From a virus (Duplodnaviria; Caudoviricetes): DNA of 34,727 nucleotides. A model generated the notes under the pieces. That model did not search any database. It was not told where the DNA came from and saw only the letters and a list, made by a program, of their open reading frames with translations. The stretch's first letter is position 1. Each line of letters opens with the position of its first letter. The position numbers were made by a program, and so were the translations under genes. The stretch is from positions 1-34,727 of the IMG/VR virus record IMGVR_UViG_3300020161_000999; one strand, given 5' to 3'. Shown in pieces: positions 1 to 34,727 of the stretch.

Positions 1-18
1 GGGGGGGGGGGGGGGGGG
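1..18. repeat. Poly-G tract (18 G) at left end
   Basis: Seen directly; a second tract of 15 G lies at 34706-34720. Confidence 0.9.
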
Positions 19-50
19 CAATATCCGTGCCATTTTCCCCGTGTTTTTTG

Positions 51-272
51 CTAGTGCGTCTGGTCCTTGAGGGGCACGCGAACCCACGCGCCGCCAACGT
101 CGAGCACCACCATGTGCCCGTCGATCCACTCGACGCGGCCACTCCACGCACGGCCTGCGGTGGTGCCGCTGATGAAGTCGCCCACGGCGGGCTCAGCAGC
201 GAAAGCGGTGTGCTCGGCCATGCCCGCCACGGCGGCGAGATACTCGTTCTGATGTGGGTCACTACTGTACAT
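51..272 (-). CDS. Small early hypothetical protein (73 aa)
   Basis: ORF with AAGGAG RBS, downstream of a TTGACA promoter. Confidence 0.75.
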   Translation of the reverse strand: MYSSDPHQNEYLAAVAGMAEHTAFAAEPAVGDFISGTTAGRAWSGRVEWIDGHMVVLDVGGAWVRVPLKDQTH

Positions 273-302
273 CGGTATACTTACTCCTTTGAGGGTGGCG
301 AG

Positions 303-330
303 AATGTATTGATGCGTGAACTTCTGTCAA
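303..330 (-). promoter_or_regulatory. Sigma70-like early promoter TTGACA-N16-TACATT
   Basis: -35 at 325-330, -10 at 303-308; operator copy adjacent at 333-350. Confidence 0.65.
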
Positions 331-332
331 GC

Positions 333-350
333 GGTTCCCAATTCGGAACC
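333..350. promoter_or_regulatory. Operator 1 GGTTCC-N6-GGAACC
   Basis: Palindromic; related copies at 461-478 and 776-793. Confidence 0.7.
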
Positions 351-352
351 AT

Positions 353-427
353 TTAGCCATCAAGTTGGCCAGCGGCGACGAGCCGAACCAGCACCAGAAT
401 CAACTCAGCGATCAGTTCCCAGTTCAT
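353..427 (-). CDS. 24-aa hydrophobic peptide MNWELIAELILVLVRLVAAGQLDG
   Basis: AAGGAGG RBS, own upstream promoter, ATG to TAA; below the ORF-track cutoff. Confidence 0.6.
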   Translation of the reverse strand: MNWELIAELILVLVRLVAAGQLDG

Positions 428-458
428 GGCGTTGCCCTCCTTGGCATTGCTGACGAGC

Positions 459-486
459 ATGGTACCCATATCGGAACCAATTGCAA
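459..486 (-). promoter_or_regulatory. Promoter TTGCAA-N16-TACCAT overlapped by operator 2 (461-478)
   Basis: Hexamers at 481-486 and 459-464; GGTACC-N6-GGAACC overlaps the -10 and spacer. Confidence 0.6.
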
Positions 487-529
487 GGGGAGTTCAGAAA
501 AAATCTTTTCAAGCGGTGAAGCGGGGACT

Positions 530-766
530 TCAACCTTCGGCGTAGCCGCCAGCCTTCGGCTTGTGGCGGCCCTCGCCCTTGGCCACCTGGGCCTTGAGAC
601 GCAGCACGTCGGCCTCGGCAACCATGTAGGAGCCGCCGACCACCTCGTGTTCGAGCTTCCCGGCCAGGGCCAGTTTGCGGATATACCGCATGGAGCAGCC
701 GTATTTCTTGGCCGCGTACCGGCAAGACAGCATTTTCCGGCCCTTATCGTCTTTCATTGCGATCAT
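530..766 (-). CDS. Small basic HTH DNA-binding protein (excisionase-like fold; candidate repressor)
   Basis: AAKKYGCSMRYIRKL...GKL...GGSYMV resembles HTH_17/Xis-type domains; divergent from the integrase. Confidence 0.7.
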   Translation of the reverse strand: MIAMKDDKGRKMLSCRYAAKKYGCSMRYIRKLALAGKLEHEVVGGSYMVAEADVLRLKAQVAKGEGRHKPKAGGYAEG

Positions 767-773
767 GCCACCA

Positions 774-801
774 ATGGTACCGATTCGGGAACACAAAGCA
801 A
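774..801 (-). promoter_or_regulatory. Promoter TTGCTT-N16-TACCAT overlapped by operator 3 (776-793); probably yields a leaderless mRNA
   Basis: The -10 box is 7 nt upstream of the ATG at 766 and there is no SD. Confidence 0.55.
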
Positions 802-880
802 ACGGCTGGAACCCCGACCCAGGCCACCTGTACAATCCGGTGGCCGGGTCGAAGTTCGAGTGGAGGCGAGTTCGGTTTAA

Positions 881-904
881 TAAGTGTATACTTCTGTACA
901 CTTA
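881..904. promoter_or_regulatory. Inverted repeat TAAGTGTA-N8-TACACTTA (candidate attP core or operator)
   Basis: Perfect 8-bp arms with an 8-bp spacer, AT-rich, just upstream of the integrase. Confidence 0.45.
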
Positions 905-935
905 GGCTTCGGCCGAGCAAAAAGGAGTCACCACT

Positions 936-1829
936 ATGCCCATGCCGTTGCCGGAATTGCTTGAGCGTTACGCCCTGTTACGCCAACTGAAGCCCAAGAG
1001 CGTCGAGCTCTACGAGATGCTGCTGGATCGCGTGAAGAAATTCTTGGGGCGCGAGGCCACCACCGACGACCTCGACGACCTCATCATCAGTCGTTACCTG
1101 AAGTGGCGAGCAGAGACGCCTGGGTGGAGGAACCGTCTGCCCGCGCCCGCCAGCGTCCGCAAGGATCGCGTGATGCTGGCAGCCATCTGGACCTACGCGG
1201 CCAAGAAAAGAATCGCCGCCGAGTTCCCCGAGTTGCCAAAGGTGAAGGTTCCCAAGCGGCTGCCCACGGGCCGGGCCTACACGGCCGAGGACGTGGCCGC
1301 CCTGGTGCGGCGCGCCCGCCTGCGTTGTGGACGCACAGGCGGCCTTCCTAGCGGCTGGTGGTGGGCCACCATCATCTATGCCATCTACTGCACTGGCGAG
1401 CGTCTGGAGGCCACCATGAGCCTCCGGTGGGCCGACGTTGATCTTGAGCGGCGGCGCGTCGTGTTTCGCGGCGAGACCCGCAAGGGATCGACCCGCGACA
1501 TCGAACGGCAGATCACGCCCGACCTGGCCGAGATGCTGGCCCTGCACCGGCGGGCCGACGCCGATCTGGTCTGGCCGTGGGACCGCCGCACGAAGAGCCA
1601 GTGGACGAGCTTGAAACTGCTTTGCCGCAAGGCGGGCGTGAAGTATCGGGGCTTCCACGGGCTTCGCAGGACGGCAGCCAGTTACGCCGCACTGGCCGGG
1701 GGCCGCTCGGCCGCGACTGCGTTGCTGGATCACAGCGACCCGAACCTACAGCGGGTATATGTCGATCCGGTCATATGCCCGAACGAGGAAGACTCGACGG
1801 CCGCACTGCCGCACCTCGACTTGAGATAG
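936..1829 (+). CDS. int: Tyrosine recombinase/integrase
   Basis: TGER, RKG, HGLRR, LLDH and VY catalytic motifs; AAGGAG RBS. Confidence 0.93.
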   Translation: MPMPLPELLERYALLRQLKPKSVELYEMLLDRVKKFLGREATTDDLDDLIISRYLKWRAETPGWRNRLPAPASVRKDRVMLAAIWTYAAKKRIAAEFPELPKVKVPKRLPTGRAYTAEDVAALVRRARLRCGRTGGLPSGWWWATIIYAIYCTGERLEATMSLRWADVDLERRRVVFRGETRKGSTRDIERQITPDLAEMLALHRRADADLVWPWDRRTKSQWTSLKLLCRKAGVKYRGFHGLRRTAASYAALAGGRSAATALLDHSDPNLQRVYVDPVICPNEEDSTAALPHLDLR

Positions 1830-1842
1830 CCCGGCTGACGGG

Positions 1843-1876
1843 GGCGGCGCGGGGAAAGGATAAAACCCGCGCCGCC
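1843..1876. terminator. Hairpin between convergent genes
   Basis: 11-bp stem GGCGGCGCGGG/CCCGCGCCGCC; no clear U tract. Confidence 0.5.
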
Positions 1877-1892
1877 GCACCCGCCGCCCGGC

Positions 1893-2093
1893 TCATTGTT
1901 CCGCTGGCCTCTGGATGTTCTCTCGGCTCGCCAGCATCGCCAGCAGCCGCTCGCGCTCTTCGAGCAGGCGGCCGATCATGCGGGCCGCCGTGCCGTTGGT
2001 GGCCGTCCACGAGTTTGCCGGGCCGTGGCGGCCGACCCACAGCCACGCCTCTTGAGCCTCGTCCTCGGAGTAGGGCACGCGGCGGTCAGTCAT
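1893..2093 (-). CDS. Hypothetical protein (66 aa)
   Basis: GAGGAG RBS; overlaps the stop of the upstream gene. Confidence 0.7.
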   Translation of the reverse strand: MTDRRVPYSEDEAQEAWLWVGRHGPANSWTATNGTAARMIGRLLEERERLLAMLASRENIQRPAEQ

Positions 2094-2445
2094 CACGCTC
2101 CTCGCGGTGGAGCAAAAGGGCCAAGAGCGAGTAGGAGGCAAGATCGAATAAGTTGTCCTCAAGCGACTCGTTCTCCAACTTCCCCGTGGCGTTGAACGTC
2201 GCCAGCCGCGTCACCTTGTCCGAGAGCCGCACCATCGCCCCCTTCCACGACGGGATGCCAACGAACTTCGCACCGTTGCGAATGTTGGCCAGCGGATCGG
2301 TGCCGCTCGGGCAGCCGTAGTCGCTTGATTTTCTGCGGTGCATTTCCTTCAACGCATCGCACAGGTCGAAGAACGCCTGCGACGTTGGATGCACGCCCGT
2401 CGCCAGCACACCATCACCATTGAGTCGGTTCGCCACGTCAATCAT
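2086..2445 (-). CDS. DUF1599/nucleotide modification-associated domain 1 protein
   Basis: K..DYG...DPLAN...VRLSDK..RL...ESLEDN..DLASY motif. Confidence 0.75.
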   Translation of the reverse strand: MIDVANRLNGDGVLATGVHPTSQAFFDLCDALKEMHRRKSSDYGCPSGTDPLANIRNGAKFVGIPSWKGAMVRLSDKVTRLATFNATGKLENESLEDNLFDLASYSLLALLLHREERDD

Positions 2446-3515
2446 TTTCCTTCCCTCAAGTCACGGTCACAGAACAGCGGATATGCACGGGTCACTTCGC
2501 GGCGGCCACCGTCGATGATTGCCATGCCCTGGCATGGCCTCTCAGGAGAAGCGACCCGCTCAGCGTATGGTGAATGTCCAATCACGCTCCCGTTGGCAAC
2601 GTATCGCGCACCTCTGAGCCAACCCCACGAGTGGTAATGCCCAAAGATCGTAAGGTCCGCCTTGCGCCCCGCATCCCAGCGAGCGATGGCCTTGCTGGCT
2701 GGCAACGCGAGGCCGTAGACGCCACCAGCGAAACGAATTGAGTGGCCATGCGTAGTGCGAACGAGGAACCCGTCAAGGTCAACGTAGCCAAGGTGCCCTT
2801 CGGCAATCTGCCACTGCACGTTTTTGTTTCGCTCTTCGCGGGCCAGCGTGAAATACATCAACTGTTCCCACGAGTGATCTAGTTCCGTGGCGATGCGGTT
2901 TTTCTCGGTGCTTCGCCCGTGGTTCCCGGCATTGGTGCAGACGATCACGCTGCCGACGTTGGCTGCGATGCGGTCGATGAGCCCACGCAGCCGCTCCGAG
3001 ATCCACCGCGTGGCGTTCATCGGAGAAAGTTGGGCCACCTCGGCACAGTCGGGGTGGATGTGGCCCGTGATGAAATCGCCGCCCAACCAGACCAGCACGC
3101 GGTCAATGTCCGCCTGGTTGCGTTCGTGTTGCAGGCAGTCCAGAAACCGCTCTTCGAGTTCCGCGAGCCGGAGTTGACATACGTCAAGCGAGTAGTTGTT
3201 TTCGCCGTTGACGGTCTCAGGAAGTATGCGCTCTTCGCAGTGAACGTCGCTGAGCATGAGCACGGCAGTGGCCTGGTGCTTGGTGCGTTTCTTGCCCTTG
3301 ACGCTTTTGGTCAATGGGGCGGCCTTCACTCCCTGCAAAGACACAAGCGAATCCGCCCGCGCCCGCTCGGCGTCGATCTGCGCGAGCGCCGCCTTGTACC
3401 GTTTTTGGTACGAGGCGACCTCGGCCCGCAGGCGTGCGATCTCGGCGTCGGCCTGGAGCTGCGAGGCGTGCTCGACCCCGGCAGCGATCTCGTCGGCTAT
3501 TTGTCTTCGAGCCAA
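2442..3515 (-). CDS. Calcineurin-like metallophosphoesterase with N-terminal coiled coil
   Basis: SDVH, GGD, GNHGR, HGH and GHYH motifs; TTG start inferred. Confidence 0.85.
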   Translation of the reverse strand: MARRQIADEIAAGVEHASQLQADAEIARLRAEVASYQKRYKAALAQIDAERARADSLVSLQGVKAAPLTKSVKGKKRTKHQATAVLMLSDVHCEERILPETVNGENNYSLDVCQLRLAELEERFLDCLQHERNQADIDRVLVWLGGDFITGHIHPDCAEVAQLSPMNATRWISERLRGLIDRIAANVGSVIVCTNAGNHGRSTEKNRIATELDHSWEQLMYFTLAREERNKNVQWQIAEGHLGYVDLDGFLVRTTHGHSIRFAGGVYGLALPASKAIARWDAGRKADLTIFGHYHSWGWLRGARYVANGSVIGHSPYAERVASPERPCQGMAIIDGGRREVTRAYPLFCDRDLREGK

Positions 3516-3745
3516 TGCAGCACCCCGTGGTAGCCCACGGTGGAAATCCCGTGGTCGTTCAAGTATTTGCTGATCGCCTTGCACACGGGCTTCTTGCCCG
3601 GCCCGAGTTCGCCCGCCTTGTAGGCCCGGCGAATTTCCGCGAGCGTGGCCCGATGCTCGGGGGCCACACGGTCGCACCACCGCAGGGCCTTGCCGCTGGG
3701 GATGTTCGACTTGATCTCAGCCAGCAGGCTTTTTGCCTTTGCCAC
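3497..3745 (-). CDS. Hypothetical basic protein (82 aa), possible HTH
   Basis: GTG start with purine-rich RBS; coupled to the downstream gene. Confidence 0.65.
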   Translation of the reverse strand: MAKAKSLLAEIKSNIPSGKALRWCDRVAPEHRATLAEIRRAYKAGELGPGKKPVCKAISKYLNDHGISTVGYHGVLHWLEDK

Positions 3746-3896
3746 GACGGCCCCCTTTCTTGGATTTCGCCGCGCGACGCAGCACCATGTTGCCGTCGTC
3801 GTCGAGGATGCCAAGGCCGGTCGGCTCGTCGTCCTCGAAGTCGAGCTCAGCCAACTGTGGCGTCTTGGCCTTCGGCTGTGGTGGCTTGCGTGGCAC
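3717..3896 (-). CDS. Hypothetical protein (59 aa)
   Basis: AAGGAGG RBS before GTG. Confidence 0.6.
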   Translation of the reverse strand: MPRKPPQPKAKTPQLAELDFEDDEPTGLGILDDDGNMVLRRAAKSKKGGRRGKGKKPAG

Positions 3897-4341
3897 GGGC
3901 CGCCTCCTTCCGTGCGTTGGAAATCGCACGGCGAACCAGCACCCTACCGGCCATGTCAACGAACGGGAGGCCGCGATCCGCTGCCGCCTCGCGGAGATAG
4001 CCCACTACGGTGTCGATGTTCCGCTCGCACCAGCCGGGTTCCTGCTTTTCCATCGTGTCCATGTGATTCGCGCGGGCGTTGCATTTGCAGTTCGGCGTGG
4101 CGGCGATGCCAATCTTGGAAAGGAGTTTTTTCAGTTCTGTGCCGGGGCCGTGGGTCGGGGCGGAGGGTGTGGGTGCGGGTGGCACGAACCCCGGCTTCGG
4201 CTCGCGCGGGAAAGCCGGATGGTCAACGTCCACCGTGATCTGGCTGCCGTCCTCGCTGACGATGCACGGCCGCACTTCGTCCAGCGTGTAGCCGCGTTGG
4301 CGGCAGCGGGCGAGTAGGTGGTCGCGGTGGCACGCAATCAT
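3847..4341 (-). CDS. Hypothetical protein with Cys motifs
   Basis: ATGA overlap with the upstream gene; CKC and WC motifs. Confidence 0.7.
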   Translation of the reverse strand: MIACHRDHLLARCRQRGYTLDEVRPCIVSEDGSQITVDVDHPAFPREPKPGFVPPAPTPSAPTHGPGTELKKLLSKIGIAATPNCKCNARANHMDTMEKQEPGWCERNIDTVVGYLREAAADRGLPFVDMAGRVLVRRAISNARKEAARATQATTAEGQDATVG

Positions 4342-4973
4342 GGCAGCGGGTTCGGCTCACAGGCAGGAAGGCACTCTAAAGTGCCGACAAAACAGTTCGG
4401 AGTAAGAATGACCTGTAGATTGCTTGTGTCTGCTGGCGCAAGCGCTACTAGGCTTGCCGCGAAACAGTCTTCTTCCGTCGCAGGGCACACAAGAGTGCCA
4501 TCGCAACACACGCGAACGTATGACTTGGCAATAGGGTCTTGGTTGCCCTGACTGTAGCAGTCAAAGTGGTATTCAGTCGCGTTTCCCCAGCCGTTTGCCA
4601 GCAGATGATCGCGGACATTTTCTACCCACTCCTGCGCCCTTGCAGGCCCATCCGCGTTGACTATGGGGAAAGTGCATGAAAACAGCAACTTGTTTTCGCA
4701 GCAGTTTTCGCAAAACGACTTGAATAGCAATTCGCTTGGGTTGCCGTTCTCGTCGATTGTTACAGAATCATCTAGGCAACTGCCATGCGGTACGCCTTCG
4801 CAGCAGCATGGTAATTGGCAAGTCCCAACTGGATCAAAACCCCCTTGGACGAAATCAGGAACAAGCGCGCACGACTTGCTAGTGCAGCCGCCGCCGCCGC
4901 AGCAACACGCCGCCCCCGTGCCCAAGGCACCATTCCGCACGACGAGTTTCCCATCTTGCACAGTCAGGCTCAT
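4338..4973 (-). CDS. Cys-rich protein (22 Cys in 211 aa), putative variable tail-tip protein
   Basis: End of tail module; ATGA overlaps; lower-GC body. Confidence 0.7.
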   Translation of the reverse strand: MSLTVQDGKLVVRNGALGTGAACCCGGGGCTSKSCALVPDFVQGGFDPVGTCQLPCCCEGVPHGSCLDDSVTIDENGNPSELLFKSFCENCCENKLLFSCTFPIVNADGPARAQEWVENVRDHLLANGWGNATEYHFDCYSQGNQDPIAKSYVRVCCDGTLVCPATEEDCFAASLVALAPADTSNLQVILTPNCFVGTLECLPACEPNPLP

Positions 4974-5461
4974 GTGGTCGCCGTGGCACAGGTGGAGATG
5001 GAGATTTGCACCGTGGACGCAGTGCCCAGCGAAATGACGTTGATACGGCCAAACTCCAAGGAACCGCCGAGCGTTGCGCTACTAAGGGCCGTGCCCGATT
5101 CAAGTTGCGGCACCAGCAGATACCACGCCGTGCCGTCCTTCGCTATTGAGCAGTCCCGCTGCGGGCCTTCAGGGATCGGCCAAAACAGATTGGTCGCGCT
5201 CACCGTGTTCGGCGTTGTCGTCTGGTTGCGGAACGTCACCGTCTTCGCGGAGCCAATCGACCACGCGCCGGTGAAGGTGCCCATGCGGAAGGTCTTAGTG
5301 GAGACGCCAGGCACCGAGCCGAACTCAATGCCCGGCTGGCTGCGGTCGCCCGCCTCGACGGCACGCACGGTCTTGGCGATCCGCTCCGCAGCGGGCCGCG
5401 TGAACGTGACCCGCTCGACCTTCGCCGGTTTGCCGTCTGGCTTGCGAGACCCTCCGTACAT
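4970..5461 (-). CDS. Putative minor tail protein
   Basis: Position after tape measure; GGGAG RBS; Thr/Ser/Gly-rich. Confidence 0.65.
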   Translation of the reverse strand: MYGGSRKPDGKPAKVERVTFTRPAAERIAKTVRAVEAGDRSQPGIEFGSVPGVSTKTFRMGTFTGAWSIGSAKTVTFRNQTTTPNTVSATNLFWPIPEGPQRDCSIAKDGTAWYLLVPQLESGTALSSATLGGSLEFGRINVISLGTASTVQISISTCATATT

Positions 5462-5472
5462 GGCACTCCCCG

Positions 5473-6351
5473 TCAGGATGTCGGCGGCGTGCCAAAGTAG
5501 GTGGAGAAGGCGACCGCGCGGTTCACTCGGCGCTCCAAGATGATTACATCGCCAGAGGTTTGCAGGCCGCCGTTCTGCGTGAGCGCGACCACGTTGGCGG
5601 AAGCCACGTCAGTCTCGACGCCTGTTTCGTCCCGGTACTTGACCGTAGCACGCTTCAAGGTGCCGCCCTCTCGGTAATTCCAGCCAGAGTTAGGCAAGAA
5701 CAGGTTGTAGCCGCTCGGCTTGTAGGAGAGTTCGGCTGTCACTTGCCAGTAGGTGACTTGCTGGCCGTTCACCACTTCGGTTGTCTTCTGCGCGCTGATG
5801 CCGTTGCATAGCCACTGGTGGGCCGCTGCCCCGGCGTAACTGTCAGAGTTCACGCAGCCAGTGACGGCAACTGCCGTAGCCAACGGGAACGCGGCGCGGT
5901 TGCCAGCAACGGTGGCCCGCAGTTCGCCCTCAATCGCCTGCGCTCCCTCGATGATGTCGCCAGCCGTATTCACAAGCGGCCTAATCGTGCCGTTCCCGTT
6001 GCCGTCGTAGTAGCGAAACGTGGGCACCGACAAGCCGCTGGTGGAGAAGCTCCACACGTCTGGCCGTGAAAGCGGGCTGGGCACAAATCCGCCAGTGCCT
6101 TCCGCTGGCGTGGCGAACGAGTAGACCGCCTCGGCGTGGTAGGCGTTGGACTCCGTAACCTGGCCGTCAACGCACAGCATGTAGCCATATTCTGGGTGCG
6201 CCGTGCCGTGCGAGTATCCGCCATTGCTAATGATCGACTGCGTGCTCGTCGCCCCGTCGAGCGAGTACGACATCCGAATCTGAGCCGTGGGGCTTTCGCC
6301 AAAGCGGTGCGAAAACGACCGGCCCAGTTCTCTTGATCCAACAACTGCCAT
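5473..6351 (-). CDS. Putative distal tail/hub protein
   Basis: Directly follows tape measure with TAATG coupling. Confidence 0.7.
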   Translation of the reverse strand: MAVVGSRELGRSFSHRFGESPTAQIRMSYSLDGATSTQSIISNGGYSHGTAHPEYGYMLCVDGQVTESNAYHAEAVYSFATPAEGTGGFVPSPLSRPDVWSFSTSGLSVPTFRYYDGNGNGTIRPLVNTAGDIIEGAQAIEGELRATVAGNRAAFPLATAVAVTGCVNSDSYAGAAAHQWLCNGISAQKTTEVVNGQQVTYWQVTAELSYKPSGYNLFLPNSGWNYREGGTLKRATVKYRDETGVETDVASANVVALTQNGGLQTSGDVIILERRVNRAVAFSTYFGTPPTS

Positions 6352-9065
6352 TAGGCACCTAGGATTTCCACGGGGACTGCGCCCAACTTGTCGAGCTTGG
6401 CTTCCAGTTTCCTCAGTTGGTCAAGTTGCTTTCGGTATTCCTCAATCGCCGGGTCTTCACGTCCCGTGGCGAGCCGCACCAACTCTGCCGCACCTTCCTG
6501 CGTGCGGATGTCGTTGATCTGGAGCGGCTGCTGTGACACCCGCTGTAAGGCCGCGATGCGCTCCCCCTCAACGCTGGCCCGCTCATCGATGATCTGTAGT
6601 TCGAGATTGCGGATCTCTTCCAGCCGCTTGATGCGGTCGTTGAAGAGTTGCTGCTGCTTCTGGATCGCAGCGTCGAAGCCCTTCGGATCAATCACGCCGT
6701 CTTCGAGTTGGGCCTTCGCCTTCTCCAGCCCACGCTGGAACTCAAGGCCAGCCTGCACGCCCGCCTGTCCGAACTCGCCCACCTTGGCGATGACGGCATC
6801 TAGTTCGTCCTGTGCGCCCTTGATCGCCTGCTGGATGTCGTTGGCGTTGAAGCCGAAGTCGAGCGTGTCTTGTGCGGCGGCCTGGGCCTGGTCGAGGATC
6901 TGAAGCCGCCGCAGTGCTGCCTTCTCGGCATCCACGTCGCCCTTGGCGCGGGCCTGCACGATGGCGGTCTCGGCTTCGTCAATCTGCCGCGTGATCGCCA
7001 GCAGGTTCGCGGCGGCCTCGTTCTCTTGGCCGAAGCCGTTCTGGCGAACGAAGGCGTCGGCGCGCTGGCGGTCGGCTTCAGCAATCCGCTCGGCCGCACG
7101 CACTCGGTCCTCGGCGGCCTTGTTGGCGGCATCTGCTGCCTGCCGCTGAGCGTCGGCCTCGCGGCCCAGTGCTTCGATATTCTTCTCGAAGTCCTGCCGC
7201 GAGGCAGCGACCGCACGGGCCAACTGTTCCTCGGAAAGCCCGGCCCCCTCGGCGGCTGCGGCCACATCCTCCAGAGACTTCACGAATGCGAGAAACGCCT
7301 TCGTGCCGTCGTTACCAAGGGCCGCCGCCTGGGCCTGTGCTTTCTCAAGGTCGCCAGAAAGCCGGATCGTGCCGTCGCCAGCAAGCCCTAGCGAGTTGAC
7401 CAGTTCGGCAATCGCCGCGTTTGCCCGGCCTTCTTGGAGAGACTTGGCCACCTGCTCGCGGCTCTCAATGATCTCGCGGTCGAACTTGAGCCGGTCGGCC
7501 GACTTCTGAAAGCCCGCCCACGTCTTGTCGTTGGAAACGTCGTCGAGTTGCCGGATGAACCTGTTCAGCCCGCCAATCGCCTCGGCTGTGTTGTCGGCCA
7601 CGATCTTGCCGAACCCGGCGAAGTTGGCCGTGAGTTGCCGCTTGAGTCCCTGCGATGCAACGCCAAGCCGGTCCAGCGAATCACCGAAGGCGTCGATCTC
7701 GGCACGCTGCTGGTCGGTCAGTGCCCCGCCGATCCGCTCCAAGTCAGCGGCAGCGGCACCCAACTGCCGGAACACAGGCAGCAACTCGGCACCGCTCTTG
7801 CCGAACAAGGCAACCGCCGTGGCCGCACGCTTCGCCGGGTCGGCAATTCTGGCAATGGCATCGGCCGACTGCGTGAAGAGCGTCTCGGGGTCGGCGTTTC
7901 GCACGTCCTCGGTGCTCAGCCCCAGCGTCTTGAACGCAGCGGCAGCGTTCTTGCCGCCGTCGCGGGCGTCATCTACCGAGCGGAGGAACTTGGTGAAACT
8001 GCCGCCCAGCGATTCCACGCTGGTGCCGGTCTGGTTGGCGGCCGTCTCCAGCACTTGGATGAATCCGAACGACACGCCGAGCCGTTCGGCCAACTGGCCC
8101 AGCCGCTCGACCTCCGCTTCGAGTTGCACCAGGCCACGCCCCACCGCCACGGCCCCGGCCCCAAACGCAGCCAGCCCGCCGAGTGCCAGCGTCGTCGGAT
8201 TCACGAGGCCCGCAATGGCCACGCCGAACTGACCAATCCCGCCGCCGTTGGAGAAGATGCGGTTGAGCCCCTCGGCGGCACTGGAGATACCAGACAGCCG
8301 ACCGGCCACGTTGCCAATCGGGCCGGGCAGGATGGCCAGCGTGCCAGCCAGTTCGTTGAAAGCGAGGTTGCCCTGCTTCCCGGCCTTCTCCACGGCCGAG
8401 TCGTAGCCCTTGGCGGCCGACTCAGCGCGGACAAAGGCTTGCGTGGCTTGCGCGACAAGCGTGTTAAACTGCTGTTGGTTCAGGCTGCCAGCGTTGAGGT
8501 GCGTAACCAGTTCAAGCACCTGGTTGTCGTACCGCTCAAGCGGCGTGCGGGCCTGCTCCTGCAACTGGGCGGCGCGGGCCGACAGCGTAGCCCGCTCCTG
8601 CTCAGAGCGAGCGGCCTGCTCGTTGATGCCGATGGATGCAACCGAAGCCCGGTTGTACGTCTCAAGACTGATTGCCCCGAGATCGTACAACTGTGCGAGC
8701 CGCTGTGTGGTGGCGGCCTGCCGCTCCTGCGCCGTGGCGAACTGCTCCGCAAGCCGCTGCCCCTCGGCAAAGGCATCGGCGGTGCCCCTCGCCGCTGCCT
8801 GAATCTTCGCAAACTCGGCGGCGAACTCTTGGGCCGACACCTGCCCCGTCTTCAGGGCCGACGTAAGGAAGGCAATGTCGGTGGCCACCTGCCGCTGGGC
8901 TGCCGACGCGCCGCTGGTGCTGCCGACGAACTTCTCAAACAGCGACGCCGACGCGCTGGCCTGCTCGCCCAACTTCTGCAACGCCCGATCTACCGGCGTC
9001 AGGCTCTTCTGGAGACCACTGGCATCTGCCGTGATCTTCATTGCGAGGCCGAGGACGGTAGCCAT
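6351..9065 (-). CDS. Tail tape measure protein (904 aa)
   Basis: Long Ala/Gln-rich helical protein after the tail chaperones. Confidence 0.92.
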   Translation of the reverse strand: MATVLGLAMKITADASGLQKSLTPVDRALQKLGEQASASASLFEKFVGSTSGASAAQRQVATDIAFLTSALKTGQVSAQEFAAEFAKIQAAARGTADAFAEGQRLAEQFATAQERQAATTQRLAQLYDLGAISLETYNRASVASIGINEQAARSEQERATLSARAAQLQEQARTPLERYDNQVLELVTHLNAGSLNQQQFNTLVAQATQAFVRAESAAKGYDSAVEKAGKQGNLAFNELAGTLAILPGPIGNVAGRLSGISSAAEGLNRIFSNGGGIGQFGVAIAGLVNPTTLALGGLAAFGAGAVAVGRGLVQLEAEVERLGQLAERLGVSFGFIQVLETAANQTGTSVESLGGSFTKFLRSVDDARDGGKNAAAAFKTLGLSTEDVRNADPETLFTQSADAIARIADPAKRAATAVALFGKSGAELLPVFRQLGAAAADLERIGGALTDQQRAEIDAFGDSLDRLGVASQGLKRQLTANFAGFGKIVADNTAEAIGGLNRFIRQLDDVSNDKTWAGFQKSADRLKFDREIIESREQVAKSLQEGRANAAIAELVNSLGLAGDGTIRLSGDLEKAQAQAAALGNDGTKAFLAFVKSLEDVAAAAEGAGLSEEQLARAVAASRQDFEKNIEALGREADAQRQAADAANKAAEDRVRAAERIAEADRQRADAFVRQNGFGQENEAAANLLAITRQIDEAETAIVQARAKGDVDAEKAALRRLQILDQAQAAAQDTLDFGFNANDIQQAIKGAQDELDAVIAKVGEFGQAGVQAGLEFQRGLEKAKAQLEDGVIDPKGFDAAIQKQQQLFNDRIKRLEEIRNLELQIIDERASVEGERIAALQRVSQQPLQINDIRTQEGAAELVRLATGREDPAIEEYRKQLDQLRKLEAKLDKLGAVPVEILGA

Positions 9066-9738
9066 TACGCGGTGCCTTTCTTCGCCATCTTGGCTTTCGC
9101 CTGTTCGATAGCGTCGAGAATCTGGGCTTCGTGCTGGGGCGGGCGCTCAATCGGCACGAAGTCTTCGGTCTTCGGGGTGCGGCCCTTCGGACAGTATGGC
9201 GCAAGGGCGGCACTGGCTAGCAGTCCCGTCTGCCTCCACGGATCGGGCAGCGGGTCGAAGAACCTGTGCATCGCCACCCACTCCGAAAGCTCGCGGGAAT
9301 CCATGCGCTCCCCGAGCTCGCGGACGGTCATGCCGAGGTGGGCCGCTAGGCGGAACATGAATCGGCGCGTCGGCCTAGCGTTCAGCCTTTTCCCAGTTCT
9401 TGCACGTCCTCTTCCGTGAGGGCGTTGTGCTCCATCGCCTTCTGCCACAGCAGGCTCATCACCTTGGCAGACTTGTTGCCCAGGGCGGCGATGTCCTCGG
9501 CCGTCGTGAAGAGCAACTCGCCCTTGTCGTTGCAGAGCACCTTCTGGAGAAACTTCGTGCGGAAGTTGTCCACGCTCTCCACGCCTGCCTTACGGTTGCG
9601 GACCCACTCGTTTTCGTAGGCGTCACGCTCGGCCACGCTCATCACACGGATGAACACGCTGCCGCTCCACTGCTTGACGGGCACTTCGAGCAGGCCGAGA
9701 TCGTCGGCGGCAAGAATCTGGTCTTTGGTCAGGGGCAT
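9065..9738 (-). CDS. Tail assembly chaperone G-T fusion via -1 frameshift
   Basis: Slippery G-GGA-AAA at 9388-9394 leads into the RLNARPTRRFMFRLAAHLG frame. Confidence 0.8.
9382..9738 (-). CDS. Tail assembly chaperone (gpG-like)
   Basis: Position between tail-tube-like genes and tape measure; ends at the slippery site. Confidence 0.85.
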   Translation of the reverse strand: MPLTKDQILAADDLGLLEVPVKQWSGSVFIRVMSVAERDAYENEWVRNRKAGVESVDNFRTKFLQKVLCNDKGELLFTTAEDIAALGNKSAKVMSLLWQKAMEHNALTEEDVQELGKG

Positions 9739-9741
9739 GAA

Positions 9742-10038
9742 TTAGCTCACGATTTGAAAGGTTGCCGAGTACCGCACGGCGTCGTTCACTTGGGCATTGC
9801 CGCCCACGCCGGTACATACTGCGGAACCTGTCAAGCCGCCGACGCCGTACGTCGCACGCTGCCCATAGCTGGCACCGATGGACGCGAAAGCCTCCACCGT
9901 GAAACTACCGAGGTTGTCGCTATACGTCCCGTCGCGGCTAGTGGGCAGGCCGCCACCCTTTTGCCAGGTAACGGAATACACCTCGGAGAGCGTGCTGCCG
10001 TTCCACGAGACCGAAAAGCCTTGCGATAGACCGGCCAT
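9742..10038 (-). CDS. Tail-tube-like protein, paralogue 3 (98 aa)
   Basis: C-terminal VNDAVRYSATF motif shared with neighbours. Confidence 0.6.
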   Translation of the reverse strand: MAGLSQGFSVSWNGSTLSEVYSVTWQKGGGLPTSRDGTYSDNLGSFTVEAFASIGASYGQRATYGVGGLTGSAVCTGVGGNAQVNDAVRYSATFQIVS

Positions 10039-10041
10039 GCG

Positions 10042-10383
10042 TCACCCGATGGAAACGGTGACAGATCCCCGTGGCACGTCATTCACCGCAAGCGTCAGCG
10101 ACGAGGCTGTGACCGTCTGGCCCGTTGCCGTTTCGCCAACCTTGAACACCACCGCCTGCATGTAGTCGATCTGGTACTCGATGGGCGAGCCGCCCGTGGC
10201 GTTCGGGTCGGCAAGCGCGGCAATCGTGATCGTAGACGTTCCCGTCATGCCCAGGTGGCTCACGTCGATGGTGTTGTCGGAGGCGGCGATATTGTTCGTC
10301 GTCTCCACGAATCGCGTGATCTCGTTGAGCGTGACGCCACAGACCGTGAACGAGCCGCGATTGCCTTGTGAACTGGATGGCAT
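10042..10383 (-). CDS. Tail-tube-like protein, paralogue 2 (113 aa)
   Basis: TIDVSHL and AVNDVPRGSVT motifs. Confidence 0.65.
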   Translation of the reverse strand: MPSSSQGNRGSFTVCGVTLNEITRFVETTNNIAASDNTIDVSHLGMTGTSTITIAALADPNATGGSPIEYQIDYMQAVVFKVGETATGQTVTASSLTLAVNDVPRGSVTVSIG

Positions 10384-10392
10384 CTATGCACC

Positions 10393-10743
10393 TTACGGAA
10401 CGAGGATGGTAACGGAACCGCGCACCACGTCATTGACGGCGTAGGTTGTCGAGGACGACGAGACCGTGCAGTTGCTTCGGCCGCCAAGCACAGGCAGCGT
10501 CACGCTGGTGCTGGCGTTTGAGGCCACAGCCGACCCGAAGTATTCCACCGTCACGGAGTAGCTTGCCCCGGCCGCACCAGCCGCCTTGAGCGGGCGGGCG
10601 AAAGTCACGATCTGGTTGTTGGTCAGCGTGGTCACGTCGATGGTATCGCCCGCTGCGCCGCCGCCAGCCCCGGAGAACTGCACCGAGTAGGCTTGCAGCG
10701 TCGAGCCGCCCACGACCACCGAACCACTCGAAAGGCTTGCCAT
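10393..10743 (-). CDS. Tail-tube-like protein, paralogue 1 (116 aa)
   Basis: TIDVTTL and AVNDVVRGSVT motifs. Confidence 0.65.
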   Translation of the reverse strand: MASLSSGSVVVGGSTLQAYSVQFSGAGGGAAGDTIDVTTLTNNQIVTFARPLKAAGAAGASYSVTVEYFGSAVASNASTSVTLPVLGGRSNCTVSSSSTTYAVNDVVRGSVTILVP

Positions 10744-10744
10744 T

Positions 10745-11161
10745 TCAGGTCTCCACCCAGGTCAATGCGTAGTTCTGCGTGACGCTATACACCGGAGGCA
10801 ATTCCGCCCCTGCCAGTTGCACGAAGTCATCAGACTCCTGCTCAAGCGAAGCGTTCTGCACTTCCACATTGTTCAAGGTTCCGCCGTACCCATCCAGAAC
10901 GGAGCGGAAAGCATCGGCCGCCTCTCGCGCGCCCTCGTAGGTGGTCGCGTAAATCTGCATCTCCATGTTCACTGTCGGCAGGCCAAGTGGCCCGGCGAGC
11001 GTCTGCTGCCGCTGGATCGAACTGCGGCGGTAGACGGCAAACGGCAACGCCGCCGCAGCCGGGGCCAGCACCGGATAGATCCTCGTGCCCACCAGCGACG
11101 ACACCGCCGTGCTCGACACCAGGGCATTACGGGCGACTTGTTCAGGGCTCTTCAGCGGCAT
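10745..11161 (-). CDS. Tail terminator/completion protein (DUF3168-like)
   Basis: VGTRIYP..AP...LPFAVY motif; synteny. Confidence 0.8.
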   Translation of the reverse strand: MPLKSPEQVARNALVSSTAVSSLVGTRIYPVLAPAAAALPFAVYRRSSIQRQQTLAGPLGLPTVNMEMQIYATTYEGAREAADAFRSVLDGYGGTLNNVEVQNASLEQESDDFVQLAGAELPPVYSVTQNYALTWVET

Positions 11162-11198
11162 GGCTGCATCATCGCCTGCGGCCCTGCGTCTCTTGCAG

Positions 11199-11921
11199 TT
11201 AGCCCGAGACCGTCTTGCCCGAGAACGTGGCAATCGCCTCTAACGCACGCTCCAGCGACAGGGAGAGTTGCTCGCGGAGGACGCTGGCCACCTGCGACTG
11301 CGACCGCTTCCAGGCCGTTTCTACCGGGGGCTGCCGGGCCACGCCACCGGCCGGGGTCGCCGGAATCTCGAAGGGCTGGCTCCGCTTCACGAAGAACGCC
11401 TTGGGATAGCCCGGCTTCGTCGTAAACGAATTGCCCTGCTTCCGAATCTTGAACGGGCCGAGGCCGTTGAATGAACTGGCGATGTAGCCGTTCTGGCCGC
11501 TCACCCAATGGACAAGGCCGTTCTTGCTACGCCGCTGGTAAGGCTTGTTAGCCAGCACCGTGATCTTGCGCGGCTTCGTCCCGTTCTCAATCCACCACTG
11601 GTGAAACGCACGATCCCTGCCCGCACGCACCTTGCCGCCCTGGGCGCTGCGGGTGGAGCCCTTGCCCGACTGCGTGTATCCGACGAGCCCCACGCCAGCG
11701 CGGTCGTTCTTGTAGATCACCACCTTCTTATTGCGAGCCCGGTAGAGGTTGCTGGTAGGGCCGACCGGCGTGACGTTGCCGAGGGCGGTGAAGGCTGGCT
11801 CAATCGCCTTGGCGAGGGCCGCCTGGAGCATCTTTCCCGCCACATCCTCGGGCAGCGCCCGCAGTTTCCCGAGGGCCGGGCCGATGTCATCAAACGACAC
11901 CTGCACCTTGATGCCAGCCAT
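11199..11921 (-). CDS. HK97 gp10-like neck protein
   Basis: HQWWIENGT motif, basic; synteny. Confidence 0.7.
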   Translation of the reverse strand: MAGIKVQVSFDDIGPALGKLRALPEDVAGKMLQAALAKAIEPAFTALGNVTPVGPTSNLYRARNKKVVIYKNDRAGVGLVGYTQSGKGSTRSAQGGKVRAGRDRAFHQWWIENGTKPRKITVLANKPYQRRSKNGLVHWVSGQNGYIASSFNGLGPFKIRKQGNSFTTKPGYPKAFFVKRSQPFEIPATPAGGVARQPPVETAWKRSQSQVASVLREQLSLSLERALEAIATFSGKTVSG

Positions 11922-12241
11922 TAGGTGACGTTCTCCGTGCAGATCGCCTCATGCTCGCTGCGGTTGCCGTGCTCCAGCAGGCTCACGATCTCTAGCGTGC
12001 GGCCCTGCCACGCAAACCGCATCTGCTGTGTGAGCCCCGGCAGGAATCGCAGCCGCACCTTGTGCGACACGCTCACGTCCTGCTGCCCGGCCGTCAGGGC
12101 CTCGCGGGCACTCACGCCCTCAACGCTCGCCCACACACTTGTGGAGTTGCTCCACGCCAGCACGGTCTCGCCAAGCGTGTTGGTCGAGCCGCTGGCTATC
12201 TGCACGGTAATACGCTCGCGGAGCTTCCCGGCGTCGATCAT
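11921..12241 (-). CDS. Head closure/head-tail adaptor protein
   Basis: GKLRERITVQ...VWASVE motif. Confidence 0.85.
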   Translation of the reverse strand: MIDAGKLRERITVQIASGSTNTLGETVLAWSNSTSVWASVEGVSAREALTAGQQDVSVSHKVRLRFLPGLTQQMRFAWQGRTLEIVSLLEHGNRSEHEAICTENVT

Positions 12242-12849
12242 CTGTAAGAGCCCCACTTCTGCGACGAGAGCAGCGACTCCACGGCAAACTCTAGTTGCTT
12301 TGAGATTGAGCCGACGAGCACCGTGGAGCGGTTCTCGTACCAGAAGGCAATGAGCATCAGCATGGCGTGCCGGATCGCTGCCGGAACGCTTTGGCCGCTC
12401 GGGCCGTAGCCCGCCCACCACGTCACACTCACGCTGTTGTCATCCTGAAGGTGCGGCGGCCACGTCCCGGCGTAGTTCGTTTTTACGGCCCCCGGCGTGG
12501 CGTGCCGGTCCACCCGGTAGCTCGACGTGCCGTAGGTCGCCGTGGCCCCGCCTTCGAGCGTGTAGGAGAGCGACACGGCCGTGTTCGCACCGCTGGCCAC
12601 CATCGGCGGCCGGGGCAGTTCGATGTCGTCGGTGCCGTCTACAGGGAACCTGTCGAACCGCATCACCCACTGGGTGTGTACGAGCGTCCGATCAAGGTAC
12701 TGCTCGCACCACTCGCGGGCCGCCGAGATCATGGCGGCAATCTCGGCGTCCGAGTCGGTGCCGTCCACGCGGAGGTGGGCCTTCGCCTCGGAGAGCGTCA
12801 CAGGCTCGACGGCGGGGCCGGTCTGACGGGTGAGGGATCGGTAGTTCAC
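12238..12849 (-). CDS. Head-tail connector (gp6-like)
   Basis: EPVTLSEAKAHLRVD...AGYG...VPAAIRHA...WYENR. Confidence 0.9.
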   Translation of the reverse strand: MNYRSLTRQTGPAVEPVTLSEAKAHLRVDGTDSDAEIAAMISAAREWCEQYLDRTLVHTQWVMRFDRFPVDGTDDIELPRPPMVASGANTAVSLSYTLEGGATATYGTSSYRVDRHATPGAVKTNYAGTWPPHLQDDNSVSVTWWAGYGPSGQSVPAAIRHAMLMLIAFWYENRSTVLVGSISKQLEFAVESLLSSQKWGSYR

Positions 12850-13046
12850 TTCTTGCGTCTCCGCTTGGGCGTGGCGTCGGCGGTTTCCACGGTGTGCTCG
12901 ACGGCCGCCGTCTCAATCAGTTCCTGCTGCCGGTCTTCCACCGCGAACTTCTTGGCGATCAGTTCGACCGCCAGCCCGCCGGGGATCTCCACCACCTGGC
13001 CGGTGCGGTAGTTTCGGAACGGTCGCAGCATCCTCAGTTTCGTCAT
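12846..13046 (-). CDS. Small hypothetical protein (66 aa), head module
   Basis: ATGA/GTGA overlaps on both sides. Confidence 0.7.
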   Translation of the reverse strand: MTKLRMLRPFRNYRTGQVVEIPGGLAVELIAKKFAVEDRQQELIETAAVEHTVETADATPKRRRKK

Positions 13047-13777
13047 TCAGGCACCCTCCATGCAGACTCAGGCCGCTTCATCGTGTTGGCGAACTCGGTG
13101 GAATACTGAAACACGGGCTTGCCGAGATCCTGCCCCGGCCACGTCACCATGTATTCGCCATGCCCGAGGATCACGCGGGGCGTGACGTAGCACCGATTGC
13201 CAGCGGCGCGGAACTGCCGCCAGAACCAGATGTCGTCATCGGTGCGGCCTTCGCCCCATTCGCCGTCTCCGTTGGGCACGCCCTTGAACCAGGGCTTCAG
13301 CGTCCGCTTCAGGGCCGCCGTGGAGATCACCGTGCAGCCGAAGTGCATCGTGTCCACCTCCTGCACGGGCTCGGCAAACCACGACCGGGGCAGCGTGGTC
13401 TTGCCGTCCTCGGGCGGGTTGTCGAGCGTGCCCTTGAGCGTGAGCATCGGGCGGCCGTCCTCACGCTTCGTCTGGAAGCCGGTGAGGGCGTCACACTGAA
13501 ACGTCATCGCCATCGCAAAGAGTTGCTCCACGTCTTCGCGGGTGAAGAAGGTGTCGTAGTCGATGGTCAGCAGGTACTCGCACTTGTCCACGAACTGCTC
13601 GCAGACCCTTTGCAAGCATTGTCCCCAAAATGCGCCGGAAACTTTTGTAGGCCGTATGCCCAGCGGCATCAGCGCCTGTGCCCAGGTGTAGAAGTTGTCC
13701 ATGAACCCGAGGCGGGGCACGCTCATGACGGCCTCCACCCGAATGTCGCACTCAGTGCCACCGACGCGGACGATCAT
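13043..13777 (-). CDS. GT-A fold glycosyltransferase-like protein
   Basis: LLTIDYD (DxD), HFGCTVI, DDIWF and LGH motifs. Confidence 0.75.
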   Translation of the reverse strand: MIVRVGGTECDIRVEAVMSVPRLGFMDNFYTWAQALMPLGIRPTKVSGAFWGQCLQRVCEQFVDKCEYLLTIDYDTFFTREDVEQLFAMAMTFQCDALTGFQTKREDGRPMLTLKGTLDNPPEDGKTTLPRSWFAEPVQEVDTMHFGCTVISTAALKRTLKPWFKGVPNGDGEWGEGRTDDDIWFWRQFRAAGNRCYVTPRVILGHGEYMVTWPGQDLGKPVFQYSTEFANTMKRPESAWRVPE

Positions 13778-13787
13778 GTGCTACCTC

Positions 13788-13823
13788 AAAAGAGAGCGGG
13801 CCGCCCCGTGTGGAGCGGCCCGC
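13788..13823 (-). terminator. Intrinsic terminator after the capsid gene
   Basis: GC-rich stem followed by UCUCUUUU on the minus strand. Confidence 0.7.
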
Positions 13824-13854
13824 CCAGTTTGCACATCACGTCAAGCCGTCAGGC

Positions 13855-15177
13855 TCACAGACCGACGAGGCCGATCATCGGGCCAGCGACCGTCGAGGTG
13901 CCGAGGTTGGCGTGGGTGATCGCCACGCGAGCCACGGCACGGATCACCGTCTGATCGGACAGGAAGTTCACCTGGTCCGAGCTGGCGATTTCGATGCCCT
14001 GGCGAACGCCGTAGTAGGAGCTATTGGCCATGTTGCCATAGAGCGCCATCACCGCACCCGTCGAGTCCGCACCGCTCGGGAGCCGGTCGGTGAGAACCAC
14101 CGGGCTGCCGAGGAAGGTGAGGCCCATGCCAGCCGACAGGCCGACCGAACCGCCCTGGTTCAAGTCGAGAGCCTGCATGCACGCCGAGAAGAAGAACGGC
14201 GAGCAATACCACTTGGCACCCTGCCGCGAGTGCTGCGGCACAGCCGCCATCATCGCAAGCAGGTTGGCCTTCGTCACCTCGTCGGGCGTGTCACCCGCAG
14301 CGGTCACGAGCGAGGCCGCATAGGTCGCACCCGAGGCAGCGAGGAGGCCGCCCGTGTGGCTGGTCACGAGACCGGCCACGGCAGGGGCGTTCGCCGGGTT
14401 GCCGCTCCACGCAGCCGCTTCAACGGCGTTGCTGAGCGACAGGCCCAGTTCCAGGGCGATCCAATCCGCGATGCTGATGATGGAGTCCTGCAAAAGCTCG
14501 CTGGCCACCACCACGGCCCCGGTCACCTTCTTGGCAGTCAGCGAGACCTGGTTGATCGTGGGATCACTTGCGGTGATCGCCACGTTCTCGTCGATCCACG
14601 CCGCTGAGGTGCCCGCCGTCCGGCGCGGGAACAGCAGCACGTCGCTCGGCATCACCACGTTCGTCGCGTTCTGAGCGAAGGCCGAATACTGGTCCACCAG
14701 GCGGATGACCGTCGAGGAGAGCACGTCGGGCACGGCGGCCGCGCCGGTCGTGGCTCCGGTCGAGCCGAGAGCACGGGCTTCAACGCCGTGATCCTGGCAC
14801 CACCGCTTGGCCTCAGCGTCGCCGCTCTTCGCCTTGAACCACATGCCCGCCTTATAGGCGTCCTTGGCGTTCTCAAACGCACGGAGCCGACCGGAGAACG
14901 GAACCGCTTCGATGCGGACCTTCTCGGCCGAACGCTCCTCGGTCACCTCGGGGGCAGGCGAGCAACGCTCGACAACCGACCGCAGGTTCTTGGCCGACTC
15001 GGCCACCGACTTCTCGAAGTCGATCTTCTTGGCGAGGTCGCCCGCACGCTTGTTGAGCGTTTCCAGTTCGAGGTCGCGCTCGGCAATCTTGTCGTCGTCG
15101 CCTTCGATGGCGCGCACCGCGTCGATCCGGTTGGCGAGGGTAACGGCCTCGTCCTGAAGCTTCTTGAGGTTGTCCAC
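13855..15177 (-). CDS. Major capsid protein, HK97 family
   Basis: N-terminal coiled-coil delta domain; WIDE and VASELLQDS motifs; CAGGAG RBS. Confidence 0.93.
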   Translation of the reverse strand: MDNLKKLQDEAVTLANRIDAVRAIEGDDDKIAERDLELETLNKRAGDLAKKIDFEKSVAESAKNLRSVVERCSPAPEVTEERSAEKVRIEAVPFSGRLRAFENAKDAYKAGMWFKAKSGDAEAKRWCQDHGVEARALGSTGATTGAAAVPDVLSSTVIRLVDQYSAFAQNATNVVMPSDVLLFPRRTAGTSAAWIDENVAITASDPTINQVSLTAKKVTGAVVVASELLQDSIISIADWIALELGLSLSNAVEAAAWSGNPANAPAVAGLVTSHTGGLLAASGATYAASLVTAAGDTPDEVTKANLLAMMAAVPQHSRQGAKWYCSPFFFSACMQALDLNQGGSVGLSAGMGLTFLGSPVVLTDRLPSGADSTGAVMALYGNMANSSYYGVRQGIEIASSDQVNFLSDQTVIRAVARVAITHANLGTSTVAGPMIGLVGL

Positions 15178-15221
15178 TGTGTATCTCCTGCGGCGGTATT
15201 GCCGTGGAGTCCACTGTGCCG

Positions 15222-15392
15222 CTAGCGGTTGCCCCTCTTGCAGAAGCGCACTTCAGAAAGTGTTGTTTTCACAAACGCCACCGCGCGAGCCCCGCAGCGT
15301 GGGCAACGCAGATACCGCTGCCGCTCGTCACCGCATGGGCGGCTGGAACGGCAGCGGAGTTTTTCGCCGCAGGTGCAGCGGGCTTCAGACAT
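15222..15392 (-). CDS. 56-aa zinc-ribbon protein, Ogr/Delta-like
   Basis: MSEARCTCGEKLRCRSSR...RYLRCPRCG; fills the protease-capsid gap; absent from the ORF track. Confidence 0.65.
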   Translation of the reverse strand: MSEARCTCGEKLRCRSSRPCGDERQRYLRCPRCGARAVAFVKTTLSEVRFCKRGNR

Positions 15393-16056
15393 TGCGGAGC
15401 CTCAGAGACCACGCGGCAGCGGCGTCGCGGGCGAGCGAACGAATCGCACGCTTCGCCTCGGGCTCCACGGTCGGATCGGCCTCGGCCTCGTCGGCCTGCG
15501 CCGCCAGCCAAGTGGCATACGACCGCTGGGCCACAACGGCCGAGGTGGCTGAGCCGTAGGCGGGCACGTTCACCGGGCCGATCTCGTACAAGCCGGAAGC
15601 CTCGACCACTTCGCGGATCGCCTTGCCGCTCTCGTCAGTCGTGAACCGCTCGCCCTTCTGGCCCACCGTGAAGGCGAAGCTGCTGCCCCTGAGCAGCCGC
15701 GCACGCACCAAGGCAAGAACGTCACGCCCCGCCGTGGTGTCTGGCGGCTCGACCATGTACGAGATGCCACGATCATCGGCCGTGATCTCCAGCGTGCCCG
15801 CCGACTCGCGGCCCAGCAGCAGGTCGCTGTTGTGGTTGTAGTACGAGAGGATCTCGCCCCGGCCCCGCTGCCGGTTGAGGATCTTGTCAAAGGCACCGGG
15901 CATGATCCGCTCGCGGAACCCGCCGAGGTCGAGCGAAAGCCGGTTGTAGGGGATCGCCAGCCCACGGATCGCCTCGCGGCCAGTGGCACGCGATTCGATC
16001 TGCAATTCGCACTCGGGGGCTTCCTCTGCGGTCAGGCAGCGACGTTCAATTTCCAT
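15385..16056 (-). CDS. HK97-family prohead protease
   Basis: GGFRERI.PGAF, YNH, GSSFAF and EIGPVNVPAY motifs. Confidence 0.93.
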   Translation of the reverse strand: MEIERRCLTAEEAPECELQIESRATGREAIRGLAIPYNRLSLDLGGFRERIMPGAFDKILNRQRGRGEILSYYNHNSDLLLGRESAGTLEITADDRGISYMVEPPDTTAGRDVLALVRARLLRGSSFAFTVGQKGERFTTDESGKAIREVVEASGLYEIGPVNVPAYGSATSAVVAQRSYATWLAAQADEAEADPTVEPEAKRAIRSLARDAAAAWSLRLRNV

Positions 16057-17338
16057 CGGTCGGGTTCTCCTGTTCGGCCTGGTCTTCTGTGTCGTCTTCC
16101 GGTGAATCCTCCACCTCCGCGACGGGCGCGGGCATCGGCTCGGGGGCGGGCGGCTCTTGGCCCACCTTGTCCAGCGTGGTCATGTTCAACTGCACGAAGT
16201 GCTTGTCACCTTCTGGCCCGATGGGGTTGAGGTTCTCCAGTTCGCGGATCTCGTTCACGGTCATCCAGCCGTTCTGGAGAGCGGAAACGTAGTAGGCCGA
16301 CCGGCTCGCGTGGTCGCCCCGCAGCAGGCCGCTCACCGAGTGCTCCGCGAAGAAAACCTCATCGTCTACAACGAGGTCTCTGCTTATGGCCGCCTCCCAC
16401 CGCTTCAGGTGCGGCAGCAGGCAATGCTGGACGAACTCGGTTCCCTGCACCTCAATGTTCGAGTAGGTGCTGCGGTCCAGTTGCTGAACCATGTGAGGCG
16501 GCACGCGGAAAATCCGGCAGCACTCGTACACAGCGAAAGACCGGCTCTCAAGCATCTGGGCAGCCTCGTTGCTGCTGCTCAGTTCATGGGCCTTTACGCC
16601 CGCAGGCAATACTGCCGTTCTGTGAGCCCTATCGCTGCCGCGATGCAACCTTTCCCAAGACTCCCGAAGCCGCTCCGCAGCCTCTACTGGAATTGGGCTC
16701 TCCGACTCCAGCACAACACCGGGGCGTGCATTGTTCCCAAAGAACGTCGCCGCGTGCGTTTCAAGAGCCTGCGAAAGGCCGATGACATTGGAAAAAAGTC
16801 GGTACGTCGGGATCGGCTTGATGCCGTCCTCGGTCGTGAACCGCAGCGCGAATACCTGGTCCTGCGAGTAGATCGTCTCGCGGCCGTTCGGCTCACGATA
16901 CCGATACCGCAACGTGCCATCAGAGAGCCGCTCGGCCTCCATGCGGCTGGAGTGCAGTGGCCACAGTTCAGAGACGGCCCCGCGAGCACCTGGGCGAATC
17001 TCGGCGTAGCTCGCCCCATAGTGGAGATACATGCCGGTCATCCAATCCCGAAACTCCTGCGCCGTCTGCCACGGGTTGGGCTGGGCGTGCAGGAGCCGGT
17101 AGACCGGGTGCGTGGTGGCCTTCGTCTTGCCGCCATTGGCCAGCCGCTCGTAGACGTGCAGCGGCAGCGACGATACCGCATCCGATATGACGCGGATGCA
17201 GGCCGTGTAGGCAGAGCACGCCATTGAGTTGTCGGCAGTCACGCGGATGCCCGAGGGCGTCCGGCTGCTTGAAACCTCGGGCCAGTCGATGCCACGGAGG
17301 TCGAACATCTTGTAATCGGCAGCGGCGTTTTCGCTCAT
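16046..17338 (-). CDS. HK97-family portal protein
   Basis: FRVPPH, YSNIE and GWMTVNEIRELENL motifs. Confidence 0.95.
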   Translation of the reverse strand: MSENAAADYKMFDLRGIDWPEVSSSRTPSGIRVTADNSMACSAYTACIRVISDAVSSLPLHVYERLANGGKTKATTHPVYRLLHAQPNPWQTAQEFRDWMTGMYLHYGASYAEIRPGARGAVSELWPLHSSRMEAERLSDGTLRYRYREPNGRETIYSQDQVFALRFTTEDGIKPIPTYRLFSNVIGLSQALETHAATFFGNNARPGVVLESESPIPVEAAERLRESWERLHRGSDRAHRTAVLPAGVKAHELSSSNEAAQMLESRSFAVYECCRIFRVPPHMVQQLDRSTYSNIEVQGTEFVQHCLLPHLKRWEAAISRDLVVDDEVFFAEHSVSGLLRGDHASRSAYYVSALQNGWMTVNEIRELENLNPIGPEGDKHFVQLNMTTLDKVGQEPPAPEPMPAPVAEVEDSPEDDTEDQAEQENPTDGN

Positions 17339-18999
17339 AAGGTCAGGATGTCCCAGGATTGTTCGGGGGCCGGTGCGGTCGCCGTCGCGTGGATGCCGAG
17401 GGCCATGACCAGGGCCACGATGCCGTCGATGCGTTCGGTTGACTTCGCCTTACTGCATTTCATGTTGCCCTGGTGGTCGGTCTGCAAGGCCACGTTCGCC
17501 GCCATCCAACTCAGCACCGGGTGATTTGCGTGCCGTATCCGTTCCGACATTGCGAGCATCTCAAGCTGACGGCACGGGCTCGTCATGCTGGCATACCCTT
17601 GCCCGTACCCTACGACGTTTAGGCCGTCGCCTTGCAGTTGGGTGGCTAGTTGCGTGGCGTTCCAGCGGTCGATGCCCACCTGCCGGATGTTGTATTTCTT
17701 GGCCAGTTCGTTGATGTCCCGGCGGATCACGTCGTAGTCGGTACAGTTTCCATCCGTGGCCCGCACATAGCCTTCCCGAATCCAGCCGAGGTAGTCCACC
17801 TTATCCCGCAGCGTCCGCTCGGCGGCGTTCTGCTCGGGCACCCAAAAGAACGGCATCACGTCGAAGGTGCCATCGGCCGCCTGGCTCACCATCACGAAGG
17901 CCGACAAGTCGGTCGTGCTCGCCAAGTCGAGGCCCGCATACCACTCCCGCTTTTCCAGTTCGCCGTCGAGGGGCTTGCCGCATTTGGCCCATGTGTCAGG
18001 CGAGAGCCAGCGCGTGTCTTGCGTGGTCCAGACGTTGAGCCGGTAACGCAGGAAGGCGTTGAGCTTGCTGGGGCTTTGCTCGGCCTCGCGGGCGTCGGCC
18101 GCGAATGACTCCAGCGTGATCGTCTCGCCCAGGCTCGGGTTCGCCTGCTTCCAGACCCGATCTTCCTTCCACGTCCCATCGGCTCCGCACTCGGGTGGCG
18201 CGGCGTAGATGCACCCGAAGAAGGCCGGGTCCGTGGTGGGGTCGGCCGTGCATCGCTCGGCGTAGGCGTGCTGCTCCCAGCAGATGCTCTTGCGGTCGTA
18301 GCCCGCCGTCGTGATTGAGAGAAGGAGTGGTTGTTTTCGAGCCGCTCCACCGTACCTGAGTGCGTCGCGTGTTTTGCCCCGGCCTTCGCCCCCGGCTTCT
18401 CAGCCGAGGGCGAAAGCCCAGAGGCGGCGGTCCCTTTGCGCATGAAGTTCATCGAACAGAAGGGCGTGAATATTCAGCCCCTCCGCACGGAACGCATCGG
18501 CCGAGAGCACTCGATAGAACGAGTTGCTCGCCTTGTGGATGATCGTCTTCCGGCTGTCGATCACGTCGAAATACTTCGACAACGCAGGCGAGGCCCGCAC
18601 CATCGACGCGGCCTCCCGGTAGATGATGCCTGCCTGCTCACGGTCGCTGGCCGCCCCGTAGCACTCGGCACCCTTTTCCCCGTCGAACCCGGTCAGGTAG
18701 AGCGCGAGGCCCGCGAGTGTCGTGCTCTTGCCTTGCTTCTTCGGCAGTTCGATGTAGCCGATGCGGTGCTGCCGCGTGCCGTCTGGGTTCAGCCGCCCGA
18801 AGAGCTCGCGGAGCACATGGTGCTGCCAGGGCAGGAGCTTGAACGGCTGGCCCGCGATCTGGCCCTTGCTGTGCCGCAGGATGTTCTCGAAGAACCAGAC
18901 AACGCGCTCGTACTTCTTCTGCCCCTCGGGCGTCAGATCATGCGCCGTGGATCTTAAAGAACTCTTCAACTTCGTCGGTTGGCTTTTCTTCTTTGCCAC
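17335..18999 (-). CDS. terL: Terminase large subunit interrupted by a 51-nt insert containing an in-frame TGA (18400-18402)
   Basis: One frame carries Walker A PKKQGKST, Walker B LLFDE, ITTAG, ANPSLG, GLDLA and IDG; the only internal stop is in the insert. Confidence 0.92.
18367..18417 (-). other. 51-nt hairpin insert in terL (candidate recoding element)
   Basis: 17-bp stem (18381-18418), GAGA loop, two G-U pairs; removal restores RRLW-DALRYG. Confidence 0.85.
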
Positions 19000-19411
19000 C
19001 TAGCCGTGTCCTTGAGGTAGGCGTCAGCCCAAACTCGCCCATTAGTGAGGTTTGCAGGCTCACTAATCCGCGATATAGCGGGCCAGCCGGGTTCGGTTTC
19101 ACGCCACCAAGATCGGTTCGCATGACCGGACCAGTGGCCCGCAGTTCGAGCAAGCACGACTGAGCCGCAGAATACACCTCGCACAAAGTCGCCAGAGCTT
19201 CGCCATCGGCCTGCGTGAGCGTGCCCAGGTCGGTGAGGATCGGCACGAACTCCTGCCACTTGGCAACGGCCACCGGATCGACCATCAGCCGCTCGGGCAT
19301 CGGCGGCGCGCCAGCCGGGGCCGGGAGGTCGGGGCGGATCTTCCGCTTGCCTGGATTTCCTGCCAGCCGCTTCACCGAAGCGGGCATCGGCCGACGACCT
19401 TTTGCTGCCAT
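18938..19411 (-). CDS. terS: Terminase small subunit, P27 family
   Basis: GRRP...GNPGKR...NPA...EFGLTPTSR motif. Confidence 0.92.
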   Translation of the reverse strand: MAAKGRRPMPASVKRLAGNPGKRKIRPDLPAPAGAPPMPERLMVDPVAVAKWQEFVPILTDLGTLTQADGEALATLCEVYSAAQSCLLELRATGPVMRTDLGGVKPNPAGPLYRGLVSLQTSLMGEFGLTPTSRTRLGGKEEKPTDEVEEFFKIHGA

Positions 19412-19590
19412 TCTTTCTAAACCGTAAGGAAGTTTTTTGGTCGCGCTTCACTCAGGACGCAACAGGATCAACGCTCAAGTGCCGTTTTAAGTGCGATTTT
19501 CGGAAGTCGGCTCCGGCGGCTGATCGGGGCACCCAAAAAACGCGGTGCATTCTGCGGCCGCGCGTTTTCCGCTTCTACGGACGGTATTGC

Positions 19591-19935
19591 TCAATCGGGG
19601 GTGTAGCGATTTGCTACACCCCTCCCCGCTCGCGTTTCCATCGCTGTCTTCCTGCTATGGCACGACTGACATCGTGCCTGCCCATTCCCCACGTCGTACC
19701 GTTCGCCGCCCTGGCTGATGGGCACGACGTGGTCTGCGTGCATCTCACGCCCATGTGCCACGCGCCCACAGTCCACGCATTGCCAGTTGCACTTCGTCAG
19801 CACGGCCTGCCGCCATGCCTTGTGTGCCTTGTCGCAGTAGCCTCGTGCTGCCGCGTTGGGCCTGGCCGTGTCGTCGCGCCGTGGGCCTCGCGTGCGTAAG
19901 CGTGGCGGCCTGTGGCTTGGCATCCGTGATGGCAT
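19591..19935 (-). CDS. HNH endonuclease (HK97 gp74-like packaging accessory)
   Basis: CVDC, ADHVVP and N.Q..CQSCHSRKT motifs; upstream of terS. Confidence 0.9.
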   Translation of the reverse strand: MPSRMPSHRPPRLRTRGPRRDDTARPNAAARGYCDKAHKAWRQAVLTKCNWQCVDCGRVAHGREMHADHVVPISQGGERYDVGNGQARCQSCHSRKTAMETRAGRGVANRYTPD

Positions 19936-19999
19936 GCGTCCAGCCTACCGCGTGCGTCCACGTCCCTTGCATGGCCGTCTACTCAATGTGTAGCGCACT

Positions 20000-20296
20000 T
20001 CAGACCGGCGGCTCGGGCAGCGGCATCCAGTGGGTCGGCTTCTGCGTTGAGTTGCATTGCCACCGGACGCCGTACTCGTCGTTGTCGCAGAATGCGATGC
20101 AGCGTTCCCCATCCGGCAGGCAGGCCAGCACTCCGACCGGGTTGCCCATGTAATCCGGCTCCGGCAGCCTGTCGCCCACCGGAATCCAGGGCTGCGGCAC
20201 GATTGTCATGCTGAACCCTTCTGGCAGCGTGGTCATGGCGGCGACCGGATTGCGATCCCTGGCCGCCCATTCGGCTGCAATTCTATCAACACTCAT
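20000..20296 (-). CDS. DUF551 domain protein
   Basis: WIPVGDRLPE...THWMPLPEPP. Confidence 0.85.
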   Translation of the reverse strand: MSVDRIAAEWAARDRNPVAAMTTLPEGFSMTIVPQPWIPVGDRLPEPDYMGNPVGVLACLPDGERCIAFCDNDEYGVRWQCNSTQKPTHWMPLPEPPV

Positions 20297-20329
20297 CCAC
20301 GACTCTCCTTTCGCTCAGTAGCGCACCGG

Positions 20330-20542
20330 CTACTGGCCGATGCCGTTTTCCCAATCGCCGCACCAATCCAGCTCGCTCGTCGCTGGGAAACGGGACTGCT
20401 GCAACGTGCCGATCATCACCAGCGTCGGGGCGTGACGCCTGCAATCGCCTGCTTGTTCGCCCCGCTTGCTTCCCGGCTTCACTCCGCGAGATTCCCAGAA
20501 CTTGCATGAGCCGCAGTCGGGTGGGTACTTGGTTTGTTCCAC
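20330..20542 (-). CDS. Small Cys-containing hypothetical protein (70 aa)
   Basis: CGSCKFW...GDCRRHAP...FP.T...DWCGDW; RBS present. Confidence 0.75.
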   Translation of the reverse strand: MEQTKYPPDCGSCKFWESRGVKPGSKRGEQAGDCRRHAPTLVMIGTLQQSRFPATSELDWCGDWENGIGQ

Positions 20543-20633
20543 GACTCTCCCTTTTCGCTATACGGTCGGACTGAACACTACACCCGCCCGCTTTAGTATG
20601 CGCGGCGAGTGTATACCGCCGGTATATCCGCCC

Positions 20634-20849
20634 CTACGATTCCAAAGCCTCCGCGCATTCATCGCGGATCATCTGCCGAATCTCCTCTGCCAGCCTCGCC
20701 GTTTCGTCGCTCGGCTCTCCGTGCTTCAGGAGCGACCGCAACTTCTGGTCGATCTCCCAGAGGCAGACGAACGCCTTCCGGCCGTTGATCGCGGCATCGT
20801 ACTCGGCCTGCTCGTCAGGCAGTTTGTAGCGGAGGGTGGCGATTGGCAT
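20634..20849 (-). CDS. Hypothetical protein (71 aa)
   Basis: MPIATLRYKLPDEQ... with typical codon usage. Confidence 0.75.
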   Translation of the reverse strand: MPIATLRYKLPDEQAEYDAAINGRKAFVCLWEIDQKLRSLLKHGEPSDETARLAEEIRQMIRDECAEALES

Positions 20850-21062
20850 GGCCGCTTCTTTGTCCGGTTTTCGACGCCCGAAACATATCAATAATGATAG
20901 GTTTTCTGTGCAGTTTCTCTTACGAAATGGCCGCTTCTTTGGCCGATAGCGCACAGGCTATCAGAAACCCCGTCGCTGATAGACCGTCTCCGCTGTCGAT
21001 AGCGCACTTTCGCGATTCGCGAAACGCGAAATTGCCGGATGTAGTCGATGTAGCGCAGCGCG

Positions 21063-21386
21063 TCAGGCGGGCGCAACCGGCCAAGGGATCGCCCCTTCGC
21101 CGCTGTAGACGCTGGGCAGATCGCGGAGCGATTGCCGATACGCGGCCCACGCAGTTTGATCCACCGGAGCGTCGGCTACCTGCGTCCAGTCGCTCGCGGT
21201 CAGCCTCGCGTTACGTTCCTTGCGAACGTCAGCCATGTCGTGCCGCTCTGGCTCGCGCACCCAGCCTGCGGGCAACTCCGCTTCGGGGATCGCGGTGCAG
21301 CCGTCTGGCGGCGTCCAACCTTCGGGCAGATCGTCGCGGACGAACGTGACCACCTGGCCGAGAGCGTTGAGGATTGCGAGTGCCAT
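21063..21386 (-). CDS. Tail fibre assembly chaperone (Phage_tail_APC-like)
   Basis: RKERNARL.ASDWTQ..DAP...W..YRQ.LRDLP...WP motif. Confidence 0.85.
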   Translation of the reverse strand: MALAILNALGQVVTFVRDDLPEGWTPPDGCTAIPEAELPAGWVREPERHDMADVRKERNARLTASDWTQVADAPVDQTAWAAYRQSLRDLPSVYSGEGAIPWPVAPA

Positions 21387-21390
21387 AGCG

Positions 21391-22938
21391 TTAGAACCAC
21401 ACAGTTATGCGAACGTGCCCATCGCCGCCGTTACCGCCACTGCCGGAATTGTTGCCGTTGGCAGACGCACCGCCGCCGCATCCACCGTAACCGTAGGAGA
21501 TGCCGTTAGTGCCGTTGCCGCCAGAAGATGTAGTTGAGGCTGCGCCGCCAGCGCCGTTTGATCCGAACTGCGCCGAGTCGGCGAGGATTTGCCCACCGGC
21601 CAACTGCGAGCCACCGAGATATGCGACGTTCGCGCTACTAATGCCACCGCCCGCGCCGCCTCCTTGCGCGACGTTGCCGCTCGGGAACGCACGCAAGGCG
21701 TTGCCTGTTATTGAAGAGTTTGATCCCGAAATTCCAAGAAATGTACGATTTTCAGACGATCCGCCAAACGATCCGCCGCCGCCAGCGGCGGCAGTGCCGC
21801 CAGACCCGCCGCCGCCACCAAACGCGATAAATGGGTTCGCCCCAGAAAAGAAAAGGCTTGTCTGACCACCGCCCGTGCCGTTACTTCCGTTAGCGTCATC
21901 GGCAGTCGCAGCGGCACCGCCAGCACCACCAGCGGCGATAACGACGCTTATGCTTGTTGTGATGAGCGACGGATTTACGGCTGCCCAGACAGTACCACCG
22001 CTAGCGCCGCCACCACCGCCGAATCGGGCAGTTCCAGCAGCACCGCGTCGGCCACTGCCGCCACCGCCCCCAGCGCCGATAGTGAGAAACTCAACTAGCC
22101 TGGCTCCAGCGGGAACGGACCATATGTAAGACCCGCCGCTGCCGGTAGCCGACGCCGGTCGGGTTGTGCGAGTAAACTCAAAAACTTGGCACAGCGAAAC
22201 CGGATCAGTACCGCCGGGATTGTGCGTCGTGGCGTGTGTGCCGAGCCTCGCCGCCGCGACCGTGCCGGTGGTGATGTCGGCCCCGCTGTGAACGTGGGAG
22301 AGCGGCGTCCTCGCGTCGGTGAATCGGGCGTCGTTCCCTGCCGCAACGGTGGTCGAAGTCTGGCCGACCGGCAGGCGGGCGAAGTCCAGCGTGTCCGATG
22401 TGATCGCAGATGCGCTATGTGTGTGAGATGCGGCCGCCGCGTCCGTGATCCCGTAGCCTGCGAGCGTCGTCGGCTTGCCGGTGAGGCCGCTAAAGGTGGT
22501 CGTCCCAGCCGGGCCGGTCGCACCAGTGGCACCAGTTGCCCCTGCCGGGCCTTGCGCGCCGGTATCGCCTGTATCGCCCTTTGGTCCCTGTGGGCCTGTT
22601 GCTCCGGTGGCACCTGCCGAGCCGGTCGCGCCCTGCGGCCCCTGTGGCCCTTGCGGGCCAGTTGGCCCCGTGTCGCCTGTGTCGCCCTTCGCTCCCTGTG
22701 CTCCGGTCGCTCCAGTGGCGCCGGTGGCCCCGGCTGTCCCAGATGGCCCTTGCGGCCCCTGCGATCCCGTTGCACCTGCCGGGCCGGTGGCGCCGGTCGC
22801 TCCCGCTGGGCCTTGCGGTCCTTGTGGCCCCTGCGCGCCGCTCGGGCCGAACCCAGCCGCCACGGAAACGTCGATCTGCGTCTCACCGACGCTGGCCGTG
22901 ATCTGCTGCCCGCCGCTGACGTTCGCGTTGATCGGCAT
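21391..22938 (-). CDS. Collagen-like fibre protein with glycine-rich C-terminal domain
   Basis: 39 Gly-X-Y triplets, HTH/HVH fibre motifs, GAGGGGG repeats. Confidence 0.85.
22498..22848 (-). repeat. Collagen Gly-X-Y coding repeat
   Basis: Uninterrupted GPQ/GAT/GDT triplets. Confidence 0.9.
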
Positions 22939-23252
22939 CAGAGCACCTCCACGAATCCGGTGAGGGCCGTGCGGGTCGCCTGGTTCTCCACCCACTTCAT
23001 CTGCCAGCCGTAGGTGCCACGGGCCAGGGCGGCCGTCTGCGTGTCGTTCAGGGAGACGTTCACCTGCCCGGCCGTGGCCGAGGCGAACGAGACGGTGAGC
23101 GGCTGCACCTCGTCGCCCGTCACGAGGGATGTGACGCCAGCGGTCACGGTGTAGCCGGTCATGCCGATAGAGAAGTCGATGAGCGTGGAGAAGTCATCGC
23201 CCCGCTTGAACGAGAGATTGAGCGCGCCGGGTGTTTGATCGTAGGAGGCCAT
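22938..23252 (-). CDS. Putative virion protein (BppU-N-like fibre anchor)
   Basis: RGDDF...GQVNVSL...QTAAL..GTY.W pattern; coupled to the fibre gene. Confidence 0.55.
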
Positions 23253-23542
23253 TAGTTTGTGCCCTCGTTATTAGCAGGCCGTGCAAGCACCTGTTGGATC
23301 TCGGCCTGGCCCTTGGCGAGCTCCTGCAATGTCTCGGCCTGGCGGGCCATCGTCTCCTTCGCACTCTCCAGAAACTCGACGTGTGACTGCACCACCGGCT
23401 CGACCACCGTGCTGTGCAGGGCAATCGCCGCTTCACGCCCGAAATACAGCACGACGGCCAGGATCACGCACGGCACGCCGAAGCGGTCAGCGATCCGCAG
23501 GAAGGTGTCGAGCACGCCTTGCTTGAGTTCTTCGCCGGTCAT
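23252..23542 (-). CDS. Single-TM coiled-coil protein (holin-like)
   Basis: FGVPCVILAVVLYFG helix followed by a coiled coil. Confidence 0.55.
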   Translation of the reverse strand: MTGEELKQGVLDTFLRIADRFGVPCVILAVVLYFGREAAIALHSTVVEPVVQSHVEFLESAKETMARQAETLQELAKGQAEIQQVLARPANNEGTN

Positions 23543-23883
23543 CGCTTCCGCATCTCCAATTGCCACCCTACCAACGAGATGCGGTGGCTGGCAGATTTCA
23601 TCCACCACGCCAGCACGGCCTTCACGATCTCCTGAATGAGCGCCCCCAGCAGCAGCGACAGGATTATTCCCATCTGCACGTTCTGCCGCTCGCTCCGCTC
23701 AATGCTGTGGCCCACCTGTTCCAGCATCACCCCGTAGCTCTCGGGCCGGGCTTGGCTCAGCGACATGGCGGGCCACTTCCTCACCACGCGCCGCACCAGG
23801 CGCGAGACGAGCGGCTTCCCGGCGAGGTGCTTCCGCGCCGACAGGCTGGCCCACACGGCGGCGTCCAGGTCTTCGAGGCTCAT
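23539..23883 (-). CDS. Hypothetical membrane protein
   Basis: GIILSLLLGALI segment; ATGA overlaps. Confidence 0.65.
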   Translation of the reverse strand: MSLEDLDAAVWASLSARKHLAGKPLVSRLVRRVVRKWPAMSLSQARPESYGVMLEQVGHSIERSERQNVQMGIILSLLLGALIQEIVKAVLAWWMKSASHRISLVGWQLEMRKR

Positions 23884-24134
23884 GATTTCTTCCCCGTGCC
23901 TTTGCAAACCGGGCAGGGCATCACAATCCGCCCGTCTCCGATCTTCCCGGTGCCGTCGCAGTTCTCGCACTTGTCGCCCTTCGGGGCCGGTGCCATCTCC
24001 TGTGAGAGCTTCACGCTCATGCGGGCCGTCTCGCAGGCGAGATCCGCCGCGATGTCGGGGTGGTCAGGGGCCGGGGCTCCGCAGCCTCTGGCGAAGAGCA
24101 GGAACGTGCCGGTGACTAGGGCCGCCGTTTTCAC
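23880..24134 (-). CDS. Putative lipoprotein with DnaJ-type CxxCxGxG zinc motifs
   Basis: Signal-like N-terminus ending ARG-C; CENCDGTG and CPVCKGTG. Confidence 0.65.
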   Translation of the reverse strand: MKTAALVTGTFLLFARGCGAPAPDHPDIAADLACETARMSVKLSQEMAPAPKGDKCENCDGTGKIGDGRIVMPCPVCKGTGKKS

Positions 24135-25042
24135 AGAACGCCTCCTGTCCAATCGGGCAGCGTGCGTGGCGGGAAACCGGCGTAGCCCGACAGGGCGAAG
24201 GAGTCCTCACCCTGGAGCATTGACGTGCAGGTGGCGGCCTCGACCCACCCGGCCGACCGTTGGAACTGCGGCGGGAGGTTCGGGTCTACGCTGCCCTGGT
24301 AGCAGTCGCCCCACGAGTTGACGCACAGCAGGGCGGGCTTCGGATTCCACCGCACGCCCGCGAACATCATGCAGTGCGCCCACTGGCCCATCGGCGTGAG
24401 GTAGCCGTCCCTGAGCGTCATGCTGAAGCCACGCATGGAGCACACGGCCACGGGGTAGCCGTTCTGGATCGCACGAGCGGCCGACTCAAAGTCCTTGACG
24501 AGGGCCACGCTGCTCACCTTGTGCTTCGCGGCGAACGGCTCGAACCGATCCGGCACGCCGTCGCGGCCCCATTCCTTCTCCCGCTGGCCCGAGTTGTCGG
24601 TGAACGTCACCCCGTCGTAGTTGATGCCGTAGTGCAGCGTGCCGTAGTTCGTGACGGCCTTCGCCGCTGCGCCGCCGTAGGAGCCATCGCCCCCGAGGTT
24701 CCGGCCGCCACGCACCTCGACCCGTGAGAAGGCGTAGACGCTGGCTTCAAGCACCCGGCCGCCGTAACTCTCCGTCTCATTGCGTAACAGGATGTCGCAT
24801 GCGGCGAGGATGTCGCACGACAAGGCCCAGCCCCATCCGACGCAAGACCCTATACGCTGCGATCCACGCTTCCAATCGGGGGCCACCCGCAGCAGGTACT
24901 GCCCGAGGTTCACGTCTCGCGTCTCGTCCAGCACCAGGTCGGGGCCAGCCTGCGCGAGCGTCGGCCGGGCCAGCGACGCGAGAAAATCGTCGGTGCCCTT
25001 CCGGTCGGGCTGATAGCCCATCAAGGGGATGAAGTCGGCCAC
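24131..25042 (-). CDS. Papain-like (C1) cysteine peptidase
   Basis: Q..GSCVGW, AHCM and NSWG catalytic motifs. Confidence 0.85.
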   Translation of the reverse strand: MADFIPLMGYQPDRKGTDDFLASLARPTLAQAGPDLVLDETRDVNLGQYLLRVAPDWKRGSQRIGSCVGWGWALSCDILAACDILLRNETESYGGRVLEASVYAFSRVEVRGGRNLGGDGSYGGAAAKAVTNYGTLHYGINYDGVTFTDNSGQREKEWGRDGVPDRFEPFAAKHKVSSVALVKDFESAARAIQNGYPVAVCSMRGFSMTLRDGYLTPMGQWAHCMMFAGVRWNPKPALLCVNSWGDCYQGSVDPNLPPQFQRSAGWVEAATCTSMLQGEDSFALSGYAGFPPRTLPDWTGGVL

Positions 25043-25045
25043 GGG

Positions 25046-25522
25046 TCAGCCTCCGTTGCCAACGCCAGCCCATGCGATTGCCCGGCACGCCTCGGCGTAG
25101 GCCCGCCGCAGTTCCGGCGTCACCGGCCGCACGTCGAGCCCCACCACGTCTCCCATCGCCTTCTCGACGCCTTCACGCAGGCCAGGGTACTGCCCCGGCT
25201 TCACGCCACCCAGCCGACGCCAGGCGATGTCGAGACTCAAGATCGTGAAGCCCCGCAGTGAACGGGTGTCGGTGAATACGACGGGCTCGCCCTCGGGCGA
25301 CGCCACGACCACGGCGGCCTTCTCCCACGTCGAAGCCCAGATGGCCCGCTCTACGGGGCTCGCCGCTCGCAGGGCCTTCGCAACGTCGGCCACCTTCGTC
25401 TTCATGGCATCACTCACGTCTTCGATCACGAATGTCGGCGCAACCGGCTTCGGCTGCGGCACCCCGAGGACCGCCACGCAGCCCAGCACGAACGCAATGG
25501 TGAGCCGCATGCCCGTAGTCAT
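25046..25522 (-). CDS. Secreted or membrane-anchored hypothetical protein
   Basis: N-terminal hydrophobic segment. Confidence 0.7.
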   Translation of the reverse strand: MTTGMRLTIAFVLGCVAVLGVPQPKPVAPTFVIEDVSDAMKTKVADVAKALRAASPVERAIWASTWEKAAVVVASPEGEPVVFTDTRSLRGFTILSLDIAWRRLGGVKPGQYPGLREGVEKAMGDVVGLDVRPVTPELRRAYAEACRAIAWAGVGNGG

Positions 25523-25797
25523 CGCTTCGCCTTGGTGTTGCCGAGCATCACGTCGAGCAGTTGCTGGCACAGGGCCACGCCCTCGGCACAGCCAGCCGCC
25601 TTCAGCCTCGTGGCTAGGTCAAGCACGACGTGCAGGTCTTTGCCCGTCACGCTTGGGGCCGCTTCACCTGCGGCTTCCACCGCACGGTTTTGCCAGTGGG
25701 CTTGGGCTTTGCGAGCCAGGGCGGCAGCCGAGGGGCCAGCGACGATAGCCACTGCCGCCAGAGCGGCGACGATACGAATGATTCCATCAAGGTTCAC
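25519..25797 (-). CDS. Membrane-anchored hypothetical protein
   Basis: IIRIVAALAAVAIVAG; GGAGG RBS. Confidence 0.7.
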   Translation of the reverse strand: MNLDGIIRIVAALAAVAIVAGPSAAALARKAQAHWQNRAVEAAGEAAPSVTGKDLHVVLDLATRLKAAGCAEGVALCQQLLDVMLGNTKAKR

Positions 25798-26111
25798 TTC
25801 GCCCCCTCCGCTTGCAGCAGGCACCACCGCACGAGGGCTTCGCCTTGCGGCGTCTTCAGCACGTCGGCCAGCAGCCGCACCAGCTGGTCATCGGCCTGCG
25901 AGCTCGTCTTCGAGGCCAGCCACTCAGCGGCATCGCTCACGACAAGGCCGCGCCGGTACGGGTCGGCCTCGTTGACGAACCGCTGGCCGTAGCCGATCAG
26001 CGGAGCCCACGCCTGGAGCAGCGCAAGCTGCTGCCAGATCGAAAGCGTGTTCCCGTACTTGGCGTATTCGTCGGCCGTTCCGGTGTAGTTGGGCAGCGTC
26101 ATGGCGGGCAC
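25794..26111 (-). CDS. Hypothetical protein (105 aa)
   Basis: ORF in a coupled operon; AGGAGG near the start. Confidence 0.7.
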   Translation of the reverse strand: MPAMTLPNYTGTADEYAKYGNTLSIWQQLALLQAWAPLIGYGQRFVNEADPYRRGLVVSDAAEWLASKTSSQADDQLVRLLADVLKTPQGEALVRWCLLQAEGAK

Positions 26112-26114
26112 CTC

Positions 26115-26369
26115 CTACGGTGAGTCTGCCCCGCCGCCTTCCCCCTCTTGCAGTTCGTCGGCCAAGCCGTTCACGGTGTCGTTGCAGAAGTCATAGAACC
26201 AGTCGAAACAGTCCCGCGTTTCCTGCCGGGCCTCCTTCACGTCGAGCCTGTAGTGCCACTTGAAGTGGTCGGCGTCCTTCACGGTCCCGTCGCCTTCGCA
26301 CAGGTAGACGCTGACGTACTTCTGGCTGAAGTCCACGACAATCTTGCCCAGCACGGGGTCACCACTCAT
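26115..26369 (-). CDS. Acidic hypothetical protein (84 aa)
   Basis: ORF in a coupled operon. Confidence 0.7.
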   Translation of the reverse strand: MSGDPVLGKIVVDFSQKYVSVYLCEGDGTVKDADHFKWHYRLDVKEARQETRDCFDWFYDFCNDTVNGLADELQEGEGGGADSP

Positions 26370-26718
26370 GGTCGGGCTCCACGAAGGGCCGCAGGTCGTC
26401 GGGCGTCTGAATCTGGCGGACCTCGAACTGCTGGGGCTTGCTGACCATCCGCATCACGCGGGTGTGTTCGTCCCACCGGGCTTGGATTTCTTTGCACGCC
26501 TGCTCTATCTCGCGGGGCGTGGGGTCACGCATATCGCAGCGCCGGGGCTTGAACCGCAGCCGCCGGTCGTTTCGCAGCGGCAGATCCCAGAGGGTGCGCA
26601 GCCGCAGCACCTGGTCCTTGGTAATCGTCCACCGCTGGCACAGTGCCGAGATCGGCATGTGCGTTTCCCAATCAGCACGGAAGGCCGTGATGCTAATGGT
26701 CGCTGTGACGCCCGCCAT
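26359..26718 (-). CDS. HTH-like hypothetical protein with DPTPxEIE motif
   Basis: Resembles the 29014-29256 protein. Confidence 0.65.
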   Translation of the reverse strand: MAGVTATISITAFRADWETHMPISALCQRWTITKDQVLRLRTLWDLPLRNDRRLRFKPRRCDMRDPTPREIEQACKEIQARWDEHTRVMRMVSKPQQFEVRQIQTPDDLRPFVEPDHEW

Positions 26719-27592
26719 CGGTTTGCTCCAGCCAGTGCATCACCATCCGCATAGCGGGGTCGATGTAGAACCGCTGCCCCGTCCGCTCCGCGATGCTGCG
26801 GTGGAAGGCCACATGCTCGCAGTCCGTTTCGCCGTCGTAGTGCCCACGCAGGAAGGCGAACGTGTCGTAGATCGCCATGCCGCCGAAGGCAGAGCAGACC
26901 GGGAACGGTGGCGAACCCACCGGCGGCAGGTGACTGTGCTTCCACCCGCCGAGGCCAGCGGTGTAGTCATCCCAATACGAGTTCAGGCGGTATGCCCAGG
27001 CGTCGTAGTTCACGAAGTCCGCGACGAGCTTGGGCTTCTTGTCCTCGCCCAACGCCATCACGGGGTGCTGGATCAACGCCACGCCCGCCATGCCATAGGC
27101 GTCGGGCGTCGCGTGCAGCGCCCCGATCCCGTGCATCACGCCCGAGTGGGACCACCCGCCCCATGCGTCGAAGTCGATTACCACCACGAGGTCGTAGGTA
27201 GGGCAGGTGTCGGCCACCCACCGCTGGCACGCCGTGCGGTACTCAGCCAGGGCAATCGTGCGGCGGCCCGCGAACTCCGTGGAGAACTGCTCACGCCCGA
27301 GCCGCTGGCTCGTGAAGGTCGCCTGCCGGTGGGCTGCGGCGAAGTCGGTCAGCACCTGGTCGGTGCCGTCCGTGTTGTCGTTCGTTTCAATGTGCAGCCG
27401 CCACTCGCCGCAGGTCTCGACAAGCTGCTCGAACCGCTTGAGGTTGGCCGCGAGGTGCGGCGCGCAGTTGCGGGCCAGCCCCACGAACGCCACACGCGAG
27501 TCCCTGAAGTGCGACTCGCCCTCCCGCGCCAGCCGCGCGAAGTCGGCGGCGAACGGTTCCAGCGGGTAGATGAGGTGCTGCGGGATGTTCAT
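26693..27592 (-). CDS. Glycosyltransferase, CAP59/GT69-like
   Basis: LARNC, ETNDNTDGT, VIDFD, YD.WA, VCSAFGGMAIY and DCEH motifs. Confidence 0.75.
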   Translation of the reverse strand: MNIPQHLIYPLEPFAADFARLAREGESHFRDSRVAFVGLARNCAPHLAANLKRFEQLVETCGEWRLHIETNDNTDGTDQVLTDFAAAHRQATFTSQRLGREQFSTEFAGRRTIALAEYRTACQRWVADTCPTYDLVVVIDFDAWGGWSHSGVMHGIGALHATPDAYGMAGVALIQHPVMALGEDKKPKLVADFVNYDAWAYRLNSYWDDYTAGLGGWKHSHLPPVGSPPFPVCSAFGGMAIYDTFAFLRGHYDGETDCEHVAFHRSIAERTGQRFYIDPAMRMVMHWLEQTDGGRHSDH

Positions 27593-28116
27593 CGTCTCAC
27601 CGCCACGGCCACGCCGTAAGGCTCAAGCACCTGCCGCCAGACGGCGAGCTCGGCCCGCCGTTCCTCCACCCATTCATCGAAGCAGGTCAGCAGGTACGGG
27701 TGAGCCGGGTGCGTGATGTCATGGAAGGCGATGCAACCGCCGGGTCGGCAGAGCGGCCACACGTTCCGCAGGTCGGCCATGCCGCCCTCGTAGGAGTGGT
27801 CCCCGTCCACGAGGATCAGGTCGAACTGCTGGGTCAGCGTCGGGATCGTCTCTTTCGAGTCACCGTCGAGGTAGCGAACCTCGCCCGTGTAGAGCATCCC
27901 CGCCAGCAGCCGGTCGATGTGCTCGTGCGAGCCGCGCGCGGAGCCGCCCCATTCGCCGCCCCATGTGTCGGCGCAGACCACCGACTCCAAGGCCGGGGCG
28001 TTCTCCACCACCACCCGCAGGCTGCCGCCGTCACGGGTGCCGATCTCAAGGTATGACCGCACCGTGTTCTCTTGGCAGTGCTCGGCCAGGAAGTCGTAGA
28101 GGCTTTGGTTGCTCAT
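27589..28116 (-). CDS. Class I SAM methyltransferase (Methyltransf_24-like)
   Basis: LEIGTRDGGS, FDLILVDGDHSY and PGG.IAFHD motifs. Confidence 0.88.
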   Translation of the reverse strand: MSNQSLYDFLAEHCQENTVRSYLEIGTRDGGSLRVVVENAPALESVVCADTWGGEWGGSARGSHEHIDRLLAGMLYTGEVRYLDGDSKETIPTLTQQFDLILVDGDHSYEGGMADLRNVWPLCRPGGCIAFHDITHPAHPYLLTCFDEWVEERRAELAVWRQVLEPYGVAVAVRR

Positions 28117-28520
28117 TGGATTCGCACGGTCGTGCGTGCCTCCGTGCCGTATGACTTCTCCACCACCAACTTCGCCACCTGCGAGTCATCCCCGAACGCC
28201 ACGCCGTTCAAGGCGTCGAGGCACGCCTTGGCCGCGTTGTCCACGTCGCATCGGGGCAAAAGCGGCGCACCTTTTCGCAGCCCCTTCTTGGTGAGGTGCG
28301 AGGCCGGGCGGGCGAAGACGAGATCCAAGATCACCGTGAGCGGCTCCGTGGTGGTCGGCGTGGCCCCGGCTTCGAGGGCCGCCGCTGCGATGGCTTGGCG
28401 GTACGCATGCACCGGGTGACGCCCCGGCACATACGCCCGAGCGAACCCGCCCCGCGTCGAGACTCGCGGCCTCGGCTGTGGGACGGGATCGCCCGGCACG
28501 GAAAACGTCAGCGGGTTCAA
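28113..28520 (-). CDS. rusA: RusA-family Holliday junction resolvase
   Basis: PVPQPRPR, DVDNAAKACLDAL and DDSQV motifs; TTG start. Confidence 0.9.
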   Translation of the reverse strand: MNPLTFSVPGDPVPQPRPRVSTRGGFARAYVPGRHPVHAYRQAIAAAALEAGATPTTTEPLTVILDLVFARPASHLTKKGLRKGAPLLPRCDVDNAAKACLDALNGVAFGDDSQVAKLVVEKSYGTEARTTVRIQ

Positions 28521-28666
28521 GTGGCCCTCGCTGCGAGGTACAGGCCCACGTTGGCGAAGCTGTACCCCAAGTAGGCGAGGGCGAGGCCCGGCTTGTTGTG
28601 CAGGGCCAGGTCGGCCGCCACGACGAGATAGATGCCGCCCGTCAGGGCGATGAGCCACGGGGCCAT
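28517..28666 (-). CDS. 49-aa two-TM membrane protein
   Basis: MAPWLIALTGGIYLVVAA...LAYLGYSFANVGLYLA; TTGA overlap with rusA. Confidence 0.65.
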   Translation of the reverse strand: MAPWLIALTGGIYLVVAADLALHNKPGLALAYLGYSFANVGLYLAARAT

Positions 28667-28669
28667 GCG

Positions 28670-28963
28670 TCACCTGTAGCGAATCACGGCGTACCAGCGG
28701 CGAGTGACCGGCGAGTAGGCCACGCCCTCTTCCACGATTTGCTTCTTCCCGAAGAAGCAGCAATTCCTTCTTGCCGCCTCGGGCGTCGAGCCCATGCCGA
28801 TGCCTTCGGTCTGCGAGCACTGGCTATGCACCAGCGCCCCACGGCGGGCGATGATCGTGGCGTGGTCTTGAGCCGAGATCACGGCAGGGCCACGCACGAC
28901 AACGGTCTGGCCGTGAACAAGCGAAGCGGTGAGGGCGAACAGGACGACGAAGGCAAAACGCAT
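28670..28963 (-). CDS. Secreted small protein, possible minimal CAP domain
   Basis: Signal peptide; H...H...EGIG...GVAY...WYAV pattern; AGGAG RBS. Confidence 0.6.
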   Translation of the reverse strand: MRFAFVVLFALTASLVHGQTVVVRGPAVISAQDHATIIARRGALVHSQCSQTEGIGMGSTPEAARRNCCFFGKKQIVEEGVAYSPVTRRWYAVIRYR

Positions 28964-29013
28964 GGCGTTGCTCCTGGGGTTGCGATACCAACGCCGGGAG
29001 TGTGCCGAACGTG

Positions 29014-29256
29014 TCAAGCCAACGGCTCGGCGCGCCGCTCCGCATAGTGCCGCTCACGGCACTCGCGCGCCCGCTCTTCGATTTCCTCGGGCGTGGGGTC
29101 CGCAGGCCGCTTGCGGTACTTGCACTCACGATCAGCGATCCCGTGAAGGCGGCGCAGTTCGTGGAGTTTGTGCCGCCGGATGCCGAGGTGCGCAGCGATT
29201 GCATCCGCTGGCACCCCGGCATCCCACATGCGGCGAAGCTCTTCGATGTCTGGCAT
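29014..29256 (-). CDS. HTH protein (GcrA-N-like)
   Basis: LRRMWDAG..ADAIAAHLGI. Confidence 0.65.
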   Translation of the reverse strand: MPDIEELRRMWDAGVPADAIAAHLGIRRHKLHELRRLHGIADRECKYRKRPADPTPEEIEERARECRERHYAERRAEPLA

Positions 29257-30368
29257 CAGTCCTTCGCCAGAGGCATCACCACGCCAGTGCAGTCGCCGCA
29301 CCGGAAGACCACGGCGCTCTGAGCGTCCACGGCCTCCACCTCCACCGGCTCGGCCTCATCCACGCCACGCAGGAACTCAGCGACGAAGCCGGGGTCGAGG
29401 GCCACCACCGCCGTCTGCCCCGCTTCGAGCACGGGGCACGTCACGCTCGACTCGCCCGCCTCGGTGCTCTTGGCCGTCAGGTGGACGCCTTCGCCCGTGA
29501 AGGCGAACGTCACACCCTTCGACTGCTCACTGGTGCAGACCGCAGCCGCCCGCGTCGCCGCGAGGAGCTCGGCCCCGTTCACGAGCGACGCCTTCGCGTC
29601 CCGCTCGGGGATCACGTCACGCCACCGGGGGAAGCGGCCCTCGACCAGCCGGGCCGTCACCACGGTGCCGTCGATGGTCGCCACCACCTCGTTGGGCGTG
29701 GCCTCCAGTTGCACCGCCCCTTCGGAGTGCGAGGCGATGCTGCTGATGGTGAGGATGGCCCGCGCCGGGATCAGCGTCGTCGAGTCGTCCACGGCCTGGT
29801 CAACTTCGATGCCGTAGGACGAGAGCCGCCGCCCGTCCGTGCCGACGAGCGTTACCGTGCCGTCCGCCACCTCCACGAGCACCGCCCCGAGGGCGAAGCG
29901 GCTCGACTCGTTATCCGTGGCGTATGCCACCGCCTTCACCGCACGCACGAACTGGTCGCACGGGATGCGGCAGATCGGCCGCACGGTGGGCGGCTCCCAC
30001 TGTGGGAATTCGGCCGCGTCCTCCGTGGGCAACGTCCAGGTGCCGCCACCCACGGCCACCATGCAGGACGTGTCGCCCGGCGTCAGCGTCACCTCGTCAC
30101 CAGAGGCGGCCCCGAGGATCGCCTGAAGGCGGCCGAACGGCAGCAGCAGCGGGGCGTCGGTGTAGGGCACCTCGGCCGAGATCTGAAGCTCAAGGTCGCT
30201 GGCCGTGATCCCGCCGTTGTGCAGCAGGACGTTCAGCAGGATCGGCTTCGGGCTTCGGCTGGGCACGGCGGCACGGACCGTGGCCAGAGCAGCCCGCAGC
30301 GTTGCGGTCGGCAGGGACGTGCCAGTAGTCCGAGCCTTTCGTCGTTCCTTCGTTGCTGTTGCGGTCAT
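29256..30368 (-). CDS. dnaN: DNA polymerase III beta sliding clamp
   Basis: PILLNVLL, ASDLE, GTDGRRL and RLVEGRFP.W..VIP motifs; VVMPL C-terminus. Confidence 0.92.
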   Translation of the reverse strand: MTATATKERRKARTTGTSLPTATLRAALATVRAAVPSRSPKPILLNVLLHNGGITASDLELQISAEVPYTDAPLLLPFGRLQAILGAASGDEVTLTPGDTSCMVAVGGGTWTLPTEDAAEFPQWEPPTVRPICRIPCDQFVRAVKAVAYATDNESSRFALGAVLVEVADGTVTLVGTDGRRLSSYGIEVDQAVDDSTTLIPARAILTISSIASHSEGAVQLEATPNEVVATIDGTVVTARLVEGRFPRWRDVIPERDAKASLVNGAELLAATRAAAVCTSEQSKGVTFAFTGEGVHLTAKSTEAGESSVTCPVLEAGQTAVVALDPGFVAEFLRGVDEAEPVEVEAVDAQSAVVFRCGDCTGVVMPLAKD

Positions 30369-30477
30369 CGTTCGATTCCTTTCGTTTGAGGGATGCACCA
30401 ACCAGAATTCCCAGCGTGAACGTGGCCGCGTTGGCCGCGATTCCTGCCGAGACAAGGACGAGATCGGAGAGCGTCAC
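30190..30477 (-). CDS. Hypothetical single-TM protein overlapping the dnaN start
   Basis: GTGA overlap, GGAGG RBS, hydrophobic N-terminus. Confidence 0.5.
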   Translation of the reverse strand: MTLSDLVLVSAGIAANAATFTLGILVGASLKRKESNDDRNSNEGTTKGSDYWHVPADRNAAGCSGHGPCRRAQPKPEADPAERPAAQRRDHGQRP

Positions 30478-30665
30478 GAGCGGGCCTCCAGTTGTTCGAG
30501 CACGCCCGCCTGCCGCACGAGCCGGGCATGCAGGGCACGGATGGTGTCGGCTGCCCACTCCAGCCGCAGCCGGGAGTCGTCATCAATGGCGTCGAGCCAT
30601 GCGGCCTGGGCACACAAGTCGGCCACGATCAGCGGCGCGGGGGCCGGGTACGGGTTCTCAGACAT
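30474..30665 (-). CDS. Hypothetical protein (63 aa)
   Basis: Coupled ORF with GGAGG RBS. Confidence 0.65.
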   Translation of the reverse strand: MSENPYPAPAPLIVADLCAQAAWLDAIDDDSRLRLEWAADTIRALHARLVRQAGVLEQLEARS

Positions 30666-30882
30666 CCACCACCTCCACGCTGCGGGCCTTGTTCGGGTTG
30701 CGACGCAGGTAGCCCTTCTTTTCGAGGGCGTTCAGGTGGCACTGCACGCCGTTGGGCGAGGCGATGCCGTGGGCCGCTGCGATCTCTCGCACGGTCGGGG
30801 CCGCGAGACGCGAGTTCTCACGGATCCAGTCGAGAAGCTCACGCTGGCGGGCGGTCAACGGAGGGCGGGCTGTTGCGGTCAT
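30658..30882 (-). CDS. LexA-type DNA-binding domain protein lacking the peptidase domain
   Basis: LTARQ.ELL..I...PTVREIA...SPNGV..HL.ALEKKGYL.R...KARS. Confidence 0.88.
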   Translation of the reverse strand: MTATARPPLTARQRELLDWIRENSRLAAPTVREIAAAHGIASPNGVQCHLNALEKKGYLRRNPNKARSVEVVDV

Positions 30883-31727
30883 GCGATTCCTTTCGCTGCT
30901 GTTGTCACCTTCGCGGCAAGCGCACGACGTGTACGCTCGAACGCCAGGGCGTCGTCACCTGTAAATGCCTTCGGGGGCGGCGAGCCGTCGCCGAAGTCGC
31001 GGCCACGCTGCGGCTCGCCCTTCGGGTTGTCGAACGACCCGCCCAGCACCTTGTGAGCCCAGCCGGGCTTCACGAACTGGATAAGCGTCATCGGGGTCTT
31101 GAAGTACCGGCACTCGCCGATACGCCCGATGGCCTCCATCGCCACCTCAAACCAGCCGGGTTCGGCCAGCCGGTCTTCCCATCCGTCCGGCGGCGTTGGC
31201 GGGGTCCACCTGCGACCCTTGCCAGCGTTCCATGCCGCTCGGAGTTTCTCCCAAGCCTCGTGCGGAGGAAGATGAAGAGATTCTTCTAATCTCTCATCTC
31301 CTCTGCGACGCTCGGGCGTCGGATCGTCCGACGCTGGGGCGTCGGAGCCACCTTGCCTGCGTTTGCGGCCGGGATTCCGCTCTTCGTGATCCCGGCTGCG
31401 GTCGGCTTGCTGGGCTCTCGACTTGGCCGCCTGGCTAAACCGGCGATCCCATCCGGGGACAGCAACGGTAGCGACCGTCTCGTCGATCTCCAGCCAGCCC
31501 ACGCTTGCCACTGCGTTCCAAAAGTCCTCTGTAGCCCCGCAGGTTCGCACCAGGCGGGGGATCGTCATGCGGGCCGTGCCATCGGCACAGTGCATAGATG
31601 CCCAGCCCCAGAGGTTCAGGAGGTTGAACACCACGTCCTGCACAGGCAGGCCCGTCGTGTCGATGAGCTCCTGCACCTCGGGCTTCTGAGGTAGGGCCAA
31701 GTCGTAGGCGATCCATTCACCGGCCAT
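30879..31727 (-). CDS. Phage replication initiator-like protein
   Basis: MAGEWI...KPEV...LWGW...VGWL N-terminus typical of phage replication proteins; position. Confidence 0.65.
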   Translation of the reverse strand: MAGEWIAYDLALPQKPEVQELIDTTGLPVQDVVFNLLNLWGWASMHCADGTARMTIPRLVRTCGATEDFWNAVASVGWLEIDETVATVAVPGWDRRFSQAAKSRAQQADRSRDHEERNPGRKRRQGGSDAPASDDPTPERRRGDERLEESLHLPPHEAWEKLRAAWNAGKGRRWTPPTPPDGWEDRLAEPGWFEVAMEAIGRIGECRYFKTPMTLIQFVKPGWAHKVLGGSFDNPKGEPQRGRDFGDGSPPPKAFTGDDALAFERTRRALAAKVTTAAKGIA

Positions 31728-31739
31728 CGACGGCCTCCT

Positions 31740-32468
31740 TTATGTGCCAATCCTGTATTCAGGCGCGCACCACTCGCTTTGCCATTCCAGCGGCTCGCTC
31801 AGCGCGAACATCTGATACCACTCGCGGAAGTAGGCTAGCGCGATGTGCTCGCTCTCAACGACGACCGCGTTTTCGCGGCTGCGAGTTCCGTTTGCAGTTG
31901 GATTGAACGATCCAGTCCACACAGCCTTGGGCTTTGGCTGCCACTGATACCAAGGGTCTTCGCCGCCTAGTTCCCGCACGTCGCAAAACACAAGAAACTT
32001 GTGGTGCATTCGCGGGAACGCTGGATGCCTGTCGGAGTTGTGATTCCCCACACAGCGCACTGGCTGCATCTGCCCTTCGTCCATGCACACGCTGAGTTCT
32101 GGCATCAACGCCACCTTAGCGCACTCGTGCCTGCCCATCGGGCAGCGAAGCGTCGAATACAAGGCGTGTAGTCTTGATTTCCAGCCGCGAGAAGACACAG
32201 CATCCGGCCGCAGGAAATCCTCTTTCTGGCAGATGATTTGGCAGCCGCCCCAAATGCTGCCTAAAGACTCAATGACGCGCTCGTGCGTCAGCCACGCGCA
32301 ACAGCCAACCACAAATTCGCTTTGCGATATGTGATAGGCCAAAGGCGACGCCAATTCGCCGAAATAGGCCTTGACGTTGACGCCATCGTCAGCCCATGGC
32401 TCGTTTTCCACAGCCACGTCAGGGCCGTCTGCGTTGAATATCGCAAGTTTCGTAAAGTCGAAATCCAT
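31740..32468 (-). CDS. Phospholipase D-family (single HKD) nuclease-like protein
   Basis: HHKFLVFCD, WTGSFN and ENAV motifs; AGGAG RBS; lower GC. Confidence 0.85.
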   Translation of the reverse strand: MDFDFTKLAIFNADGPDVAVENEPWADDGVNVKAYFGELASPLAYHISQSEFVVGCCAWLTHERVIESLGSIWGGCQIICQKEDFLRPDAVSSRGWKSRLHALYSTLRCPMGRHECAKVALMPELSVCMDEGQMQPVRCVGNHNSDRHPAFPRMHHKFLVFCDVRELGGEDPWYQWQPKPKAVWTGSFNPTANGTRSRENAVVVESEHIALAYFREWYQMFALSEPLEWQSEWCAPEYRIGT

Positions 32469-32481
32469 ATCATTGCTCCTA

Positions 32482-32874
32482 TTAACCAAACAGGTCTTGC
32501 TGGCGAAGAGAATCTGGCGCTTGCTTCCCCTGAAACACATGCCACGCATCCACCCACTTGCGAAAAGACGTGGGCTTTATCACCGTGAGCAGCGTGCCAC
32601 GCGGAGTGCGAAGCAGAGTCTCGGGGATTAGGTACAGGGTTCCGCGATAGTCCAGCGCGAGAACGTCCCAATCACCTCTCTTGTATCTCTTCTGCCCCTT
32701 GGCGATCCGCACGCGGCCGTTCTCGTCGAACTGCTTGCTTTTGCACTGGACCCGCACGCCATCGACGACAACATCGTGCGGCCTGTGGCCAGTGACGCGA
32801 AACGCCTTGTGCCCGTGGTGCTTCGCTCGCTGCACGAACTCAGACTCAAACGCAAAGCCTTGCTCTCTGCTCAC
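32482..32874 (-). CDS. PD-(D/E)xK-like endonuclease
   Basis: G.AFE...PHDVVVDG.RVQCK...Y..GDWDVL. Confidence 0.65.
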   Translation of the reverse strand: MSREQGFAFESEFVQRAKHHGHKAFRVTGHRPHDVVVDGVRVQCKSKQFDENGRVRIAKGQKRYKRGDWDVLALDYRGTLYLIPETLLRTPRGTLLTVIKPTSFRKWVDAWHVFQGKQAPDSLRQQDLFG

Positions 32875-33233
32875 TCCGCACCCCCTTGAATGATCGCCCG
32901 CCCCTTGGCCGTCACGCGGCAGACCCGCTGCATCTCGCCCGCCTGGCTGCGCCGCTCTTCGCCCGTGGCTTCGATGTAGCCCGCGTCGAGGAGCTCGCCG
33001 CACCGCTTCCAGTAGCAGCAGCCCTTCTTCTCGCTGAGCCCGGCGAGGTCGCCCGCCTGCTCGTTCGTCAACGCGCCGTAGGTGAGGTACTGCATGAGCA
33101 GCGCCCACCGCTGCGAGCCAGCGCGCACCACGATCTCCTTAGAGACCGCGCACCGGATCGGCAGGTCGATCCTCGGCTCGGGCCGCGCCGCGAACAGCGG
33201 CAGGTCGCAGTTGTCGTCAATGAACACGCCCAT
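32871..33233 (-). CDS. Winged-helix DNA-binding protein
   Basis: LTNEQ...WKRCGELLDAGYIE...VTAKG. Confidence 0.65.
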   Translation of the reverse strand: MGVFIDDNCDLPLFAARPEPRIDLPIRCAVSKEIVVRAGSQRWALLMQYLTYGALTNEQAGDLAGLSEKKGCCYWKRCGELLDAGYIEATGEERRSQAGEMQRVCRVTAKGRAIIQGGAE

Positions 33234-33339
33234 TTCCTTGAGCCCTCCGTTTCCTTGAGTTGGCCGCGTAACGTGCGGCATCCGGTCGAGTCACTGGCCG
33301 GGAGTTTTTTTGTTTGGGCCAGCCTCGGCTGCGGTGGAT

Positions 33340-33783
33340 TCAGGCGTCTCCCGCTTCGCCACCGCTGCCCTCTTGCGGGCTTCCCCCTGCGGCTGGGGCT
33401 GTTTCTTCTTTCGCATCTGCGTCCACGAGTCGTGCCACGCCATCGTCCTGCCCTTTCCAAGTTGCTGCGTCTCTGATGCTTCGCCTGGCCGACAGCCACG
33501 CGGCCATCAGTCGGTTGTTCCACCGGCCGTCCCACTCCTCGCCATCAAGGGCGTCGAGCAGTAGGACGAGCCGGGCATGAAGCCACTTCGCGTTATTGAC
33601 GATCTGCTCGTCGGTCAGCATCGGAAGCGGCGTCGGTGCTCGGCGCGGCCCGGCCTGGGCAGGGCGGGATCGCTGCGGGCCGATGCCGCCCTGCCGGGCT
33701 TCGTGCTCGTTCCATTCATCCGTGGTGGGCGGGTGGCCCTCGTTCACGCCACGGAGCTTGATGGAGAAGTGCGAGTCCTTCAT
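33340..33783 (-). CDS. Hypothetical protein (147 aa)
   Basis: ATGA overlap with the RecT-like gene. Confidence 0.65.
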   Translation of the reverse strand: MKDSHFSIKLRGVNEGHPPTTDEWNEHEARQGGIGPQRSRPAQAGPRRAPTPLPMLTDEQIVNNAKWLHARLVLLLDALDGEEWDGRWNNRLMAAWLSARRSIRDAATWKGQDDGVARLVDADAKEETAPAAGGSPQEGSGGEAGDA

Positions 33784-34583
33784 CGGGCTTGTGCCTCCGA
33801 CATGAGGCCGTCGAGCTTGGCGTGGATCGCCTTGCAGATCTCCTGGTGCTCGGCGTCGGTGAAGGTGCCGTCGCCCAGCCGCTCGTCTGCGGTCGTGCGA
33901 AGGGCTTCCAGCCGATCCACCGTGCTGGCCCGCGAGACTGCCGCTCTGGCCTTCTCAATGGCCGATGGTGCGAGGGCGACTTGCACCGCTGCGGGCACCG
34001 GCGTCTCGGGCTGGCTCACCTTCACGGTGGCCGGTTCCGTGGCCGGGTAGTCCTGGGCCTCTTCGGCTGTGATGAGCCCACGCAGGGCGTCAGCGAAGGC
34101 GTTGCGGAGAGCAAAGCCCCTTGCTCGCAGGGCCAGCATCCGGCTCGTGTACTGCGACCAAGGGCCGCTCTTGCCCAAGAGGCCAGCCTTCTCGGCGTCA
34201 GCGATGGAGAACCGGACAATCGTCGGTGCCGGGTAGCCACGCCGCTTGACCTCGCAGACGGCGGTCAGCGTCTTGCCCTCGCCCTCCAGCGTCTCGCGGA
34301 CGTACTCGCAGACCGGCGACGCCTGCACGAGAGCCAGGGCCGCATCGCCCCAGATCGTCGGCCTGCCGTTGATCACCGCGATGCTCTGGAGCGATTGCAT
34401 CGGGGAGAGGCCGACTTCGCTGCCGTGCTGAATCGCCAGCAGGCAGGATTCTGGCTTGCCCTTGAAATCCTTCGGGGCGAAGTCCGAGGCCGAGACCATC
34501 TTGGCGAACCGAAAAGCATCATCAAACGAGGCGAGAGCCAACCCTCTCGCTGGTGCCGTGTTTGTGCTGAGCTCCGTGCCCAT
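33780..34583 (-). CDS. recT: RecT-like single-strand annealing recombinase
   Basis: GKP...AIQHG.EVGLSPMQSLQSIAVINGRP...W..Y..RML..RA...LR.AF.D.L.G...EE. Confidence 0.8.
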   Translation of the reverse strand: MGTELSTNTAPARGLALASFDDAFRFAKMVSASDFAPKDFKGKPESCLLAIQHGSEVGLSPMQSLQSIAVINGRPTIWGDAALALVQASPVCEYVRETLEGEGKTLTAVCEVKRRGYPAPTIVRFSIADAEKAGLLGKSGPWSQYTSRMLALRARGFALRNAFADALRGLITAEEAQDYPATEPATVKVSQPETPVPAAVQVALAPSAIEKARAAVSRASTVDRLEALRTTADERLGDGTFTDAEHQEICKAIHAKLDGLMSEAQAR

Positions 34584-34705
34584 GTTTCCGTTTCCTTTCG
34601 TGATGAAATCCCGGCTCCGCGTCCTGCCTTGCCGGGCCGTTTCCTTCCGTGGCCAACCCGGTTCCACCGGGCTCCGTAATCACTCTTGGGTGGGGCGTTC
34701 TAAAT

Positions 34706-34720
34706 GGGGGGGGGGGGGGG
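34706..34720. repeat. Poly-G tract (15 G) at right end
   Basis: Seen directly. Confidence 0.9.
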
Positions 34721-34727
34721 AAATACC

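Follow-up and report, generated by a model that had tools for sequence, protein, structure and literature searches.

How the large terminase subunit can be made from an interrupted gene is the question raised by the 34,727-nt stretch of lake phage DNA analysed here (the window), in which terL, the sole gene for the DNA-packaging motor, contains a 51-nt hairpin carrying an in-frame UGA. The most probable answer, to which a probability of about two in three was assigned, is that ribosomes skip the hairpin by programmed translational bypassing, giving full-length terminase.

The interrupted terL gene and its two halves

The terL reading frame lies on the minus strand, extends from a GTG at 18999 to a stop at 17335 and comprises 554 codons, with one TGA at 18400–18402. 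The following features were recognized within it.

18418–18999, minus strand: terL 5' part, 194 codons, encoding the ATPase up to Walker B and ending in a Trp codon (PHROG 9 profile positions 183–337; PF03354)
18418–18420, minus strand: TGG (Trp) at the base of the stem, predicted codon of take-off, placed by comparison with six sister sites
18381–18418, minus strand: 17-bp hairpin with a GAGA loop (18398–18401) and two G-U pairs; a weaker lower stem extends to 18421/18378
18400–18402, minus strand: UGA, insert codon 6, non-conserved
18367–18417, minus strand: 51-nt insert (coding gap), family site A, separating the Trp and Asp codons; insert-free alleles join across it (X5 skips 51 nt)
18370–18378, minus strand: GG (possible mini Shine-Dalgarno, also a stem partner) and A/C-rich spacer, from column counts; putative function
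18367–18369, minus strand: last triplet CGC, predicted landing position, sharing only the middle base with TGG
17335–18366, minus strand: terL 3' part of 343 codons, starting at the Asp resume codon and encoding the coupling motif and nuclease domain (PHROG 9 profile positions 339–667; PF20441)

Subtraction of the 17 insert codons leaves 537 codons, and full-length homologues are mostly 533–537 aa, consistent with the 537-aa TerL that an earlier reading of the sequence alone had obtained by deleting 51 nt. The sequence-only reading had placed the element at 18367–18418; the insert is real and on the minus strand, but it ends at 18417, and the stem is closed by the Trp codon, whose final base is 18418. 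In a profile search against PHROG 9 the two halves abut, one ending at profile position 337 and the other starting at 339, and the best match among solved structures was chain 6z6d_A, a terminase large subunit that we take to be HK97 TerL. The record, which is 88% complete, contains one terL.

The presence of the insert was checked in assembled contigs from at least three studies. Contigs of run X1, which may be the source of the window, and of run X2 are identical to it, a contig from a separate study (X3) spans it with 5 differences elsewhere, and a 31,991-nt contig from a third study (X7) spans it with 23 differences over 601 nt, none of those listed being inside the insert. An assembly error was rejected on the basis of these contigs.

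The stem pairs positions 18418–18402 with 18397–18381, and the insert fold has an MFE of -49.1 kcal/mol (z -3.8; none of 200 shuffles was equally good), in agreement with the 17-bp stem, GAGA loop and two G-U pairs first described from the letters alone. In an Rfam search of the insert no family came close to its gathering threshold, the best E being 0.058, and a scan of 17200–20200 found no promoter or terminator. Further cassette copies in the window were found neither by pattern nor by a covariance model with filters off.

Purifying selection acts on both terL halves. Median dN/dS downstream of the gap was 0.143 in 35 carriers versus 0.126 in 53 uninterrupted genes, and upstream of it 0.084 versus 0.055, the pairs being non-independent and the set being 104 distinct genes out of 193 full-length loci (213 in total). 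With the insert omitted, the reading frame is uninterrupted from one end motif to the other in 193/213 terL loci. Sixteen carriers are exceptions; the six translated in full contain no other break, though one has an intein-like insertion and one runs off the end of the locus, and the other ten, eight of which are short loci, lay outside the full translation.

The findings support an intact essential gene rather than a dead one, and the proposal of a recoding element in a live terL, which is conserved, structured and followed by a half under ordinary constraint, has stood. It is highly improbable that the carriers are defective genomes complemented by co-infecting phages or surviving as prophages; an integrase is encoded in the window, but the downstream dN/dS equals that of uninterrupted genes, most loci are open once the insert is omitted, and the stem covaries (see below).

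A family of hairpin cassettes at seven coding sites

The site A insert is present in 16 of the 80 best viral loci (nine of 51 nt, seven of 50 nt) and missing from 63; the remaining locus, which was not scored by the motif, has its insert at site C. Viral and metagenome contigs were then scanned by pattern, and matches lying in neither terL nor the site F gene were dropped as mostly terminator-like or chance (e.g. 14/62 without terL); the scans yielded 26 distinct site A variants. Fifteen of these, including the window copy, are 51 nt long and stay in frame, and 11 break the frame (seven of 50 nt, three of 52 nt and one of 53 nt). In three of the 26 CGA replaces UGA, leaving no stop inside the insert, and some variants stay open for 31–177 codons until a stop.

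Altogether, 44 distinct cassettes of 46–53 nt were found at seven sites: 26 at A, two at B, four at C, three at D, six at E and one at G, all in terL, and two at F, in a second gene. The cassettes are a family of hairpins at seven coding sites of related freshwater phages, which the sequence-only reading had not recognized. The sister sites are as follows.

Site B: terL, after Arg of 'ADR'; 46 nt
Site C: terL, after Leu in Walker B; 50 nt
Site D: terL, after Leu of 'EGL'; 50 nt
Site E: terL, after Arg of 'RYR'; 47 nt
Site G: terL Walker A, between matched CTG codons, at about 1150–1240 of locus L372, minus strand; 49 nt
Site F: second gene, behind the capsid gene; 50 nt (TGG/TGG) and 51 nt (TGG/TGC)

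The host gene of site F, exemplified by G007:C1:16346-16405 (L350, L375) and by L357, L365, L369 and L370, is a homologue of window positions 13043–13777 (no Pfam match, phrog_1574), where the window copy is uninterrupted. One locus (L086) has two terL cassettes of 50 nt each, at sites D and A, 19 codons apart, and one genome (G007) has one cassette in terL and one in the site F gene. A covariance model applied to 35 records recovered the terL cassette in 19/19 known carriers and 0/16 non-carriers, plus site F. Applied to four incomplete Planctomycetota genomes as a possible host reservoir, with only 150 candidates scored in each, the model found one weak and different palindrome (E 0.001).

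Pairing is conserved across the family, with 97.5% of 560 cells paired and five pairs changed two-sidedly at sites A and B (none of 500 shuffles was as high), and with 11 such pairs over sites A–E, figures that are inflated by the relatedness of the sequences. Non-Watson-Crick positions over the 44 cassettes comprised 112 G-U, one A-C and four others; the 112 G-U versus one A-C point to a structure on the mRNA strand, in line with the selection on RNA that had been suggested from two G-U pairs.

All seven sites begin at a codon boundary. The first base of the cassette is always G, directly after a codon that ends in G, and this codon-final G is paired in the stem; the last base of the predicted take-off codon was paired in 28/28 cassettes and the first two bases partly so. 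Among site A carriers the take-off TGG is invariant while its stem partners vary. The codon after take-off is GCT, GCC, GTC, GTT or GGT at sites A–E and GCT or GGT at F and G, so that a sense codon starting with G follows in 44/44 cassettes and a stop in 0/44. In the window it is GCT, which is also used elsewhere in the same terL.

In cassettes of the six sister sites, the final triplet repeats the codon before the insert exactly in 13/18 cases and in its first two bases in 18/18, so that five have a mismatch, confined to the third base. At all five exact-repeat sites (C–G) the repeat ends at a codon boundary, for which the chance under random phase is ~1 in 243. The site A cassettes end in AGA in 12 variants, CGC in 11, TGA in two and CGA in one, but in TGG in 0/26; only the middle G is constant, and this final triplet is an Arg codon in 24/26. 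The TGG/TGC cassette at site F shows that decay of a Trp match has precedent within the family. In L059, L172 and site B, stops in the resume frame lie where the gap ends or close to that point, which favours an exact junction (see below), and two site A variants have TGA immediately 5' of the resume codon. Upstream of this codon, G is found at -12 in 24/26 and at -11 in 21/26 site A variants, followed by an A/C-rich stretch; these G's also pair in the lower stem and are missing at sites B and E.

The site A label changed 24 and 21 times on trees of the distal parts of terL and three times on a tree of the 40 codons around the junction (104 rows, FastTree only). Seven carrier/non-carrier pairs are 93–98% identical far from the site and 67–75% identical within 15 codons of it, with the differences concentrated from about codon -17 to +15. 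This pattern indicates that a short recoded tract of ~30 codons moves laterally between terL genes together with the insert, as in homing, and spread would occur by recombination of a ~140-nt cassette. The tract and the neighbouring genes lie at the following positions in the window.

18322–18468, minus strand: approximate recoded tract, about codons -17 to +15, mapped in relatives and projected onto the window
18938–19411, minus strand: terS, by profile match
19591–19935, minus strand: gene for a small HNH protein, on the upstream side of terS, whether or not the insert is carried

An HNH gene is located near terS in 13/13 near-complete records, with or without the insert, and its distribution relative to the insert on the tree required seven changes versus 8.5 in shuffles, i.e. 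no clustering. A search covering homologues of the window's own HNH did not find an insert-linked homing endonuclease.

Carrier-like flanks (86–96% over 16 codons) without a site A insert occur in L038, L244 and the site B loci, each of which has a cassette elsewhere, and are perhaps traces of earlier tract exchange. Compared with L003, which has the same cassette subtype, the window terL has a dN of 0.011 before the gap and 0.093 after it, so the two halves have different histories. A more distant terL (L137, ~50% identity) combines a site A cassette with an in-frame insertion of ~110 residues in Walker A, at about 800–1140, presumably resembling a mini-intein.

The protein made and the route across the gap

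Over 31 contexts, alternative codons in the flanks comprised 19 synonymous and two non-synonymous cases, versus seven and 18 in the insert (Fisher p 2e-5, a value inflated by relatedness, the contexts being non-independent). Conservation of the flanks was partly built in, as two scans demanded flank codons, and a hairpin-only scan found the same flanks in 43/43 site A loci. As the flank codons vary almost only synonymously and the insert codons do not, the protein most likely joins exactly W|D. In 120 homologous proteins W and D are never separated by an insertion. Counting back a fixed distance from the coupling motif gives LW, LF or LY just ahead of D in 118/120, and the other two have LW plus one extra residue further downstream.

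These data bear on UGA readthrough, one of the possibilities raised by the sequence-only reading, which would give a TerL with 17 extra residues. The window copy and 14 other variants are in frame, as readthrough would need, but the frame-breaking variants and the three without a stop mean that it cannot be the shared mechanism. The insert codons are also without coding constraint, no homologue has extra residues at W-D, and table 11 leaves the genes for portal, capsid and tape measure intact, making readthrough extremely unlikely. Programmed readthrough or selenocysteine insertion at a conserved in-frame UGA was rejected, the UGA and the frame varying among carriers, and an alternative genetic code was rejected as the large genes are whole under table 11. 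No tRNA genes were found in the window.

Alternatively, the halves of TerL might be made as separate chains by termination, re-initiation at an unusual start and assembly. The stop is located in the top of the hairpin in most variants, and there are G-rich stretches upstream of the resume codon. However, as had been noted before, the resume frame has no ATG, GTG or TTG until 17925, and the residues D-A-L-R-Y right after the gap are under coding constraint. Each of the seven break points, one of which is inside Walker A, would need a viable split, and the variants that stay open for many codons before a stop also fit poorly. Separate subunits, judged implausible from the first, are thus highly unlikely.

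Removal of the cassette from the mRNA, as a mini-intron of ~50 nt whose flanking ends are ligated either by an enzyme of host or phage or through self-catalysis of the RNA, is unlikely but would account for several observations. Any length from 46 to 53 nt would work, selection would act on RNA structure, the exact W|D junction would result, and neither a stop nor a codon match would be needed, which fits site A. Against this, the codon-boundary ends at all five exact-repeat sites are left unexplained, and the 3' junctions have no nucleotide in common across sites. Only a stem is conserved, without a catalytic core or an Rfam family near its gathering score, and RNA ligase was found in 0/52 ORFs scanned. 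The 3' junction also lies well past the stem, in contrast to staggered cuts across one helix. Group I introns have U before the 5' site and a terminal G, and group II introns have GUGYG...AY; both were rejected for a single 51-nt hairpin with no Rfam match near threshold and junction bases that vary among sites. Excision nevertheless retains some weight, as site A keeps only the middle base of the take-off codon and there is no slow A-site codon. The cassettes would then be a new class of ~50-nt single-hairpin mobile introns, removed from bacterial mRNA by an as yet undescribed mechanism, in which the codon repeat is an insertion scar that has decayed at site A, which is similarly doubtful.

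A related possibility is that the hairpin is precisely deleted from part of the replicating genomes, by slippage or an HUH-type enzyme, with cured copies supplying TerL. A palindrome between short direct repeats is a classic slippage substrate, G-T pairs could form in single-stranded DNA, and the window includes RecT-like and exonuclease genes. However, no repeat remains at site A, and cured genomes would be expected to take over. No 51-nt joint was found in X1–X4, in contigs that drop rare variants, and the two insert-free run contigs differ at many other places. Among 69 site A non-carriers, seven are within 86–96% of a carrier's 16-codon flank, but none is identical and all seven have a cassette at another site. 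Deletion from DNA is therefore very unlikely.

Translational bypassing is preferred because the codon phase and the repeats at the sister sites are needed by a ribosomal hop, and not by excision from RNA or DNA. By analogy with these sites, take-off would be from the codon before the hairpin and landing on the last triplet of the insert. The ribosome would slow with the Trp codon in the P site, and A-site decoding would give way to formation of the G+C-rich hairpin, with which the Trp codon itself can pair, and to release of the peptidyl-tRNA. The ribosome would then slide past the hairpin and resume at the Asp codon, the larger, more stable stem possibly replacing a stop in promoting sliding. 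Ribosomes that fail to skip would stop at UGA or run out of frame, and ending them is likely the only function of the UGA. Little TerL is needed, so a low yield may suffice.

At site A the triplet has probably drifted from an ancestral TGG to CGC, AGA, CGA or TGA, so landing there would be set mainly by the distance from the stem plus one central G-C pair. The mismatch of the take-off codon with the landing one, TGG versus CGC in the window and exact in 0/26 variants, is evidence against bypassing, as is the lack of the slow A-site codon of known systems in all 44 cassettes. The lost match fits a decaying target duplication as well as relaxed landing. With seven different upstream peptides, there is also no room for a shared nascent-peptide signal. 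Within the bypass reading, it is about as likely as not that a portable hairpin by itself causes bacterial ribosomes to leave the message with no stop codon present and to land by distance, with hardly any codon match. A 2004 study is reported to have found that minimal pairing can suffice for landing. Considerable latitude in P-site re-pairing is noted by Manning and Atkins (bioRxiv 10.1101/2022.08.31.505936) and imperfect matches among byps in a 2016 review (PMC5009743), but a match of one base in three remains extreme. For T4, sliding driven by EF-G is described as relying on an mRNA stem-loop that mimics a tRNA in the A site (PMC6551183).

For each of the 26 variants, every hop linking two codons that a single tRNA can read was enumerated. 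The hop from the GGC before UGA to one of three in-frame GGC codons downstream, which had been suggested and which are indeed present, fits 18/26 and was rejected, as it would add eight residues where 0/120 homologues have an insertion. A GGC hop to the Gly codon after DALRY (24/26) and an Asp-to-Asp hop (26/26) were also rejected, as both skip coding-constrained codons. The last triplet, with Arg in 24/26, is better suited to an Arg take-off, but an Arg-to-Arg hop would lose LW and fits the protein worse than the exact W|D junction. Bypassing with the exact W|D junction has about an even chance of being correct, whereas a Gly-to-Gly hop is improbable and an Arg-to-Arg hop slightly more so.

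Known bypassing systems and the phage context

The parallel with T4 gene 60 drawn in the sequence-only reading was upheld. In gene 60 and its homologues, as here, a non-coding gap of ~50 nt interrupts an essential phage gene with both halves conserved, the take-off codon lies in the 5' arm of a stem with a UUCG or GNRA loop, the end triplet is matched or wobble-matched (as at the six sister sites), the 3' part is A-rich, and lateral spread has replaced flanking coding sequence. However, the T4-type cassettes, described for topoisomerase genes of myoviruses by Manning and Atkins (bioRxiv 10.1101/2022.08.31.505936), occupy one position of one gene rather than seven sites in two genes. Their take-off codon is also followed immediately by a stop or a rare codon, which is lacking here, and they have a nascent-peptide signal and a linked homing endonuclease (MobA), whereas no linked endonuclease was found for the terL family. 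The T4-type stem-loop has 28 bases, in contrast to a G+C-rich stem of 17–20 bp, and one tRNA can read both its take-off codon and its landing codon, whereas site A has no codon match. The T4 type further has a mini Shine-Dalgarno 5–7 nt before landing and an AU-rich spacer, to which the GG and A/C-rich stretch of site A may or may not correspond.

The byps of Magnusiomyces mitochondria (Lang et al. 2014) are reported as mobile hairpin inserts of 27–55 nt at many coding sites (PMC5009743, PMC13461519, PMC7026636), and the terL family is similar in its 46–53-nt size and in its occurrence at seven sites in two genes scattered on the tree. Byps have an unused A-site codon and relaxed mitochondrial ribosomes, whereas the terL cassettes have common A-site codons and bacterial ribosomes and, unlike byps, move with a recoded flank. 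In the Streptomyces phage phiHau3 and in prophages, Antonov et al. 2023 (PMC10732093) describe UUA-linked bypass in the large terminase, having shown the junction peptide in E. coli with a UAA variant. This is the same target gene class, with a non-coding block at a conserved junction, but the blocks are 7–10 nt with a rare UUA trigger and a proposed regulatory role, and there is no long mobile hairpin. The terL cassettes thus work like gene 60 and byps yet fail defining features of both.

Few natural cases of programmed bypassing are known, namely gene 60 with its homologues, the Magnusiomyces mitochondria and a candidate in a Streptomyces terminase (bioRxiv 10.1101/2022.08.31.505936, bioRxiv 2024.12.09.627546, PMC6551183), and a literature search, with most subscription papers outside its reach, found no description of such terL hairpin cassettes. 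If correct, bypassing here would represent a byp-like mobile family read by bacterial ribosomes, for which a portable 50-nt hairpin is enough and an A-site stop, a fixed peptide context and, at site A, a matched landing codon are dispensable. The 44 natural variants at seven sites would be a ready mutant series for the rules of take-off and landing, and a metagenomic-phage terL split by a stop or frameshift could be functional, not a pseudogene or sequencing error.

By gene content, the window represents a temperate lambda/HK97-like siphovirus. Three of six genome matches were to Pirellulales or Pirellulaceae and one to Phycisphaerales, the best long match having 80% identity, and a Planctomycetota host is likely; short matches included a 1,086-nt contig at 97% labelled Clavibacter and another labelled Sphingobacteriia.

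The tail fiber and fiber assembly genes (21063–23252, minus strand) are upstream of the terminase module, not after the tape measure gene. A GGGAAAA at 9388–9394 (minus strand) closely precedes the stop codon of the gene for the tail assembly chaperone (9382–9738), the end of which overlaps the next frame (9065–9448), and is likely the ordinary -1 frameshift of tailed phages. An imperfect inverted repeat with 21-nt arms at 31303–31347, within the replication initiator gene, is possibly part of the origin.
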